A stretch of DNA of 64,000 nucleotides, taken from sequence record NC_019406.1. One strand, 5' to 3'. Made by a program: the position numbers and the translations under genes. The notes beneath the pieces are model-generated. The model was not told where the DNA came from. It searched no databases and saw only the letters and a program-made list of their open reading frames with translations. Positions 1 to 64,000 of this stretch are shown piece after piece (the first letter of the stretch is position 1; each line of letters begins with the position of its first letter).

Positions 1-18
1 CACGATCCTCCAAAACAT

Positions 19-108
19 GGGTGAGTTCTCCGAGCGGTCGAAGGGGAGTGACTCTTAATCACTTGGACGAAAGTCCCACCGTGGGTTCGAATCCCACCTC
101 ACCCTCCA
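19..108 (+). tRNA. tRNA-Lys(CTT) with long class II variable arm
   Basis: Acceptor GGGTGAG/CTCACCC, U73, CCA; anticodon arm AGTGA-CTCTTAA-TCACT; T-arm GTGGG-TTCGAAT-CCCAC; long V-arm. Confidence 0.85.
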
Positions 109-114
109 ATTTAT

Positions 115-202
115 CCCGGTGTGACGAAGTTTGGTAGACGTGCGAGTTTCAGATACTCGTGTCCGAGAGGGCGGGGAGGTTCGAATCCTCTCACCGGGAC
201 CA
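115..202 (+). tRNA. tRNA-Leu(CAG)
   Basis: CCCGGTG/CACCGGG, A73, CCA; loop TTCAGAT; long V-arm. Confidence 0.92.
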
Positions 203-209
203 AATTAAT

Positions 210-296
210 GCCCAACTGGTCGGAATGGCAGACGCAGGATACTCAAAATATCCGGACCGCAAGGTCGTCCCGGTTCAAGTCCGGGGTTGGGCACCA
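210..296 (+). tRNA. tRNA-Leu(CAA)
   Basis: GCCCAAC/GTTGGGC, A73, CCA; GGATA-CTCAAAA-TATCC. Confidence 0.93.
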
Positions 297-303
297 AGTT
301 TAA

Positions 304-391
304 CGCAGCGTGGCGGAGTCTGGTAGACGCGCCATCTTGAGAGGGTGGTGTCCGAAAGGGCGGGGAGGTTCGAATCCTCTCGCTGCGACCA
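304..391 (+). tRNA. tRNA-Leu(GAG)
   Basis: CGCAGCG/CGCTGCG, A73, CCA; loop TTGAGAG; long V-arm. Confidence 0.92.
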
Positions 392-399
392 AGTTCTGA

Positions 400-474
400 T
401 CTGGTGTAGTCGAGTGGTTAAGACGCCGCATTGTGGATGCGGAGGCTCTGGTTCAATCCCAGGCACCAGTACCA
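400..474 (+). tRNA. tRNA-His(GTG), no G-1, U72/A73
   Basis: CCGCA-TTGTGGA-TGCGG; 3' end CACCAGT-A-CCA; base -1 is A. Confidence 0.88.
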
Positions 475-478
475 ATAC

Positions 479-553
479 GGGGATGTAGCTCAGGGGTAGA
501 GCGGCTGTTTTGCAAGCAGCGGGTCGGGGGTTCGAATCCCTCCATCTCCACCA
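479..553 (+). tRNA. tRNA-Ala(TGC), canonical
   Basis: G3:U70 pair, TAGCTCAG D-arm, TGC anticodon, CCA. Confidence 0.95.
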
Positions 554-558
554 ACAAC

Positions 559-631
559 GGGGTATGCGCAGGGTCCGCAGGCATCCTTTGCAAGGAAGCT
601 GAGGTGGGTTCGAGTCCCACATACTCCACCA
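559..631 (+). tRNA. tRNA-Ala(TGC), atypical D-arm
   Basis: G3:U70, TGC loop, canonical T-loop and CCA; lacks U8 and normal D-loop. Confidence 0.7.
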
Positions 632-632
632 C

Positions 633-722
633 GGATGGTGAACCGGTCAGGCGCGCCGGGGCGGTTTCGAAAGCCGAGCGGACCTTCACGGGTTTGGGGA
701 TCATGCCCTCCGCCATCCGCCA
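633..722 (+). tRNA. (8/4) tRNA-Ser(CGA)
   Basis: 8-bp acceptor GGATGGTG/CGCCATCC, 4-bp T-stem GGGG/CCTC, G73, CCA, long V-arm. Confidence 0.8.
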
Positions 723-726
723 ACAT

Positions 727-816
727 GGAGAGCGAACCGGACAGCCGCGCCGGGACCGATTGGAAATCGCGTCGGACCTTCACGGGTCTGGGGATGGTGT
801 CCTCCGTTCTCCGCCA
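727..816 (+). tRNA. (8/4) tRNA-Ser(GGA)
   Basis: 8-bp acceptor GGAGAGCG/CGTTCTCC, 4-bp T-stem, loop TTGGAAA, G73, CCA. Confidence 0.8.
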
Positions 817-820
817 ACAA

Positions 821-908
821 GGATGTATGGCTGAGAGGCTGAAAGCGCCCGTCTTGAAAACGGGTCGACCGCAAGGTCGCGGGAGTTCGAATCTCTCTAC
901 ATCCGCCA
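821..908 (+). tRNA. tRNA-Ser(TGA), canonical
   Basis: GGATGTA/TACATCC, G73, CCA; CCCGT-CTTGAAA-ACGGG; long V-arm. Confidence 0.95.
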
Positions 909-979
909 AATGAGGGTCACGACCTCTCTCGCCTGTCGTGAGCAAATTCAGGGAGGATCGCCCTGGAGCCCGTGTAATT

Positions 980-1067
980 GGAGAACAAATCGGCCGGCGG
1001 CCGAGACCGATTGCTAATCGAGTCGGACCTTCACGGGTCTGGGGATGGTGCCCTCTGTTCTCCGCCA
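980..1067 (+). tRNA. (8/4) tRNA-Ser(GCT)
   Basis: 8-bp acceptor GGAGAACA/TGTTCTCC, 4-bp T-stem, loop TTGCTAA, G73, CCA. Confidence 0.8.
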
Positions 1068-1096
1068 TATTCAACCGCGAGCAAGGGAGCCGCAAC

Positions 1097-1318
1097 ATGA
1101 CGACGATGACGCAATGCCGACTGGAACGCAATGGCGCGGTCCAAGTCGCCTGGATCGAGTCGAAGTTCGCTAAGCCGACGAAGGTCGTCAAGATCAAGGT
1201 CGACGGCGAATGGGAAGACGGGTGGGTGGTCGCCAAGACCGGCACGACCCTACCGGCCGAAACGGTCCAGAAGCGCGAGCGGGACTTCAAGTCACACCGC
1301 CGCGCCACCGACGTGTAA
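1097..1318 (+). CDS. hypothetical protein (73 aa)
   Basis: ATG after AAGGGAG RBS; typical codon usage; followed by terminator. Confidence 0.7.
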   Translation: MTTMTQCRLERNGAVQVAWIESKFAKPTKVVKIKVDGEWEDGWVVAKTGTTLPAETVQKRERDFKSHRRATDV

Positions 1319-1321
1319 GGG

Positions 1322-1355
1322 AAACGCCCCGGTTGCGAGACCGGGGCGTTCTTTT
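1322..1355 (+). terminator. intrinsic terminator between convergent genes
   Basis: AACGCCCCGGT-TGCGAG-ACCGGGGCGTT then CTTTT. Confidence 0.85.
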
Positions 1356-1356
1356 G

Positions 1357-1809
1357 TTAGGCCGTCACGCCGTCAGTAGCGGCGATGACCAGCCATTGAG
1401 TACCGGTCCAGCGCAGGATCACCATCGTGGGCGGCGTAGGCACATGCGCGCCCACCACTCCGAGCGGATTGAATGGTAGGAAAGTCAATTCCTGGTACTG
1501 CTGCGCGTTCCATTGGAACGGCTTGCCCGGCGCCGTCTCCGCCAGATTGAGCGTTTCTGAAAGCGCTCGCAACTTGAACGTGGCTCGATTGGCGGTGTTC
1601 GTGCCAGATTCGAACTGAGACGGCAGCGGCAGTAGACGGACGACAATCTCGTCACCGGGCGATTCGCCCGGCGCGAGCCAGCCGTACAGCGTGACGTCGC
1701 TGTTATGCTCCAGGCGGATATCCACCTGACGCTCGTCGTTGCGGTTGATCACCGGGGCCACGGCGTAATTGGTCGCGGCCTGCGGAATTGAGATCAAGGT
1801 AGCAGACAT
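1357..1809 (-). CDS. hypothetical beta-rich protein (150 aa)
   Basis: ATG at 1809 after AAGGAA; the longer 364-aa ORF extension is antisense to the methyltransferase. Confidence 0.65.
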   Translation of the reverse strand: MSATLISIPQAATNYAVAPVINRNDERQVDIRLEHNSDVTLYGWLAPGESPGDEIVVRLLPLPSQFESGTNTANRATFKLRALSETLNLAETAPGKPFQWNAQQYQELTFLPFNPLGVVGAHVPTPPTMVILRWTGTQWLVIAATDGVTA

Positions 1810-1929
1810 ATGGTATTCCTTGGTTTGATGGAACCAGACAACGTCGTCCGGCTCAGCTTGTGTAGCGAACATAACCGGAACATGCAAGACCAGAATGGAC
1901 AGAAATTCTGGCGACGCTAAACTGCGCCC

Positions 1930-2565
1930 ATGACTTACCCGATCGCGCCGACCGCCTTTCCTGAGAACCCGTTCAACCCGGCATGGGTAGCTCGCGATTT
2001 CTTCTACTCCCAGGATGGGATTGGCGAGCATCCTGAACACGCTTGCAAGCGCACCTTCGAGAAGTCCGCGCCGTTCATCTCCGGCGTCCGCAACGCCATC
2101 GACATTGGCTGCCGTGACGGCGAATACAGCCGTTACTTGCAGACTCGGTTCACGCACGTTTATGGCTTCGATCCGCGCCGGCGCGAGTACCTGCCGTTCA
2201 ACGTCGATCTCGGGCGCATGACGCACTTCCTCTGTGCGCTGGGCGATGAGCCCGGTACGATCAAGATGTCTGGAGGTACGCACAATCCGCATGGCCGGAA
2301 GCAGCACTACGCCCCGTGCTTCACCCTCGACAGCTTCAATCTCCAGGATATCGACTACGTCAAGATCGACGTCGAAGGATTCGAGAAGAAGGTACTGATT
2401 GGCGGTTGGGTAACGATTGAGCGTTGCCGGCCGATGATCGTCATCGAGCAAAACGATGTCGTGCTACCGGGGGCCTCGCGCTACGAGGCGCGCGATTGGC
2501 TGGAGCAGCGGGGCTATAGCGTCGCCGCGATCAGCAAGGATGACCTGATCATGGTTCCGCAATAA
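1930..2565 (+). CDS. FkbM-family SAM-dependent methyltransferase
   Basis: IDIGCRDG SAM motif; YVKIDVEGFE...RPMIVIE signature. Confidence 0.85.
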   Translation: MTYPIAPTAFPENPFNPAWVARDFFYSQDGIGEHPEHACKRTFEKSAPFISGVRNAIDIGCRDGEYSRYLQTRFTHVYGFDPRRREYLPFNVDLGRMTHFLCALGDEPGTIKMSGGTHNPHGRKQHYAPCFTLDSFNLQDIDYVKIDVEGFEKKVLIGGWVTIERCRPMIVIEQNDVVLPGASRYEARDWLEQRGYSVAAISKDDLIMVPQ

Positions 2566-2578
2566 CGAGGAGACTTAC

Positions 2579-2809
2579 ATGACCGACGACCAAATCAAGC
2601 ACATGACCGACCGCTTTCTAGGCTGGAAGCTGCCGGCCAACTTCCAACCCGACGCCGGGATCAGCTTCCAGCCCGAGTACAATGTCGAGTTCATGGCGAG
2701 CCAGGGCAAGCCGCCCATGCGTCATGAGCCGGTCGGCACCAACCTGTTCAGCGCCGAGCAGGCCCAGGCGATGATCCGCCACATGCTGGAAGGCCTGCCG
2801 GCCTATTAA
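2579..2809 (+). CDS. hypothetical protein (76 aa)
   Basis: GAGGAG RBS; phage-like small ORF. Confidence 0.7.
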   Translation: MTDDQIKHMTDRFLGWKLPANFQPDAGISFQPEYNVEFMASQGKPPMRHEPVGTNLFSAEQAQAMIRHMLEGLPAY

Positions 2810-2814
2810 CAGTG

Positions 2815-2844
2815 TTGACAGGGCTGGCGCCACATGCCAGTAAT
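2815..2844 (+). promoter_or_regulatory. sigma70-like promoter
   Basis: TTGACA, 17-18 nt spacer, AGTAAT. Confidence 0.6.
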
Positions 2845-2850
2845 CCTGTC

Positions 2851-3060
2851 AGCCAATAGACCCCCTGACGGCGTTCGAGCGATGCGAAGCTCCCGGCATG
2901 CACCGGGCTCCCACAGCATCGTCCCGCCCTCCTGGGGATGCGGCTTCGAGCAGTTTCGTCTGGCCCATCTCACAAAAAGGTGCCCGACGGGGTTGGTGGA
3001 TCACCCGATGCGTACGCGCATCTGAAAACCACCACGAGTTCGCCGGTTCGCCGGCCTTAT
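2851..3060 (+). ncRNA. candidate structured RNA or long leader upstream of the tRNA-Asn-like gene
   Basis: No credible ORF; hairpins CCCGG/CCGGG, GATGCG-TACG-CGCATC, GCCGG-TTCG-CCGGC, GGTGG/CCACC. Confidence 0.5.
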
Positions 3061-3186
3061 ACGGGTGAAGCTCTAGGGTTGTCTCGGTGTAGCGCTGCAC
3101 CGGGCCTTAGGTGGGGAGCGCTTCCCATCATGGAGTGCCGGGTCGTTAACCCGGAGGCGGGGGTTCGAGTCCCTCCACCCGTTCCA
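3061..3186 (+). tRNA. tRNA-Asn(GTT)-like RNA with large D-loop insertion
   Basis: ACGGGTG/CACCCGT, U73, CCA; D-stem GCTC/GAGT; CCGGG-TCGTTAA-CCCGG; canonical T-arm; 126 nt. Confidence 0.75.
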
Positions 3187-3310
3187 ATCATAGGTGGGCC
3201 AGCGGAGAATTTCATCCGTTCGCTGGATCAAGAAAAGGGACGCCGGGGTCTTGCCGGCTACCGAGGGCGCGGCAACTGAACCGCCTACCCCACCGCCTCC
3301 CGGAGCTTCC

Positions 3311-4072
3311 ATGCGCATCCTGGTCTTGAGCGATCTGCACCTCGAATTTGGAGCCATGGATCGCAATTGGGAGCCGCCCGAATGCGACGCGGTGATCCTG
3401 GCCGGCGACATCGCCACCGGCGTCGTCGGCGTCATGTGGGCCAAGACGATTCGGGCTCCCGTCTTCTACGTGCCGGGCAACCACGAATTCTACGGCAAGC
3501 GGCGCTATCATCGCCACATGGAGAAGCTGCACGCCAAGGCGGAGGACTCCAATGTCGCCGTCATGCAGAACCGCATCATCCAGGGCGAGATCGCCGGCGA
3601 GAAGGTCCGTATCCTGGGCGCCACTATGTGGACCGACTTTGGGCTGCACGGGACCGAGCATCTTTCCCAGGTCGCCGCCCAGCGCGAGATGAACGACTAC
3701 AAGCAGATCAGGCTCGATCACAGCAAGATGCTGACGGCCGACGACACGCGCAGCCTGCATCTGGAATCTCGTTATTGGCTGAGCGAGCAACTGCGCCAGC
3801 CGTTCGACGGCAAGACGATCGTCATCACCCACCACGCCCCGTCGGAGCAGTCAATCCCTCCGCGTTATCGTGGCGATGCGCTGTCGCCGGCCTATGCCGC
3901 GCGCCTGGAGAACCTGATCTGCAACTACGAGCCCACGCTGTGGGTTCACGGGCACATTCACGACAGCCTGGACTACCGCATCTGCGGGACGCGCATCGTC
4001 TGCAACCCACGCGGCTATAAGGGCCACGAACTCAACAAGAACTTCGATCCGCATCTGGTGGTGGAGATTTAA
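3311..4072 (+). CDS. calcineurin-like metallophosphoesterase
   Basis: SDLH, AGD, GNHE, THH, HGHIH motifs; ATG at 3311 after GGAG. Confidence 0.9.
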   Translation: MRILVLSDLHLEFGAMDRNWEPPECDAVILAGDIATGVVGVMWAKTIRAPVFYVPGNHEFYGKRRYHRHMEKLHAKAEDSNVAVMQNRIIQGEIAGEKVRILGATMWTDFGLHGTEHLSQVAAQREMNDYKQIRLDHSKMLTADDTRSLHLESRYWLSEQLRQPFDGKTIVITHHAPSEQSIPPRYRGDALSPAYAARLENLICNYEPTLWVHGHIHDSLDYRICGTRIVCNPRGYKGHELNKNFDPHLVVEI

Positions 4073-4074
4073 CG

Positions 4075-4347
4075 ATGAAGGTATGGCGCGTGCTGGGCGG
4101 CGAGGTCAAAGACCTCCAGGCTCCTCAGCCCAAGACGGTCAACGAGTGCGTCGCGCTCTTTCGCGATCAGGCGACCGTTGAGTGGACGGGCGACTACGAG
4201 GATGCGAAGGCGGCCAAGGACGCCTGGAAGGCCCGCGCCCAGCAGACCGTAGACAACGCCCTCATGCGTTTCTTCATCATCGAGATGGACGTCGAGGTTA
4301 TGACGCCGCCGGAGTACGTCGCGCGCCTCCAGGAGCAGCACGCCTAA
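4075..4347 (+). CDS. hypothetical protein (90 aa)
   Basis: Operon-spaced ORF with typical codon usage. Confidence 0.7.
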   Translation: MKVWRVLGGEVKDLQAPQPKTVNECVALFRDQATVEWTGDYEDAKAAKDAWKARAQQTVDNALMRFFIIEMDVEVMTPPEYVARLQEQHA

Positions 4348-4868
4348 TGGCTTACCGCCAAATCATCCCCATCACCGATCCTCTCCTGAGCAAACCTTCC
4401 GTCCCGATCGAACTGATCGACGGTGAAGTACCGCAAGCGATCCTCGATCTCGCCGGCGACATGCTGGAGACCTGCCGGGCCATCAACGGCGCCGGGCTCG
4501 CCGCAGTCCAGGTGGGCGAGCCGGTCCGCATGTTCGTGATGGACCTCGCCCAGATCAACGGCCCGACCATGATCTTCATCAACCCCGAGATCATCTTGCG
4601 CTCGGGCGAGACGATCGAGATGCTTGAGGGTTGCCTGTCGATGCCCGGCATCGGATTCACCCTGGAACGCGCCGCGTCCGTAACGGTCCGCTATACCGCG
4701 ATCGACGGCGAGGAGAAGACCTACGACGCCGGCGGCTACGCGGCGATCTGCTGTCAGCATGAAATCGACCACCTGGACGGCGTTAGGCATATTGACCACT
4801 TGTCGAAGCTGAAGCGTTCGCGCTACATGTCCAAGTTCAAGAGCATGCTGAAAGCACGCTCTGGTTAA
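4347..4868 (+). CDS. def: peptide deformylase
   Basis: GAGLAAVQ, EGCLS and QHEIDHLDG motifs; start overlaps upstream stop (TAATG). Confidence 0.95.
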   Translation: MAYRQIIPITDPLLSKPSVPIELIDGEVPQAILDLAGDMLETCRAINGAGLAAVQVGEPVRMFVMDLAQINGPTMIFINPEIILRSGETIEMLEGCLSMPGIGFTLERAASVTVRYTAIDGEEKTYDAGGYAAICCQHEIDHLDGVRHIDHLSKLKRSRYMSKFKSMLKARSG

Positions 4869-4892
4869 TTTAACTCTCTGCCTGGAGTCCAC

Positions 4893-6092
4893 ATGTCCCA
4901 CTTCGCCCTCGTGGTCGTGACGACCACCAACTCGAAAGATCAACTCAAAGAGGTGCTTCAGCCCTTCCACGAGTTCGAGTGTACCGGCATCAGCGATCAA
5001 TATGTTGTCGAGGTCGATGACACCGACGAGAAGCGCGCGTCGTACGAGACCGCGAAACGTCGCCGTTACCGTTCGCCGGACGGAGCCCTGCACGATCCGT
5101 ACGACAACATCTACTTCCGCGATCTCACGGCTGATGAACTCAAGCAGGCCGGTACCGAGAAATTCGCCCGCATCCCAGGCCTGTTCATCCACGACCAGGA
5201 CTGGAATGACGGGCGTGGATATCGCTCGAAGGTTCACTTCGTGCCGACGGGCTGGGAAGATGTCGAAGTTCCCGTCAAGGAGTTCTCCTCGCTCCGCGAC
5301 TACATCGCCGACGAAACGGATCGCAAGGTCATCGTTCAAGGCGGGCTGCCTGACTACGACGATCAGCACAAGCATGGTTACACGATCGTCGACGCCAAGG
5401 GTGAGGTCGTGAAGACGGTGCGTCGCACCAACCCGAACGCCAAGTGGGATTGGTGGGAGATCGGCGGTCGGTATCGCGGGCGTCTTCTGTCCAAGGGCGT
5501 CTTCGGTTACCAAGGTCGGCCGGGCACCTTCAATAACGACACCTACCACCAGGGCGGCAGCGACGGCCTGCTCAAGGGCGAGATCGACTTCGAGCGCATG
5601 CGCAGGCTGAACGTCGAGAAGCACCTGGGTTTGGTGGAGGAGGCGTACGCCAAGATGGGCGACGTGTCCCGCGAAGAAGTCAAGGCGCTCTGCATCGAAT
5701 ACGCTGACCTTTTCAACAAGGTCATGCGGCCGAAGTTCGCCGCGATCGACGCCGGCACCTGGAAGGACGGCAACGTCTGGGAAAAGGCGAACGCCGAAAG
5801 TCCGCGCTTCGAGGAACTCGGCAAGCTCCTCGACCCCTTCTACGACTACTTCAACGGCGCCGGCTTCGATCGTGACATCGGCGATCCCTGGGCCTGGGCG
5901 GAGGCCATCCCGCCGCTGACCGCTTACGCCTACCTGGGTACCGATGGTGTCTGGCGCGCCTCGGGCGAGATGGGCTGGTTTGGCATTTCGTCCAAGGAAA
6001 AGGACTCGGGCGAATGGAATCGCGAGTTCGCCAAGGCCCTCGCTGCCGTGCCGGATCACCACATGATCTGGGTGGTCGACTGCCACATCTGA
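4893..6092 (+). CDS. conserved hypothetical phage protein (399 aa)
   Basis: GGAG RBS; NPNAKWDWW and GEMGWFG motifs seen in phage hypotheticals. Confidence 0.8.
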   Translation: MSHFALVVVTTTNSKDQLKEVLQPFHEFECTGISDQYVVEVDDTDEKRASYETAKRRRYRSPDGALHDPYDNIYFRDLTADELKQAGTEKFARIPGLFIHDQDWNDGRGYRSKVHFVPTGWEDVEVPVKEFSSLRDYIADETDRKVIVQGGLPDYDDQHKHGYTIVDAKGEVVKTVRRTNPNAKWDWWEIGGRYRGRLLSKGVFGYQGRPGTFNNDTYHQGGSDGLLKGEIDFERMRRLNVEKHLGLVEEAYAKMGDVSREEVKALCIEYADLFNKVMRPKFAAIDAGTWKDGNVWEKANAESPRFEELGKLLDPFYDYFNGAGFDRDIGDPWAWAEAIPPLTAYAYLGTDGVWRASGEMGWFGISSKEKDSGEWNREFAKALAAVPDHHMIWVVDCHI

Positions 6093-6111
6093 AAAAAGTT
6101 TGCCGGAATAG

Positions 6112-6140
6112 TTGACACGTTTCGGCAAGTGTGAGACACA
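6112..6140 (+). promoter_or_regulatory. promoter of tRNA operon 2
   Basis: TTGACA at 6112; weak -10; predicted start coincides with leader ATG at 6148. Confidence 0.55.
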
Positions 6141-6147
6141 CAATCCC

Positions 6148-6243
6148 ATGATGACCTATCGCAACAACGTGCGCCAAATTCGAGTTCGCCAGTTTAACTT
6201 GGCGGGCCGTTCGCACGTGGGCGATGGAGGCAGCGAGGGTTAA
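6148..6243 (+). CDS. leader peptide MMTYRNNVRQIRVRQFNLAGRSHVGDGGSEG
   Basis: Leaderless ORF 36 nt from the -35 start; codons 4-17 only Y,R,N,V,Q,I,F. Confidence 0.75.
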   Translation: MMTYRNNVRQIRVRQFNLAGRSHVGDGGSEG

Positions 6244-6311
6244 GCCCTCAGGCACCATCAAACAGATCGAGCGAAGGCCCGCCAGGAACCCCTGGCGGGC
6301 CTTTTCTTTTT
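6169..6311 (+). promoter_or_regulatory. transcription attenuator (1:2, 2:3 antiterminator, 3:4 terminator)
   Basis: Terminator AAGGCCCGCCAGG-AACC-CCTGGCGGGCCTT plus U-tract (6274-6311); 6198-6214 pairs with 6271-6286 (16 bp, one bulge); CGCCAA/CGCCAG can sequester TTGGCG. Confidence 0.8.
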
Positions 6312-6364
6312 CCACTTTCCGATCCGAGGAGATCGTCATGAACAACGGCGGGTAACCGCCTTCT

Positions 6365-6450
6365 GGGTAGGCATCGGGCACGAGTGAGCCCAACCGACTG
6401 TAAATCGGCCGCGAAAGCTGTGAGGGTGCGAATTCCCTCCCTGCCCTCCA
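6365..6450 (+). tRNA. tRNA-Tyr(GTA), atypical T-loop, U73
   Basis: GGGTAGG/CCTGCCC, CCA; loop CTGTAAA; V-arm; T-loop TGCGAATT. Confidence 0.75.
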
Positions 6451-6451
6451 T

Positions 6452-6526
6452 CCCCATGTAGCTGAGACAGAGTAGCGCCAGAGTGAAATCCTGGAGACGG
6501 AGGTGCGAGCACTCTCGTGGGGGCCA
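6452..6526 (+). tRNA. tRNA-Phe(GAA), atypical
   Basis: CCCCATG/CGTGGGG, CCA; loop GTGAAAT; imperfect T-arm. Confidence 0.7.
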
Positions 6527-6534
6527 TTTTCAGT

Positions 6535-6609
6535 GGCAGGTTAGTTCAGAGGTAGAACGCCGCTATGACATGGCGGATGTCGGGGGTTCAATTCCCTCAC
6601 CTGCTACCA
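6535..6609 (+). tRNA. tRNA-Val(GAC)
   Basis: Cloverleaf, loop ATGACAT, A73, CCA. Confidence 0.88.
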
Positions 6610-6610
6610 T

Positions 6611-6686
6611 CCTAGTGTAGCTCAGTTGGTAGAGCAGCGGATCGATAATCCGCCGGTCGCCGGTTCGATCCCGGCCGCTAGGTCCA
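6611..6686 (+). tRNA. tRNA-Ile(GAT), U73
   Basis: GCGGA-TCGATAA-TCCGC; canonical D/T arms; CCA. Confidence 0.92.
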
Positions 6687-6694
6687 GTTTCTGA

Positions 6695-6770
6695 TGGGGC
6701 ATAGCTCAGGGGTTAGAGCGCGCGCTTGATAAGCGTGAGGCCGTTGGTTCGAGACCAACTGTCCCTACCA
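6695..6770 (+). tRNA. tRNA-Ile(GAT), second copy
   Basis: CGCGC-TTGATAA-GCGTG; A73, CCA; 1:72 mismatch. Confidence 0.9.
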
Positions 6771-6804
6771 AACAAAGGCCGGCGCGGAGATGCGCGCCGC
6801 CTAA

Positions 6805-6880
6805 CGCGAACGGGCCAGATGGGACGGCAGGGGTGTCACATACCTCGATTGACTGTGTTCGATTCACAGGTTCGCGACCA
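6805..6880 (+). tRNA. tRNA-Val(CAC), atypical
   Basis: CGCGAAC/GTTCGCG, A73, CCA; loop GTCACAT. Confidence 0.8.
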
Positions 6881-6887
6881 AGTTTCT

Positions 6888-6961
6888 TGGGGGATCGTCT
6901 AATGGTAGGACGGTAGAGTCTGGTTCTACAGATATAGGTTCGAGTCCTATTCCCCCATCCA
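6888..6961 (+). tRNA. tRNA-Gln(CTG)
   Basis: GTAGA-GTCTGGT-TCTAC; U73, CCA. Confidence 0.88.
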
Positions 6962-6967
6962 AGTTGT

Positions 6968-7041
6968 TCTCGGGTGGTCTAATGGTAGGACATCTGGTTT
7001 TGGTCCAGAGGGTTGGGGTTCGATTCCTTGGCCGAGAGCCA
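6968..7041 (+). tRNA. tRNA-Gln(TTG)
   Basis: TCTGG-TTTTGGT-CCAGA; G73, CCA. Confidence 0.9.
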
Positions 7042-7053
7042 ACTTGTTCTTGA

Positions 7054-7142
7054 TCTCATGTGGCGGAACTGGTAAACGCACCGGACTGTTAATCCGGCGT
7101 CTCGCAAGAGACTTGGGGGTTCGAAGCCCTCCGTGAGAGCCA
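7054..7142 (+). tRNA. tRNA-Asn(GTT) with long class II variable arm
   Basis: TCTCATG/CGTGAGA, G73, CCA; CCGGA-CTGTTAA-TCCGG; V-arm GTCTC-GCAA-GAGAC. Confidence 0.85.
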
Positions 7143-7171
7143 ATATGTCGCAGCTTCGGCTGCGGCGAAAT

Positions 7172-7255
7172 GCCCTGGTAACCCGGCGCGCACTACGAAT
7201 GCGCGAGCCGTAGCTGGAGTTGAAAAGGCTGGTTCGAATCCAGCCCAGGGCGCCA
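7172..7255 (+). tRNA. D-armless tRNA-Arg(ACG)-like RNA
   Basis: GCCCTGG/CCAGGGC, G73, CCA; GCGCA-CTACGAA-TGCGC; canonical T-arm; only about 9 nt at the D position. Confidence 0.7.
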
Positions 7256-7259
7256 ACAT

Positions 7260-7337
7260 AGCGATGTAGCTCAGTGGATTTAGAGCGTTCCCCTACGAAG
7301 GGAAGGGTCGGGGGTTCGAGTCCCTCCATCGCTGCCA
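7260..7337 (+). tRNA. tRNA-Arg(ACG), canonical
   Basis: Cloverleaf, TTCCC-CTACGAA-GGGAA, CCA. Confidence 0.93.
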
Positions 7338-7343
7338 ACCTCA

Positions 7344-7425
7344 GCGTACAGGCCGAGCAGGATTATCGTCAGGCGCCGCCCTCCGAAGGCGGAGAGGCCC
7401 GGTTCGAGTCCGGGGTACGCTGCCA
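7344..7425 (+). tRNA. tRNA-Arg(CCG), enlarged D-loop
   Basis: AGCGTAC/GTACGCT, CCA; CCGCC-CTCCGAA-GGCGG. Confidence 0.85.
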
Positions 7426-7436
7426 GACATTGAGAG

Positions 7437-7465
7437 TTGACAGGCATTTTTAGGCAGCCTATATC
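7437..7465 (+). promoter_or_regulatory. sigma70-like promoter
   Basis: TTGACA-17 nt-TATATC. Confidence 0.7.
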
Positions 7466-7472
7466 CTCTCAA

Positions 7473-7511
7473 GTGAATTCCAAGCCCGCACCGGGATCGC
7501 TCAGGCGATAA
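7473..7511 (+). CDS. possible 12-aa leaderless peptide (MNSKPAPGSLRR)
   Basis: GTG 36 nt from the -35 start, same geometry as the 6148 leader; followed by a terminator. Confidence 0.4.
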   Translation: MNSKPAPGSLRR

Positions 7512-7542
7512 GGCGGGCCTGGGCCTCCTGATCGTCAAGCAG

Positions 7543-7580
7543 AGCCCCCGCGTGGTCCCGGTCCGCGCGGGGGCTTTGTG
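7543..7580 (+). terminator. intrinsic terminator-like hairpin
   Basis: AGCCCCCGCG...CGCGGGGGCT then TTGTG (weak U-tract). Confidence 0.6.
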
Positions 7581-7626
7581 ATTCGGGCTTATCCTGAGTC
7601 AAGGTATTTATAGTTGACAGACAAGT

Positions 7627-7665
7627 GCCAGGAATCTTGACTCTCCAGGTCGATTCTACTACCGT
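7627..7665 (+). promoter_or_regulatory. GCCAGGAATCTTGAC-type promoter
   Basis: Recurrent 15-mer containing the -35 TTGAC; TACCGT at 17 nt. Confidence 0.6.
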
Positions 7666-7708
7666 GCGCTGCATCAACAACGCGTAGCTACCGTCGGGGA
7701 CGAAGGCT

Positions 7709-7873
7709 GTGTCGGATAACGACAAGGGCCAAACGGTGACCCCCGAGGCCCAAGCTGAAAACCAGGGACAGCAGCGTTTCTACGCGCTGCTTAACGAACT
7801 TCGGGCAGCACTGCGCCGTCCGTCGACGGAGGCTCATACACCCAACCTGGATGTCGAGACCGATCATGGCTAA
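7709..7873 (+). CDS. small hypothetical protein (54 aa)
   Basis: GTG after GAAGG; overlaps next gene start; not in ORF track. Confidence 0.45.
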   Translation: MSDNDKGQTVTPEAQAENQGQQRFYALLNELRAALRRPSTEAHTPNLDVETDHG

Positions 7874-8345
7874 CCAACCGAATGGAGCAGCGCAGGCCGA
7901 TCGCGTGCGGGAGATCGAGATGCGTCTTTGGGAAGAGGTGGGCACCCAACTCAAGGGTGTCACGGAAGCTATGAAGGAACTCGCGCTCGAAATGCGCGAT
8001 GTTCGTGAACGCCTCATTCGTATCGAGGCCCAGGATCAGCCCAAGAAGCTGGCGAGCCTGGAAGAAGACCTGCGCGAGACGCAAGACGAGATTGCGCGCG
8101 TCGAAAAGGACGCAGCGGACGATCTGGCCCGCGCCACGGCGGTCCATCATCAGGAAATCGGCCTGATCAAGTCCCAGGCCACGGCCGACATTGCCCGCGT
8201 CGAGAAGACTGCGGCCGACGACAAGCTTGCGCTCGAAAAGCGCCTTACCCGCATGGAGATGATCATCGCGCCGCTGACCTGCGCCGGCGGCGCCCTGCTG
8301 GCGACGATCATCACGATCTTGGTTCAGAAGTTCACGGGAAGCTAA
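7866..8345 (+). CDS. coiled-coil protein with C-terminal membrane anchor
   Basis: Heptad-rich body; hydrophobic C-terminus; ATG after GGA/GAG-rich RBS. Confidence 0.75.
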   Translation: MANQPNGAAQADRVREIEMRLWEEVGTQLKGVTEAMKELALEMRDVRERLIRIEAQDQPKKLASLEEDLRETQDEIARVEKDAADDLARATAVHHQEIGLIKSQATADIARVEKTAADDKLALEKRLTRMEMIIAPLTCAGGALLATIITILVQKFTGS

Positions 8346-8454
8346 ACTACCTGCGGTCGTTTGCCGCAGCAGCTTCACAATAGGAAGTAGCTTGTGGCTT
8401 CACCAGGGCAAGGGTAGCTTAAACGCTATACCAACGCGCCCTCGGAGGGGACAC

Positions 8455-8691
8455 ATGATTAGCGCCGCTGCCGTTCTGGAATTTCAGGACGACCAAGAAC
8501 AAGAAACGGCGCACACCGCCGACGACTACCAAACGAATCTGATCCGACTGAGTTCCGAGTTTTTCTCACTCATTCAGGACGATGTGACGGAAGAGGGTAA
8601 GCGCCGCCTGGGCGATCTCCACCGAGCGATCGGGGTCGATCTCCAAAAATTCCGTAAGGCTTCCGTCATGGAGGGTCTTGCGGCCATCTAG
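8455..8691 (+). CDS. hypothetical protein (78 aa)
   Basis: GGAGGGG RBS before ATG 8455. Confidence 0.65.
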   Translation: MISAAAVLEFQDDQEQETAHTADDYQTNLIRLSSEFFSLIQDDVTEEGKRRLGDLHRAIGVDLQKFRKASVMEGLAAI

Positions 8692-8717
8692 TTCCTTACG
8701 CCGCAAGGGAGCGACGT

Positions 8718-9542
8718 TTGTCCGAAGCTTTTGAGTCTCACTCGTTCGACGATTCCACGTTCGAGCGTCCTCCCACCAAGTCTAAGGCGCAGGCGCGCGC
8801 TGAACGCCGCGCCGAACGAGCGTCAAAGCAGGCGGAGCATCGCGCTCCGCCGCTGGTGCCCAAGACTGAGAACCAGCGCGAGTACATCGAAATTCTCCGC
8901 GACGCCAATAGCTGCATCGCGCTCGGCCCCGCCGGCACCGGCAAGACCTATATCGCCGCCCGCATCGCGGCGCAGCGCAAGATGGCGGGCCATGTCGACA
9001 AGATCATCATCACTCGCGTGAACGTCTCCAAGCGCGAGCACGCCCTGGGCTTTCTGCCGGGCAACATCGACGCCAAGATGAAGCCCTGGATGACTCCGGT
9101 TGTCGAAGGCCTGCGTGCCGAGGTGTCGGCCAAGGTCATGGACACCTGGAAGGCCGCCGGCGAGTTCGAGATCGTGCCCTTCGAGTTCATGCGCGGGCGC
9201 ACCTTCGACAACGCCTTCGTGATCCTCGACGAGGCTCAGAACGCGTCGTTCGACGACCTGGAACTGTTCGTGACCCGTACCGGTCAGGGTTCGCAAGTCG
9301 TGATCTGCGGCGATCCCGGCCAGATCGACATCCCGAACTCCGGGCTGGAGATCATCACCGACATCGCCGAGGAAAACGGAATCGTCGACACGATCGAGTT
9401 CACCGAGGAAGACGTCGTTCGCTCGGCCGAGGCGAAGGCCTGGGTCAAGGGCATCGCGAAGTACAAGCGCGCCAAGGCTGCGGCCGGTGGCGATGCACGG
9501 AATCTTGACGGTGTCAACCGTTTCATCCATTCTGGGAATTAA
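8718..9542 (+). CDS. phoH: PhoH-like ATPase
   Basis: GPAGTGKT Walker A; FMRGRTF; ILDEAQN; GDPGQID. Confidence 0.95.
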   Translation: MSEAFESHSFDDSTFERPPTKSKAQARAERRAERASKQAEHRAPPLVPKTENQREYIEILRDANSCIALGPAGTGKTYIAARIAAQRKMAGHVDKIIITRVNVSKREHALGFLPGNIDAKMKPWMTPVVEGLRAEVSAKVMDTWKAAGEFEIVPFEFMRGRTFDNAFVILDEAQNASFDDLELFVTRTGQGSQVVICGDPGQIDIPNSGLEIITDIAEENGIVDTIEFTEEDVVRSAEAKAWVKGIAKYKRAKAAAGGDARNLDGVNRFIHSGN

Positions 9543-9571
9543 GGAGTCACGTTTCGGAGGAAACGTGACTC
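9543..9571. repeat. inverted repeat GAGTCACGTTTC-GGAG-GAAACGTGACTC
   Basis: Perfect 12-bp arms; motif recurs near 13497, 30979, 54000, 62541. Confidence 0.75.
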
Positions 9572-9592
9572 AGTCATAGGGTAGAACGGTCG

Positions 9593-10114
9593 ATGGCGTT
9601 TCAATTTGTGGTCGAGACGGGTGAGGGTGATCCCGACGCCAACTCCTACTGCACGGTGGAGTTCGCCGACGACTATTCGGAGATGAACATCCAGCGTTCC
9701 TCGGAGTGGCTCGCTCTGGAGGAAGAGGACAAGCAGCGCATCTTGGCGCGCGCGTCCAAGACGCTGGATGTCCGCTTCAAGTGGAACGGCACGCGCGTCG
9801 ATGGGGACTCCGGTCTGAAGTGGCCACGTGCCGGCGTCTACGACGAGGACGGCTTCATCATCGCTGACGATGTCATCCCCGGCATCCTTCAGGAAGCGAC
9901 CGCCGAGTTCGCCCTGTATCTGATGTCGGATGACTGGACCGCGCCGCGCGACGAAGACCAGTTCAAGGAACTGAAGGTCGACGTGATCGACATCAAGTTC
10001 GACACCACCTATCGCCGCTCCTACATCCCGCCGACGATCGTGGCGATGCTGGAGGGCCTGGGCTCCTCTAACTCGGGCAATCGCCCGGCCTTCAAGAAGA
10101 TCGTCCGGTCGTAA
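9593..10114 (+). CDS. head-tail adaptor (DnaT-like family)
   Basis: ETGEG..DANSY N-terminus, LKWPR motif; first gene of neck module. Confidence 0.75.
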   Translation: MAFQFVVETGEGDPDANSYCTVEFADDYSEMNIQRSSEWLALEEEDKQRILARASKTLDVRFKWNGTRVDGDSGLKWPRAGVYDEDGFIIADDVIPGILQEATAEFALYLMSDDWTAPRDEDQFKELKVDVIDIKFDTTYRRSYIPPTIVAMLEGLGSSNSGNRPAFKKIVRS

Positions 10115-10117
10115 TCC

Positions 10118-10492
10118 ATGGGCCTGAAGAACACGCTCCGTAAGGGGGTCAAGAAGGCGTTCGAGGCGCTCGACGACATCCCCAAGAAGGTCACGTATCA
10201 GAGCGTGTCCGGCGCGCCGGTGCGTGATCTGGATGCGGGGACTTTCACGCGGCCGTCGACCAACTACACGCTGCCTATGGTCGTGTTCACCAGCTTCACC
10301 ACGCGTGAACGGGACAAGGACCCAGCGATCGAGACGAACGACGTCAAGGTGCTCTTCCCCAGCATGGACCTGCCGGTGAAGGCCAAGACGCAGGACACCA
10401 TCATCGACGATGAAGGCGTGCTCTGGGAAGTGATCGACAAGAAGACGGACCCCGCTTCGGTCGTGACCATTCTCCAGATGCGTGCGGCCTAA
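10118..10492 (+). CDS. head closure / stopper protein
   Basis: Size and synteny between adaptor and neck protein. Confidence 0.6.
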   Translation: MGLKNTLRKGVKKAFEALDDIPKKVTYQSVSGAPVRDLDAGTFTRPSTNYTLPMVVFTSFTTRERDKDPAIETNDVKVLFPSMDLPVKAKTQDTIIDDEGVLWEVIDKKTDPASVVTILQMRAA

Positions 10493-10493
10493 C

Positions 10494-10991
10494 GTGGCGT
10501 ACAAGCGCAGCGGGAGCAAGCTCGCTGTTCAAGTCGACAACCCATTCTCTCACGCGTTCGAGCGTTTCTTCGAACAGGCCCAGGATAGCTTCGAGCGCCG
10601 CGAGAACGCGCTGCTGATCAAGCTGAACGAGAAGATTCTAGAGAATACGCCGGTCTGGGAAGGCGACACGATCCTCAATTGGCGGTGGTCGACCCGCGCG
10701 CCGGACATGAGTCACGAAGAGCCGCGCGGAGCCGGCATTGATCCCGGCCCGACGAATTCGATGCCGATCGGGTCTGAACCGCGTCGTAAGGCCAACGAGG
10801 CGCGCCCACGTCGTTCGCTGGCCGGCGCCCTGCGCGCCAAGAAGCCGGTCGACATCTACCTGACCAACACGTCGGACAGCGCCGTCGCCCTGGAGTACGG
10901 GCTGCTGCCCACGCCCCAGCGGTCACGCGTCGACAGTTCAAAGGGGATTGTCCGTCTGGCGATCGCCGAAGCTATGGCAGGTGTCCTGTGA
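10494..10991 (+). CDS. neck / tail completion protein (HK97 gp10-like)
   Basis: TPVWEG...NW and IYLTN...ALEYG motifs; synteny. Confidence 0.65.
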   Translation: MAYKRSGSKLAVQVDNPFSHAFERFFEQAQDSFERRENALLIKLNEKILENTPVWEGDTILNWRWSTRAPDMSHEEPRGAGIDPGPTNSMPIGSEPRRKANEARPRRSLAGALRAKKPVDIYLTNTSDSAVALEYGLLPTPQRSRVDSSKGIVRLAIAEAMAGVL

Positions 10992-11058
10992 TCTGGTTCG
11001 CCGCCTTCCACATCTTGCCCTGGCTGCCGTTCTGGTGGCTCTCTGAGGAGACCTGACC

Positions 11059-11514
11059 GTGTCGATCTTTAACGCCCTCCGTCGTGTCCTGGACACGAAG
11101 GCGCTGGCGGCGGCCACGGAAGCAGGCCTCGCCGGCAAGATTCAGTTGATGAACGAAGAGACCGTCAAGGACAAGCGTGCGGTTCACGCCGAGTTCTGGT
11201 TCCGCACCGGCGGTTCCAAGCAGTGCGAGCTTGGCCCGAATACGTCCCTTGAAATGACCGTGGGCATCTTCCAGTTCACCGTCTACTCACCCGAAAACGT
11301 GGGCAGCGGAAGCGGGACTGCGGCGGCCGATATTCTGCGCGCGCGGTTTAACCGCAAGCAATGGATGGTGGACCCCTACGGCTACGTCAACACCCAGGTC
11401 GCCAACGTCAAGACCCCGATGAGTGGTCCGGTGAACGGCCAGTTCGTGACGATCGTCGACGGCACCTTCTACTACTACCACCGCGATCCCGACGCTGGGG
11501 ACTTCCGGGAATAA
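11059..11514 (+). CDS. tail terminator protein
   Basis: GIFQFTVYSP..GSG motif; directly upstream of tail tube. Confidence 0.65.
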   Translation: MSIFNALRRVLDTKALAAATEAGLAGKIQLMNEETVKDKRAVHAEFWFRTGGSKQCELGPNTSLEMTVGIFQFTVYSPENVGSGSGTAAADILRARFNRKQWMVDPYGYVNTQVANVKTPMSGPVNGQFVTIVDGTFYYYHRDPDAGDFRE

Positions 11515-11545
11515 CGCTTGACGTCAGCTTGACTGGCTGCTATCT

Positions 11546-11584
11546 GCCAGGATTCTTGACACTCTCAGGCTTTTCGAGTAGGGT
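11546..11584 (+). promoter_or_regulatory. GCCAGGATTCTTGAC-type promoter of tail tube gene
   Basis: TTGACA-17 nt-TAGGGT with upstream GCCAGGATTC. Confidence 0.65.
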
Positions 11585-11655
11585 CCACCACATCGGCGCG
11601 CAGACCGGGGCGGTCGCCAGCCAACCCCCTGTTTTGCAACTTTTGGTGGGCAGAA

Positions 11656-13491
11656 ATGGTCCAAATCTTCGCCGACTCCAACCGCGCGGGTCTTCGCTAC
11701 ATCAAGGAAGACCCGAACGCCTGGGGCACCACGCCGGTCGATGGTGTGTCGCGCGCGCTGCGCTACACCGGTTCGACGATCAACGCCAACAAGGAAACGG
11801 CGGTCTCGGAAGAAATCCGTGAAGACCGCATGACGGCCGACTACATCGAGACGGGCGCGCGCTCGGCCGGTGACTTCAACGTCGAATTCTCGGCCGGCTC
11901 GCACGACGACTTCCTGGAATCCTTCGTGTTCGGCGCGTGGACGCGCCCGATGACCTTTGACTCCGTCAAGGGCACCAGCCTGGAATGGGCGAACTCGACG
12001 ACCCTGTACATCAAGGGCCAGGACGTCACCGACTACTTCTTCCCCGGTCGCCGCGTGAAGACGCTGGGCTTCCTGGAGACCGCCAACAACAACTACTGGC
12101 AGATCAGCACGATCACCTGGAACGCGGGCGCCAACCGCACCGAGATCGTCGTGACCGATTCGACCGCCGTGGCCGAGTTGGGCTCGTTCTACACGTCGAT
12201 GATCGACGCCAACGACGTCATCGTCCTGAAGAACGACACGATCCGTGCCGGTACCGGCGGCGAGGCTGCCTTCGACTCGAACGGTTCGAATGCGTTCGCT
12301 GCCGCGATCGCGGCGGGCCAACTGAGCGCGGGTCAGAAGATTTTCGTCGACGGCCTGGGCATCGAAACCGGCACCGTCACGTTCTCGGATCAGCCGGCGG
12401 TGGGCTCGAAGGTCACCGTGTCGGATGGCGACAAGACCCTGGTCTTCCAATTCGGCGGCACCGTGCCTCCCGGTACCGAATCTGTCGACCTGGGCTCGGG
12501 CGCTGACGCGACCGCCGAGAATTTCGCTGCGGCGCTGAACGGCTTCAATCGCGATGGTTCGCTCCTCGTTTCGGCCACCGCTGCTGGCGGCGTCGTGACG
12601 CTGAAGAACCTGCGCCGCACCAACGGCTCGATCCTGGAAACGACCGACACGGGCAACGTGATCACGGTCGCTCAGTTCTCGGGCGGCTCGGCCTCGCTGC
12701 ACGGCGTGTTCAAGATCGAATCGGTCTCGGACGACAAGATCACCGTTTCGCCGGCGCCGGCGACCTTCGCCAACGGCGCAGGCCTGCCCGTGACGATCAA
12801 GGGCTCGATGCTGCGCAACCCGTCGGAAACCGCCGACATCATCCCGCAGTCGTTCACGATCGAAACCGGCTTCGGCGACGTCAGCCAATACTGGATCACC
12901 GATGGCCTGCGCGTCGGCACGTTCACCTACAACATCGCCTCGAACGCGATCCTGACCGGCTCGTTCGGCTTCAACGGCCGCCAGACCAAGCGTCAAGGCG
13001 TGACCAAGCTGGGCGCGGCGCCGTACACGGTCCTGGACTCGACGGCGACGCCGGTCGCGAACGCAACGACCAACGTCGGCGCGATCAAGATCAACGGTGA
13101 AGAACTGTCGACCGCGATCCAGTCGATCACGATCTCGGGCAACAACAACCTGCGTGACCAGAACGCCGTCAGCTACAAGTTCCCCGCCGGCATCGGCGCG
13201 GGCCGCCTGGAAGTGACCGGCAACCTCGTCGCCTACTTCGCCGACGGCAGCCTGTGGGACAAGTTCATCGAGCACGACACCGTTTCGGTGGAATTCTCGA
13301 TCGAGGACGTCCTGAGCAACCACTACGAGTTCACGGTCCCCGCCGTCAACTTCACCACGGACACGGTCAACCCTCCGGGCGGCAACCAGGACGTGATGGA
13401 GAACATGGAATACGGCGCCAAGCGCGACCCGATCACGAAGTGCGAACTCCAGATCGACCGCTTCTCGGCCATCTCCGCCGTCACCGCCTAA
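11656..13491 (+). CDS. major tail tube protein
   Basis: Tail tube-type N- and C-termini with inserted domain; high-expression codon bias; upstream of chaperone and TMP. Confidence 0.85.
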   Translation: MVQIFADSNRAGLRYIKEDPNAWGTTPVDGVSRALRYTGSTINANKETAVSEEIREDRMTADYIETGARSAGDFNVEFSAGSHDDFLESFVFGAWTRPMTFDSVKGTSLEWANSTTLYIKGQDVTDYFFPGRRVKTLGFLETANNNYWQISTITWNAGANRTEIVVTDSTAVAELGSFYTSMIDANDVIVLKNDTIRAGTGGEAAFDSNGSNAFAAAIAAGQLSAGQKIFVDGLGIETGTVTFSDQPAVGSKVTVSDGDKTLVFQFGGTVPPGTESVDLGSGADATAENFAAALNGFNRDGSLLVSATAAGGVVTLKNLRRTNGSILETTDTGNVITVAQFSGGSASLHGVFKIESVSDDKITVSPAPATFANGAGLPVTIKGSMLRNPSETADIIPQSFTIETGFGDVSQYWITDGLRVGTFTYNIASNAILTGSFGFNGRQTKRQGVTKLGAAPYTVLDSTATPVANATTNVGAIKINGEELSTAIQSITISGNNNLRDQNAVSYKFPAGIGAGRLEVTGNLVAYFADGSLWDKFIEHDTVSVEFSIEDVLSNHYEFTVPAVNFTTDTVNPPGGNQDVMENMEYGAKRDPITKCELQIDRFSAISAVTA

Positions 13492-13649
13492 TTGGAGAGT
13501 CACGTTTTCCCCGAAACGTGACTGCTCCTCCTTCTTTTCCCCGACAGACGCCAGTTTAGCCCTCGGGCTTACGGAGTCTCAGCGCTGAGCAGGGCGTCCC
13601 GGAGTCGGGGCCGGGACGCCCACCCTTCCCCTGACAAGGTAACCCGAAA

Positions 13650-14063
13650 ATGAGCGAAGCTCTCGACCTGTTTGAACTGTTCTCGTCCAACAAGGAATCC
13701 GAAGAAGCCGGCCGCTGGGTCGAACTCGGTTCCGGCACCAGCTTCAAGATTCGTGCGTTCGGCGCCAAGGCCGTTTCCGACCTGCGCGACAATCTGACCA
13801 AGCCCTACGCGCAACTGCTGCGCGTCGGCTCGAAGATTCCGGACGACAAGAACGAAGAGATCGGCCTGAAGGTTCTGGCCGGCGCCGTCATCGCCGACTG
13901 GAAGAACGTCAAGAACGCCGCCGGCGAGATCGTCCCCTACTCCGCCGACGAGGCCTACGCCATCCTGAAGGCTCTGCCGAAGCTCGCCAGCTTCATCGTG
14001 CAGTACAGCCTGGAAGGCCAGAACTACCGCGACGAGGCCAAGGAAGACGGCCTGGGAAACTGA
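13650..14063 (+). CDS. tail assembly chaperone (G-like)
   Basis: Between tube and TMP; ends in slippery GGGAAAC-TGA. Confidence 0.85.
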   Translation: MSEALDLFELFSSNKESEEAGRWVELGSGTSFKIRAFGAKAVSDLRDNLTKPYAQLLRVGSKIPDDKNEEIGLKVLAGAVIADWKNVKNAAGEIVPYSADEAYAILKALPKLASFIVQYSLEGQNYRDEAKEDGLGN

Positions 14064-14455
14064 TCAGCGCGCTCGATCAGGCCCTAGAAAATCCTCCCGA
14101 TGCAAATTGGGAGTTCAAGAATACGGCTCGTGTGGCGAAGGGGCTTCCGCCCCTTCCGCCACCACCGCCCCCGATCGAGGTCTATCAAGACCTCCAGTGG
14201 GCATATGCCGGCTTCTGGCGCCTGTCGAACGCGCGCCCCATCGGCATGGCCGGACCACTCCGAATTCCCTTCTCCGAAATCGCCGGCTACTGCCAACTAC
14301 ACGGCTACGATATCGGGAAGCGACTAGACTTCCTCTACTACATCGAACGGCTCGATGACAAGTTCATGGAGTACGTGAAGAAGAAGCAGGACGAGGAAGA
14401 ACAAAAGAAGGCTCAGAATAATGGCGCGCCGCGACCGAATCCTTCGCGGCGCTGA
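14054..14455 (+). CDS. -1 frameshift extension of chaperone (GT-like)
   Basis: -1 frame open from GGG at 14054 to stop at 14455, in frame with track ORF 14132-14455. Confidence 0.8.
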   Translation, partial: GKLISALDQALENPPDANWEFKNTARVAKGLPPLPPPPPPIEVYQDLQWAYAGFWRLSNARPIGMAGPLRIPFSEIAGYCQLHGYDIGKRLDFLYYIERLDDKFMEYVKKKQDEEEQKKAQNNGAPRPNPSRR

Positions 14456-14462
14456 GGGATAG

Positions 14463-17400
14463 ATGGACACCCAACCGCTCAAGCTTAAGGTAGACTCAGG
14501 GCAAGCGCAGGCCGACTTGGCGGCGCTGGCCCGTTCGCTTGACTCGGCGGGTGTCGCGGCCCTCAAGACCGCGAAGAATTTCGAGACCGGCATGGCCGGC
14601 GTGTCCAAGGCCATCAATGGCTCCTTGGGCTCCATGGAGAAGTTCGCGAAGGTCGCGGGCCTCCTCTCCAAGATCAAGATGGACGGTTCGGGCGTCTCGG
14701 CGATCGGTGAGTTCGCCAAGGCGCTGAACCAAGTCGCGCGCGTCCGCGAGATCGAACAGTCGAAGCTGAACAGCTATCGCAAGTTCATCGAAGTCGGCGC
14801 TCAGGTCTCGAAGCTGCGCTTCGACGGCCAAGCCACCAACAGCATCCTCAAGTTCTCCCAGGCCCTGGACGCGGCGTCCAAGGCCCGCGCGATCACGCCC
14901 GCCAAGATGCAGTCGTGGGTCAAGTTTATCGAGATCGCCGCCCGCGCCAGCCAACTGCGCTTCTCGGGTAACGCGACCAGCAGCATCAAGCAGTTCGCCG
15001 AGGCTATGGACTCCATCGCCAAGGTGCGTGCGATCACGCCGGCGCGCGTGCAGTCGATCAAGAGCCTGTTCGAGGTGCTGGGCTCCGCGAAGGGTCTGGG
15101 CAACGCCGGCAAGCTGGCGGGTGACCTGAACAAGATCGCCGAGGCCGCCGGCCGGGCGTCGACCGCGCTGAATTCGATGCCGTCGAAGGTCCGCGCCGTT
15201 TCTCCGGGCTTCCAGGCTGCAACGAAGAACGCAGAGTCGCTCCACAAGGAAATCGCCAAGACGCCGGGTCATGCCGGCCGAGCCAGTAAGGGCTTGGGTG
15301 GTTTGATCGGTCGCCTGGGCGATCTGGGCGAGCGCTTCAAGCTGTCCTATCAGGCCGGCACGGCGTTCAGCGCCTTCTTCTCGGCCTTCACCTTCGGTCA
15401 GTTCCTGAAGAGCACCTACGACACCAACATCGCCCTGGCTAAGCTCCAGAAGGCGCTGCTGTTCTCGACCGGCACCTTTAAGGGCGCCCACGAAGCGATG
15501 GATCGCTTCGTCGGCACGTCGCTGGAACTCGGCCTGAATATCGAGAAGACGGCAGAAGCCTACGGCCGCTTCACTCTGTCGGCTAAGGCTTCGGGCATTG
15601 GCATCACGGACTCGGAAAAGATTTTCAAGTCCGTTGCAGGTACTCTTCAAGTCGTTGGCGCTAATTCTGAGCAAACTGAACTCGCGTTCTACGGGTTGAC
15701 TCAGATGATTCAAAAGGGGAAGGTCAGCGCCGAAGAGTTCAACCGCCAGATCGGCGAGCAAATTCCTGGTAATGCTGTTATTGGTGCTCGCGCGCTGAGC
15801 AAGCTCGAAGGTCGAGTTGTCTCTGTTGCTGAGTTCTTCAAGCGCATGTCTCTTGGTCAGATTATGTCGACCAAGTTTGTGCCGGCATATGCTGAGGCTC
15901 TGCAAGAAGAGTTTGGCGATCTATTGAAGGTTGCTCAACGACGTCCTGACGTTGCGCTGAATAAGCTGACCTCGGCCTTCACGATCTTCAAGAAGAGCGT
16001 GGGTGAAGCCGGCTTCATGGCTTCGCTGGGCCGCGAGTTTGGCCGCCTTACCGACAAGATCATCGTCACGAAGGATGGCCAGACGTCACTGACGCCGGCC
16101 GCGCAGCGTCTCGCCGATACCCTGGGCAAGAACCTCGCCAGCATGGTGCGCCTGCTGGGTAAGGGTCTGGAGTTCCTGGTCGAGAACCTGGATAGCGTCG
16201 TTGCCGCGATCAAGGGCCTCGCCGCTCTGAAGATCGGTGCGACCTTCATGGATTGGACCAAGAAGGCCAACGGCTTTGCAGGTAGCCTGATCCCGGTCAA
16301 GAATAACGTCGCCGAAGTCGCCAAGACCGAAGCGGCGATCGCCGGGGCCGGCGCAAATGCCGCGACGGCTGCTGCCGCTACTCAGGGCTCGACCATGGGC
16401 GGCCCGACTCTGTTCGCCTCGAAGGGCTCGAAGACCCAGACCTACGACAACCTGCGCAAGCAGGGCTACTCGCACGAGGATGCGACCTTCTATGGCTCGC
16501 TGCCCACCCGTGACAACGAGAAGTTCACGGCCCAGAGCGGCACGCTCATGGGGAATCCTGGGCAGCGCACGCAGCGCCAGTTTGGTCGCCGCGTCCAGAC
16601 CTACAACAACACCACCAATGGCCTGAGCGGTAATGCCGTGGCCTTCGGCATGCGCAACAACGCCGCAGCCGCAGCAGCTACCCAGACGGCCACTAAGGGT
16701 GCTGGAGCGATGGCGGCTGCCGCCAAGGGCGCGACTATGGCGTTCACGGGTCTGCGCGGCATTCTCAATGCTCTGCCCGGCATCGCCGTGGCCGCTGGCA
16801 TTGCCCTGGCGGTTTTCAGTGACAAGATCACCGGTGTGAAGACCGCCGCTGGCAACGATGTCCAGGTGGGTGATATCGCGAGCGGTGCGCTGGGCGCCGC
16901 TGGCAAGGACATCGGTAAGTGGTTCAACGATGCTGCGGTCGGCATCGGTGCATTGTTCGGAGTCTCCAAGGAAAAGGCAGGCGGCAAGTCGCTGGGCGAG
17001 TGGCTTGCCTGGATCGCAGCCAGCCTCATCACTTTGGGTAAGGTTCTGTTCTCGCTGGCGGATTCGCTGGGCAAGGTCATCGGCACGACGTTGGCGAGCA
17101 TCATCGGCGATGTGATTACTTTCGCACGGGTCACGGGTCGAGTGTTCAAGGGCGACTTCGCGGGCGCCAAGCAAATCGGTTCCGACTGGCAAAAGCAGAA
17201 GGAGACCAACGCCCAAAATACCGCCAACGATATCGTGGCTGGCACGCGCAACGCATTCAATGTGCAGGGCGTCTACAACGACATCATGTCCGGGGCCAAG
17301 GCGGCGGCTGATAACCGGAACGCCCAGGCCCAGACCGATGCTGCTGTCCAGGCTGAAAACGCTGACATCGAGCGCCAGATGGCCGCGCGTCAGCAGGCCT

Positions 17401-20400
17401 TCAAGGACCAGGAGGCGGCTGCTGAACTGGAAGCTCTGCGCAATCGCGCCAACCTCGGCAACCTGAGCGCACCTTCGTGGGACAGCGTCTTCCAGAAGTT
17501 CGCCGACGCCGGCAAGACCACGGCAGAAGCCGCTAAGACGTCTGCGGATGCGGCGTCGACGACGGCTGCCGCCGCGACGGTAGCGGCGAACGGCGTGACG
17601 ACGGCGGCTAAGGGTACGGCACCTACGCCTAAGAACCAGAACGTCGCCGGCGCCATTACGGACGCTGCGCGCGTCACGGGCGTTAGCGAAGAAGTTTTGA
17701 AGGCGATCGCTTACCGCGAGTCGGGCTTCAACCCCACGGCGGCGGCCAAGACTTCGTCGGCGCGTGGACTGTTCCAGTTCACCTACGACACCGCGCGCCA
17801 ATACGGCCTGACCAAGGCCAAGTCGGTTGCGGAGTACAAGGCTAACCCCGGCGACGCCTTCAATGCGCAGGCGTCTTCGCTGGCTGCGGGCCGTTACGCC
17901 CAAGCTAATGCGGCGGAAATTAAGAAGGCTTTCGGTCGCGATGCGACGGGCGGCGAAATCTACGCCTCGCACTTCATGGGCTCGGGCGGAGTGGTCGACC
18001 TGATCAAGGCTGTCCAGAAGACCCCGAACGCCAGCTTTGAAAAGCTCTTCCCGGCGGCGGCTAAGGCGAACGGATTCACGCAGGGTAAGACGGTTTCGCA
18101 GGTCTACAAGAACCTGACCGACACCGTCGGCGGTTCGGCCGGCACGAGCGCAGCCATCAATCCCCGCGCGGCGCTGGACGGTATTACCGAGGTCGAAGGC
18201 GAAACGCTGACGGCGAAGTACGAGAATCTGAACAAGCAGCTTGCGGCGATCACGTCGCAGGTCGACCCGGCGGCCGACGCGATCGGCGGCATGCAGGAAA
18301 TCCTGGTGCGCCTGTCTAAGCTGGGCGACGCGAACGCCAAGCTGGTCGAGCAGGGTGTGGCGAGCCAGTTCACGCCGGAAGTCCAGGCCTCCTTGCAGCG
18401 CCTGAAGGACAAGCTGACGCGCGACATCACGGATGCCGTCAATCCGTTCATTAAGGACGAGCGCACCGCCACGCAGGCGAACGAGATCACGAAGCTGCGC
18501 CTGAAGGGCATGCAGGACGAAGCTGAGTTCAAGGAGAAGCTGAACGGTCTCTACGAACAAGGCTACGACATCAGCAAGCTCGACACGCAGGAGAACCGCA
18601 ACCGCATGAAGGCGACCCGTCAGCAGACGGACGCCCTGGCTGCGCAACTCGAAGTCGTCAACGCCCTGAATGATGCTCAGCAAAAGCGCATCGAGCGTAC
18701 TGGCTCGGCCGCAGATATCGCCTTCGCGCGTGGCGTCAAGCTGCGTGATGGTCAGTCGCTCAACGACGCGATCAGCCAGATGTCGCCGGAAGAACTGGCG
18801 GCTCGCCGCAAGGCCGCGAACATCGCCGTGCAGACGCAGCGTGATGATGCCCTCTACAACGCTCAGGGCCAAATCCAGGAGATGGTGGCGACGGCAGGCC
18901 TGAAGGGTCGCGGCAAGTCGTTGCGCGACGACTATAAGTCCTTCCTGGAAGACATCAGCGGCCTGACTGACACCTCGCTGTCGCGTCTGGAGCAGCGTGC
19001 TGGACCGGAACTGGCGACCCTCGCCAAGAAGGCTGCCGAGATCAAGGACACCCTGGAAAACCCGCCGGGCTTCCAGCGTTGGGCTGACGGCCTGACGCCG
19101 CTGAAGGAGCGCCTGGAGGAAATTAAGGCTGGTTTCGCGGATGATCTGTCGAGCGCGATCACCGATGCCCTGTCGGGTGAAGACGTCGACTGGCGCGAAC
19201 TGGTTCATAACGCCTCGAAGCAAATGCTGAAGGCGCAGGTCGACAACCAGCTTGGCGGCTTGATCAACATGTTCACGGGCGGCCCGCAGGCGCAGGCCCA
19301 GCAAGTTGCCGGCGGCTTCCCTGGCATGCAAGGTGCGTCGGGCATGCAGCCGCAGCAGCAGCCGAACATTTTCCAACGGCTGTTTGGTACGCGTCCGGCG
19401 AATGGGCAGGTCAACACGGGCGTGGGCGCTGGAGTAGGCGGTGCCCAGGGCAACGCTGGCCCGAGTACGGGCGGCGGTTTCTTCGGCGGCCTGTTCCGTG
19501 GTCTCTTCGGCGGCGGCACTCCGCCCGCTTCTAGCCTTGCGCAGGCCCCTGGCCAGAACACGGGCTTCAGCAGCAGCATGCCCAGCATCTACGACTTCAA
19601 CGGTTCGCCGAGCGTGGCGCAGGCCGGTTGGGCGAACGGCACGGACCTGCAAGTCGCCGGCCCGACCGTGGACACGTCGTCGGGTCTGGGTCAGGCTTTG
19701 TCGTTCTTCGGCCTCTCGAACGCCGGCATCAAGTCTGAGACCGCGATGAGCGGTGCGTCGGCGTTCGGCGGCAATACGGCCGTGACGACGGGCATCGGCT
19801 CGATCAATGGCCCGACGGGCGCAGCGGACGCTATGAATTCGGCCAACATTTCGGTGTCGAACGCCCAGGTGTCGGCCCAGAACATGACGGTTCAGGCTCA
19901 AACGGTCAACCTGAGCGGCAACGTCGCAGGTGGCGGCGGAGCCGGTGGCGCGCCCGGCGTTGGTCCGGCTGGCGCTGCGTCGGCTACGGGAGGCCTGGGT
20001 GGAGGCGCCGGCGCAGGCGGTGGTGGAGCTAATCCGTTCAGCAGCGTCTTCGGTGGCGGCGCGGACCTGAGCAACCTGAACACCAATACGGTGTCGGTGA
20101 ACGACGCCATGTTGACGCCGTACATGGTTGATCAGACTGGCGGCCCCGGTTTCGTGCCGGCGGGCATGGGCATGCCTGACCTGAGCGGCATGACGCCGGC
20201 AGGCGGCGGCGGCATCACGGGCTGGCTCAGCAATACGTTTGGTAACATGGGTCAAATGGGTCAGCAGGTCGGTCAGCAGGTCATGGCCCTTGCTCCGTTC
20301 CTGCTGGCGAACCTGACCCGTCGCAAGGACAAGAACAAGGAACCCAAGAAGAACATCAACGGGGTGATCGGTGAGGCGCGCCCGGTTGAGGTTTCAGGTA

Positions 20401-20930
20401 CCCAAGTTTCGGCGCACGGCAACATCGCCGCCGACCTGATCAACATGGGCCTGAACGCTTTCACCGGCAACTTCGGCGCCGGCGGAGGCTGGAGCGTGGG
20501 TCAGACGTTCGGCAACATGGGCGCCTCGATGTCCAACGGCCTCGGCAACATGGGTGCGGGCTTCTCGCGCATGTTCGGCGGCGGGTTCTCGGAAGGCGGC
20601 TACACCGATAAGCCGGTCCACAAGATGGCCCTGGGCGGGTTCTCGTTCGCGAACGCTCCCCATTACTCGGAAGGCACGCCGAACACCTCGGGCGGCATGC
20701 CCGCGATCCTGCACCCGAACGAAGCGGTCATCCCGCTGTCGCGCGGGCGCTCGATCCCGGTCGAACTGCCGCAGGATCACGCCGGCCCCGGCATGACGAA
20801 CAACATCACCTCGCGCATCACGGTCGTAGCTCCGAATCCGGACGCGTTCCGCAAGTCGTCCGGCGCGATCACCCGTCAGCAGAATCGCGATCTGAAGCGC
20901 GCGGCCCTGCGCAATCTGAGCAACCGGTAA
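14463..20930 (+). CDS. tape measure protein with lytic transglycosylase (SLT) domain
   Basis: 2155 aa, Ala-rich; tape-measure domain; AIAYRESGFNP/SSARGLFQF SLT motifs; LHPNEAVIPL C-terminal motif. Confidence 0.93.
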   Translation: MDTQPLKLKVDSGQAQADLAALARSLDSAGVAALKTAKNFETGMAGVSKAINGSLGSMEKFAKVAGLLSKIKMDGSGVSAIGEFAKALNQVARVREIEQSKLNSYRKFIEVGAQVSKLRFDGQATNSILKFSQALDAASKARAITPAKMQSWVKFIEIAARASQLRFSGNATSSIKQFAEAMDSIAKVRAITPARVQSIKSLFEVLGSAKGLGNAGKLAGDLNKIAEAAGRASTALNSMPSKVRAVSPGFQAATKNAESLHKEIAKTPGHAGRASKGLGGLIGRLGDLGERFKLSYQAGTAFSAFFSAFTFGQFLKSTYDTNIALAKLQKALLFSTGTFKGAHEAMDRFVGTSLELGLNIEKTAEAYGRFTLSAKASGIGITDSEKIFKSVAGTLQVVGANSEQTELAFYGLTQMIQKGKVSAEEFNRQIGEQIPGNAVIGARALSKLEGRVVSVAEFFKRMSLGQIMSTKFVPAYAEALQEEFGDLLKVAQRRPDVALNKLTSAFTIFKKSVGEAGFMASLGREFGRLTDKIIVTKDGQTSLTPAAQRLADTLGKNLASMVRLLGKGLEFLVENLDSVVAAIKGLAALKIGATFMDWTKKANGFAGSLIPVKNNVAEVAKTEAAIAGAGANAATAAAATQGSTMGGPTLFASKGSKTQTYDNLRKQGYSHEDATFYGSLPTRDNEKFTAQSGTLMGNPGQRTQRQFGRRVQTYNNTTNGLSGNAVAFGMRNNAAAAAATQTATKGAGAMAAAAKGATMAFTGLRGILNALPGIAVAAGIALAVFSDKITGVKTAAGNDVQVGDIASGALGAAGKDIGKWFNDAAVGIGALFGVSKEKAGGKSLGEWLAWIAASLITLGKVLFSLADSLGKVIGTTLASIIGDVITFARVTGRVFKGDFAGAKQIGSDWQKQKETNAQNTANDIVAGTRNAFNVQGVYNDIMSGAKAAADNRNAQAQTDAAVQAENADIERQMAARQQAFKDQEAAAELEALRNRANLGNLSAPSWDSVFQKFADAGKTTAEAAKTSADAASTTAAAATVAANGVTTAAKGTAPTPKNQNVAGAITDAARVTGVSEEVLKAIAYRESGFNPTAAAKTSSARGLFQFTYDTARQYGLTKAKSVAEYKANPGDAFNAQASSLAAGRYAQANAAEIKKAFGRDATGGEIYASHFMGSGGVVDLIKAVQKTPNASFEKLFPAAAKANGFTQGKTVSQVYKNLTDTVGGSAGTSAAINPRAALDGITEVEGETLTAKYENLNKQLAAITSQVDPAADAIGGMQEILVRLSKLGDANAKLVEQGVASQFTPEVQASLQRLKDKLTRDITDAVNPFIKDERTATQANEITKLRLKGMQDEAEFKEKLNGLYEQGYDISKLDTQENRNRMKATRQQTDALAAQLEVVNALNDAQQKRIERTGSAADIAFARGVKLRDGQSLNDAISQMSPEELAARRKAANIAVQTQRDDALYNAQGQIQEMVATAGLKGRGKSLRDDYKSFLEDISGLTDTSLSRLEQRAGPELATLAKKAAEIKDTLENPPGFQRWADGLTPLKERLEEIKAGFADDLSSAITDALSGEDVDWRELVHNASKQMLKAQVDNQLGGLINMFTGGPQAQAQQVAGGFPGMQGASGMQPQQQPNIFQRLFGTRPANGQVNTGVGAGVGGAQGNAGPSTGGGFFGGLFRGLFGGGTPPASSLAQAPGQNTGFSSSMPSIYDFNGSPSVAQAGWANGTDLQVAGPTVDTSSGLGQALSFFGLSNAGIKSETAMSGASAFGGNTAVTTGIGSINGPTGAADAMNSANISVSNAQVSAQNMTVQAQTVNLSGNVAGGGGAGGAPGVGPAGAASATGGLGGGAGAGGGGANPFSSVFGGGADLSNLNTNTVSVNDAMLTPYMVDQTGGPGFVPAGMGMPDLSGMTPAGGGGITGWLSNTFGNMGQMGQQVGQQVMALAPFLLANLTRRKDKNKEPKKNINGVIGEARPVEVSGTQVSAHGNIAADLINMGLNAFTGNFGAGGGWSVGQTFGNMGASMSNGLGNMGAGFSRMFGGGFSEGGYTDKPVHKMALGGFSFANAPHYSEGTPNTSGGMPAILHPNEAVIPLSRGRSIPVELPQDHAGPGMTNNITSRITVVAPNPDAFRKSSGAITRQQNRDLKRAALRNLSNR

Positions 20931-20955
20931 CAGCCAACAAGGCTGTCACCGGCGT

Positions 20956-20995
20956 GCCAGGAATCTTGACGCTCCAGGCGTTTCGTGACACTCAG
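20956..20995 (+). promoter_or_regulatory. GCCAGGAATCTTGAC-type promoter of tail tip operon
   Basis: Exact 15-mer match; -10 unclear. Confidence 0.5.
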
Positions 20996-21064
20996 ATAGT
21001 CCCCCGTTAACCACGTCGGCGAAAGCCGGCGCGCCCCTTCACGCACAACGAGTTAACCCCCAGC

Positions 21065-21712
21065 ATGCCCGCTTTCCACGAGGTTCTGTTCCCTACGGAC
21101 ATCTCCTATGGCAGCCAGGGCGGTCCGAAGTTCAAGACGACCGTCTTCATGGCAGACTCCGGCTATGAGCAGCGCAATATCGACTGGCGGTCGACGCGCG
21201 CCGAGTATGATGTCAGCCACGGCATCAAGCGTCTGGATCAGATGCACGAACTGACGGCGTTCTTCTACGCCCGCATGGGCCGCGCCTATGGCTTCCGGTT
21301 CAAGGATTTCAACGACTATCATCTCCAGGCTGAAACGATCGCGATCGGGGATGGAACGAAGAAGGCGTTCCAGATCGTCAAGACCTATACGAGCTTCCAG
21401 TCGGAATCCGGCGAGACCTACAGCCACACCCGCAACATCACCAAGATCGCCTGGGGGACGCTGACCCAGGTCACTGTCGGCCTCGCGGCGCAAACGCCGG
21501 ACGTCGACTATTCGGTCGACGAGAACACGGGCGTCATCACGTTCGTCGATCCTCCACCCGAAGGCGCGCCGATCAAGATCGGTTACTGCGAATTCCACGT
21601 GCCGGTCCGTTTCGATACCGACCATCTCGATTCCGTCCACGACTTCTGGAACACGCAATCATGGTCCTCGATCCCGCTGGTCGAGGTTCGTGATTGGGGG
21701 AACCTGTTCTAA
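21065..21712 (+). CDS. distal tail protein (DUF2460, GTA-like)
   Basis: FHEVLFP, GGP.FKT, FF.AR.GRA.GFRFKD, FHVPVRFDTD. Confidence 0.9.
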   Translation: MPAFHEVLFPTDISYGSQGGPKFKTTVFMADSGYEQRNIDWRSTRAEYDVSHGIKRLDQMHELTAFFYARMGRAYGFRFKDFNDYHLQAETIAIGDGTKKAFQIVKTYTSFQSESGETYSHTRNITKIAWGTLTQVTVGLAAQTPDVDYSVDENTGVITFVDPPPEGAPIKIGYCEFHVPVRFDTDHLDSVHDFWNTQSWSSIPLVEVRDWGNLF

Positions 21713-23340
21713 TGAAGAACCTGACCCCGGCCCTTCAACAGCATCTGCAAAGCGGCGTCACGACGATCTGCACCTGCATGGAGATCATCCGGCGCGACCA
21801 GAAGTCCTACCATTTCACCGACAACGATCAGGTCGTGCGTGTCGCCAACGTCGATTACGTGCCGTACGCCTCGTTCGCTCGAACCTCGATCTCCACTTCT
21901 CTCGATCTCGAAGTCGACGGCATGGAGATCAAGGGCATTTTGAATTCGAACTACATCTCCCGTGACGATGTCGCCGGCGGCGTGTTCGACTTCGCTGAGG
22001 TGCGTGTCTTCGTCGTCAACTACATGGACCCGGATGGCGGGCAGGCCGTGCTGCGTGTTGGCTGGCTCGGCGAAGTGACCATGAACGAGGACGGCACGTT
22101 CAACGCCGAGCTTCGCGGTCTTAGCCAAGTCTACGCTTACCGAATCGGCGAGGCCTACGCGCCCGAGTGCCGCGCGGACCTGGGCGATCGCCGCTGCAAG
22201 CTCGCCCTGGCGCCGCCGCGCTGGCTGCCGAACTACGCTTACAAGCGCGGCGACACCGTGCTGGGGGCGATCAATCCGGCGAACGCTTACGTCAACCTGT
22301 CGCTGGTCAATCCGTCGTTCGACGATGAAGCGGCGGTTACCCTGACCCGCAATGTCGAGGGCTGGACGACCTATGGTGACGCCAAGGGGCGTTGGACGAT
22401 CCGTCAGGACCCCTGGTACAACACCAAGGCCCAGGACAGCTACGCCATTTACAACACCGACAACGGCGACCGCGATACGTCGGACCTGGGGCTCTATCAG
22501 GACGTCAATATCGTCGAGCAAGGCGTTGACGCCTACGAGATCGATACGGGCCTCTGCCGGCTCTATGCGACGTTCAAGACGGCGTGCGTCAACGGGCGCG
22601 AGGCCGGCACGCGCGTACGCATCTACTGCTACGACGAAAACCACAACCCGATCGGACCGACGACGCTCTATGACACGGGCCTTCAGAAGACCGCTGAAGA
22701 TCGTTGGTTCACTCAGATTTGCGACAACGTCCTGATTCCGCCGGGCACCCGCATCCTGCGCTTCGATCTCTTCGCCCACAAGCGCGCGCGCTACGAGGAA
22801 GGCGCCGGCTTCGACACGGTTACGGCCGCGATCAATACGCCTGATGGCGACTTCGCGGGTTCGGATCAGTTCGGTGACGTGGCCTTCATGGCGATGAATC
22901 CGGGCCATACTGGCGATACCGAGCCGGCTTGGAGCAATCTGATCGGCAGTGAAGTCATCGACAACGAGATCACCTGGAAGGCGATCAAGCTGTGGCGCGT
23001 CACCACCTATGTCGACGGCGTCGTTTCTCCGAACAAGCTGCGTCCGACCTACGTGTTCGACGCGGACGGCTACTATGATGGCGGCTTGATCCGCTGGGAG
23101 ACCGGGAAGAACGCCGGCCGCGCCCAGGAGATCAAGTTCTGGAAGGACGGCGTCCTGACGCTGTTCCAGCGCCCCTATCACGTGCCTCAGGAAGGGGACC
23201 GGTTCGTCCTGCATCCCGGCTGCGACAAGCGCCGCGCGACCTGCAAGACGAAGTTCGGCAACATCCTGAACTTCCGAGGCGAGCCCGATGTGCCGGGCCA
23301 GGACTCCTACTACAGCGGACCGGACGCTCCGACCTCGTAA
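21712..23340 (+). CDS. baseplate hub protein (DUF2163/BR0599) with inserted carbohydrate-binding-like domain
   Basis: CRADLGD.RC and PGCDKR..TC..KFGNILNFRGEP motifs. Confidence 0.88.
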   Translation: MKNLTPALQQHLQSGVTTICTCMEIIRRDQKSYHFTDNDQVVRVANVDYVPYASFARTSISTSLDLEVDGMEIKGILNSNYISRDDVAGGVFDFAEVRVFVVNYMDPDGGQAVLRVGWLGEVTMNEDGTFNAELRGLSQVYAYRIGEAYAPECRADLGDRRCKLALAPPRWLPNYAYKRGDTVLGAINPANAYVNLSLVNPSFDDEAAVTLTRNVEGWTTYGDAKGRWTIRQDPWYNTKAQDSYAIYNTDNGDRDTSDLGLYQDVNIVEQGVDAYEIDTGLCRLYATFKTACVNGREAGTRVRIYCYDENHNPIGPTTLYDTGLQKTAEDRWFTQICDNVLIPPGTRILRFDLFAHKRARYEEGAGFDTVTAAINTPDGDFAGSDQFGDVAFMAMNPGHTGDTEPAWSNLIGSEVIDNEITWKAIKLWRVTTYVDGVVSPNKLRPTYVFDADGYYDGGLIRWETGKNAGRAQEIKFWKDGVLTLFQRPYHVPQEGDRFVLHPGCDKRRATCKTKFGNILNFRGEPDVPGQDSYYSGPDAPTS

Positions 23341-23762
23341 TGCTGCGCTCTGAAATCGTCTTCGAAGCTCGACGCTACCTTGAACGCCCCACGCGCTGGA
23401 CGCACATGGGGCGCACGATCACCGGTGTCGATTGCATCGGGTTGGTCTGCGGCGTTGCTGATCGTTTCCAGATTCAGTACGACGACATCAGCGGCTATTC
23501 GCGCAACCCGGATGGCCGTTTCGTTGACCACGTCAAGAAGTTCATGGTCTTGCGCGAGCCGCAGACCGTGGCGCCCGGCTGCGCGGTGATCTTCCGCGAC
23601 AATTACCAGCCTTGCCACATCGGGATCATCTCCGAGAAGTACGGTCGGCACTATCTCATCCACTCCTCTTTGGCGAAGCGCTGTGTCGTCGAGGAGGAAT
23701 ACGACCAATTCTGGCAAAAGCGCTTCCGCTGCGCTCTCGATTTCCCTGGCGTGGAGGACTAA
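23340..23762 (+). CDS. NlpC/P60 tail-associated peptidase
   Basis: H.GR...GVDCIGLV and HIGI...IHS motifs. Confidence 0.9.
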   Translation: MLRSEIVFEARRYLERPTRWTHMGRTITGVDCIGLVCGVADRFQIQYDDISGYSRNPDGRFVDHVKKFMVLREPQTVAPGCAVIFRDNYQPCHIGIISEKYGRHYLIHSSLAKRCVVEEEYDQFWQKRFRCALDFPGVED

Positions 23763-26700
23763 ATGGCCGATCCCGTTTCGTTCGTCGTCGCTCGGGTCGC
23801 GCAGGTCGGCGTCAGCTATCTCTTCCCCTCGGAAGGCCCTCGTCTCAAGGACTTGAAGGTCACGGCGTCGACCTATGGCGCGGCGATCCCCTGGGTCTTT
23901 GGCCTGACGCGCGTGCCCGGCAATATGATCTGGGCTAAGCCGATTCGGGAAAAGAAGAAGAAGAAGATGGCCGGCAAGGGTGGTTTCTACAACCAGTACA
24001 CCTACTACGGCACCTTCGCGATGGGTCTCTGCATGGGACCGGTCAAGTCGATCCTGCGTATCTGGGCCGACGGCAAGTTGATCTACGACTTGACCAACGG
24101 CTTCGACCGTAAGGACCAGGACGACATGACGATCAAGCAGACCCTCCAGTCTGCGATCAACAACCCCCAAACCGTCTCGCCCAAGTACCGAATCCGCATG
24201 TACATGGGGGATGAGGAGCAACTGCCTGACTCCGCCATGGAGCAATACTTGGGCGCTGGCAACGCGCCGGCGTTCCGGGGCATGTGCTACCTCATGTTCG
24301 ACGATGTCCCTCTGGCTGACTTCGGGAACCGCTTCCCGCAAATCACCGCTGAGGTGTTCGTCGGCTCCACCGAGAATAACGCCCAGGTCATTCCGCTGAC
24401 CCTGTTCGACGGCACCACGCCGATCGACACCGACTATGCGCCGGGCGAAGCCATCTTCGATTGGGAGCGTAGTTTCGCCTACCTGCGCTACGACGACACG
24501 ATGGCGCAGATCAACCTGCGCACCTCCAAGCAGAACCAGCTTTTCACCAACGAGAACTTCCGTTTCCCTGATGGCGGTGGTCTCGATAAGCTGCTTTGCG
24601 CCGGCCGCGACAGTTCACTCTACGTCAATTTCGACTCGGCGACTGGCGGAACGGGCCGGTTCGCGCGTCTTGATCCCTACTCGCTGCAATGCCTCGCGGT
24701 GAAGGACTACCCGTCCGAAGTCGTGGCCGCAACGACGGCCTACGACAACCAATCGATCGAGCACGTACTGACCGTCTCGGCCGATGGGACGACGAAGTGC
24801 TTGAAGAAGGCGGACCTGAGTGAAGAATGGTCGCTGACCCTGCCGGGCAGCATCTTCAAGGTGTGCGCTCGGGACGCGGACGCAACGGGCAAGCCGACCT
24901 TCTTCGTTTTTCATGGTGACGGCGGAACCAATCTCTATCTGGCGCGCGTCCGGGACGGCGCCTACGAGGACGTGTGGGCTGGCTGGGCGCCCGACACGAC
25001 GATGCCCAGCGCCATTCTCTGGGACAGCGCCGTTCCAGGCGTGATCATGTTCTGGCATGATGGCGCCGCGCCCAATTCGAGTGTCGCGAAGTGGTCGGAG
25101 GACTCCAACTCGGAGGTCTGGCACCACAGCATCGTCGGCTACCCTGACGTCTTTGACGGTCAGTCGCGTTTGCTCAATCAGGTTCTTGCGTGGCAGGTTG
25201 ACGGTCGCCTGTTCGTGATCGACACGAATACCGGCTACTATCGCGACGACATCGTCGATCCGGGCACTGGCGAAGTCAACGGCGACGTAGGTGAGATCGA
25301 CTGGCAGGACTACCTGGATCGGTATCCGGACGTCAACGCCGCCTATTACGCCGGCGGTTACGAGGTCGCGGCCTCGCCGACGGACTTCGCGCAATGGCAC
25401 TATCAGCACTACGGCGAGGATGAAGGTCGTACGGTCACCTATATCGGTGACAATCAAGGCCAAGGCTTTGCGCTTCCGCCGGAATACGCCGGCATTTCCA
25501 GCAAGCTGCAAGGCTACGATGGCTTGCGTGCCGCTCTGGTCTGCCTGGACGGTATCGAAGGCTCTGCCGGCATCACCACGACGGGCGTGGGTGTGAGCGT
25601 CGGCACGGTCATCCAGCGTATGTTGACTGAAGGCGGGCTGACGCCTGCGCAGATGGCGCTCGATCCTCTCTACAAGATCGGCCTGCGCGGGTACGGCTGG
25701 GCCTCGGGCACGGACATCAAGTCGATCGTGGAGGAGTTGAAGCGCCTCTATCTGTTCGATCTTGTCGAGAGTGAGGGCATCATCGTTGCGATCATGCGCG
25801 GCAATCCCGACAACGGCTTGGGCGAGCCCGACATCACGATCCCGCAGAACGTCCTGGGCTCTTCGAGCCCCGAGGCTATGGACTTCTGGCAGGAGACGCG
25901 TGCCCAGGAAGCCGACCTGCCGTTCAACGTCACTCTGGCCTACATGAATTGGGAACAGGACTATGAGACGGGCACGGCCCGCTCGCAACGGATCAGCAAT
26001 CCGTTCCCGACCATGTTCTCGCGCCAACAACTGGCGCTAGAGATGAACGTCGTGATGACGCCGACCGAAGCCAAGGTCCAGGCCAACAAGATTCTGTACG
26101 CCCAATGGTATGAACGCACGCAGCACGTGTCCCGTCTGCCTTGGGCGTATCTCGCCATTGACCCAGCGGACATCATTCAGGTTCACATGAATGATGGGCG
26201 TTCCTATATCGACCGGCTGCACCGAACCGAACTTGGCGCCGACTTCTCGATCGCGACCGAAAGCTACAGCCAGGACAGTGGCGCGTACGCCGAGTGGGAG
26301 GACTTCATCAATGGCGACGGCGGCGCGGGGACGGGCACGTCGATCGTCGACGATGCGCCGCAAGTCTCGTTGCCCTTTATCCTGAATACGCCCCTACTGC
26401 GTGACCAGGACGACACGGGCGGGTCCTTCTCGACCTACTACGTCGGTCTGGGCAACGGTTCGCCCGGTGTGTGGAAGGGCGCCTCGCTCTACCGCTCGAC
26501 CAACAATCTCGACTACGATCTGATTGACTCCGGGGCCAGCGATGTCGAATGGGGGACCGTGATTGGCAAGCTGCCGCCGCCGCCGGCCAGCGCCTTCGCG
26601 GTGGACTGGAAGACCAAGCTGACCATCCTGCCGGCGGTTAGCTGGTTCGACGTCGACTCGATCACGGACGATGATCTCTGGCTGGGCGCAAACGCCTGCA

Positions 26701-27359
26701 TGGTCGGCGACGAAGTGATCCAGTTCCGAGACGTCGTGGAAAATGAGGATGGGACCTGGACGCTGTCGACGCTTCTGCGCGGCCGGCGCGGGACCGAATA
26801 CGCCTGCGACAATCACGTAGCCGGTGAACGTTTCATCTTCCTCGACTCCAACACGATCGTCGAGCAAGGGGACCTGATCAATTCGCGTGGACAGGCTCGA
26901 TTCTTCAAGGGCGTCGGTAACGGCAAGTCGCTGCAAGACGCCACGACGATTCAGATCGCCTACGAACCTCGCGACCTGATGCCCTATGCGCCCAAGGATA
27001 TTCGACGGGAGTTCTCCACGGCCGGCATTGAAGTTTCATGGTCGCGACGCACCCGGTTTGGCGGGAACATGGTGGATGGCACGGGCGAAGTGCCCCTGGT
27101 TGAGAAGTCGGAGCGCTATGAGGCGTATGTGCTTTCGGGGCCGTTTGAGGGCGACCTGTCGCGTGGCGTGGCACCGACCAATTACCTCCACAAGTACGAG
27201 GTGACCGAGCCGCGCTTCACTTACAACCTCTTGTCTCAAGGGCTGGACAGTTTCAACCCCACGACGGACACCCTGTACGTTGTGATCTATCAGTTGTCGG
27301 ATGCCGTGGGTCGCGGCTTCCCCGGCGTTCGCGCCATCCCCCCGTACACCGAGTTCTAG
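23763..27359 (+). CDS. central tail fibre / tip protein, paralog 1 (GTA megatron-like)
   Basis: STYGAAIP..FG..RV.GN.IW, PAFRG.CY, DEVIQF, LLRGRRGT motifs. Confidence 0.88.
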   Translation: MADPVSFVVARVAQVGVSYLFPSEGPRLKDLKVTASTYGAAIPWVFGLTRVPGNMIWAKPIREKKKKKMAGKGGFYNQYTYYGTFAMGLCMGPVKSILRIWADGKLIYDLTNGFDRKDQDDMTIKQTLQSAINNPQTVSPKYRIRMYMGDEEQLPDSAMEQYLGAGNAPAFRGMCYLMFDDVPLADFGNRFPQITAEVFVGSTENNAQVIPLTLFDGTTPIDTDYAPGEAIFDWERSFAYLRYDDTMAQINLRTSKQNQLFTNENFRFPDGGGLDKLLCAGRDSSLYVNFDSATGGTGRFARLDPYSLQCLAVKDYPSEVVAATTAYDNQSIEHVLTVSADGTTKCLKKADLSEEWSLTLPGSIFKVCARDADATGKPTFFVFHGDGGTNLYLARVRDGAYEDVWAGWAPDTTMPSAILWDSAVPGVIMFWHDGAAPNSSVAKWSEDSNSEVWHHSIVGYPDVFDGQSRLLNQVLAWQVDGRLFVIDTNTGYYRDDIVDPGTGEVNGDVGEIDWQDYLDRYPDVNAAYYAGGYEVAASPTDFAQWHYQHYGEDEGRTVTYIGDNQGQGFALPPEYAGISSKLQGYDGLRAALVCLDGIEGSAGITTTGVGVSVGTVIQRMLTEGGLTPAQMALDPLYKIGLRGYGWASGTDIKSIVEELKRLYLFDLVESEGIIVAIMRGNPDNGLGEPDITIPQNVLGSSSPEAMDFWQETRAQEADLPFNVTLAYMNWEQDYETGTARSQRISNPFPTMFSRQQLALEMNVVMTPTEAKVQANKILYAQWYERTQHVSRLPWAYLAIDPADIIQVHMNDGRSYIDRLHRTELGADFSIATESYSQDSGAYAEWEDFINGDGGAGTGTSIVDDAPQVSLPFILNTPLLRDQDDTGGSFSTYYVGLGNGSPGVWKGASLYRSTNNLDYDLIDSGASDVEWGTVIGKLPPPPASAFAVDWKTKLTILPAVSWFDVDSITDDDLWLGANACMVGDEVIQFRDVVENEDGTWTLSTLLRGRRGTEYACDNHVAGERFIFLDSNTIVEQGDLINSRGQARFFKGVGNGKSLQDATTIQIAYEPRDLMPYAPKDIRREFSTAGIEVSWSRRTRFGGNMVDGTGEVPLVEKSERYEAYVLSGPFEGDLSRGVAPTNYLHKYEVTEPRFTYNLLSQGLDSFNPTTDTLYVVIYQLSDAVGRGFPGVRAIPPYTEF

Positions 27360-27360
27360 A

Positions 27361-30300
27361 ATGGCCGATCCTATTTCGTTTGCCGTCGGCACGGTCGCCA
27401 CCATGGGGGTGAGCTACCTGTTCCCGTCCGAAGGTCCGCGCATCAAGGACTTGAAGATCAGCGCCTCGACGTACGGAGCCCAGATTCCGAATGTCTTCGG
27501 GGTCACGCGCGTGCCCGGCAACATGATCTGGTCGAACAAGATTCGTGAAAAGAAGCGCAAGAAGATGGTTGGGAAGGGCGGCTTCTACAACCAATATCAA
27601 TATTTCTGCACGTTCGCGATGGGCTTTTGCTACGGGCCGATCACGATGCTTCGCAAGCTCTGGGCTGACGGCAAGCTCATCTTTGATGCGAGCGGAGAGT
27701 CTGAGCTTGAGACTAAGCATAACTATAAGCTGAACATCTACACGGGCAGCGAAGAGCAGTACCCCGATCCGATCATGGAGTCGATCGTCGGTGAGGGTAA
27801 CACGCCGGCATATCGCGGCCTGTGCTATGTCGTGTTCGACGACATGCCACTCGACGATTTTGGTAATCGTATTCCGCAGTTGACCGCCGAAGTCTTCAAT
27901 GGCGAAGGTGTCATTGTCGCGGACGGTCCTGATATTGTTTTCCAGAATCCGGAACCGGAAGAGAACACTGGCGACAATCGACCGCCTGTAAGCAGCACCT
28001 ATCAGATCAACCAGATCGGCGTCGACACTTTCGGCGGCTATTTCTACCTGATCGACAAGGATCACCCGCTGCCCATTATTCGTCAATTCCGAATTTCGGA
28101 TGGTCAAGAGTGCGGGCGATTCCAGTTTGTAACTCCGCGAACTGATTTCTGCTATGAGTTCAGCTACGACTCCCAGACGATTGATCAGATCGTCGGGGTT
28201 ACCCCTCGGGGCGAACTCTTGTGCTCGATCAGCCTGAACAACAACGTTGCTTACTGCATGATCGACCTGATCACCGGTGATCTAGGCGTACACGGGACCA
28301 CGGACCCTTTTGGCGGACGCAATTGCGGATACGGTACCGGCACGCCGCCGGGCAACGGCTCAAACTATCACGCAATCTCTGTCAGCAGTTCCGGCATGGC
28401 CGAGTTGGGGATCAGCGGCCTCTTCGGAGATGTCTCTATTTACGACTGCACCAGTATTTTGGCGTTTAATGCGAATCCTCAGCAGACGGCAACCACGCAC
28501 TATGGGCGTTCTTCAGTTATTGTGGGCGCGTACGGTGCGTCGACCTGCCATTTCTTCTTGCCGCACGTAGATTCCGAAAACTCGAACGTCATCACGATTA
28601 AGCGCGCTACGCGCAGCTACGACCAAATCGGCGTATCTGATGTGGGATTTATTCAACCCTTTGGACCTCAGGACCCCAATTACGGGTTCGGGCATATCAT
28701 CGTTTTCAACGCGGTCTACGACACCACGGACGGCGGCGTGCTCGTGATGTTCACGGCGCGTAAGGCGGACGGCACGAACGGCGAATACTTTGCAAAGTGG
28801 TCGGGTATCACTGGCCGGCAGCTTTGGGTCAAGGAAGTGCCGATCGAAGCGCCGGGCGTCTATCCGCGCGTCGGCACTGCGCACCAGGGGCAATATGCCT
28901 TCGTGCTGCCCCTGAATTCGCACGTACTGTATCCGACTGTCTGGATCATCGACACGATGACGGGTGATTGGAAGGCGATGTCGGTCTCCGAGCAGCCGTC
29001 CTTCGTGAGCTATACCGATGAAACGGAGAGCGAAGTGATCGTCGATCAGGCAGCCTACACGGGCTACCCGATCAAGGATACGGTGTTCATTGGCTACGAT
29101 ATGCAGTATTACGACCCGGTCCGGCAAGCGGTCATCACGCTCGGCTCCGGAGGTACTGACAAGATCGTCAAGATCGGTCCGGAGATTGGTTCGACGACTC
29201 TCGGCGCGATCGTGCGCAGCGTGCTCAAGCGGGGAGGCCTTACCAACCAGCACATGGACATGTCGCGCCTGGAGTCAACTCATGTCTGGGGGTACGGGTG
29301 GGCCGCCGCGACCGACATCAAGTCGGTCCTGGAAGAACTCCAACGCGTTTACCTCTTCGATATCGTCGAGAGCGAAGGCAAGCTGGTCGGCGTGATGCGG
29401 TCTACGGGTTCCGATGAGGATTTCCCTGGCTCGACGGTCGTGACCATCAAGCAGGGCGCCCTGGGCTCCACTAGCCCCGAACTCGCCGACTTCTGGCAAG
29501 AGACCCGCATCCAGGAAGCGGACCTGCCGGCGAAGATCAACTTCACCTACATGAACCTGGACGCGGACTACCAGCCCGCTACCGCCTACTCCAAGCGGAT
29601 CAGCGACCCGGCTCCGACGATGTTCTCCTCGCAGCAGGTGGCGATCGAGATCAACATCGTCATGAAGCCGTCCGAGGCCAAGACCCAGGCAAACCGTGCG
29701 CTCTACGCCCAATGGGCCGAGCGCACGATGCACAAGACGATCCTACCCTGGGCCTATCTGCGCCTGGACCCGGCGGACCTGATCACCGTCGAGATGGATG
29801 ACGGTCGTTCCTATCGGGAGCGCTTGCATCATACCGAGATCGGCGCCGACTTCTCCATCCAGTCCGAAACCTACGGGCAGGACAGTGGAGCCTATGACAT
29901 CGTCCGTGAAGGCGATGGCGGCGGCGTGCCTTCTCAGCCTATCAAGGCGCCCGGCACGATCACCGGCTTCATCATCAACACGCCCCTCTTGCGGGACCAG
30001 GACGATACCGGCGGGTCCTCCAGCCGCTATTACGCGGCGCTCGGCAACGCGAGCGGTGACGGGTGGCGCGGCGGGGAACTGTGGCGCGCAGAATCGCTTC
30101 CCAACTTCGATCAGATCGATACGCCGATCAACGAGGCTGAATGGGGTCATGTCGCGAGCATCTTGCCGCCGCCGCGTCACGGTCATTTCGCCTTGGATTG
30201 GGAAAACAAGCTCACGATCTGGCCCGGCGTAAAGTGGTTCGAACTCGATTCGATCACCGACGACGAACTGTGGGCCGGCGGAAATGCGGCGCTTGTTGGC

Positions 30301-30951
30301 GATGAGGTGATCCAATTCCGTGACGTGCGCGAGAATGACGACGGCTCCTGGACCGTCTGGAATCTGTTGCGCGGTCGGCGGGGGACGGAATACGCAACCC
30401 ACACCCATAAGCAGAGCGAAAAGTTCCTGTACTTGCTGAACGAGAATTCTATCGCTCCCGAAGGAGAAATGATCGACACGCGTGGACAGAAGCGCTACTA
30501 TAAGGCCGTCGCTTATGGTCGGACGATCGCGGAAACGCCGCTGATCACCGTCGACTACGAGCCTCGCGATCTGATGCCGTATGCTCCCAAGGACATCCGG
30601 CGCGAATTCACCTCTGACGGACGCATCGAAGTTTCCTGGGCGCGACGTACGCGCATGGGCGGCAACATGCAGGATTACGTGGGCGAGGTCCCTGTAAACG
30701 AGGCTGCCGAGAAGTACGAGGTCTATTTCTACAAGACCCCCTTCATTGGTGATCTGTCGCGCGGCGGGCAGGTTCAGCCTGACTATTTCCACTCGGCGGT
30801 GGTCACTGAACCGCACTACAGCTTCCTGCCCGATCCGACCCAATTTGCCAGTAATCTTGACACGTTGACGGTCGTGGTTTACCAAATTTCTGCGACGGTC
30901 GGTCGTGGATTCCCAGGCACTCGCGATATCGAACCCTGGCAGGACTTCTAG
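27361..30951 (+). CDS. central tail fibre / tip protein, paralog 2
   Basis: Same N- and C-terminal motifs as paralog 1, unrelated middle; ATG at 27361. Confidence 0.88.
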   Translation: MADPISFAVGTVATMGVSYLFPSEGPRIKDLKISASTYGAQIPNVFGVTRVPGNMIWSNKIREKKRKKMVGKGGFYNQYQYFCTFAMGFCYGPITMLRKLWADGKLIFDASGESELETKHNYKLNIYTGSEEQYPDPIMESIVGEGNTPAYRGLCYVVFDDMPLDDFGNRIPQLTAEVFNGEGVIVADGPDIVFQNPEPEENTGDNRPPVSSTYQINQIGVDTFGGYFYLIDKDHPLPIIRQFRISDGQECGRFQFVTPRTDFCYEFSYDSQTIDQIVGVTPRGELLCSISLNNNVAYCMIDLITGDLGVHGTTDPFGGRNCGYGTGTPPGNGSNYHAISVSSSGMAELGISGLFGDVSIYDCTSILAFNANPQQTATTHYGRSSVIVGAYGASTCHFFLPHVDSENSNVITIKRATRSYDQIGVSDVGFIQPFGPQDPNYGFGHIIVFNAVYDTTDGGVLVMFTARKADGTNGEYFAKWSGITGRQLWVKEVPIEAPGVYPRVGTAHQGQYAFVLPLNSHVLYPTVWIIDTMTGDWKAMSVSEQPSFVSYTDETESEVIVDQAAYTGYPIKDTVFIGYDMQYYDPVRQAVITLGSGGTDKIVKIGPEIGSTTLGAIVRSVLKRGGLTNQHMDMSRLESTHVWGYGWAAATDIKSVLEELQRVYLFDIVESEGKLVGVMRSTGSDEDFPGSTVVTIKQGALGSTSPELADFWQETRIQEADLPAKINFTYMNLDADYQPATAYSKRISDPAPTMFSSQQVAIEINIVMKPSEAKTQANRALYAQWAERTMHKTILPWAYLRLDPADLITVEMDDGRSYRERLHHTEIGADFSIQSETYGQDSGAYDIVREGDGGGVPSQPIKAPGTITGFIINTPLLRDQDDTGGSSSRYYAALGNASGDGWRGGELWRAESLPNFDQIDTPINEAEWGHVASILPPPRHGHFALDWENKLTIWPGVKWFELDSITDDELWAGGNAALVGDEVIQFRDVRENDDGSWTVWNLLRGRRGTEYATHTHKQSEKFLYLLNENSIAPEGEMIDTRGQKRYYKAVAYGRTIAETPLITVDYEPRDLMPYAPKDIRREFTSDGRIEVSWARRTRMGGNMQDYVGEVPVNEAAEKYEVYFYKTPFIGDLSRGGQVQPDYFHSAVVTEPHYSFLPDPTQFASNLDTLTVVVYQISATVGRGFPGTRDIEPWQDF

Positions 30952-30999
30952 TCCGCCGGCCCTTCCACCGTCTCTGAAGAGTCACGTTTCGGTCCAAAA

Positions 31000-31833
31000 A
31001 TGACTGACTATACCTCCATCCTTCACATGCCGATGGTGGCCCCCAATCAGAACCAGAAGGAGGCCACGATCAACACCGCCTTGGCGATCGTCGAGGCGGC
31101 GTGCAACGACACGCTGGTGTTGACCTTGAGTGGCAACCGCGCGCTGAACGCCGAGGAGTTTACGCGCTACTTCTTCTTCAAGTTCACGGGCAATTCCGTC
31201 ACCCGGAATGTTTCGGTCCCCAACACCCCGCGCTTCTTCACGGTCTCGAACGCGGGCACGGCCTCGATCAATCTGGACGTCATTGGCGGCAGTGACACGC
31301 CTGTGGTCATCGAAGCCGACAAGCGCGTCCTGGTCTATAGTGACGGCACGCAGATCGTGGCGGTCTCCTCGGGTGTGTCGGCCCTGGGCAACCTTTCGGA
31401 CGTGACCGGAGCCGGCGATGCGAGCGCGGGGCAAGTGCTCAGCTTCGACTCGGGTTCGGGAACCTGGACGCCGACCGACAACATCGCCGATCGCGAATTC
31501 TTCACCAACGGCAAGCCGACGGCTTCACAGCGCGTCTACGCCCACACTTTCGCGCGCAACTGCCGCCTCTTCAGTGACTTCAGTGGGTCGCAAGGCCGCG
31601 CCGGCACCGCCGCCTCAGCAAACGCCGTCTTCAACGTCTACAAGGGCGCTACCCTGGTCGGCACCATGACGGTCGCGGCCGGCTCCACGGTTTTCACCTT
31701 CTCGACCGACACCGGCGGCGGCTCGACCACCGTGACCTTCGCACCCGGCGATACGCTGACGATCCGGGCGCCGTCCTCGCAGGACGCCAACCTCGCCGAT
31801 ATCTCCGTCACCCTCAAGGGCGTCTACTTCTAA
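31000..31833 (+). CDS. DUF2793-like tail fibre-associated protein
   Basis: L.LP.VAPNQNQKEATIN.AL N-terminus. Confidence 0.75.
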   Translation: MTDYTSILHMPMVAPNQNQKEATINTALAIVEAACNDTLVLTLSGNRALNAEEFTRYFFFKFTGNSVTRNVSVPNTPRFFTVSNAGTASINLDVIGGSDTPVVIEADKRVLVYSDGTQIVAVSSGVSALGNLSDVTGAGDASAGQVLSFDSGSGTWTPTDNIADREFFTNGKPTASQRVYAHTFARNCRLFSDFSGSQGRAGTAASANAVFNVYKGATLVGTMTVAAGSTVFTFSTDTGGGSTTVTFAPGDTLTIRAPSSQDANLADISVTLKGVYF

Positions 31834-31834
31834 A

Positions 31835-34800
31835 ATGACCGACTACACGCCGGACCTCCACCTTCCTCTGGTCGCGCCGAACCAGAATCAGAAGGAAGCC
31901 ACGATCAACACCGCGCTGGCCATTCTGGAGTCGGCGGCGAACGATTCGGTCACGATTTCGCTGATCTCGGGCAACCTGACGCTCAACGACGATCAGTACA
32001 CGAAGTATTTCCACCACCAGTTTGTCGACCACGCCTCGTCGCGCATCGTTTCGCTGCCGGCGACGCGTCGCTGGTTCGCTGTCGAGAACCTCGGCGGAGG
32101 CCCGATCACCTTCAAGGTGACCGGGTCTACGGGCCTGTCTGCCGAACTGCCGTCCGGCAAGATCGGATTGGTGGTCTCCGATGGAGTCGATGTGCGTTTC
32201 GTGGTTCCCGATCCGACCGGCGGGCTGGGCCTCCTGCGAGACCTGTCTGACGTCGATGGCATCCCCACGGATGGACAACTGCTGCGCTGGTATGCGGCCG
32301 ACAGCCTGTGGAAGCCCTGGACTCTGACGCTGCCCTTCAAGGGCCTGAGCGACGTCCCGAGCACCTACGTTGGCGAAGGTGGGAAGCTCCTTGCCGTCCG
32401 CATGGATGGCACCGGCATCGAGTTCGTGTCCTCGGCTGCCAACATCAATTCGTTCGTCGATCTGGACGATACGCCCAACAGCTACTCGGGCTCCGCCAAC
32501 TTCACCGTCAAGGTCAACTCCGCCGGCACGGGCCTGACCTTCGCGCTACCGCGCCTGACCGAAGCCGCCGACTTCCCCTCGAATTATACGGGCGCCGCCG
32601 GCAAGCTGCTGCGCGTCAACTCGACCGCGAACGGAGTCATGTTTGACGTCCTCAAGGTTGTCGACCTGAGCGACGGTCCTGGGGCGCCGTCTGCGCCTAA
32701 TGCCCTGCGCTACATCCGCGTCAACGCTGCGGGTAACGGCTGGGAATACGCAACGGGAACCGGTGGCCCGGATCACTTCACGCAACTCGAAGACACGCCT
32801 GACAACTACACGGGTAAGGCCAAGCAATTCCCGCGTGTCAACGACGCCGAAGATGGCCTGATCTTCTCGACCGTCAAGTTCACCGATCTCGCGGACGGGC
32901 CGGGCGCGTTCACGGGCTCGGGCAAGAAGTTCCTGCGTATCAATACGGCAGCGAACGCGATCATCTACGACGCACCGAAGGTTGAAGACCTCGCGGATGG
33001 TCCCGGTGCGCCGGCGGTGGCACACGCCAAGAAGGTGCTGCGTGTCAACACGGCTGGTAACGCGGTCGAGTACATCACGCTCAAGATTACCGACCTGGGC
33101 GGTTTCCCCTCGTCGTTTACGGGTCAGGGCGGCAAGTATCTGATCGTCAAGGGTGACGAATCGGGCATCCAGTTCACGACGGCCTCTTATACGACGAGCT
33201 TCCTGAATCTGACTGACGTACCTGCGGAATCCTATGCAGGTCTCGCCGGCCGGGCCTTCGTTGTCGACCCCACGGCCACGGGCCTCATTCCGGGTCCGAT
33301 CATCCCGACCCGCCTGGGTCAACTGGCGGATGTCGAGGACGGCACGGGCACCCCGCAGCAGGGCGACTTCCTGCGCTGGATCGACGGGGTCTGGCAAGCC
33401 GATCCGTTCCCGGTCACGGGTGGCGGAGGCGGCGGCGCGACCGAACTGGCTGAACTGACGGACGTCGAGATTGCTGCATCGGACCCGCCGCAGGATGGTC
33501 AGGTTCTGGGCTTCAGCGCCGCGACCGGTAAGTGGACGCCGACGACCGTGCAGACGACGGTCGTCTCAGACCTGGATGATCTGGCGGACGTTACGATCAC
33601 CTCGCCGGTCAATGGGCAGATCATGGTCTACCGTGATGGCGAGTGGGTCAACGAGGACCCCGCCAGCCAGGGCGTGCCTTCGAATGGCTCGCATATCTAC
33701 TGGCGGTTGCTGCTGCACGCTACCGACGGCTCGACCGTTCAATACGGCATCCAGGAAATCCAGTTCAAGCAGTCCAAGTTTGGGCCGGATTTGGCGAATG
33801 GCGGCACGGCCTCGGCGAGCACGGACGAATTCGGCACCGCGAGCGGCGCCTTCGATAACGTGATCAGCGGGGCTTGGTTCTCGACCACGGCCGCCGACGG
33901 CCAATGGATCAAGTATCAGTTCCCGACGCCGGCTGAAGTGCGATACATGACGATCCAGGGATCGCAGTCGCAGCCGAACACGTCGCCGTCGGCCTTCTCG
34001 GTCCAATGGTCGGATAACGACGCTGATTGGACGACCGCCTGGGAAGTCACCGGGCAAACGGGCTGGGCGCCGGGCCAGACGCGCGAGTTTCACGCGCCGA
34101 TCGACCTCTACTTCACCGATCTGGCTGACGCGCCGCAATCCTACATCGGACAGGCCGCCAAGTTGCTGCGCGTCAAGGGCGACAGCAGCGGCCTGGAATT
34201 CTTCACGCTGTTCGTGCCGACGACGCTTGGCCAACTGGCAGACGTGGAAGACGCCACGGGTACGCCGCAGGACGGCTATGTCCTGACTTACAAGGATGGG
34301 GTTTGGCAAGCTGAGCCGCCGGCTGGAGGCTCCGGAGGCGGTGGCGGTGCGTCCGCCTTCATCGACCTGACTGACGCTCCTTCAAGCTACGCCGGCGAGG
34401 GTGGCAACGCCGTGCGGGTCAAGATGACCGAAGACGGCCTGGAGTTCTACTCCCCAGGTACGGGAGGAGGAGGCGGAGGTGGCTGGCGAGGAGGTTGGGC
34501 GGCGGGAGCCGAGCAAGTCTTCATCACCTTCGATGACGGCATGCTCAATCCGGCCTTCAGCTATGACGCCAGTGGGTTCTCGGTCGTCAACCAACCGGAC
34601 TCTGTGGCTGGGACGACCTACGCTCTGAAGTTCCGCCCGATCGGCAATGGAGCCTCCTGTTACTGCGAACTCCCGATCGAGGACGTGGTCAACGCCGCCA
34701 ACCTCAAGGTCCGCTATAAGGTCTCCTCCGAAGGTCCGGATTATTTCCGTATCCTCCAGGACGGCTCTCAGGTTCTCCAGGACAGTGGTAACACGGGGCT

Positions 34801-36832
34801 CTATGAGGAGTTCTCGCTGGCGACCACGGGCGATCACACCCTTCGCTTCACGTACAGCAAGGACGGCTCGCTGGCGGTCGGAGACGATACGGTCTACATT
34901 TCGCAGATCACGTACTACAAGACGCTGACCAACCCCTATGTCTATGGGGACACGGTCACCTATCAGGGGGCTTACTGGTTCTGTCGGCAGGCAGGCACCA
35001 GCGAGGCGCCCGGTGATGGCGACGATTGGATCAAGCTGCCCGAGAGCTTGGCCAATCTCAAGGACATCGACTTCTCGACGCCTCCGACGTCAGGCCAAAC
35101 CCTGGTCTACGATTCGTTGACCTCCAAGTTCAAGCCGGGCGCAGCGTCGGGCGGTGGCTCTTCCACCACCTATAACATCGGCTTGCCGCCGCGCACGCGC
35201 GTCCACCGCGCGGCGGTTCAGGCGATCGCCACCGCGACCTGGACGGCCGTACAATGGGACACCGAAGCCGAGGACGCCGTCAACGCCTTCGTCAGCGGGT
35301 CCAATACGCGGATTACTGTACCGGCAGGGGTGAGTAAGGCTCGCGCCACGGCCTACGTGAATTGGGGCTCCAACATGAACGGCGCCACCATCATTGGCGC
35401 CGCCCTGCGTCGTAATGGCGTCGAGACCGGTAGCACCGGCGGGAGCCGGATCGTTGCTTCGCGTAGCGGCCAGTACGAGTCTCATCTCAATTTCACGTCG
35501 GAATGGTTCCCGGTCACGGCGGGCGATTACTACGAACTGTTCGTGCTTCAGCAGTCGGGGATCACCGCCAACCTCAACGGGCCAGTCACGAACTTCGGCG
35601 AAAACACCTATCTCCAGTTCGAATGGGATGACGGCACGCCGATCACTGCGATCGAAGCTGGTGACACCCACGGCGCGCACCAGGGTTGGCGTGTCATCCT
35701 GACCGATAGTCAGACGGGAACTTTCGCCACGATTTCGGAACTGAAGTTCTACGATCGATCTGGCGTACAGATTCCGACTACCGGTGGCAAGCTCTTCGAC
35801 ACCAATTCCTCGCCTAGCTATCCAGTTCAGCAGGCTTTCGACGGAAACACTACCACTTATTGGTCTTCGTCTCAGGTGGCGTCTTCCGGAGTCTATGGCG
35901 GGCCGGGCTACATTTTCGCCTCACCGGTCGATGTTGGCTCGATCAAGATCACCTCGACGGGTACCGATTTCAACACCACGAACTCGCCCCAGAGCTTCGT
36001 CATCCAGTACACCGATGACGGCGGAGTGTCCTGGCTAACTTACCACACTGTTTCAGGACAGACCGGATGGGGCGACCACGAGGAACGTACCTTCGTCCTG
36101 CCACTGGTTGGCGTTGCGCGCGTCGCGGGCGCTCGCATGCTCGACGAACTTCGTGATGTCACCCTGGGGACGCCGAAGAATGGCGATCTTCTGACTTACG
36201 ATAGCCTCTCTGGGGTCTGGAAGCAGAAGAGCCCGCTGGGATGGGCACCGCCTCTGGCAGCCCACTTCCCCACGGCCGTGGGTTCCGTAGCCCTGACCTT
36301 GGCGGACGACGCCGACGTGGGACTGACGATCGATTGCGGCGCTGCCGCATCGGGCGATGTTCAGCGCGGCGTCTTCAAGAGCCTCCCTACTTCGGGCGAT
36401 TGGTCGGTTACCGCCAAGATCATCGACCATCTGGCGCCGGTCTACTACAACGCCGTGGGCCTCATGCTGCGCGAATCTACGACCGGCAAGCTGGTGCTGT
36501 TGGGCTGTGAGGTCGCCGGATCGAGCTTCTCGGTGCCGATGCGACAGGTGCGTTATTCGCGCCTCCCAGGTCTCACGGGGTTCACGGCCAATGACTACGG
36601 ACGCCCCTCGCCATCCTTGCCGCAATGGTATCGCCTCTCATACACTGCTGCGACGACCACGCTCAAGGCGGAGGTCTCCTCCGATGGCAAGTTCTGGCGC
36701 ACGATCGTTTCCCAGCCCGTGACCACGGGCTTTACGACTAAGCCAGATCAGGTCGGACTTGGTTGCTCGCTGAACTACTCCGACACGCAATCGGCGATGT
36801 TCTCGGTTCCTTATTGGGCACAGAGCTTCTAA
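31835..36832 (+). CDS. long tail fibre / receptor-binding protein
   Basis: DUF2793-like N-terminus; about 40-aa F.DL.D.P..Y.G...K.LRVN repeats; two discoidin-like (AFD...T.W) modules; lectin-like C-terminus. Confidence 0.85.
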   Translation: MTDYTPDLHLPLVAPNQNQKEATINTALAILESAANDSVTISLISGNLTLNDDQYTKYFHHQFVDHASSRIVSLPATRRWFAVENLGGGPITFKVTGSTGLSAELPSGKIGLVVSDGVDVRFVVPDPTGGLGLLRDLSDVDGIPTDGQLLRWYAADSLWKPWTLTLPFKGLSDVPSTYVGEGGKLLAVRMDGTGIEFVSSAANINSFVDLDDTPNSYSGSANFTVKVNSAGTGLTFALPRLTEAADFPSNYTGAAGKLLRVNSTANGVMFDVLKVVDLSDGPGAPSAPNALRYIRVNAAGNGWEYATGTGGPDHFTQLEDTPDNYTGKAKQFPRVNDAEDGLIFSTVKFTDLADGPGAFTGSGKKFLRINTAANAIIYDAPKVEDLADGPGAPAVAHAKKVLRVNTAGNAVEYITLKITDLGGFPSSFTGQGGKYLIVKGDESGIQFTTASYTTSFLNLTDVPAESYAGLAGRAFVVDPTATGLIPGPIIPTRLGQLADVEDGTGTPQQGDFLRWIDGVWQADPFPVTGGGGGGATELAELTDVEIAASDPPQDGQVLGFSAATGKWTPTTVQTTVVSDLDDLADVTITSPVNGQIMVYRDGEWVNEDPASQGVPSNGSHIYWRLLLHATDGSTVQYGIQEIQFKQSKFGPDLANGGTASASTDEFGTASGAFDNVISGAWFSTTAADGQWIKYQFPTPAEVRYMTIQGSQSQPNTSPSAFSVQWSDNDADWTTAWEVTGQTGWAPGQTREFHAPIDLYFTDLADAPQSYIGQAAKLLRVKGDSSGLEFFTLFVPTTLGQLADVEDATGTPQDGYVLTYKDGVWQAEPPAGGSGGGGGASAFIDLTDAPSSYAGEGGNAVRVKMTEDGLEFYSPGTGGGGGGGWRGGWAAGAEQVFITFDDGMLNPAFSYDASGFSVVNQPDSVAGTTYALKFRPIGNGASCYCELPIEDVVNAANLKVRYKVSSEGPDYFRILQDGSQVLQDSGNTGLYEEFSLATTGDHTLRFTYSKDGSLAVGDDTVYISQITYYKTLTNPYVYGDTVTYQGAYWFCRQAGTSEAPGDGDDWIKLPESLANLKDIDFSTPPTSGQTLVYDSLTSKFKPGAASGGGSSTTYNIGLPPRTRVHRAAVQAIATATWTAVQWDTEAEDAVNAFVSGSNTRITVPAGVSKARATAYVNWGSNMNGATIIGAALRRNGVETGSTGGSRIVASRSGQYESHLNFTSEWFPVTAGDYYELFVLQQSGITANLNGPVTNFGENTYLQFEWDDGTPITAIEAGDTHGAHQGWRVILTDSQTGTFATISELKFYDRSGVQIPTTGGKLFDTNSSPSYPVQQAFDGNTTTYWSSSQVASSGVYGGPGYIFASPVDVGSIKITSTGTDFNTTNSPQSFVIQYTDDGGVSWLTYHTVSGQTGWGDHEERTFVLPLVGVARVAGARMLDELRDVTLGTPKNGDLLTYDSLSGVWKQKSPLGWAPPLAAHFPTAVGSVALTLADDADVGLTIDCGAAASGDVQRGVFKSLPTSGDWSVTAKIIDHLAPVYYNAVGLMLRESTTGKLVLLGCEVAGSSFSVPMRQVRYSRLPGLTGFTANDYGRPSPSLPQWYRLSYTAATTTLKAEVSSDGKFWRTIVSQPVTTGFTTKPDQVGLGCSLNYSDTQSAMFSVPYWAQSF

Positions 36833-37482
36833 TGAGCCGCTTCTGGAAGGCCCAGAAGTGGCATCCGAACAAGACCTGCTTCATCGTCGGAGGCGGTCCA
36901 AGCCTGAAGGGCATGGACCTCTCCGGCCTTGACGGGCGACTGGTCATCACCGCGAACAACGCCTACCAGTTGGTGAAGGAACCTGACACCATCTTCTTCG
37001 CGGACACGCGATGGTGGCGCTGGCACCGCGAGCGCATCGGTGAGTTCCGAGGCCGGATTGTGACGGCTGCCTCGTCACGTGATTTCGGCGACGGACGCGT
37101 CTGCCGCATGGGGCGTGATTACAGCTATACCAAGGATGAGGGACCGGCCCTATCGCGGGACCCTTCGATGCTGTGCGGCGCGGACAGCGGATACATGGCG
37201 ATCAACCTCGCCTACCACTATGGAGTCAGCCGCATCGTGCTCCTGGGCTTTGACATGGGCTTTGTAGGCGGCGAGGCCCACTGGCATCCGGACCATCCGA
37301 TCGCCACGCCAGAGTCACATTACGTGGATCGTTTTGGCCCGACCTATCCTGCCTTGGTGCAAGCGCTCAAGAAGGAGAATGTCGAGGTGCTGCGCTGCAC
37401 GCCCTCGCGATTGGATTTCATTCCCGAAGTCCCTCTGGCCGACGCACTGGCGCTTCCGGACCGATTCCACGGCCGGCTTTAG
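36832..37482 (+). CDS. DUF115/Maf-like (MptE-like) glycosyltransferase-associated protein
   Basis: CFIVGGGPSL, SG..AINLAY..G..RIVLLGFDM. Confidence 0.75.
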   Translation: MSRFWKAQKWHPNKTCFIVGGGPSLKGMDLSGLDGRLVITANNAYQLVKEPDTIFFADTRWWRWHRERIGEFRGRIVTAASSRDFGDGRVCRMGRDYSYTKDEGPALSRDPSMLCGADSGYMAINLAYHYGVSRIVLLGFDMGFVGGEAHWHPDHPIATPESHYVDRFGPTYPALVQALKKENVEVLRCTPSRLDFIPEVPLADALALPDRFHGRL

Positions 37483-37485
37483 GGC

Positions 37486-37525
37486 GCCAGTATTCTTGAC
37501 ACGTTAACCCTCTTCGCCTTAAGAC
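37486..37525 (+). promoter_or_regulatory. GCCAGTATTCTTGAC promoter variant
   Basis: TTGACA with motif variant upstream of the GT cluster. Confidence 0.5.
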
Positions 37526-37531
37526 CTAGGG

Positions 37532-38368
37532 ATGCCCAAGGCTTACGTCCATCTCCTGGATGCGGTTCACTACCGCCGCGATGCGTTCGTCAACGGCTTC
37601 GCGCGCCTGGGTTATATCGTAGAGCGAGGCACGCCGGCGGTTCCATTGGCGCCCGACGACGTCGTGGTGATCTGGAACAAGACACCGCGTTCGGCCCAGG
37701 CGCTGCGAATGGCGCGCAAGAACGGAGCGGCCGTCCTGGTCGCCGAAAACGGCTACTTCGGTAAGGACGTCAATGGTCACCAACCTTACGCCTTGGCGCT
37801 CGATGGGCACAACGGCTCGGGGCGCTGGTTCGCGCCTGACTCCTCGCGTCTCGATCGTTTGAGCGTTCCGTTTGAGCCCGTGCGTGCTCCGGGGATGCTG
37901 GGTAAGGTCCTGATCGCCGACCAGCGCGGTATCGGCAGTCAAAAGATGCGCTCACCGCCCAAGTTCGGCGTCCAGATGCTGGAGCGCCTGACGCATCATC
38001 AGCCGTTTCGCCAAATCGAGCTACGCGCGCATCCCGGACGTCATAAGGCCGACGTGTCGCTGGAACGCGATCTAGAGGATTGCGACGCGCTCGTGGTTTG
38101 GTCTTCGAACTGTGCAACCCTGGCCCTTCAAAAGGGCATCCCTGTCCATTACTGCGCACCAGCGATCGCGTCGGCGGGCGCTGCCAAGCCTTTCATGCCG
38201 AGCTTGCGCGCCACCTTCACCGAGGAGGAGCGCCGCGAGGCCTTTGCACGCATGGCCTGGGCGCAGTGGTTCCTCGATGAGATCGCCAGCGGCGAGGCGA
38301 TGCGCACTCTGCTCGACGTCTACGCGGGCACGCTTCCATCCGTCTCTCCGGGCATTGACCTCGCATGA
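37532..38368 (+). CDS. GT-B glycosyltransferase-like (KpsS/KpsC-like)
   Basis: ENGY, R.HP, SSN....ALQKGIP motifs. Confidence 0.6.
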   Translation: MPKAYVHLLDAVHYRRDAFVNGFARLGYIVERGTPAVPLAPDDVVVIWNKTPRSAQALRMARKNGAAVLVAENGYFGKDVNGHQPYALALDGHNGSGRWFAPDSSRLDRLSVPFEPVRAPGMLGKVLIADQRGIGSQKMRSPPKFGVQMLERLTHHQPFRQIELRAHPGRHKADVSLERDLEDCDALVVWSSNCATLALQKGIPVHYCAPAIASAGAAKPFMPSLRATFTEEERREAFARMAWAQWFLDEIASGEAMRTLLDVYAGTLPSVSPGIDLA

Positions 38369-39210
38369 TCCGACCGCCTCTCAATCCCCTTTTTCAGCCG
38401 CCGGTCTGCGTCATCCAGCGCGGTAAGCCCAAGTCCCAGATGCTCGCGGAAGCGATCGTCAAGGGTGCCCGAGGTGGCAAGATCATGGTAACGCCGCATG
38501 TCAGCGAATTGCCGGCCGGGCATATTCCGGTCGTGATCGGGGCGCATCCCACGACCATCGAGACGCTGCGCGCGCTCCACGATAACGGCCATCCCTATGT
38601 CTACGTGGATAATGGCTATTTCCATCCGTACAAGAGCGGCGGCTACTTCCGCGCCACCTGTAACGCGCTCCAGTGGGTCGATCGTTGGCCGTACGATCGC
38701 GCCGAGGCTCGCAACCGCTGGGAAAGCCATAGGCTGAAGGTCGCGCCCTGGCGGGACGAAGGCGGCCACGTGTTGATCGCTCTTCAGACGTCGACTTGGT
38801 ACCAAATGATGGGCGTCGACCAGGATGCCTGGGTGCGCGATGTCCTGGAGCGTCTCACGCCGTGGACGAAGCGCAAGATCATCGTCCGGCAGAAGCCCCT
38901 GAAGGGCATCCAGGTTCCTCCTCTAGAGGAAGAACTGAAGAACGCTTGGGCGGTGGTCGCCTACTCTTCGAATGTCATGCTCGACGCATCTCTCCAGGGC
39001 ATCGCGGTCTTTCCGCAGCGGGCGTGCGCCGCCCAGCCCCTGGGTACCGGACAGCTATCGCGAATTGAAGAACCCCGCCGGGTCTTCGATCGCGAGCGCA
39101 TCTACGAAGAACTTGCCGCCGCGCAATGGACCGTTCCCGAGATGGAATCCGGGAAGATGTGGAACGACCTGCGCTGCCAGTACCAGCCTGAATTTGGACG
39201 CCTTGCATGA
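38365..39210 (+). CDS. GT-B glycosyltransferase-like, paralog
   Basis: DNGY, RQKP, SSNV..DASLQGI motifs; same layout as upstream gene. Confidence 0.6.
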   Translation: MIRPPLNPLFQPPVCVIQRGKPKSQMLAEAIVKGARGGKIMVTPHVSELPAGHIPVVIGAHPTTIETLRALHDNGHPYVYVDNGYFHPYKSGGYFRATCNALQWVDRWPYDRAEARNRWESHRLKVAPWRDEGGHVLIALQTSTWYQMMGVDQDAWVRDVLERLTPWTKRKIIVRQKPLKGIQVPPLEEELKNAWAVVAYSSNVMLDASLQGIAVFPQRACAAQPLGTGQLSRIEEPRRVFDRERIYEELAAAQWTVPEMESGKMWNDLRCQYQPEFGRLA

Positions 39211-39992
39211 CCCTTCACGTCTTCGTCGGCTACGACGTTCGCGAACACGCTGCCTGGATGGTGTGTCGCGACAGCCTCCTCAACCCCATCGCCTACGAGG
39301 GCGACGCGCCGTTGGATGTCCAGGTCCATCCCGTCTCGCACCGTGAACTGCGCCGCGCCGGCGTCTTCGATCGCCCCTGGCGCATCGACGAGAAGGGGCA
39401 GACCTGGGACGAGCGCGACGGCCGTCCATTCTCGACCGAGTTCAGCCACTCGCGTTTCCTGGTCCCGTCGTTGGCTCAGGCGATGGGGTTGACCGGGCAG
39501 GTCGTCTTCGTCGATTGCGATTTCATGTTCATGCACTCGGTGGTCGACATGGTCGACTCACTCGATCCGACCAAGCTGGTGTCGGTGGTCAAGCATGATT
39601 TCGAGCGGATCGCGGCCGGTACGAAGATGGACGGCATGTCGCAGAGCCGTTACTACCGCAAGCTGTGGTCGAGCCTGATGGTGTTCAATCTCGATCATGA
39701 AGACGCGCATCTCTTCCATCCGCATTACGCAAACACCTGGGATGGGTCCAGCCTTCACGGGTTCCAACCGCTGACCGATAGCGAAATCGGGGACATCCCC
39801 AGCGAGTGGAATCACATCCCAGGTCACTCCTCGGCGAACGAGGTTCCCTCAGCCATCCACTGGTCTTTCGGCGGTCCCTGGATGCCCGCGTACGAAAAGG
39901 CGGCCTGGGCTCCGCTGTGGCGCGCACGCTACGTCCAGGTGATGCAGGACGCGCTGATCGACGACATCTCCACCACTTTCCCGATCCTGTGA
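39207..39992 (+). CDS. GT-A glycosyltransferase (GT8-like)
   Basis: FVGYD, FS.SRFLVP, FVDCDFMF (DxD), WSSLMVFN, HWSFGGPW. Confidence 0.85.
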   Translation: MTLHVFVGYDVREHAAWMVCRDSLLNPIAYEGDAPLDVQVHPVSHRELRRAGVFDRPWRIDEKGQTWDERDGRPFSTEFSHSRFLVPSLAQAMGLTGQVVFVDCDFMFMHSVVDMVDSLDPTKLVSVVKHDFERIAAGTKMDGMSQSRYYRKLWSSLMVFNLDHEDAHLFHPHYANTWDGSSLHGFQPLTDSEIGDIPSEWNHIPGHSSANEVPSAIHWSFGGPWMPAYEKAAWAPLWRARYVQVMQDALIDDISTTFPIL

Positions 39993-39994
39993 CC

Positions 39995-40501
39995 ATGCTG
40001 ATCAGCACTCAATATCAAGCCCTGAACGCGCAGCTTCACTCAGACCTCGCTACCTATGGGGCCGGCGGCTGGCATTGGATTGGACCCGCGCTCTCCATGG
40101 CGCGTCTGGTCGGCACGCACACCATCCTCGACTATGGCGCTGGCAAGGGCTCGTTCGGCGCCTGGATGCCTCCGGAGTACGAGGTGGTCAACTACGATCC
40201 GGTGACCTATCCGGCGGAGCCGCCTGCCTGTGGATTGGTCGTCTGCCTGGACGTCATGGAGCACATCGAGCCCGACTGCCTGGAAGACGTCTTGCGCCAT
40301 ATCCGCTCGAAGGCCCAGCGCGCCGCCTTCTTCGTGATCTCGCTACGTCCGGCCCAGAAGACGCTGGCGGACGGCCGCAACGCTCACCTCATCGTCGAAG
40401 ATGCGCGCTTCTGGATCGGCAAGCTGCTTGAGCACTTCCGGACGACGGAAACCATCAATGTCGGTCGCGCCGACGAACTGGTCATTTTGGCTAAGGTCTG
40501 A
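39995..40501 (+). CDS. class I SAM-dependent methyltransferase
   Basis: ILDYGAGKG; VCLDVMEHI. Confidence 0.85.
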   Translation: MLISTQYQALNAQLHSDLATYGAGGWHWIGPALSMARLVGTHTILDYGAGKGSFGAWMPPEYEVVNYDPVTYPAEPPACGLVVCLDVMEHIEPDCLEDVLRHIRSKAQRAAFFVISLRPAQKTLADGRNAHLIVEDARFWIGKLLEHFRTTETINVGRADELVILAKV

Positions 40502-40509
40502 GTACGCGT

Positions 40510-41385
40510 ATGGGTTACGGCGACAAGCTTATGGCGATCGGAGACGCATGGGCAATGCACCAGCGCGATCCGATGAAGCGTAAGGTGGCGATCGGTGATG
40601 GTCGCAACATCGACAAGACGGACCTCAACCTGACCTGGGGACTGGAGCATTTCCTGGCGACGCAGGAAGAGGTCGACTCCGGCTACCCGATCAATTGGGT
40701 GATCAGCTACCCCGGCAACCGACCCTACATCGACTACGGCGCAGTGCGCTCGGCCCTGGTCCGACAGGGCATCCGGCTCATCAAGCCGCGCAAGATGATC
40801 GGGAAGCTGGGGCACTACATCTTCGATCTCTCCTATCGCCCGCGCCCAGCCCCGATCAAGCTGACGCCCGAGGAAGAAGCCATTGCCGAAGAGTGGGCCG
40901 CCAAGGGGCCGTTCGTGGTGATCGAGGGCTTCACCAAGGCGCGCGCCTCGCCGAACAAGCAGTGGCCCGTGGATCGGTTCCGTGAAGTCGCCCGGACGCT
41001 GAAGCGGGAAATTCCGGTCTATCAGATCGGGGCCGCCGGCACGATGCCGCTGCTGCCGAGCCTGCCGCAGATTCGACCCGAAAGCTTCCGCCAGTCCCTG
41101 GCCTATCTGAAGGCTGCGTCCCTCTACATTGGGCCTGAAGGTGGGCTTCATCACGGTTCTCGCGCGATGAACACGCGCGCAGTGGTGATCTACGGCGGGT
41201 TCACATCGCCGCTCATCACGGGCTACCCCGATCTGCACATCAACCTGACCGGGGACAACGAGGGCCGCGCCTGCGGCTCTAAGAATGAGTGCATGCACTG
41301 CACCAAGGCGCTCCAGAGCATCTCGCCTGGAGAAGTCCTGGCGCATGCTCGTCGGCAATTGGAGAAGGTCCATGCTGGACTCTAA
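40510..41385 (+). CDS. GT9-family (heptosyltransferase-like) glycosyltransferase
   Basis: G.GD.LM, NKQWP..RF, YIGPEGGLHH motifs. Confidence 0.8.
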   Translation: MGYGDKLMAIGDAWAMHQRDPMKRKVAIGDGRNIDKTDLNLTWGLEHFLATQEEVDSGYPINWVISYPGNRPYIDYGAVRSALVRQGIRLIKPRKMIGKLGHYIFDLSYRPRPAPIKLTPEEEAIAEEWAAKGPFVVIEGFTKARASPNKQWPVDRFREVARTLKREIPVYQIGAAGTMPLLPSLPQIRPESFRQSLAYLKAASLYIGPEGGLHHGSRAMNTRAVVIYGGFTSPLITGYPDLHINLTGDNEGRACGSKNECMHCTKALQSISPGEVLAHARRQLEKVHAGL

Positions 41386-41635
41386 GCCGGGCTATCACGT
41401 CGCGGAAATCCCGAAGGGCGTCCTTGGCGAACCGTCCAAGATCGCCGAGGAACACGCCGAGTTCCAGGACGCCGTCTCGCAGGGCATCAAGATCATGGCC
41501 CTGGTCGAACTGGCGGACCTCTACGGCGCCATCAAGAAGTACCTCGAAAAGCATCACCCCGGCGTCACCTTCGACGATCTGGACGCCATGAGTTTCGTCA
41601 CCGAAAGGGCATTCATCAATGGCCGCCGCACTTAA
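41372..41635 (+). CDS. small helical protein, MazG-like fold possible
   Basis: KIAEE.AEF.DA...VELADLYGA acidic helical pattern. Confidence 0.6.
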   Translation: MLDSKPGYHVAEIPKGVLGEPSKIAEEHAEFQDAVSQGIKIMALVELADLYGAIKKYLEKHHPGVTFDDLDAMSFVTERAFINGRRT

Positions 41636-42473
41636 TTGGCGGGACATTCCCGTCGCCGATTGCGAGTTCAGCGTCAAAGCTTTGAACGCGATCTGGAACG
41701 ATCACGGACCGAACGTCACCCTGGGCATGCTCGCCTCCAAGTCCGATGAGGAACTGGTGCGCTCCGCCCACATCGGTCGCAAGACCCTGAAGGAAATCCG
41801 CGCCATGATCGACGTCATCTCGCAGCAGCATCCCGGCCCGGCGCCGCAACGTCCGGTCTTCATCCCGCACGCCTCGATCGACTGGTCGCTGCTGGCGCGC
41901 GCCGTGGATTTCTATCAAGCCCATGGCTTCAAGTACGTCGAGTTGCCCTGGGCAGTCAGTCGCGAGAGCGTCGCCATCACCTGTCCCAAGCCGGAGTTCA
42001 CTGCGGAGGTCGAGGGCCTGGGCAGCCTCGTGGGATCGGCCGAGCAATCGTTTCTGCACATGGACCTCGCCGGCAAGCTCGGCAAGGGTCGCTTCTGCGC
42101 CCTGACGCCGTGTTTCCGTCTGGGCGATTACGAAGATGACCTGCACCATCCCTACTTCATGAAGGTGGAACTCTACGCCAACAATGCCGAGGGCATCTCG
42201 GTGATGATGAAGGACCAGGAGGTGGCGCCGCCCGAGGCTCGGGCCATGATGTCACTGCTGCACATGATGAGCATCGTCGGCCAGTTCAACCGTACGATCC
42301 TGGGTGACGAGGAGGTGGACAACCTTCGCGGCGTCCAGACGGCTGAGGGCTTCGATGTCGAACTGAATGGAATCGAGATCGGCAGCTATGGAGTTCGCCA
42401 GCACGGCGAACATGTCTGGGTCTATGGTACCGGCGTCGCCGAGCCGCGCTTTTCTCAAGCTCGGCGCGCCTAG
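41619..42473 (+). CDS. RNAP alpha-CTD-like domain fused to class II aminoacyl-tRNA synthetase-like catalytic domain
   Basis: N-term FSVKALNAI..TLG.L..KSDEEL....IGRKTLKEI; C-term GSAEQSF, PCFR, FMKVELY, D.ELNGIEIGSYG, GTG.AEPR. Confidence 0.75.
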   Translation: MAAALNWRDIPVADCEFSVKALNAIWNDHGPNVTLGMLASKSDEELVRSAHIGRKTLKEIRAMIDVISQQHPGPAPQRPVFIPHASIDWSLLARAVDFYQAHGFKYVELPWAVSRESVAITCPKPEFTAEVEGLGSLVGSAEQSFLHMDLAGKLGKGRFCALTPCFRLGDYEDDLHHPYFMKVELYANNAEGISVMMKDQEVAPPEARAMMSLLHMMSIVGQFNRTILGDEEVDNLRGVQTAEGFDVELNGIEIGSYGVRQHGEHVWVYGTGVAEPRFSQARRA

Positions 42474-42549
42474 CCGATTTCTTGACCGCTGTCAACAATG
42501 CTGGCAGGATGCCGTTAACCAAACTGGCATCTTGCTGAGCCTCTCTGAC

Positions 42550-43161
42550 ATGCAAATTTCCGCCGAGGGGCTGAAGATCATTCAGTCCGCCGAAAAGTTC
42601 GAGCCCAAGTTCTACTACGAGAACGCCCACATCGCCACGGTAGGCTGGGGGCACGCGCTCACGACGCCCGCCGGCCAACTGATCGACTACGACGTCTTCG
42701 GGCGGGCTAAGGCTGACCAACTGGCGCGCGAAGCCATGCAGCGCATGTTCGGAAAGCAAGAGATCACGGTCCCTGAAGCCGATGCGCTCCTGACGAAGGA
42801 CTTGGCGCGATTCGTCGCGGCCGTCAATGCGGTGGCGGACGACAAGACCTATCAGTGCGAATTCGACGCCATGGTCTCCATGGCCTTCAACATCGGCACC
42901 GCCGGCTTCGCGAGTTCGGCCGTCGCCCGCTTGCACAAGGCCGGTAACCGCAAGGTTGGTCAGGTCTCGATGAGCGCGTTGTCGGCCGCCGCGAAGAACA
43001 AGGCCTCACCGACGGACATCAAGATCGCCTTCGTGCGCTGGTCCAACGTCAACGGGGCCTATTCGTTGGGCCTTTTCCGCCGCCGCCTCGCCGAGATCAT
43101 GGTCTATGGCGGTATGAAGGCTGAAGATGCGCTGAAGACGGCTTGGAGTTTCAAGGGCTAA
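42550..43161 (+). CDS. endolysin (GH24 phage lysozyme)
   Basis: GL..I...E, TVGWGH, EFDAMVSMAFNIG, GL.RRR.AE motifs. Confidence 0.9.
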   Translation: MQISAEGLKIIQSAEKFEPKFYYENAHIATVGWGHALTTPAGQLIDYDVFGRAKADQLAREAMQRMFGKQEITVPEADALLTKDLARFVAAVNAVADDKTYQCEFDAMVSMAFNIGTAGFASSAVARLHKAGNRKVGQVSMSALSAAAKNKASPTDIKIAFVRWSNVNGAYSLGLFRRRLAEIMVYGGMKAEDALKTAWSFKG

Positions 43162-43634
43162 TGCAGATGCCGGCAATGCCCAACATGGCCCAGGCGCAAG
43201 GATACTTCCAGCGATTTTCTGGCTGGGTAGGGTCCACGGTCAAGACGCTCTGTGACCGTCCCGACCATCTTCAGCGCCTCGCCATCATCGGCGCCGGCAT
43301 GGTCGTCCAGTTGACCATGTGGGCCGTCATTCTCATCGTCTGGCTCGGCTACGACCGCACGCCCGAACTCCAGTCGCAGTCGCTCAACTTCATGGGTTGG
43401 GCATTGATGGGCTCCATGGCTCTTTGGGGTCTCGTCGTCGTCACGCTGCTGGGTACGATCAAGGGCCTATCGATCGCAGGTCCCGGAGGCTTCGGCATCA
43501 ACCTGCTGACCACGGCTGACGATCCGGACGTCGACCCCAGCACGCCACGCGGACATGACCATGGTGGCTGGCGCGGCGGCGGCGGAGGCGGTCCGCCGCC
43601 CGACGGTGGCAAGCAAATTCAGGTGACCGACTAG
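43161..43634 (+). CDS. putative holin
   Basis: Two hydrophobic segments; between endolysin and spanins. Confidence 0.6.
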   Translation: MQMPAMPNMAQAQGYFQRFSGWVGSTVKTLCDRPDHLQRLAIIGAGMVVQLTMWAVILIVWLGYDRTPELQSQSLNFMGWALMGSMALWGLVVVTLLGTIKGLSIAGPGGFGINLLTTADDPDVDPSTPRGHDHGGWRGGGGGGPPPDGGKQIQVTD

Positions 43635-44141
43635 ATGTTCTCGATCCTCCTCCACATGCTCATCTCGCCAGCGACCCTCTGGGGCGTCGGCGGCGTAGCG
43701 CTGATCGCGGTGGCTCTCTACTTCACCGCAGGCCCGGTCTTCCTGTGGAAGCTCGCTTCGGATATCCGCACGTGGTTTGCGATCGCGGCCGTGTTGGCGG
43801 TCCTGGCTTTCGCTCATAGCGAAAAGCAGAACAGTGATCTGAAGGCGCAGATCGCCCAGGCTGCTGAACAGAAGACCGCCGACAAGGACGCCCAGAAGAC
43901 CTCCGACCTGCGTGTCAAGCAGAAGACGGCTCGGGCATCGCAGACCCAGCGTTACCAAGCCGTCATCACCAACGCCACCCCCGGAACTGAAGTGGACACC
44001 CTTCTCGATGCAATCGCCGCTGATCAAGCCCACGCCCCTGTCGTCCGCGCTTCGCCGCCTGTCCAAGGCCCTGTTTCTGATCCCGCTCCTGGTGGTGGTC
44101 ACGGGCTGCTCAAGCGTCCCGACGTCACTGTTGTCCCCTGA
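43635..44141 (+). CDS. i-spanin (Rz-like)
   Basis: N-terminal TM segments, coiled-coil, Pro-rich tail. Confidence 0.7.
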   Translation: MFSILLHMLISPATLWGVGGVALIAVALYFTAGPVFLWKLASDIRTWFAIAAVLAVLAFAHSEKQNSDLKAQIAQAAEQKTADKDAQKTSDLRVKQKTARASQTQRYQAVITNATPGTEVDTLLDAIAADQAHAPVVRASPPVQGPVSDPAPGGGHGLLKRPDVTVVP

Positions 44142-44388
44142 CAGCCTCTACCCGGATTCGATCACGTCCTGCGCGCCTGAACCGGAAGTGCCAGCGCGCC
44201 CGGCGCCCAACGTCGCACGACCGGAGTCGGTGAAGGCGACCTACCTCAATGGCGTGCGCTGGGCCGGCGCGGACTGCCGCGACACGGTCGCCGCCACGGC
44301 CCAGCGCAAGATCGACTACAAGAAGCAGTACGACGCCGCCACGGCGCCGGCCTGGAAGAAGCTCTTCAAGTTCGGCAAGAAGGAATAG
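44008..44388 (+). CDS. o-spanin lipoprotein (Rz1-like), overlapping
   Basis: Hydrophobic signal ending in lipobox VTG-C; Pro-rich; overlaps i-spanin in another frame. Confidence 0.75.
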   Translation: MQSPLIKPTPLSSALRRLSKALFLIPLLVVVTGCSSVPTSLLSPDSLYPDSITSCAPEPEVPARPAPNVARPESVKATYLNGVRWAGADCRDTVAATAQRKIDYKKQYDAATAPAWKKLFKFGKKE

Positions 44389-44392
44389 CGCC

Positions 44393-44551
44393 ATGCGTGA
44401 AGGTTATCGCGAAATCGACACTGGCTGGATCGGTGACGGCGGTTCGGCCGGCGTCTCGCCCGGAGGTGGCGCGATGGAAGGGGACGGAGGCACGGGCTGC
44501 ATCGGGGATGGGGGCGGCGGCTGCGTCGACTTCGGAGACGGAGGCACCTAG
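44393..44551 (+). CDS. 52-aa Gly/Asp-rich peptide with GDGG repeats
   Basis: ATG after AAGGAA; MREGYREIDTGWIGDGG... Confidence 0.45.
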   Translation: MREGYREIDTGWIGDGGSAGVSPGGGAMEGDGGTGCIGDGGGGCVDFGDGGT

Positions 44552-44590
44552 ATTTAGTCCCCAAACTGAGTCGACTCCACGACGGTTTTC

Positions 44591-44619
44591 TTGACAGATC
44601 GCCGTTCGTTAATCATAAT
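44591..44619 (+). promoter_or_regulatory. strong sigma70-like promoter
   Basis: TTGACA-17 nt-CATAAT. Confidence 0.8.
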
Positions 44620-44630
44620 GCGCGTCTCTT

Positions 44631-44666
44631 GAAAAGCTCGCCTCTAATCGGGGCGGGCTTTCTTTT
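44631..44666 (+). terminator. terminator hairpin just downstream of promoter
   Basis: AAAGCTCGCCTC-TAATC-GGGGCGGGCTTT then CTTTT. Confidence 0.7.
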
Positions 44667-44675
44667 GCCTTAGAT

Positions 44676-44990
44676 GGCATGGCCCCGTGGAAACGGGCCA
44701 AAGCGGTAGGCGCCGGCCTGGGAAACCTTGCACGCGCCACACGCTGTTCCGGCTGGAAAGCCGGCTTATAGTAGGAGGGTCGCCTAGCGCCTCTCCACCC
44801 TGGGACGTCACAGCTACGGCTCTGGCGTCGTCATTGTGAGGTGAGAACGCCTTCCTCACGCACGCTGGGACGCCGGCGTAAAGTACGAGGGCAAAAGGGA
44901 CGTCCATGTTGGCGTCCACCCGTCGGAAGAGATGCGGGAGCCCGGTCGACTTGTCGGCCGGCTGAAAACCGAGGACCCCGCCGCAATGAC
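44676..44990 (+). ncRNA. candidate ~315-nt structured ncRNA, family unknown
   Basis: No credible ORF; GAAA/GGAA-capped hairpins; long-range helix 44830-44838/44982-44990; bounded by promoter and terminator. Confidence 0.55.
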
Positions 44991-45028
44991 AAAGGCCCGC
45001 CGGAGTGATCCGGCGGGCCTTCCTTTTA
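44991..45028. terminator. bidirectional intrinsic terminator
   Basis: AAGGCCCGCCGG-AGTGAT-CCGGCGGGCCTT, A-run 5' and T-run 3'. Confidence 0.85.
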
Positions 45029-45046
45029 TCGGCTTCCGGCGTCCGC

Positions 45047-46456
45047 TTAGTCGCGGACACCCTCTGGCAGGAGCGCCTCGCCGATCACGCCGGCGTTCTC
45101 GGCCTCGTGGATGAAGCGCAGGACCGACTCCGAGAAGCCGTCGATGTGCGTCCACTTGCCGTAGCCGATGCCGTTCTTCGCCGAAGCGACGTTGATCACG
45201 TACGAATGCTTGACCTTCGGAGCCGGCATGCTACCGCCGCCCAGCATGTGGTTGACGGTCTTGCCCGAGGCTTGCTCATCGGTGATGATGATCAGGCGAT
45301 CGAACTCGAACTTCGACTGGACGGTGGCGACCGCTTGCACGAGCGCCGTACCGATGTGCGGCTGCGAACGACGGATCGCGTCGACGCCGGCCATGCCCTT
45401 GCGGGCGGGCACTTCCACGATCTTGTTCGAGAAGCTGATCACGCGCAGGTCTTCGGCCGGGATGACCGAGGCTAGGGCGCTAGCCGCGTCGATACGCGTC
45501 AGATCGGACTTGCCCGAGAGCTTCTCGTCCATGGAGCCCGACACGTCCACCATGACCACGGTGCGGCCCGGCAGCTTCGGCATGTCGGCGATCGAGGCGA
45601 TCAGCGCTTCGTCCAGGGCCGGTTCGAACGTCGGCGCCGCACGAGCCGCCGCGATGTAGCGGAACGGCAGGACGCGGTGCGCGCCGCCCTTGCGGGCCTT
45701 GATCGCATCGATCACCAGCTTGCGGTCGACTCCGGCCTGCTCCATGTTGCGCAGGTTGCGCAGCAGGGCGAGGTAGCCGAGCTTTTTGTCTTCCAGCAGA
45801 CGGGTGAACTCCGCCTTCTTGTCGCCGCCGGCCGACAGCGCTACTTCCCAGGTGTCCGGCGACTCCAGCGTCTGATCGACCAGCCCCTTGTACAGGGACT
45901 GACGCTCGTCGTTGGCGGCCTTCGGGTGGCTCAGGAACAGCACGTCGCGCAGACGCACTTCCTTGGCGCGGTCGTACTTGGCGATCTGATACGCGTCGAA
46001 CTTGGCGAACGCCTTGGCGAGGCCGAGCTTCATCTGCTTGGACAGCGGCGCCTTGCGGGCGCCGTCGCGCGGTGGGTTGTACTTCCAGTACAGCGCCACC
46101 AGTTCCGACAGTTCGTCGGCGCGCTGGATCACGCGGGCGATCGTCTCCGAGACGAGGCCGTTGCCCGAGCCGCGCTTGGCCAGGGTGACGAGCAGCAGCA
46201 GGGGGACGTGCCGCAGGTTGGCGACTTCGCGCGCTTCGATGGCGATCTGGGCCAGGGTGTCGACCGGGACCTGCTCAGCGAGCTTGGCGATGCGGGTGCT
46301 GATCTCGACGCCGTCCTCGTAGGCCTCGTTCTCGAACAGCAGGCAGGACATCACCGACCGGCGCAGCGCCTGGACGGCCGTCATGCGGGCTGCGGGAGCG
46401 CCCTCGTGCGTCTTTTCGGTGAAGGTGTTCTTGGTCGAACGGTTGGTCGATGCCAT
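45047..46456 (-). CDS. rsr: Ro60/Rsr ortholog (TROVE + vWA domains)
   Basis: THEG N-terminus, LRRSVMSCLLFE, ALLRNLRN, LPFRY, vWA MIDAS motif DVSGSM, IITDEQ; AGAGGAG RBS. Confidence 0.92.
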   Translation of the reverse strand: MASTNRSTKNTFTEKTHEGAPAARMTAVQALRRSVMSCLLFENEAYEDGVEISTRIAKLAEQVPVDTLAQIAIEAREVANLRHVPLLLLVTLAKRGSGNGLVSETIARVIQRADELSELVALYWKYNPPRDGARKAPLSKQMKLGLAKAFAKFDAYQIAKYDRAKEVRLRDVLFLSHPKAANDERQSLYKGLVDQTLESPDTWEVALSAGGDKKAEFTRLLEDKKLGYLALLRNLRNMEQAGVDRKLVIDAIKARKGGAHRVLPFRYIAAARAAPTFEPALDEALIASIADMPKLPGRTVVMVDVSGSMDEKLSGKSDLTRIDAASALASVIPAEDLRVISFSNKIVEVPARKGMAGVDAIRRSQPHIGTALVQAVATVQSKFEFDRLIIITDEQASGKTVNHMLGGGSMPAPKVKHSYVINVASAKNGIGYGKWTHIDGFSESVLRFIHEAENAGVIGEALLPEGVRD

Positions 46457-46492
46457 GGTCGGGTCGGCTCCTCTACTGCGTCAAAGGGTTGA

Positions 46493-46634
46493 CCGCAAGG
46501 TTGAGGGGGAACAAGTCGTCCACGGGGTGCGTCTACCAATTCCGCCATCCCTTTCCGAAGATTGGGAGCAGGGCTTGAACCTGCATTTCGCTTTACCGAA
46601 GTATCCGTGTACTACGCCACCCTCAACCTTGCGG
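46493..46634 (-). ncRNA. Y RNA (YrlA-like) unit A
   Basis: 15-bp terminal stem; GUGGCGUAG..ACUUCG / GUUCCCC motif; T-arm, closed acceptor (UUCG), Leu-like D-arm. Confidence 0.8.
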
Positions 46635-46645
46635 CTGATGACTTG

Positions 46646-46807
46646 GAGAGGTTGAGGGGGAACTGGCGAGTACGGTTTCTTATTCCGGTGCGTTTGGCCA
46701 CTCCGCCACATGATCCTGTTGGGGATCAAGGTGGGACTCGAACCCACGTGCCCTTTCGGACGCCGGTTCCACGAAGTATCCGCACTCTGCGCCACCCTCA
46801 ACCTCTC
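46646..46807 (-). ncRNA. Y RNA (YrlA-like) unit B with class II variable arm
   Basis: Same motif; V-arm GUCC-GAAA-GGGC, T-arm, closed acceptor, D-arm. Confidence 0.8.
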
Positions 46808-46820
46808 GGTCGTTGGTGTC

Positions 46821-46964
46821 GAGGTAGAGGGGGAACAGGCGGCAACGCGTTTTTAGCGCTCTACCACTGAGCTACCTCGGGCTTTCGGCCCTCGGGTTGG
46901 ACTCGAACCAACGACCTCTCGATTAACAGTCGAAGAACTCGTCGCCTACGCCACCCTCTACCTC
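46821..46964 (-). ncRNA. Y RNA unit C retaining an Asn anticodon arm
   Basis: Same motif; UUCGA-CUGUUAA-UCGAG, T-arm, closed acceptor, UAGCUCAG D-arm. Confidence 0.8.
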
Positions 46965-46967
46965 AAT

Positions 46968-47105
46968 CGGCGTGTAGGTTGACACATGGGGAACTGGCGC
47001 CGTCGGTTTAGGGGGATCGAACCCCGTGGCGCGGATTTGCAGCCGCACCATTTCAACCAGCGAAGTAGCCGAAAGCTACGCCACCATGTGTCAGCCTACA
47101 CGCCG
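46968..47105 (-). ncRNA. Y RNA unit D with non-permuted Cys-like module
   Basis: Same motif; order D-like loop, GCA anticodon arm, T-arm; no acceptor stem. Confidence 0.72.
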
Positions 47106-47110
47106 ACACC

Positions 47111-47301
47111 CCGATCATAAGGCGGTGGGGGAACAAGCGATCCCACACACGTTTAGGCGCTCTAACCGCTGAGCTACACGCCCGTCATCAGTTCAGGCCG
47201 AAGCCTGGACTGGTGGTGGACGCGGCTGGATTCGAACCAGCGACCTCCCGCTCCAGATGCGAAGTAAGTGACATCTACGCCACCCACCGCCTCGTGATCG
47301 G
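47111..47301 (-). ncRNA. Y RNA unit E with internal CCA
   Basis: Same motif; T-arm, CGCGUCC-A-CCA, UUCG hairpin linker, GGGCGUG, D-arm. Confidence 0.8.
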
Positions 47302-47302
47302 T

Positions 47303-47479
47303 GTCGAGTGTGTTTGGGAGGTCCAGGGGATCAAACGAAAAGGCACTTTTTAATGCCGGTTGTTCTACCACTGAACTACATCCGAGTTGCCCCGGATGGC
47401 GGGATTCGAACCCGCGACCCACTGGTTGATGCGAAGAAATCCTCTTCTACGCCACCTGGACCTTCCAAACACACTCGAC
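47303..47479 (-). ncRNA. Y RNA (YrlA-like) unit F
   Basis: Long terminal stem; T-arm GCGGG-UUCGAAU-CCCGC; acceptor closed by GCAA; D-arm. Confidence 0.82.
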
Positions 47480-47508
47480 CTGCCTTTGACGACAGACCGA
47501 CCTGATCA

Positions 47509-47605
47509 GCGGTGGGGGAACGAGCGCCCCCAGGAAGACTAGACCCGAAGGTCCGGTCGCTTGGTTATGGAAAGCGAAGTACCCGAGGACTACGCCACCC
47601 ACCGC
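47509..47605 (-). ncRNA. minimal Y RNA unit G (no tRNA module)
   Basis: Same motif; internal GGACC-UUCG-GGUCU hairpin only. Confidence 0.7.
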
Positions 47606-47615
47606 AAATCTGGTC

Positions 47616-47694
47616 GTCCGGGAATTATCGAGGTCGGAAATGGGCCGAAGCCCGCTCTATGCAAAAGAAGTAACCGATCTCTGTCGCCACGGAC
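47616..47694 (-). ncRNA. minimal Y RNA-like unit H
   Basis: GUCCG/CGGAC stem; GUGGCG..UACUUC / AUUCCC motif variant; GGGC-UUCG-GCCC hairpin. Confidence 0.55.
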
Positions 47695-47699
47695 AGTGA

Positions 47700-47729
47700 C
47701 CTTGTCACATAGGCCGATTCCGATGTCAA
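47700..47729 (-). promoter_or_regulatory. promoter of Y RNA-Ro60 operon
   Basis: TTGACA at 47729-47724; predicted start near 5' end of unit H; GANTC in spacer; weak -10. Confidence 0.5.
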
Positions 47730-47778
47730 CAATGTTGGCAAACTTTTTTCGAGAAATGTGTGCCTGACTGTCAGACAT

Positions 47779-47816
47779 GAAAAAGGCCCGCGACGATCCG
47801 GATCGTCGCGGGCCTT
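47779..47816 (-). terminator. intrinsic terminator after repressor gene
   Basis: AAGGCCCGCGACGATCC/GGATCGTCGCGGGCCTT with minus-strand U-tract. Confidence 0.85.
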
Positions 47817-47837
47817 CCCCTGGTAGGAGATGACGAC

Positions 47838-48566
47838 CTAGAGGTCGCTCACCTTCCCTACCACCTTGCCGAGGAAGTGCAACTCCTCCGGATCGACCTC
47901 GTCGAATTTCTTGCGGTCGGCCGAGTAGACGCGGTACGGGCCGTTGCGATGCGGGCGCGTGATCGAGGCGACCGATGCGATACCGTTCTGGGCGTAGACG
48001 TACTCGGCATGGGAGGAGCCGGGTTCGGAGCCGCGACGCACGACCGCGACGTCGCCGGGCTTCAGGTTGGTGGAGAAGTCGTTGACCGTGTAGAGGGCCA
48101 GGGCCTGGGGCGAGACCTCGAATCTGGAGACGATCCAGTCTTCATCGAAGGTCCAGGGCTTGAGGGCGATCCAGACTTCACCGTCGGCGATGTAGTCGAC
48201 CTCTTCGATCATGCCGGGCATGTCGGTGGATTCTTCGCCGATGCCGAAGGCCAGCCACTGCGGGTCGCACTTCAGGACCGTGGCGAGCAGGACGATCTTG
48301 GACAGGTCGGGAACGACTTCGCCCGACTCGTACATGCAGTACGCCGAGCGGGAGAGCACTTTGTGTTCATGCTGCTTGTTGTTCCAGAAGATGATCTGGC
48401 GGGCGACGTCGAGTTGGCTCAGCCCGAGAGCGTCACGCTTCTCCTTCAGTCGGTCCTTCAGACCTTCGATCATTTCCAGAGGCGTCGGGGAAGAGCCACC
48501 GCGCGCCTTCGCTTGAGTGGGGCGTTCGGTGGTATTGACCGACTCCCGCATCATCGTCTGTTGCAT
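47838..48566 (-). CDS. XRE/CI-like HTH regulator with S24-like C-terminal domain
   Basis: LKEKRDALGLSQ.DVA, YESG...PD, WLAFGIG; beta-rich C-terminus. Confidence 0.8.
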   Translation of the reverse strand: MQQTMMRESVNTTERPTQAKARGGSSPTPLEMIEGLKDRLKEKRDALGLSQLDVARQIIFWNNKQHEHKVLSRSAYCMYESGEVVPDLSKIVLLATVLKCDPQWLAFGIGEESTDMPGMIEEVDYIADGEVWIALKPWTFDEDWIVSRFEVSPQALALYTVNDFSTNLKPGDVAVVRRGSEPGSSHAEYVYAQNGIASVASITRPHRNGPYRVYSADRKKFDEVDPEELHFLGKVVGKVSDL

Positions 48567-48906
48567 GCCTTCGTCCTTGTCGGTGCCCTAGGCGGGCGTA
48601 TTGGTTATCCCCTGCCAGCACGGTTAACACGCCATGTCAGCAGTAGTTGCATGTCGAACTTAGTCTTCGTCTGGCAACAAATCAACTCCAGACGATATAT
48701 AGCGGCCCTCATTTGTTAAGAACACAGCCTATAGTACGTGCGAAAGCACAGGCCGTAGTATAGAGCTAGGCAGTGAAAAACCCTTAGCCGAAAGGCAGTT
48801 GCCGTGAATCACGACAGCCGGACCAGCCTTTCGGCCAGCCCGGCTGTCATGGGATAGATTGTCCCAAGTGTGACGGCTAAGCCACACATAAATAGGTGAA
48901 AATAGT

Positions 48907-49554
48907 TTACGAAATTCCGGTCGAGCCGAAGCCGCCCGTGCCACGCTCGGTCTGGTCAAGCTCCGCAACGACGTCGAAACGGATGCGGACATAGGGCGCG
49001 AAGACGGCCTGGGCAATGCGGTCGCCGCGATTGATGACGAACGGATTGCGGCCGTGGTTGATCAGGATCACCTTGATCTCGCCGCGATAGTCGCTGTCGA
49101 CGGTACCGGGCGAATTCAGGACAGTGATAGACGACTTGGCGGCGAGGCCCGAGCGCGGCCGGACTTGCAGTTCCAGGCCCGCCGGCAGGGCGACCGTGAC
49201 GCCGGTCGGGATGATGCCGACTTCGCCCGCAGCGATAGTAAAGGGTTCATCCTCGGGGATCGCGGCACGCAAGTCCAGGCCGGCGGACCCACGGGTCTCG
49301 TAGGCTGGCAGCGGCAGGCCTTGGGCATGCTCCAGGGCGACGAATGCGACCGGGACGCTGTTGTGCTGATCCTGGACGTAGGCCAGAGCCGCCTCCCAGG
49401 TCAGAACCGTGTTGTCGTCCAGGTACACGGCTTCCTGATCATCCGTCGAGACGGTGGTGCGCCGGCCGAGGGCCTCGAACAGCTTCGCGAGTTCGTAGGC
49501 GCGCTCCGCACGGGCCGCGCGGGTATAGGTGATGATGACGGTCGGGGTCGCCAT
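48907..49554 (-). CDS. dut: dUTPase with N-terminal extension
   Basis: GSAGLDL, RPRSGLA, GTVDSDYRGE, RIAQ, RGTGGFGSTG. Confidence 0.95.
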   Translation of the reverse strand: MATPTVIITYTRAARAERAYELAKLFEALGRRTTVSTDDQEAVYLDDNTVLTWEAALAYVQDQHNSVPVAFVALEHAQGLPLPAYETRGSAGLDLRAAIPEDEPFTIAAGEVGIIPTGVTVALPAGLELQVRPRSGLAAKSSITVLNSPGTVDSDYRGEIKVILINHGRNPFVINRGDRIAQAVFAPYVRIRFDVVAELDQTERGTGGFGSTGIS

Positions 49555-49557
49555 GGG

Positions 49558-50961
49558 TTAGTCCTTCAGGTAGGTGCGGAGATCGGAGGCGCCGCCGATG
49601 AATTCGACTTCAGTGGTGCCGTTGAGGGTGAAGATCATGGGCGACGACTTCCACGTCGCGCCCCACTTCGAGTGGATTTCGGCGAACTTGGCTTGGCGTT
49701 GCTCGGCTTCCGGCAGTTCGATGGCTTCGAAGACGAGGCCCTTGGCCTTCAGCAGCGCCTTGGCGTCGTCGCAGTGCGGGCAGCCGGGCTTGGTATAGAC
49801 CCGGAACTCCGGCTCGATCTGCATGTCGATCGTGACCGAGCCGCCGTGGGGTAGCGGGACGACCGTCTCGATCGGGTGGATCACAGCTTCGGGCACCGCG
49901 CAGACGCCGTCGTCGGAGCAGCCCTCGACCACCTCGGCTGCGAGCATCTTGGCGATCTTGCCGGCGCCGCCCTCGATCAGCAGCGGCCCGCGCTTCAGGA
50001 AGTCGAAGGCGTTCGGCCAGCCAGGGGTTTCGCCCTTGCCGTACTCCGTCGAGCGCTGCTCGAAGAAGTTGGTGTGGGTCGGGGCGTTCATGATCCAGTC
50101 GAGCCAGTCGAACGGATTTGCCTTCACGCCATAGTTAGGCTTCAGCCCGAGTTGCAGCAGGCGGCGGTCCGCGATGTAGCGGATGTATTCCTTGGCCTCG
50201 GCGGCGGTGAAACCTTCGACTTCGCCCAGGTTGGTGCATTGGTCGATGAACGCATCTTCCAGCGTGACCATGGCGCGGCAGGCATCGTAGACACGCTTCT
50301 TGGTTTCGTCGTTCCAGGCGCGCGGGTGTTCCTTGATCAACTCGTGCAGGAGCTTGATCATCGATTCGACGTGCAGCGACTCGTCGCGGATCGACCACTC
50401 GACGATCGTGGTCATGCCCTTCATAAGGCCACGGCGTTGGAAGCTCATCAGCAGCGCGAAGCTGGAGAAGAGTTGCATGCCTTCGCCGAAGGCGCTGAAG
50501 ACGGCGATGTCGACCATCAGGTCGGCGATACCCTTGCCGGATTCGCGCGCGAACATGTACTCATGCTTCTCGCGCATCGCCTGATATTCTTGGAAGGCCT
50601 TGTACTCGACCTCCGGAAGACCCAGGGTTTCGATCAACGTCGAGTAGGCGTCGATATGATTGGCCTCGGCCGCGATGAACTGCCCGATCATCATGCGGAG
50701 TTCAGGCAGCTTGAAGCGCGGGGCGTACTTGTCGAAATAGCCAGAAGCGATGTCGATGTCGGCCTGGGTGAAGAAACGGAAGAGTTGGGTCAGAAGACCC
50801 TTCTCCTTGGGATTGAGCTTCGTGTTCCAGTCCAGGATGTCCTTGTCCATGGGAGCCTCGTGGGGTTCCCAGGACAGGGCGCGCATCAGCTTGTAGGCCT
50901 TGTACGCCCACGGATAAGTGAAGGGCTTGTAGTAGTCGCGAGTCGCGAAAAGGTCGGACAT
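49558..50961 (-). CDS. nrdB: ribonucleotide reductase class Ia beta subunit fused to glutaredoxin
   Basis: EANHIDAY, EG..LFSSF, RDESLH diiron motifs; NFFE; C-terminal YTKPGCPHC. Confidence 0.95.
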   Translation of the reverse strand: MSDLFATRDYYKPFTYPWAYKAYKLMRALSWEPHEAPMDKDILDWNTKLNPKEKGLLTQLFRFFTQADIDIASGYFDKYAPRFKLPELRMMIGQFIAAEANHIDAYSTLIETLGLPEVEYKAFQEYQAMREKHEYMFARESGKGIADLMVDIAVFSAFGEGMQLFSSFALLMSFQRRGLMKGMTTIVEWSIRDESLHVESMIKLLHELIKEHPRAWNDETKKRVYDACRAMVTLEDAFIDQCTNLGEVEGFTAAEAKEYIRYIADRRLLQLGLKPNYGVKANPFDWLDWIMNAPTHTNFFEQRSTEYGKGETPGWPNAFDFLKRGPLLIEGGAGKIAKMLAAEVVEGCSDDGVCAVPEAVIHPIETVVPLPHGGSVTIDMQIEPEFRVYTKPGCPHCDDAKALLKAKGLVFEAIELPEAEQRQAKFAEIHSKWGATWKSSPMIFTLNGTTEVEFIGGASDLRTYLKD

Positions 50962-51015
50962 TAAAGGCGCTCGAAAAAGAGGGGAGATGAAGGCGAGGCG
51001 GATAGGGCCGAAGCC

Positions 51016-53826
51016 CTATCCTTCACACGCGATGCAGGTGGAATCGTCGAGCGGGTTCGCCGACAGGCCGTTGGTAGGCGCCTCCACCTCGGCCGTCGCG
51101 GTCTTGGCGCGCTCGACCTTCTCGTTGGTGTTCTCGGCGCGCTTAGGCGTCGTCGAGCGGTAGTAGTAGAGGCTCTTGATCGGATCGCCGTCGGCTTCCG
51201 GGTCCCAGGCCAGATAGTGGACTTCCGACATGTAGCCGGCGTCCGCGTCGTGCGGGAACGCGGTGTTCACCGATTGCGCCTGATCGATGTCGCCCTGGCG
51301 ATCGCGCGCCAGTTGGACAACCCAGCGCATGTCGAGTTCCGTGAAGGTCTTGAAGACCTCCAGCAGGTTCTCCCAGACCTCGGCGTCAATCGTGACTCCT
51401 TCAACGTCGAGATCGTCGAAGACGTAGTAGGGGGCCTTGCCGAGTTCTTGGACGCGGGTGCCCAGACCCTGCACCGAGCCCTCGTTCGCAATGATCGCCT
51501 TCCAGACGCCCTGAGTGTCGAGGCCTAGCTTGGCCAGTTCGCGGACCAGGAAGGGGTTCTTCACGGGGAAGGAGCCCGACAGCGTCTTATGCAGATAGGC
51601 GTTGGCGCGCCACGGCTCGATCGACGGCGAGGTATTGCCGCAGAGGATAGACGACGACGCGTTGGGAGCGATCGCCATCTTGTGGGCGAAGCGCTCGCCC
51701 GTGCCGATCATGTCCGGCGCCTCGCCGCGTTCGGCGCCCAGCTTCAGAGAAGCGGCATCCGCCAGGGTGCGGATGTGCTTGAAGATCGCACGGTTCACGT
51801 TGCGAGCCTTATGCGACTCGAACCGGATCATATGCTTCTGAAGATAGGCGTGGAAGCCCAGCAGGCCCAGGCCGACCGAACGCTCCTGCGTAGCCGAGTA
51901 GATCGCGTAGGCCAACGCCGGCGGAGCGTTGTCGATGAACACCTGGAGGCAGTTGTCCAGCATACGCATCAGGTCTTCGATGAAGTGTGGGTCATCGACC
52001 CACTCGTCGAACTTCTCGGCGTTGACGCTCGACAGGCAGCAGACCGCCGTACGCTTCTTGCCTTGATCATCGCGCCCGGTCGCCAGCGTGATCTCGGTGC
52101 AGTTGCCAGTCAAGATGCCGTTGAACACGGCGCGGTGACGCAGCGGCTCGGTGACGCAGTACGTGTCGGTCTTGAAAGGCACGGGCACGACATCCGCAAC
52201 GACCGGGTTGGTCTTCTTGATCGTGGCGCGGCCCACGTTCTTCAGGAGCATGCCGCCCTGGTTCAGCCACCAGACGTCACCTTCTCCCAGCATGAAGGCG
52301 TGACCGGCATCGGTGATCCGGATGCGCGGCGTCAGGCCAGCTTCCAGGGCATCCAGGCGCAACTGGTTGACCAACGCGGCGTCGTTCAGGGCCACGGTGA
52401 GGAACTTACCTTCGGTGCCCAGGTCGACCCAGCTACCGCCGGCGTCCATGAGTCCCGCGAACCACGCCAGACGCGCCGTCTCCGACCAACCGGTCGGCGC
52501 CCGGCCAGAGGGGATCGACTTCGGCTCGTAACGGATCGTGAACCCGCCGGCGAGCGCGTCGGCCGAGGCATCGACCGAGTGTTGCATCAGACGCTTCGTC
52601 ACGGCGTCGCCAGGGATGTCCGGCGAGAACACCGTCAGGCGATTGGCGTCCTCGAAGCCGGCGAACGTCGCGTAGCCTGCCGTGTAGGCGACATCCACGC
52701 TATAGTCGTGTCCGCCTTCGATGATCGGATGGGACGACGATTCCAGAATCGTGCCGACCTTCAGGGCGCCGGCCCGGATTTCCGTGCCGTCCTTGTCGTA
52801 GAACTTGTGATAGGGCGTGACGTCGAGGTGGCTGCCGTCCTCGAACCAGACGCGGACCAGTTCCTGGGCCTTGCCGGTTTCCTCGACCGTGACCTTCGAC
52901 CACGCGTCGCCGTTCCACACTTCGACGTCCTGGCCGACCAGGGCGCCGATCGGCTTGTGGCCCTGCTTGGTCAGCAGTTCCGTGTACGGTGCGACGCACA
53001 GGTTCGATTGGTTGACGCGCAGGCCCTTCTTCTTCTGCGGCTCCGGCAGACCACGATTGGCCACGTCCACGAAGAACATGTAGGGCTCGCCGGTCTGCTT
53101 GCGCGTCTCCATGATCTGCTTCCACATCTCGCGGGCAGAGTGGGTCGCGACGACCTCCTTGGACTTCGGGTCCACGAGATCGAACGGCGCGTCATCGCGC
53201 ACCGCTTCCATGAACTTGTCGGTGATGCAGAGGGCGTTGTGCAGGTTGATGAACTTGCGGTTCTCATCACCGCCCGTCGGCTTGCGGCCGGTGATGAATT
53301 CCATCACTTCCGGGTGGTCGATATCCATGTAGGCCGCGTACGAGCCACGCCGGGTACCGCCTTGGCTGACCGACAGGATGATGCGGTCGACCGCCGCGAT
53401 GAATGGAATGACGCCGGTGGACGACGAGCCTTGCGAAGTCTTCGTGCCGTTGGAGCGCAGCGGCCAATAGCCGCCGACGCCGCCGCCGACGCTGGACAGC
53501 CAGCCGGTTTCGGTCCAGTGATCGAAGATGCCTTCACGGCTGTCTTCGGCGGTCGAGAGGAAGCAGGAAATAGGCAAGCCGCGCGACGTGCCACCGTTGC
53601 TGAGCAACGGAGTGGCGAACATGAACCAGCCCTTCGACACGGCGTCGTACAGACGCTGAGCATGATCAGCGTCGTCTGCGAACGCGGCCGAAGCGCGAGC
53701 GAAGGCATGCTGCGGCGAGGTTTCGCCGTCGATCAGGTAGCGATCTCGAAAGGTCTGGAGCGTGAATTCGTCGAACAGGCTGTCGCGGGAGAGGTCGATG
53801 GTAACGAGGTGCGGGTCGACGGCCAT
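51016..53826 (-). CDS. nrdA: ribonucleotide reductase class I alpha subunit containing an intein
   Basis: ATPLLSN, PISCFL, QGGTRRGS, SNLC/EI split by intein, IAPNASSS, DQAQS, C-terminal CIACEG. Confidence 0.95.
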   Translation of the reverse strand: MAVDPHLVTIDLSRDSLFDEFTLQTFRDRYLIDGETSPQHAFARASAAFADDADHAQRLYDAVSKGWFMFATPLLSNGGTSRGLPISCFLSTAEDSREGIFDHWTETGWLSSVGGGVGGYWPLRSNGTKTSQGSSSTGVIPFIAAVDRIILSVSQGGTRRGSYAAYMDIDHPEVMEFITGRKPTGGDENRKFINLHNALCITDKFMEAVRDDAPFDLVDPKSKEVVATHSAREMWKQIMETRKQTGEPYMFFVDVANRGLPEPQKKKGLRVNQSNLCVAPYTELLTKQGHKPIGALVGQDVEVWNGDAWSKVTVEETGKAQELVRVWFEDGSHLDVTPYHKFYDKDGTEIRAGALKVGTILESSSHPIIEGGHDYSVDVAYTAGYATFAGFEDANRLTVFSPDIPGDAVTKRLMQHSVDASADALAGGFTIRYEPKSIPSGRAPTGWSETARLAWFAGLMDAGGSWVDLGTEGKFLTVALNDAALVNQLRLDALEAGLTPRIRITDAGHAFMLGEGDVWWLNQGGMLLKNVGRATIKKTNPVVADVVPVPFKTDTYCVTEPLRHRAVFNGILTGNCTEITLATGRDDQGKKRTAVCCLSSVNAEKFDEWVDDPHFIEDLMRMLDNCLQVFIDNAPPALAYAIYSATQERSVGLGLLGFHAYLQKHMIRFESHKARNVNRAIFKHIRTLADAASLKLGAERGEAPDMIGTGERFAHKMAIAPNASSSILCGNTSPSIEPWRANAYLHKTLSGSFPVKNPFLVRELAKLGLDTQGVWKAIIANEGSVQGLGTRVQELGKAPYYVFDDLDVEGVTIDAEVWENLLEVFKTFTELDMRWVVQLARDRQGDIDQAQSVNTAFPHDADAGYMSEVHYLAWDPEADGDPIKSLYYYRSTTPKRAENTNEKVERAKTATAEVEAPTNGLSANPLDDSTCIACEG
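52102..52998 (-). mobile_element. intein (299 aa) in NrdA with LAGLIDADG-like remnant
   Basis: Begins CVAPYTELLT, block B VTPYHKF, FAGLMDAGG, ends HRAVFNGILTGN followed by C+1. Confidence 0.9.
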
Positions 53827-53906
53827 GTACGGTTCCGAAGAAAAAGGCCCTGCCCAGCAAAAAATGCTGTGAAATCAGGGCCTTACGTTTGTGACGAAAG
53901 GCGTTA

Positions 53907-53945
53907 ACGATACTTCTCCAGGGCTCTAAAGTCAAGATTCCTGGC
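53907..53945 (-). promoter_or_regulatory. GCCAGGAATCTTGAC-type promoter of RNR operon
   Basis: TTGACT-17 nt-TATCGT on minus strand. Confidence 0.75.
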
Positions 53946-54012
53946 AGTTCAAAAGGGTAAATTGATTCCTTGACTGGCTAAGTCTCAGAAGCCCTTTGGG
54001 AAACGTGACTCC

Positions 54013-54237
54013 TTAGGAGTCCTTGAACTTCAAACCGGCCGCCTTGAGCACCTTTTCGGTGTTAGCCGGCTTGCCGTCGAGCAGGAATCCCTGCTTGGTG
54101 ATCTTCAGGCGCTTGCCCAGGATGATCTCGGCAGTGTCGATCAGCGGGGGCGGGTCGTCGAACGGAACCGTGGGGAAGTTGTCTTCGCGCGGAAGGCGAA
54201 ACTGGAGCTTCGGGTTGGGGGTCTTGTCTTCGGACAT
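54013..54237 (-). CDS. hypothetical protein (74 aa)
   Basis: Operon-spaced ORF. Confidence 0.65.
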   Translation of the reverse strand: MSEDKTPNPKLQFRLPREDNFPTVPFDDPPPLIDTAEIILGKRLKITKQGFLLDGKPANTEKVLKAAGLKFKDS

Positions 54238-54255
54238 ACGCGTACGCTCTACTGA

Positions 54256-54666
54256 CTAGGTGCCGGACGCGCGGTCGCGATAGCCCGTCTCGATCGCCTC
54301 GGGGGCGATGATCTTGACCTTCTGGATGCGGTGCGGAGGGTAATGGACCAGGATGTTCGGTTGCTTTTCCTGGACCGAGCGGTAGCCCGTTGCGATGATC
54401 GCCGAGACATGCTCGCGGGCCGAGGACATGGAGTCGACGTCGTAGTTAAACGTGACTCCATCGTCCAGGTAGATCACGATCCGATAGCTCGCCGGCGCGG
54501 GCTGCGAAGCGATATCGAGCGGTAGCCCTTGACGCGCTTGATCTGCGAGACGAACGATCGGATTATACGCCGCGTCCCGCATTTCCCGCACCAGAAGGGG
54601 CGGGAAAGCGGTCGAGTTGAAGTCGCTCTCGTAGATGGGACCGCCGTCGAGATATTCGGTCGACAT
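54256..54666 (-). CDS. hypothetical protein (136 aa)
   Basis: ATG at 54666 after GGAATAAGG; typical codon usage. Confidence 0.7.
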   Translation of the reverse strand: MSTEYLDGGPIYESDFNSTAFPPLLVREMRDAAYNPIVRLADQARQGLPLDIASQPAPASYRIVIYLDDGVTFNYDVDSMSSAREHVSAIIATGYRSVQEKQPNILVHYPPHRIQKVKIIAPEAIETGYRDRASGT

Positions 54667-54670
54667 GACC

Positions 54671-55093
54671 TTATTCCTCCGAGGCGGGCTCTTGCGGCAG
54701 GTCGACATCGCCGATGGTGCCGTCCAGCGCCTTGTCGGCGGAAGCGAAAGCGTCTTCCACCGAGGCGCCTTCAGCGAGTTGCTTGTGGACGTTGCCAAGC
54801 GTCTGGGCGACGAGTCCGACGGCATCCTGGAGCGCCTGCGGACGCTGGCGAATGATGGTCGAGATGGCCAGCGCCATGATGTCGACGATCGACACCGGAT
54901 GCGACGTGTTCGGATACAGTTCTTCCATCCGGGCGCCGTGGAGGCCCAGGCCGACCGTGAACCCGCCGGTGCCGGGGATTTCGGTCAGGGTGATGACGGA
55001 CTTGGCGGCATCGCCCGGCTTGTAGGAGAGCTTGGAAGCCAGCGCCTTTTCGGCGGCGCGGCGTTGAACTCGGGACTTGGAGGCGGAGGTCAT
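54671..55093 (-). CDS. hypothetical protein (140 aa)
   Basis: AAGGA RBS; operon-spaced. Confidence 0.7.
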   Translation of the reverse strand: MTSASKSRVQRRAAEKALASKLSYKPGDAAKSVITLTEIPGTGGFTVGLGLHGARMEELYPNTSHPVSIVDIMALAISTIIRQRPQALQDAVGLVAQTLGNVHKQLAEGASVEDAFASADKALDGTIGDVDLPQEPASEE

Positions 55094-55101
55094 GGTGGTC
55101 C

Positions 55102-55392
55102 TTAGGCGGTGGTGAACTGAGCGATGCGATTGCAGGCATCGACTTCGTTGATGGGGCCGGCGTCCAGGAGTTCGTTCATGCGACGCTCGATCGTGCCGTC
55201 GTGGTCCAGCGAAAGGATCGCCAGACCGTAGAGAAGGGACAGCGAGGCCGGGCGACGAATGTTGGGCTTGGACGGGGTCGTGGTGATGATCTGGACGTCG
55301 CCCTCGGGTTCGTCGTACGCGGTCAGGCTGAAACGGGCTTCAGCTTCCTCGTGGGCGGCCTGGATCACGTCGAGAGCGGCGGCTTGGGGCAT
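55102..55392 (-). CDS. hypothetical protein (96 aa)
   Basis: Operon-spaced ORF. Confidence 0.6.
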   Translation of the reverse strand: MPQAAALDVIQAAHEEAEARFSLTAYDEPEGDVQIITTTPSKPNIRRPASLSLLYGLAILSLDHDGTIERRMNELLDAGPINEVDACNRIAQFTTA

Positions 55393-55409
55393 TTGGGAAC
55401 GAACTCATT

Positions 55410-55457
55410 GCCAGGAAAACTGACATCTTAGTAGCCAGGAATCCTGGCGCCGGTCAA
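55410..55457 (-). promoter_or_regulatory. promoter with palindromic GCCAGGAATCCTGGC site in spacer
   Basis: TTGACC at 55457-55452; palindrome 55434-55448; second half-site 55410-55424. Confidence 0.5.
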
Positions 55458-55477
55458 CGTAGTTAATGCGGTGAAGC

Positions 55478-55852
55478 TTAATTTTCCAGGGGCGTGAATA
55501 CGTCGCAGTCCACGGACAGTGCGCGTCGCCATCCGCCGTAGATCGGCTTGCCCCACATCTTCGCCCAGGCGATCTCACGGCGAGTGCTGAAGCCGATGTA
55601 ATGCGCGAAGGCGCTGATCTCGCTTTCGTGCATCGTCAGGCCGTCGCCGCCGACGACCAAGATCGCGTCGCTTTCCACGATCTTCCGGAAATGGACAAGA
55701 TCGAGGATGATCTTATCTTCGTCGGTCATGTCGTCTTCGTGGTGCCCGAAGCTGGCGACCGAGTAGACGATGTGCCCGGCCTTCGATAGGACACGGTTGG
55801 CGTGGTTGAAGGCGTCGCGGTACTTGGTCGAGCCGCAGAGGGTGATCTTCAT
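55478..55852 (-). CDS. nucleoside 2-deoxyribosyltransferase-like (DUF4406-like) protein
   Basis: ITLCGS, KIVESDAILV, STRREI..A...GKPI. Confidence 0.7.
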   Translation of the reverse strand: MKITLCGSTKYRDAFNHANRVLSKAGHIVYSVASFGHHEDDMTDEDKIILDLVHFRKIVESDAILVVGGDGLTMHESEISAFAHYIGFSTRREIAWAKMWGKPIYGGWRRALSVDCDVFTPLEN

Positions 55853-56012
55853 AGTGCGCTCTTTTGTTGGGGGCGGGCAGACGGCGCAGCATTCAACTGC
55901 TGCATCAGCGTCGCCCTGTTGGCTGGCGTGTCGTCGAGCCCCTGGTAGCGAAGCATGAACTTCATGCAGAACTCGACCGCCGCCCGCAGGAGGTTGAGCC
56001 GGATATTCACGG

Positions 56013-56984
56013 TTACAGGCGCTCGTTCGGAACGAACTTGCGGAACTGCGCGAAACCGCTGAAGTTACCCTGGACGTAGTCCGGATCGCTCATCAGCAGC
56101 GGGCGGGCCTGATGCTCCAGTGGCGAAGCGTGCTTCGGGTCGGAACCCGCGAGGCGCAGATAGAGGCTCAGGTCGGTTTCGATCTCCGGGCGCGCGCCAT
56201 CGTGCTTCGAGTAGGAGACGCGGCAGCAGCGGGCCGTCGAGATCGCCAGGAGCAGGGCATTGCGGGCCGAGATCGCGTGATGACCTTCCAGCCCCTTGAG
56301 GCCCATCAGGTCGTAGATCACCTTCGGCACCACCTCACCCGGCAGCGCACGCTGGCGAGCGATGTTGTCGGCATCGACGACGTCCTGTTGGGTGATGTAG
56401 GGCAGGTGCCATTCGCCATGCTTCAGCACCTTGGGCGTCGCCGCCTCGCGCGCCTCCAGCATCATCTCGGCCAGGACGCGGATTTCATCCTGGGCTTCGC
56501 CGTGGATACGCAGGCCATCGAAGTTCGACCAGTCGGTCGACGAGATCAGGACGTCGATGTAGCCGAACCATTCCAGCGGGCGGTTGACCCACTGCTTGTG
56601 GATGTTGAGGCCGTCCTTGGCCGACATCTGCCCGGTGCGCTTGATGCAGTACGCGGCCATGTCGCGCCAGATCGCTTCGGCTTCGAACTGTTCGTCCGGC
56701 GACAGGTACTCGCCCGGCTGCATGCCGGCCTTGTTCTTGCGGAACTGCGGGATGAAAATGTCCGCGTCTCGCACGGTCAGCGAAGCGTGCGGAATGGCGC
56801 GGCTGCTGCTGGCGTTACGCGAGAATACGCGGTGGGTCATCACCTCGCCGTGGATCGGACGCCAGTAGCGGACCTGGAGCGTATCGATGCGGGCGCCGGT
56901 GTCCTCGCTGACCGAGGCGGCGATCGACTTGACCGTGAAGAACTCGCGGATACGTTCGTCGGGCTCGTTGGTGAAGAGGCTCAT
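56013..56984 (-). CDS. thyX: FAD-dependent thymidylate synthase (ThyX-like)
   Basis: THRVFSRNASSSRAIP; ARCCRVSY; HASPLEHQA. Confidence 0.85.
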   Translation of the reverse strand: MSLFTNEPDERIREFFTVKSIAASVSEDTGARIDTLQVRYWRPIHGEVMTHRVFSRNASSSRAIPHASLTVRDADIFIPQFRKNKAGMQPGEYLSPDEQFEAEAIWRDMAAYCIKRTGQMSAKDGLNIHKQWVNRPLEWFGYIDVLISSTDWSNFDGLRIHGEAQDEIRVLAEMMLEAREAATPKVLKHGEWHLPYITQQDVVDADNIARQRALPGEVVPKVIYDLMGLKGLEGHHAISARNALLLAISTARCCRVSYSKHDGARPEIETDLSLYLRLAGSDPKHASPLEHQARPLLMSDPDYVQGNFSGFAQFRKFVPNERL

Positions 56985-57094
56985 GCGCGGCTTTCGTACT
57001 GGTTCTGGCCGCGACGCTGTTCGCGCAGGTAGGCCGAGGTGAGGGGGAGCGCGCCGCCCGAAAGCAGCACGAAGAGGATGAGGATGCTCAGCAT
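56981..57094 (-). CDS. small membrane peptide (37 aa)
   Basis: Hydrophobic MLSILILFVLL; fills gap with 4-nt overlap. Confidence 0.4.
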   Translation of the reverse strand: MLSILILFVLLSGGALPLTSAYLREQRRGQNQYESRA

Positions 57095-57104
57095 GGGCGA
57101 CTTC

Positions 57105-57689
57105 CTAGGCGTCGGCGAAGCAGGTCGCTGCGAGTTCCAGGTCGCGGATGCCGCGATCATTGGTGATCGTCCAGTTGACCTGAAGTTGATCGATTTCGAC
57201 TTCCGACTGGTGCAGCGAACGCTCATCGAGCTTGAGCTTCGCGCGCTTACGGGGGTCTTCGATCTTGATCAGAGTACCGCCCAGGCTGGCGATCATCGCG
57301 GCTTCATTGAGGAAGCGGCAGTCCGAGCAGACGACGCCGGCGGCTTCGCGAACGCCGCCGAAACCGTTCACCTTGCGGCCTTCGAGGATAGCGGTGACCT
57401 CGTTCTTCCAGGCCTGGACCCACGTGTCGTCGATGTAGGCGCGGAACATGTCGGTGCCGATCTGCTGAAGCAGTTCGCGCGGGCTCTTGTAGGGCCAACG
57501 GTCCAGAGCCTTTTCCTTCAGGACGGGGTCCAGCATCTCGTCAAACGTGACTCCGTAGACGAGATTGCAAACCTTGCGGAGCGGGTCGGCGAAGTTGACC
57601 TGCACGTAGCCGTAGTCGCGGACCAGCGCGCGCGCGGCGGTGTCCTTGCCGTGGCCACGCAGACCGGTGAAGGCGATGATCTTGCTCAT
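57105..57689 (-). CDS. deoxynucleoside monophosphate kinase
   Basis: G..GHGKDT, NFADPLR, PRELLQQIGTD, SDCRF.NE, H.SE. Confidence 0.9.
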   Translation of the reverse strand: MSKIIAFTGLRGHGKDTAARALVRDYGYVQVNFADPLRKVCNLVYGVTFDEMLDPVLKEKALDRWPYKSPRELLQQIGTDMFRAYIDDTWVQAWKNEVTAILEGRKVNGFGGVREAAGVVCSDCRFLNEAAMIASLGGTLIKIEDPRKRAKLKLDERSLHQSEVEIDQLQVNWTITNDRGIRDLELAATCFADA

Positions 57690-57698
57690 GGTGTTTCC

Positions 57699-59024
57699 TC
57701 AGACCAGGACGGTGATGGTCTCGGCCGCGCGGGTCAGACCGGTGTAGAGATGCTTGTCGGCGTCATCACGGAAGACGCTGGACTCATCGATCAGCACGAC
57801 GTCGTCGAACTGCGAGCCCTGGACGTTGTGGACGGTGAGCGCCCAGGCGTAGTCCAGATGGATCAGCTTCTGCTTCGCCTTGTAGGCAGATCGCGAGTCG
57901 GCCGAGAACCCGTTCTTGCGAGCCGAGTAATGCTCCTCGAACAGGCCTTGGAAGACGGCCTTGTCGATGTAGCGAGCGCCGTCCTCATCTTCGAACGACA
58001 TCATCGTGGAGACCTTGCCGGGTTCCAGGTGAACTTGTTCGGTCAGGCAGGTGCCGAGCGTGCCGTTCACCAGCGAGGGATGCTCCTTGCTGTTCTTGCG
58101 CACGATCAGCGGCTCGCCGGCGGTAGGGCCGGGCGGCAGGCCTTCGCGGTACATTCGCGTGATGCGGAAGCGGGTGCGGTTCGTACCGACCAGGATTTGC
58201 GGACCGTCTGTACCGGCCGCGATCGCCGGTTCCGGATCGTAGTCCTCGCGGTTCATGACGCGCGCGCAGACCTTGCCTTCGCCGTTGACGTGCTCTCCCT
58301 TGGGCAAGTCCTTACCCTGACGCGCCAGCGTAGCGAGGCGGATGATCGGGTTGTCGGCGGCTTGGCGGTGGATTTCGGTCAGGAAGAAGTCGGGATCGCC
58401 GGCCGTCAGCCCCGGCTTGTCGCCGACCGGCGGAAGCTGACCGGGATCGCCCATCGCCAGGATCGGCACGCCGAACGACATCAGGTCTTTCGCCATGTCG
58501 AAGCCGACCATCGACGCCTCGTCGACGACGATGCACTGCATGTCCTTGATCGGGCTGTCGATGTTCAATTGGAAATTGATCTTGTCCTCGTTGTAGAGGT
58601 TGTCCAGATCGCGCTCCAGCGAGCGGATTTCCGTAGTCAGCTTGTCGATCTCGTGCGCCGAGCCTTCGCCCGACTCGATCATCTTCTGGCGCTTGACTTG
58701 TCGCTCATAGAGTTCGGATTCGAGTTGGCTGACCGGCGCGGGCTTCGCGCGATAGATCGCCGAGTGAATTGTGGTGGCGTGCGGGTTGCCGTACTGCTGG
58801 GCAGCCAGCTTCTTGCGCATGATCTTCGCGGCCTTGCCGGTAGGCGCGCAGAAGGCGACGGAGTTGGGCTCGAAGCCCAGGTCCGTGAGAATGTGCGGAA
58901 GGATGGTCGACTTACCCGTACCGGCGTACCCACCGATGTAGGTCAGCGCCTCCGGATAGGCGCCCTTCAGGCGTGCGACCACAGTGCGAACCGCGTCGCC
59001 CTGGTGTTCAGTGAGCGTCGTCAT
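57699..59024 (-). CDS. SF1B helicase (RecD/Dda-like)
   Basis: GYAGTGKST, APTGKAA, VDEASMV, GDPGQLPPV, LTEIHRQ, YTGLTRA. Confidence 0.92.
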   Translation of the reverse strand: MTTLTEHQGDAVRTVVARLKGAYPEALTYIGGYAGTGKSTILPHILTDLGFEPNSVAFCAPTGKAAKIMRKKLAAQQYGNPHATTIHSAIYRAKPAPVSQLESELYERQVKRQKMIESGEGSAHEIDKLTTEIRSLERDLDNLYNEDKINFQLNIDSPIKDMQCIVVDEASMVGFDMAKDLMSFGVPILAMGDPGQLPPVGDKPGLTAGDPDFFLTEIHRQAADNPIIRLATLARQGKDLPKGEHVNGEGKVCARVMNREDYDPEPAIAAGTDGPQILVGTNRTRFRITRMYREGLPPGPTAGEPLIVRKNSKEHPSLVNGTLGTCLTEQVHLEPGKVSTMMSFEDEDGARYIDKAVFQGLFEEHYSARKNGFSADSRSAYKAKQKLIHLDYAWALTVHNVQGSQFDDVVLIDESSVFRDDADKHLYTGLTRAAETITVLV

Positions 59025-59093
59025 CGGGTATCGGGGAATAGGAGTTGAAGATGCCCCGCCGACCGAAGTCGGCGGGGTTCGCTTCAGGACCGC

Positions 59094-60101
59094 TTAGAAG
59101 CGACGACCGCGCGGCTCGCCGCCGCCGGCGGGCGCCGGAGCACGGGCGGGAGCAGCCGCCGGCGCGGGACGCGGGGCCGGAGCACGAGCAGCCGGGGCAG
59201 CGGCCGGACGGGCAGCGGGAGCAGCCGCCGGGGCAGGACGCGAAGCCGGGGCACGGGCCGGAGCGGCGGCCGGGGCTTCACGACGACCGCCACGCGGAGC
59301 CGGCGCCGGAGCGGGCTCGGGTTCCGGAGCGGCTTCTTCGACGTACTGGTCGTCGGCGCCCTGGTCGTCCGCGTACTGCTGGTCATCGTAGCCGGCGTCG
59401 CCCGGTTCGGCGTAGTCGTCCGCGCCGGCGTCGCCCTGGTCGTAATCTTCCGGAGCGCCTTCGGCCATGGCCAGGAGTTCCGATTCCGGCAGCCAGCCCA
59501 GAATCTTAAAGGACGGGGCGTACTTCTTGATCTTGCGGCCGTAGGGCTTGCCGTCGTCGTCACGCTCCTGGGTCTCGAACGAGGTCGAGCCGAACTCGAT
59601 CACCGGCAGGCAGCCGGGGTTGTTGCGGAAGTTGCGGCCGAAGTCCTTCAGGAACGCTTCCAGGGCGTTCATCTTGGACTTGTTGTTCGCCTGGAACAGC
59701 AGGTTCAGGAACTCGCCTTCGATCGTCTTGAACTCGATCGTCTTCTGCTCCACCCAGCCTTCGCCCTTGCGGTACGGGCCGTGGTCGGTCAGAGCGTGCT
59801 TCGGCGGAGGAGTGCCTTCCTCCAGCGACAGCATGATCTCTTCCTTGGGCTTGCCGTCGATCCAGCAAATCCAGCCGCGCTTCAGGCTGCGCGGGTTGAC
59901 GGCGGCCTGGGTGCCGACGTCCAGCGGGATGTCTTCGGCGCCGTAGCTGTAGTGGCCGTCGTTGCCGTTGAACTTCAGGAAGTTCACGCCATCGCTGCCA
60001 CCACGGTAGCCTTCGGCTTCAGCCGCCAGAGCGGCGTAGTAGTCGTCCGCCGACAGAGCCACGGCGGTGTTGTTGTTGCGCAGAGCGACTTGGTTGGTCA
60101 T
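59094..60101 (-). CDS. putative single-stranded DNA-binding protein with acidic and Ala/Pro-rich tail
   Basis: FLKF..G, GWICW, PVIEF...F..GW pattern; position between Cas4-like nuclease and helicase. Confidence 0.5.
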   Translation of the reverse strand: MTNQVALRNNNTAVALSADDYYAALAAEAEGYRGGSDGVNFLKFNGNDGHYSYGAEDIPLDVGTQAAVNPRSLKRGWICWIDGKPKEEIMLSLEEGTPPPKHALTDHGPYRKGEGWVEQKTIEFKTIEGEFLNLLFQANNKSKMNALEAFLKDFGRNFRNNPGCLPVIEFGSTSFETQERDDDGKPYGRKIKKYAPSFKILGWLPESELLAMAEGAPEDYDQGDAGADDYAEPGDAGYDDQQYADDQGADDQYVEEAAPEPEPAPAPAPRGGRREAPAAAPARAPASRPAPAAAPAARPAAAPAARAPAPRPAPAAAPARAPAPAGGGEPRGRRF

Positions 60102-60108
60102 CTGGTTT

Positions 60109-60224
60109 TCTACTTCTAAGTCTTTTCTGGTGGGATGCTGCCCGGTCGGGATGACCGGGCAGTTCTAGGACCTTCGTCTAAGTCCAAATCTAGGTGCTGT
60201 TACTGGTGCTGTTTCTAGTTCTAG
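60109..60224. repeat. seven TCTA (minus-strand TAGA) repeats around a hairpin
   Basis: TCTA at 60109, 60115, 60164, 60177, 60189, 60214, 60220; hairpin 60138-60162. Confidence 0.6.
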
Positions 60225-60232
60225 TTTAGCCG

Positions 60233-61330
60233 TTACTCTTCGTCGGCGTTACGAGGCCCCTTTTCGGAGATGGACAGACGGCTGTGCCCTTCGCCGACCT
60301 TCGTGAAGTCTTCGACAGGGATGCCTGCTGCGCGCATTGCTTCCACGTCATAGGTCTTGCGACCCTTCACCCAGGAGATCGAGACCTTGGCGACATCGGG
60401 TACCTCGACACGCCGAACCCCAACGTCGCTGAACCATTGCTTAAGCTTCTCTGAAGCCAGCTTGTGCTCAGCTTCCGCAGCCTTCTTCGCAGCGGACGCC
60501 GCCCGCTCATCGCGAATAAGGCTCTCGGCCTCTTCCATCAGCGCGAGCGAAGTGTTCTTCGCGTTCGCCTCCCCTTCCGTGGGGGTCGCGCGGCCGTTGG
60601 CCTTCGCGCACTCGGTGGTGAACGGGCAGTATTCGCAACCGCCGTCCACCTTGCCCTCGGAGAAGATTTCGCTGACGTTCTTGATCTCGTAGACCGACCG
60701 GGCGCGCGCCTTCGCGGCGTCGTAGGTCTTCTGGTCGAACGGGACGACGAAGATTTCGATATCGTCGAAGAAGCTGGCGTCGACGTAGACGATCACAGCA
60801 TAGTTCGGGCGATACTCCGTCGTCTCGCGGGTGATTCCCATTTGAACGATCGTTTGACCCCGGTGAATCGCCTTCTCCTCCTTCAAGTTCACGCGCGGGT
60901 CGATGGACTTGATTTCGAAGTTGAAGCAGCCGGTGCCGCCCAGGGACGGGATGCCGTAGAGTTCCAGGGCATCGTCGTCAGCATCGACCACCAGACCGTC
61001 GGGCGTCGCCGTCAGAGGCGCATCAGGAGCCTTGAGCGTCTTCTGGTCCTGGCCGCCCCAGATCAGGCGGGCGTCGTTGTAGTAGGTCTCCAGGAACCAC
61101 TTGATCGCGGGCTCGGCGAAGTGACCTTCGATCAGGTCCCCGCGTTGCAGCGCGCCCCACGACTCCTTATAGTCGGCGTTCTTGGGATAGTTGTTCTTCG
61201 AGAACCAGACCTTACGGAGGCAACCGAAGGCTTCCGAGGCGCCGACCGTCTTGGAACGATCGTGAGCCCAGACCTTCTGGTGGCTCTTCACGTAGGTGTC
61301 GTAGCCCTCGAAAAAGTCGATAGCGGCCAT
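60233..61330 (-). CDS. Cas4-like / PD-(D/E)XK exonuclease
   Basis: GASE..GC.RK, TPDG, FEIKS, Q...QM, C-terminal C..CP...C. Confidence 0.85.
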   Translation of the reverse strand: MAAIDFFEGYDTYVKSHQKVWAHDRSKTVGASEAFGCLRKVWFSKNNYPKNADYKESWGALQRGDLIEGHFAEPAIKWFLETYYNDARLIWGGQDQKTLKAPDAPLTATPDGLVVDADDDALELYGIPSLGGTGCFNFEIKSIDPRVNLKEEKAIHRGQTIVQMGITRETTEYRPNYAVIVYVDASFFDDIEIFVVPFDQKTYDAAKARARSVYEIKNVSEIFSEGKVDGGCEYCPFTTECAKANGRATPTEGEANAKNTSLALMEEAESLIRDERAASAAKKAAEAEHKLASEKLKQWFSDVGVRRVEVPDVAKVSISWVKGRKTYDVEAMRAAGIPVEDFTKVGEGHSRLSISEKGPRNADEE

Positions 61331-61342
61331 GAAAGGTGACTC

Positions 61343-61438
61343 CTAGGCGGGACGGAGATCGTCGTCGTCGTGGTCGAACAGCGACGCGAAGATGAGGAGG
61401 GCGAGCAGCAGCCCGGCGATCTGAAGGCCCCAGGTCAT
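61343..61438 (-). CDS. small membrane peptide (31 aa)
   Basis: MTWGLQIAGLLLALLIFASLFDHDDDDLRPA; 4-nt overlap with upstream gene. Confidence 0.45.
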   Translation of the reverse strand: MTWGLQIAGLLLALLIFASLFDHDDDDLRPA

Positions 61439-62043
61439 TCGGGAGCCGGCGAAGTCGCCGCCTGCTTGAGGTCGAAAAGGTGGAAGAAGAGGTCGCGGCA
61501 GTCGATCACGTCGCCGATGGCTTGGTGGGCGTCGGTCGGTTCACGGCCGAGCAGGTGGGGAATCGCTTGCTCCAGCTTGGGCCACGCGAACTCACCGCTA
61601 CGCTTCCACTTGCTCGGGAACTTGCAGACCGGCGTCGCCGCCAGCATGGTGCAGAAGGTCTTCTTTTCGGCGAAGACGTTCAGCACCGGGTTGCCCGAGA
61701 TCAGGCGCGCGGCGTTGTTGATGACGTTGATGTCGAACTCGATGTTGTGCGCGACTACCAGATCGGAGCCGAGGAGCATGTCGCAGAAGATGTCCAGCGC
61801 CGGGTCTTCGAAGACGCCGAACTTTTGAGACACTTCGGTGGACGTGCCGTGGACCTTCACCGAGGCCTCCGGAATCTCCTCCTTGCGATAGACGATCAGG
61901 TTGATGCTCTGGAGGACGCGGCGGGTAGCCGGGTCCACCTGCATCGCCGCAAGCTGGACGATGCGCGGCTGATCTTCGTGGCCGCAGGGCAGGTTCTTGT
62001 CCCAGAGGCCGGTGGTTTCGGTGTCGAAGAACAGGATCGCCAT
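61435..62043 (-). CDS. DnaQ-like DEDDh 3'-5' exonuclease
   Basis: FFDTETTG, VAHNIEFD, AH.A..D. Confidence 0.92.
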   Translation of the reverse strand: MAILFFDTETTGLWDKNLPCGHEDQPRIVQLAAMQVDPATRRVLQSINLIVYRKEEIPEASVKVHGTSTEVSQKFGVFEDPALDIFCDMLLGSDLVVAHNIEFDINVINNAARLISGNPVLNVFAEKKTFCTMLAATPVCKFPSKWKRSGEFAWPKLEQAIPHLLGREPTDAHQAIGDVIDCRDLFFHLFDLKQAATSPAPE

Positions 62044-62045
62044 GA

Positions 62046-62477
62046 TTAACGACCACCCTTCGGCGGATCGGTGCGATTCATGCGATCGCGCAGGTAGGTG
62101 ACAGCGGAGAGGTCAGCCACATCGATCTTGATGTTCGAGGTGACGCCGATGACCGGCTCCTCTTCGCTCTTGGCCTCTGCGCGGAACGGCGCGAGCGCAT
62201 AGGCGAAGAATTCCGCCCAGGCGCGGATCGTGGCGTAGACCGCGTAGTCGATCAGGATGGCGACGCCATAGAAGATCAGCCAGAAGAGGCCGAGAACGAT
62301 CGCGCTCTTGCGCAGGAAGGCGACGGTGTCGGCTGCGAACCAGTGCAGCCAAACATGACTGGTGTGGGCGCCGAAGTAGGCCAGAATGACGACGATCGCG
62401 GTAATCGTCAGCATGTTGGCATACCCGTCAGCCTCGCGCTTGAGGCTCGTGATGAAGGGGGTCGGGTCGGGGGTCAT
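62046..62477 (-). CDS. membrane protein (143 aa)
   Basis: Two to three hydrophobic segments; GGAG RBS. Confidence 0.65.
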   Translation of the reverse strand: MTPDPTPFITSLKREADGYANMLTITAIVVILAYFGAHTSHVWLHWFAADTVAFLRKSAIVLGLFWLIFYGVAILIDYAVYATIRAWAEFFAYALAPFRAEAKSEEEPVIGVTSNIKIDVADLSAVTYLRDRMNRTDPPKGGR

Positions 62478-62554
62478 GTCGTTCTCGGAGGAGGCCCTTG
62501 TTAACCATACTGGCGCCGGGGTGTCAATAATCCTGGCCGCGAAATGTGACTCGT

Positions 62555-64000
62555 TTAGTGCGTGTCAGACCACCGATTACCGAACTGCACATCCACGTCG
62601 ACGGGGCAGCGGAAACCGAACTGCATACCGGCGTCGTAGGCAGCCGTGGTGATGTTGCGCTTGCAGATTTCCATGATTTCTGGATCATCGCGGACCGCGA
62701 CCTGGAGTTCGTCGTGAATCCACGCCAGGATGGCGAAGTGCCCATCCCATCCGTGGATCAGCCCGTCCTCCAAGCAGTAGTCGTAGAAGTTCACGCACCA
62801 CTGCTTGGCGATGGTCGCGCCGGCGCCTTGCAGCAGCGTGTTCAATGCGGCGTGCTGGGCGCGGACGAACAACTTGCGACCGTCCAAGGCATCCAGCATG
62901 CCAGACTTGGCCTCGCGCTGGATGTTCTTGACGACCTGACCCAGAGCGGGAATGCGCGTCATCAGGCGGCGGCGCATTTCGGCCCCGACGCGCTTGGCTT
63001 CCTGCGGCTTCATCGCCAGCGCCGGGTCGATGACGGTGCCCAGCTTGAAGTCCTGGGCGCCGTAGATCAGCGCGTAGATGAAGGTCTTGGCGGTGTCGCG
63101 GCTCTGGAGTTCCAGCGCGGCCGTGTGCAGGTCGTGGGGGTCGGAGTCAACAACCAGCTTGGCATAGACGCCGTTATCGAACTCGGCCATGAAGTGGCCG
63201 AGCGCACGCAGTTCAATGCCCTTTTGGTCGGCGCCCATGAGCTTCCAGCCCTTGGGGACATAGAAGAGCTTCCGGCAGTCGTAACCATGATCGCCGATGC
63301 GTCCGGTCAGCTTCTGCTTCTTGGTCTCGACCTTACCCTCGGCGTCCAGCACGAACTCGCCATGCTCGTCACGCTTGGGCGTGCCGAACAGTTGCTTGCC
63401 GTCAGGACCGCACAGCGGCGTCAGGTTCTCATCGTAGCCGATTTCCTCGCCGGCCTCGTTGAGGATCGGGATGCCGTAGATGATCTTGCCCAAGCGGAAG
63501 CGCGGCACGACGCCTTCTTCCACCCACTGCGCCAGCTTCTTGAAGACGACGCGCGGGACCTGCGCGATATTGGGATCGCTATGCGATGCACGATTCGTGA
63601 CTGTTCCGCCCACGTTGAAACGCGGGTGGATGCAGCCGTCATTACGCTCCATCGCCTTGCCGATCCAGCCGTTCTTGCCATCAACAAGCTGCCCAAGGCG
63701 CTTGTTCAGGTAGAACAGTTCGGCCAGTTCGTCGCAGATCGGGATCGTATGCGCCAGATCGCGCAGGACTTCGTCGTTAACCGCCGGCTGGCCGGTTTCC
63801 GTGAAGTCCTGAGGTTCCCACTGGTAGTTGAACTTCAAGCGGTCGATGATCTGCGGACGGCTGCCGGGGTTGAAGTCGGTGAGTTCCACCGGGCAGTACG
63901 GGCAACCTTCGGTGCGGTCGCCGCCCTTAGACCAGTCCTTGAACTTGACCGACTTCTTAGGGACCGTGATGTCGGCCCAGGCTTCACGCGAGTTGTCTTC
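62555..64000 (-). CDS. polA: family A (T7-like) DNA polymerase, 5' part outside window
   Basis: Frame open to window edge; motif A GADQKGIELR, motif B RDTAKTFIYALIYG, motif C WIHDE. Confidence 0.95.
   Translation of the reverse strand, partial: EDNSREAWADITVPKKSVKFKDWSKGGDRTEGCPYCPVELTDFNPGSRPQIIDRLKFNYQWEPQDFTETGQPAVNDEVLRDLAHTIPICDELAELFYLNKRLGQLVDGKNGWIGKAMERNDGCIHPRFNVGGTVTNRASHSDPNIAQVPRVVFKKLAQWVEEGVVPRFRLGKIIYGIPILNEAGEEIGYDENLTPLCGPDGKQLFGTPKRDEHGEFVLDAEGKVETKKQKLTGRIGDHGYDCRKLFYVPKGWKLMGADQKGIELRALGHFMAEFDNGVYAKLVVDSDPHDLHTAALELQSRDTAKTFIYALIYGAQDFKLGTVIDPALAMKPQEAKRVGAEMRRRLMTRIPALGQVVKNIQREAKSGMLDALDGRKLFVRAQHAALNTLLQGAGATIAKQWCVNFYDYCLEDGLIHGWDGHFAILAWIHDELQVAVRDDPEIMEICKRNITTAAYDAGMQFGFRCPVDVDVQFGNRWSDTH

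What the first reader, a model, noticed from the sequence alone, without database searches (positions are those of the whole stretch)
47111..47301. Y RNA unit E has a correctly placed internal CCA: a possible two-piece, chargeable RNA
Seen (minus strand): T-arm, acceptor 3' strand CGCGUCC, A73, CCA (47216-47214), a 30-nt linker with a UUCG hairpin, then acceptor 5' strand GGGCGUG and a D-arm. Established: alphaproteobacterial tmRNA is permuted and matured by RNase P and 3' trimming of such a linker, whereas YrlA acceptors are closed loops. Inference: linker removal would give an aminoacylatable tRNA domain tethered to Ro60.
Basis: partly seen in the sequence, partly recalled or inferred. Interest (0 to 1): 0.65.

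Follow-up and report, generated by a model that had tools for sequence, protein, structure and literature searches.

The report
Phage Y RNA with built-in tRNA end
One of eight Ro60-associated small RNAs of Caulobacter phage CcrColossus carries a complete tRNA-style acceptor end (7 base pairs, A73, CCA, and the G3:U70 pair that marks alanine tRNAs) closed by a 30-base hairpin, so it could be cut into a two-piece, possibly chargeable RNA, a variant of something already shown once in Mycobacterium.

Summary
The window is Caulobacter phage CcrColossus. Unit E (47111-47300, minus strand) is one of eight Y-RNA-like units upstream of the phage Ro60 gene. It has a T arm, the acceptor 3' strand CGCGUCC, A73, CCA (47216-47214), a 30-nt hairpin linker, the acceptor 5' strand GGGCGUG and a D arm.

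New here:
- The acceptor has G3:U70. In this phage that pair otherwise occurs only in tRNA-Ala and in the phage's own permuted tmRNA.
- That tmRNA gene has the same acceptor-CCA-linker-acceptor layout.
- All 28 phage tRNA genes encode CCA.
- Among 157 Ro60-linked YrlA-type modules surveyed, 21 carry N-CCA at exactly this offset (background 1.5%). One of them has a 29-nt hairpin linker.

Against:
M. smegmatis YrlA is already known to be cut by RNase P and given CCA.
- The module looks tRNA-Val-derived, so CCA and G3:U70 may be inherited or drift.
- The linker helix is itself conserved.
- Brevundimonas-phage homologues are closed.
- No RNA data exist.

Verdict: a new variant of a known kind. I put cleavage at about 0.5 and charging at about 0.2.

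The parts
47111..47300 (-). Y RNA unit E, whole unit (190 nt)
   Evidence: Sequence read. Fold z = -4.8. 95% identical in CcrPW with the same fold.
47283..47300 (-). 5' strand of the basal (Ro60-binding type) stem: CGAUCA, a 3-nt bulge, then GGCGGUGGG
   Evidence: Pairs with 47112-47129 in the MFE and centroid structures.
47275..47281 (-). GGCGUAG motif, shared (some copies with one change) by the array's units; one base off the published Ro60-binding motif GNCGAAN0-1G
   Evidence: The motif definition is quoted in Chen 2014. Ro60 binding was not tested.
47255..47276 (-). Small hairpin between the Ro motif and the tRNA-like module. It contains the pseudo-anticodon of the mis-annotated tRNA-Gln.
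   Evidence: MFE. The loop and outer pairs vary in CcrPW and in other relatives.
47225..47249 (-). Variable-loop-like GGGAGGUC and the T arm (GCUGG / UUCGAAU / CCAGC)
   Evidence: YrlA and tmRNA_permuted alignments. Invariant in CcrPW.
47218..47224 (-). Acceptor 3' strand CGCGUCC (U70 = 47220)
   Evidence: 7/7 pairs with 47177-47183. Identical to the Caulobacter tRNA-Val(GAC) 3' strand.
47214..47217 (-). A73 and the encoded CCA
   Evidence: Unchanged in CcrPW. No change is listed in four further relatives, but that table is truncated.
47184..47213 (-). 30-nt linker forming an imperfect hairpin capped by UUCG; predicted to be excised
   Evidence: Linker alone folds at -13.9 kcal/mol, with pair probabilities 0.88-1.0. 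There are 3 substitutions in CcrPW, and the pair 47210:47191 reads G-C / G.U / A-U across relatives.
47177..47183 (-). Acceptor 5' strand GGGCGUG (G1 = 47183, G3 = 47181). The predicted RNase P cut lies between 47184 and 47183.
   Evidence: The cleavage itself is inferred, not shown.
47159..47176 (-). U8-A9 and the D arm (GCUC / AGCGGUUA / GAGC) with G18 G19
   Evidence: The only change seen is a one-U deletion in the D loop in two relatives.
47112..47134 (-). GUUCCCCC motif and the 3' strand of the basal stem
   Evidence: The motif recurs, with small variations, at the 3' end of the array's units.
46494..47729 (-). Context: array of eight Y-RNA-like units (H to A)
   Evidence: The same synteny is present in Brevundimonas phages.
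45047..46456 (-). Context: Ro60 (TROVE + vWA) gene, gp139
   Evidence: Pfam TROVE E = 1e-17, plus a vWA_Ro60 match (E 3.5e-5, just under Pfam's cut-off). Annotated in JX100810.

Best explanation
Unit E is a YrlA-class Y RNA, a Ro60-bound tRNA mimic. Its tRNA-like module is a circularly permuted, tRNA-Val-like domain that has kept a complete acceptor end.

Proposed mechanism:
1. The unit is transcribed as part of the array upstream of the phage Ro60 gene.
2. It folds into an L-shaped tRNA-like body on a long basal stem that carries the Ro60 site.
3. Host RNase P cuts 5' of G47183. The 30-nt linker, now a 3' trailer, is trimmed back to the encoded CCA (47214).
4. The result is a 5' piece of about 87 nt and a 3' piece of about 73 nt. 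They stay together through the basal stem and the 7-bp acceptor helix. This parallels M. smegmatis YrlA and the two-piece tmRNA of this phage and its host.
5. The free CCA end would protect the nicked RNA from 3' exonucleases. Because of G3:U70 and A73, it would also be a predicted substrate of host AlaRS.

Shown: the anatomy, the fold, the conservation, the parallel tmRNA gene, and the class-wide enrichment of N-CCA.
Inferred: cleavage (about 0.5), trimming to CCA, and alanylation (about 0.2 overall). That unit E is a Y RNA of the YrlA type I hold at about 0.9.
For: - Anatomy and fold.
- Location: upstream of a TROVE/Ro60 gene on the same strand, within an array of units that share Ro-motif-like ends.
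- Precedent: a 7-bp-acceptor YrlA is cut by RNase P, nibbled and CCA-added in vivo while bound to Rsr (Chen 2014; Wang 2018).
- The phage's own permuted tmRNA scores 83.8 bits. It has the same gene order and the same junction geometry: acceptor, small internal loop, C75-A76 paired to a UG, then the linker helix.
- All 28 phage tRNA genes encode CCA. G3:U70 occurs only in tRNA-Ala, the tmRNA and unit E.
- Survey of 194 Ro60-upstream regions: CCA sits exactly one base after a 7-nt acceptor 3' strand in 21 of 157 non-tRNA modules, against 1.5% background (P = 4e-14). In the strict set it is 13 of 98 (P = 3e-9). Discriminators are purines in 12 of 13.
- Independent examples: L219 with GCCA and a 29-nt hairpin linker; L044, L230 and L251 with GGGG..CUCC-ACCA acceptors whose positions 5-7 co-vary.
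- In CcrPW the tRNA core has 0 of 66 changes and the linker 3 of 30 (Fisher p = 0.03).
- The two pieces are predicted to stay associated: -76.3 kcal/mol against -57.9 for the separate pieces.
Against: - No RNA evidence. No run on record as RNA holds the locus.
- Only close relatives (93-96% identical) carry this form, so conservation of four bases carries little weight. The variant table from four of them was truncated.
- The Brevundimonas-phage homologues of unit E have short closed acceptor hairpins without CCA, so an open end is not needed for the unit's basic role.
- The module is tRNA-Val-like. Its acceptor 3' strand, A73 and CCA are identical to Caulobacter tRNA-Val(GAC), and its 5' strand differs by two transitions that create G.U pairs. 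CCA can therefore be inherited and G3:U70 can be drift.
- The linker helix is maintained (G-C / G.U / A-U at one pair; UUCG to UCCG, both UNCG loops). That is what a permanent long arm would also show.
- C75-A76 are predicted to be paired, which would hinder RNase P.
- The MFE of the two separate pieces does not recover the intermolecular acceptor helix.
- Part of the class-wide CCA signal comes from five related Hyphomicrobiales hexaloops that may be a loop motif.
Confidence: 0.5

Rival explanations
1. Closed long acceptor arm. Unit E is never opened. The 7-bp acceptor continues through a small internal loop into the linker helix, giving one long hairpin, as in the long-stemmed cyanobacterial YrlAs. 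The ACCA is a relic of the module's origin from the middle of a pair of CCA-encoding tRNA genes (3' half, CCA, spacer, 5' half), and G3:U70 is a neutral transition.
For: - tRNA-Val-like ancestry: an identical acceptor 3' strand with ACCA, and two transitions on the 5' strand.
- All phage tRNA genes, and the Caulobacter tRNAs examined, encode CCA, so any captured tRNA end would bring it along.
- The linker helix is conserved by wobble and compensatory change, and pair probabilities are 0.88 or higher, including C75-A76.
- Brevundimonas homologues are closed.
- Wang 2018 expects most YrlAs to stay closed.
Against: - The helix breaks exactly after 7 bp, at A73.
- N-CCA at this offset is far commoner among Ro60-linked modules than chance allows, in many unrelated acceptor sequences. 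A decaying relic would not give that.
- The same geometry in the phage's tmRNA gene is opened in vivo, by inference from two-piece tmRNA biology.
- The linker evolves faster than the core.
Confidence: 0.33
2. Processing signal only. RNase P does cut at unit E, but the purpose is tRNA-style punctuation of the long array transcript, separating units H-F from units D-A and the Ro60 mRNA. The CCA end has no role of its own and is not charged.
For: - Units abut within 2-6 nt and appear to lack promoters of their own; the sigma-70 scan found none.
- M. smegmatis YrlA and YrlB are processed from one precursor.
- tRNA-like elements cut by RNase P mark RNA ends in other systems (Wang 2018 introduction).
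Against: - The two halves would remain base-paired, so cutting inside a unit does not separate neighbouring units.
- It does not explain the encoded CCA, the purine discriminator or G3:U70.
- No transcript data exist.
Confidence: 0.1
3. Ordinary gene mis-read. The region is either a genuine tRNA-Gln, as annotated in GenBank (47217-47284), or a second tmRNA.
For: - The GenBank feature.
- A weak tmRNA_permuted hit at 23.4 bits.
Against: - ARAGORN and Rfam tRNA do not call it.
- The annotated acceptor pairs at only 5 of 7 positions.
- The 'anticodon' CUG becomes UAG in CcrPW and differs again in other relatives.
- There is no tag reading frame and there are no pseudoknots. The D arm is canonical, unlike tmRNA.
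- The real tmRNA lies elsewhere.
Confidence: 0.02

Closest known systems
Mycobacterium smegmatis YrlA (Chen et al. 2014, RNA 20:1715)
   Same: A Ro60/Rsr-linked Y RNA whose tRNA-like module has a 7-bp acceptor. It is opened at the RNase P site and ends in CCA, and both halves stay with Rsr. Its authors raised possible aminoacylation.
   Different: There the CA is added after transcription, following nibbling of the loop. Here A73-CCA is encoded and followed by a 30-nt structured linker. Unit E also has G3:U70. It lies in a phage, as one of eight units. Cleavage has not been shown for it.
Two-piece (circularly permuted) tmRNA of alphaproteobacteria, and of this phage (record 132369-132662)
   Same: The gene order is T arm, acceptor 3' strand, ACCA, structured linker, acceptor 5' strand. 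Both have G3:U70 and A73, and the same junction geometry. The host must excise the linker.
   Different: Unit E has no tag reading frame and no pseudoknots. It has a canonical D arm where tmRNA has the degenerate SmpB-binding D loop, and it sits on a Y-RNA basal stem. Its Rfam score is 23.4 bits against a cut-off of 47.
Salmonella Typhimurium YrlA (Rfam RF02553; structure in Wang et al. 2018)
   Same: The same module order and the same tRNA tertiary-contact bases (U8, A14, G18 G19, the T loop). Both lie next to Ro60.
   Different: The Salmonella acceptor is 6 bp and closed by a short loop, with no CCA, and it is not an RNase P substrate. Unit E scores only 30.5 bits, over the core alone.
Circularly permuted tRNA genes (Cyanidioschyzon merolae type; Soma 2007, discussed)
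   Same: A 3' half, a linker and a 5' half in one transcript. The acceptor starts out closed and is opened by RNase P or RNase Z.
   Different: Those genes regain an anticodon loop through a circular intermediate and then decode. Unit E has no anticodon arm, and its ends form a Ro60-type stem.

Membership tests
YrlA-class bacterial/phage Y RNA | Encoded next to a Ro60/Rsr (TROVE) gene | tested here: met
   Unit E lies about 650 nt upstream of gp139, on the same strand. Pfam TROVE E = 1e-17.
YrlA-class bacterial/phage Y RNA | tRNA-like module in the order T arm, acceptor hairpin, D arm, with the tRNA core bases | tested here: met
   The Rfam YrlA alignment covers model positions 23-87.
YrlA-class bacterial/phage Y RNA | Score at or above the Rfam gathering threshold (69 bits) | tested here: not met
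   30.5 bits. The best unit of the array (F) reaches 42.3 bits. Phage members in general score low here: L044 scores 43.5 and L041 scores 45.5.
YrlA-class bacterial/phage Y RNA | Basal stem with the Ro60-binding 5'-strand motif GNCGAAN0-1G (the CGAA motif) | tested here: inconclusive
   The basal stem is present. The motif reads GGCGUAG, one base off, in most units of the array (two differ by one more base).
YrlA-class bacterial/phage Y RNA | Bound by Ro60 | not testable with these tools
   Needs co-immunoprecipitation or EMSA.
RNase P-opened YrlA (M. smegmatis type) | Seven-base-pair acceptor stacked on the T stem | tested here: met
   7/7 pairs.
RNase P-opened YrlA (M. smegmatis type) | Cleavage at the tRNA 5' site and a CCA 3' end in vivo | not testable with these tools
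   No RNA run holds the locus.
Permuted (two-piece) tmRNA | tRNA-like domain with G3:U70, A73 and CCA in permuted gene order | tested here: met
Permuted (two-piece) tmRNA | Tag reading frame, pseudoknots, and an Rfam score at or above 47 bits | tested here: not met
   Only model positions 36-95 match, at 23.4 bits. The genuine gene lies elsewhere and scores 83.8 bits.
Canonical tRNA (annotated tRNA-Gln) | Cloverleaf with a paired acceptor and a conserved anticodon | tested here: not met
   No ARAGORN or Rfam tRNA call. The anticodon is not conserved.
AlaRS substrate | G3:U70 in a 7-bp acceptor with A73 and a free CCA | tested here: inconclusive
   G3:U70, G1:C72, G2:C71, A73 and CCA are all present in the sequence. 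A free end and charging were not testable.

The most novel reading that the evidence does not exclude
Unit E, and a wider subclass of phage and alphaproteobacterial Y RNAs with an embedded R-CCA, several of them carrying the full alanine acceptor signature GGGG..CUCC-ACCA, are opened and then aminoacylated with alanine by host AlaRS. That would create a charged RNA bound to Ro60. It would link the Ro60/PNPase RNA-surveillance machine to EF-Tu, to the ribosome or to aminoacyl-sensing pathways, or shield the nicked RNA from exonucleases, in a host that already runs a two-piece alanyl-tmRNA.
Probability: 0.17. Interest if true: 0.85.

Novelty: new variant of a known kind. Interest (0 to 1): 0.55.

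Why it matters
What the tRNA-like domain of bacterial Y RNAs does has been open since 2014. Only one Y RNA (M. smegmatis YrlA) is known to be opened and given a CCA end.

Unit E has a genomically encoded A73-CCA, a G3:U70 pair and an excisable-looking linker, and it sits in a phage whose host already matures a permuted alanyl-tmRNA. That makes it a clean test case for two questions: are some Y RNAs two-piece molecules, and are they aminoacylated?

The survey here suggests it is not an oddity. About one in eight Ro60-linked modules carries N-CCA at the tRNA position.

If the RNA is cleaved and charged, Ro60 RNPs would join tmRNA and the viral tRNA-like structures as aminoacylated tRNA mimics. 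If it is not, the result sets a limit on how far tRNA mimicry in Y RNAs goes.

Tried and rejected
1. A T-arm-anchored 24-nt pattern search of viral and metagenome contigs, meant to collect more unit E variants without biasing towards CCA. The string is generic to tRNA-Met, Pro, Val and others, and only CcrPW was a true homologue.
2. RNA evidence. No run on record as RNA holds the locus. Read laying was given 1161 letters, within the operators' limit, and returned only contigs of four relatives, with a truncated difference table.
3. My first module survey counted 3' ends of real tRNAs as modules (L034-2235, L038-2080, L020-2071). Rfam exposed this, and the survey was redone excluding ARAGORN tRNAs.
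4. A donor tRNA in the phage genome. None was found.
5. The 'CUGAU' string shared by the tmRNA linker and the unit E linker. It is not conserved in CcrPW, so I dropped it as a motif. Only the junction geometry is claimed.
6. Pfam finds only an RNA polymerase alpha C-terminal domain, so I did not pursue it.
7. The Chen 2014 supplement listing the CcrColossus RNA. It is not held.
8. The tRNA-Gln and second-tmRNA readings. Both are rejected (see rival explanations).
9. A cofold of the two pieces. They stay together, but the MFE does not show the acceptor helix. Nearest-neighbour models ignore tRNA tertiary contacts, so I treat this as inconclusive.

Full report
**Source and setting**

The window is Caulobacter phage CcrColossus (JX100810; window coordinate = record coordinate minus 62000; 100% match; annotation).

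On the minus strand, the order is: an HTH gene, an intergenic stretch of about 1.3 kb, then gp139. gp139 is a TROVE plus vWA (Ro60) protein at 45047-46456 (Pfam).

The intergenic stretch is an array of Y-RNA-like units. I counted seven. Each unit starts with a stem strand followed by GGCGUAG (or a one-base variant) and ends with a motif close to GUUCCCCC followed by the complementary stem strand.

Rfam finds nothing here at gathering score. A sensitive scan gives YrlA hits to three units: F at 42.3 bits, E at 30.5 bits and C at 29.9 bits. Chen et al. 2014 reported Y RNAs near Ro60 in more than 250 bacteria and phages. A 2025 paper cites that work for CcrColossus specifically.

**The observation**

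- T arm: 47241-47225.
- Acceptor 3' strand CGCGUCC: 47224-47218.
- A73: 47217.
- CCA: 47216-47214.
- 30-nt linker with a UUCG-capped hairpin: 47213-47184.
- Acceptor 5' strand GGGCGUG: 47183-47177.
- U8-A9 and a canonical D arm: 47176-47159.

The unit folds as drawn, with z = -4.8 against shuffles. The CcrPW copy does the same.

G3:U70 is the main AlaRS determinant and is invariant in tmRNA (Himeno 2014). Among the phage's 28 ARAGORN-called tRNA genes only tRNA-Ala has it, and all 28 encode CCA.

The GenBank 'tRNA-Gln' at 47217-47284 is an artefact of the tRNA-likeness.

**What supports opening of the acceptor**

(a) Precedent. M. smegmatis YrlA has a 7-bp acceptor. It is found in Rsr immunoprecipitates as two halves whose junction is the RNase P site. 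It is cut by M1 RNA in vitro, and its 5' half gains CA to end in CCA. The authors say it 'could potentially be aminoacylated' (restated).

(b) An internal comparator. CcrColossus encodes a genuine permuted tmRNA outside the window (record 132369-132662; RF04321 at 83.8 bits; also reported by an earlier follow-up).
- Its gene order is T arm, CGCCUCC, A, CCA, a structured linker of about 78 nt with its own UUCG hairpin, then GGGGGCG, with G3:U70.
- Folding the T-arm-to-acceptor segments of both genes gives the same junction: acceptor stem, small internal loop, C75-A76 paired to a UG, then the linker helix.

(c) A class-level signal. I collected 194 Ro60-upstream regions, viral and cellular. I scanned them for this module: T arm, 7-nt acceptor 3' strand, loop, complementary 5' strand, D arm. 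T arms inside ARAGORN tRNAs were excluded.
- Of 157 unique modules, 21 have CCA exactly one base after the acceptor 3' strand. The background is 1.5% per position (P = 4e-14), and no other offset exceeds 8.
- In the strict set (7/7 pairs) the count is 13 of 98 (P = 3e-9): 7 viral and 6 cellular. The discriminator is a purine in 12 of 13.
- Caveat: five of the cellular cases are related Hyphomicrobiales hexaloops (GCCAU, GCCAAU) that sit beside GUCAAU and AGCAAU variants. They may be a loop motif.
- The rest form a coherent, mostly viral subclass: a 7-bp acceptor, R-CCA, then 4-9 AU-rich bases, often ending in U at position -1. Examples are L044, L230, L251, L020, L218 and L344.
- L219 has GCCA followed by a 29-nt hairpin linker, an independent analogue of unit E.
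- L044, L230 and L251 read GGGG(N3)...(N3)CUCC-ACCA. Positions 5-7 co-vary and their T stems differ, while the alanine determinant set stays fixed. L044 even hits the tmRNA model at E = 1e-6.
- G3:U70 occurs in 4 of 13 N-CCA modules and in 8 of 85 others (p = 0.05).

(d) Conservation in CcrPW. The tRNA core of unit E has 0 of 66 changes and the linker 3 of 30 (p = 0.03).

**What argues against**

- There are no RNA data.
- The unit E form is known only from CcrColossus, CcrPW and four relatives that are 93-95% identical and were seen as contigs. Their listed differences avoid the acceptor and the CCA, but the table was cut.
- The syntenic unit in the Brevundimonas jumbo phages (Ro60 about 69% identical) has conserved flanks but a different tRNA-like core, with a short closed acceptor hairpin and no CCA. 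The open-looking end is therefore a derived feature of the Colossusvirus lineage and is not required for the unit as such.
- The core looks captured from a tRNA-Val.
  - Caulobacter tRNA-Val(GAC) has an identical acceptor 3' strand, A73 and CCA, and a near-identical T arm.
  - Unit E's 5' strand differs from GGACGCG by A3-to-G and C6-to-U, each giving a G.U pair.
  - The region from the D arm to the variable loop also resembles tRNA-Val(UAC).
  - A module cut from the middle of two CCA-encoding tRNA genes would carry ACCA and a spacer for free, and G3:U70 could be drift.
- The linker helix is itself maintained. Pair 47210:47191 is G-C in CcrColossus, G.U in CcrPW and three relatives, and A-U in one relative. 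The loop changes from UUCG to UCCG, both UNCG. That fits a permanent long arm as well as a processing element.
- C75-A76 are predicted to be paired (probability about 0.9), which would have to open for RNase P.
- The cofold of the two pieces keeps them together (-76.3 against -57.9 kcal/mol) but does not recover the acceptor helix.

**Judgement**

- That unit E is a YrlA-type Y RNA of the phage Ro60 system is well supported (about 0.9). This holds even though it fails Rfam's gathering score and its Ro motif is one base off the published consensus.
- That it is opened into two pieces is the best single reading, but only at about 0.5.
- The closed-arm and relic reading stands at about 0.33.
- A purely punctuating RNase P site stands at about 0.1.
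- Alanylation in vivo is about 0.17-0.2.
- In the searchable library only three papers mention YrlA together with CCA and RNase P. In the passages I read, the two primary ones do not describe an encoded CCA in a YrlA acceptor loop. I did not open the third, a review.
- I class it as a new variant of a known kind. The known kind is the M. smegmatis RNase P-opened YrlA, and the architecture is borrowed from two-piece tmRNA.

**Function in context**

Function is inferred from established work, not tested here. Y RNAs tether Ro60 to PNPase and gate its cavity. A phage Ro60 with its Y-like RNAs binds host PNPase and slows it. A nicked Y RNA in such a complex would need a protected 3' end, and a tRNA-type CCA, charged or not, is the obvious protection, as Chen et al. 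proposed.

No alternative genetic code was used. No toxin or effector gene, and no animal, human or crop virus, was involved.

Noticed in passing
window 46650-46800 (minus), CCA at 46722-46720: Unit B of the same array also has C-CCA one base after a 7-nt acceptor 3' strand (CUUGAUC). It lies in a loop of 6-8 nt, before GAUCAUG and a class II-like D arm. It is identical in CcrPW. My scanner missed it because its D stem has only 3 bp.
   Followed up: partly
G000 record 132369-132662 (+), outside the window (locus L007:1501-1794): A complete permuted (two-piece) tmRNA gene: RF04321 at 83.8 bits and alpha_tmRNA at 53.5 bits. ARAGORN does not call it. An earlier follow-up of this scan reached the same conclusion.
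   Followed up: yes
window 47217-47284 (minus): The GenBank feature 'tRNA-Gln' is a mis-call inside Y RNA unit E. Two 'terminators' annotated in the array region also look doubtful: the one at 47342-47357 lies inside unit F, and its U run is broken in CcrPW.
   Followed up: partly
L044:2247-2363; L230 about 1737; L251 about 1605: Three viral-contig Y RNAs next to Ro60 whose acceptors read GGGG(N3)...(N3)CUCC-ACCA, the alanine/tmRNA signature, with 4-8 loop bases after the CCA. Positions 5-7 co-vary. L044 also matches the tmRNA model (25.5 bits, E = 1e-6).
   Followed up: partly
L219, T arm about 347 nt upstream of Ro60: An unrelated Y RNA with a 7-bp acceptor, GCCA, then a 29-nt linker forming an 8-bp hairpin, then CCU and the 5' strand. 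It is an independent analogue of unit E's layout.
   Followed up: partly
L230, about 1758 nt upstream of Ro60: A tmRNA-like tRNA domain in permuted order: acceptor 3' strand CACCUCC, then ACCA, then only 3 bases, then GGGGGUG followed by a tmRNA-like 5' region. It may be that phage's permuted tmRNA with a minimal linker.
   Followed up: no
L297-L325 (cellular loci): The closest cellular relatives of the phage Ro60 (about 60-62% amino-acid identity) are in Caulobacter, Asticcacaulis and Phenylobacterium genomes, the host's own family. Their YrlA modules mostly have closed GNRA-type loops (GCAA, CGCAAG).
   Followed up: no
Pfam supports only the alpha C-terminal domain (E = 3e-6), and the remaining 220 or so residues have no family hit.
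   Followed up: partly
whole phage genome (G000): All 28 ARAGORN-called tRNA genes encode the 3' CCA. Several have unusual first pairs (C1, U1, A1).
   Followed up: partly
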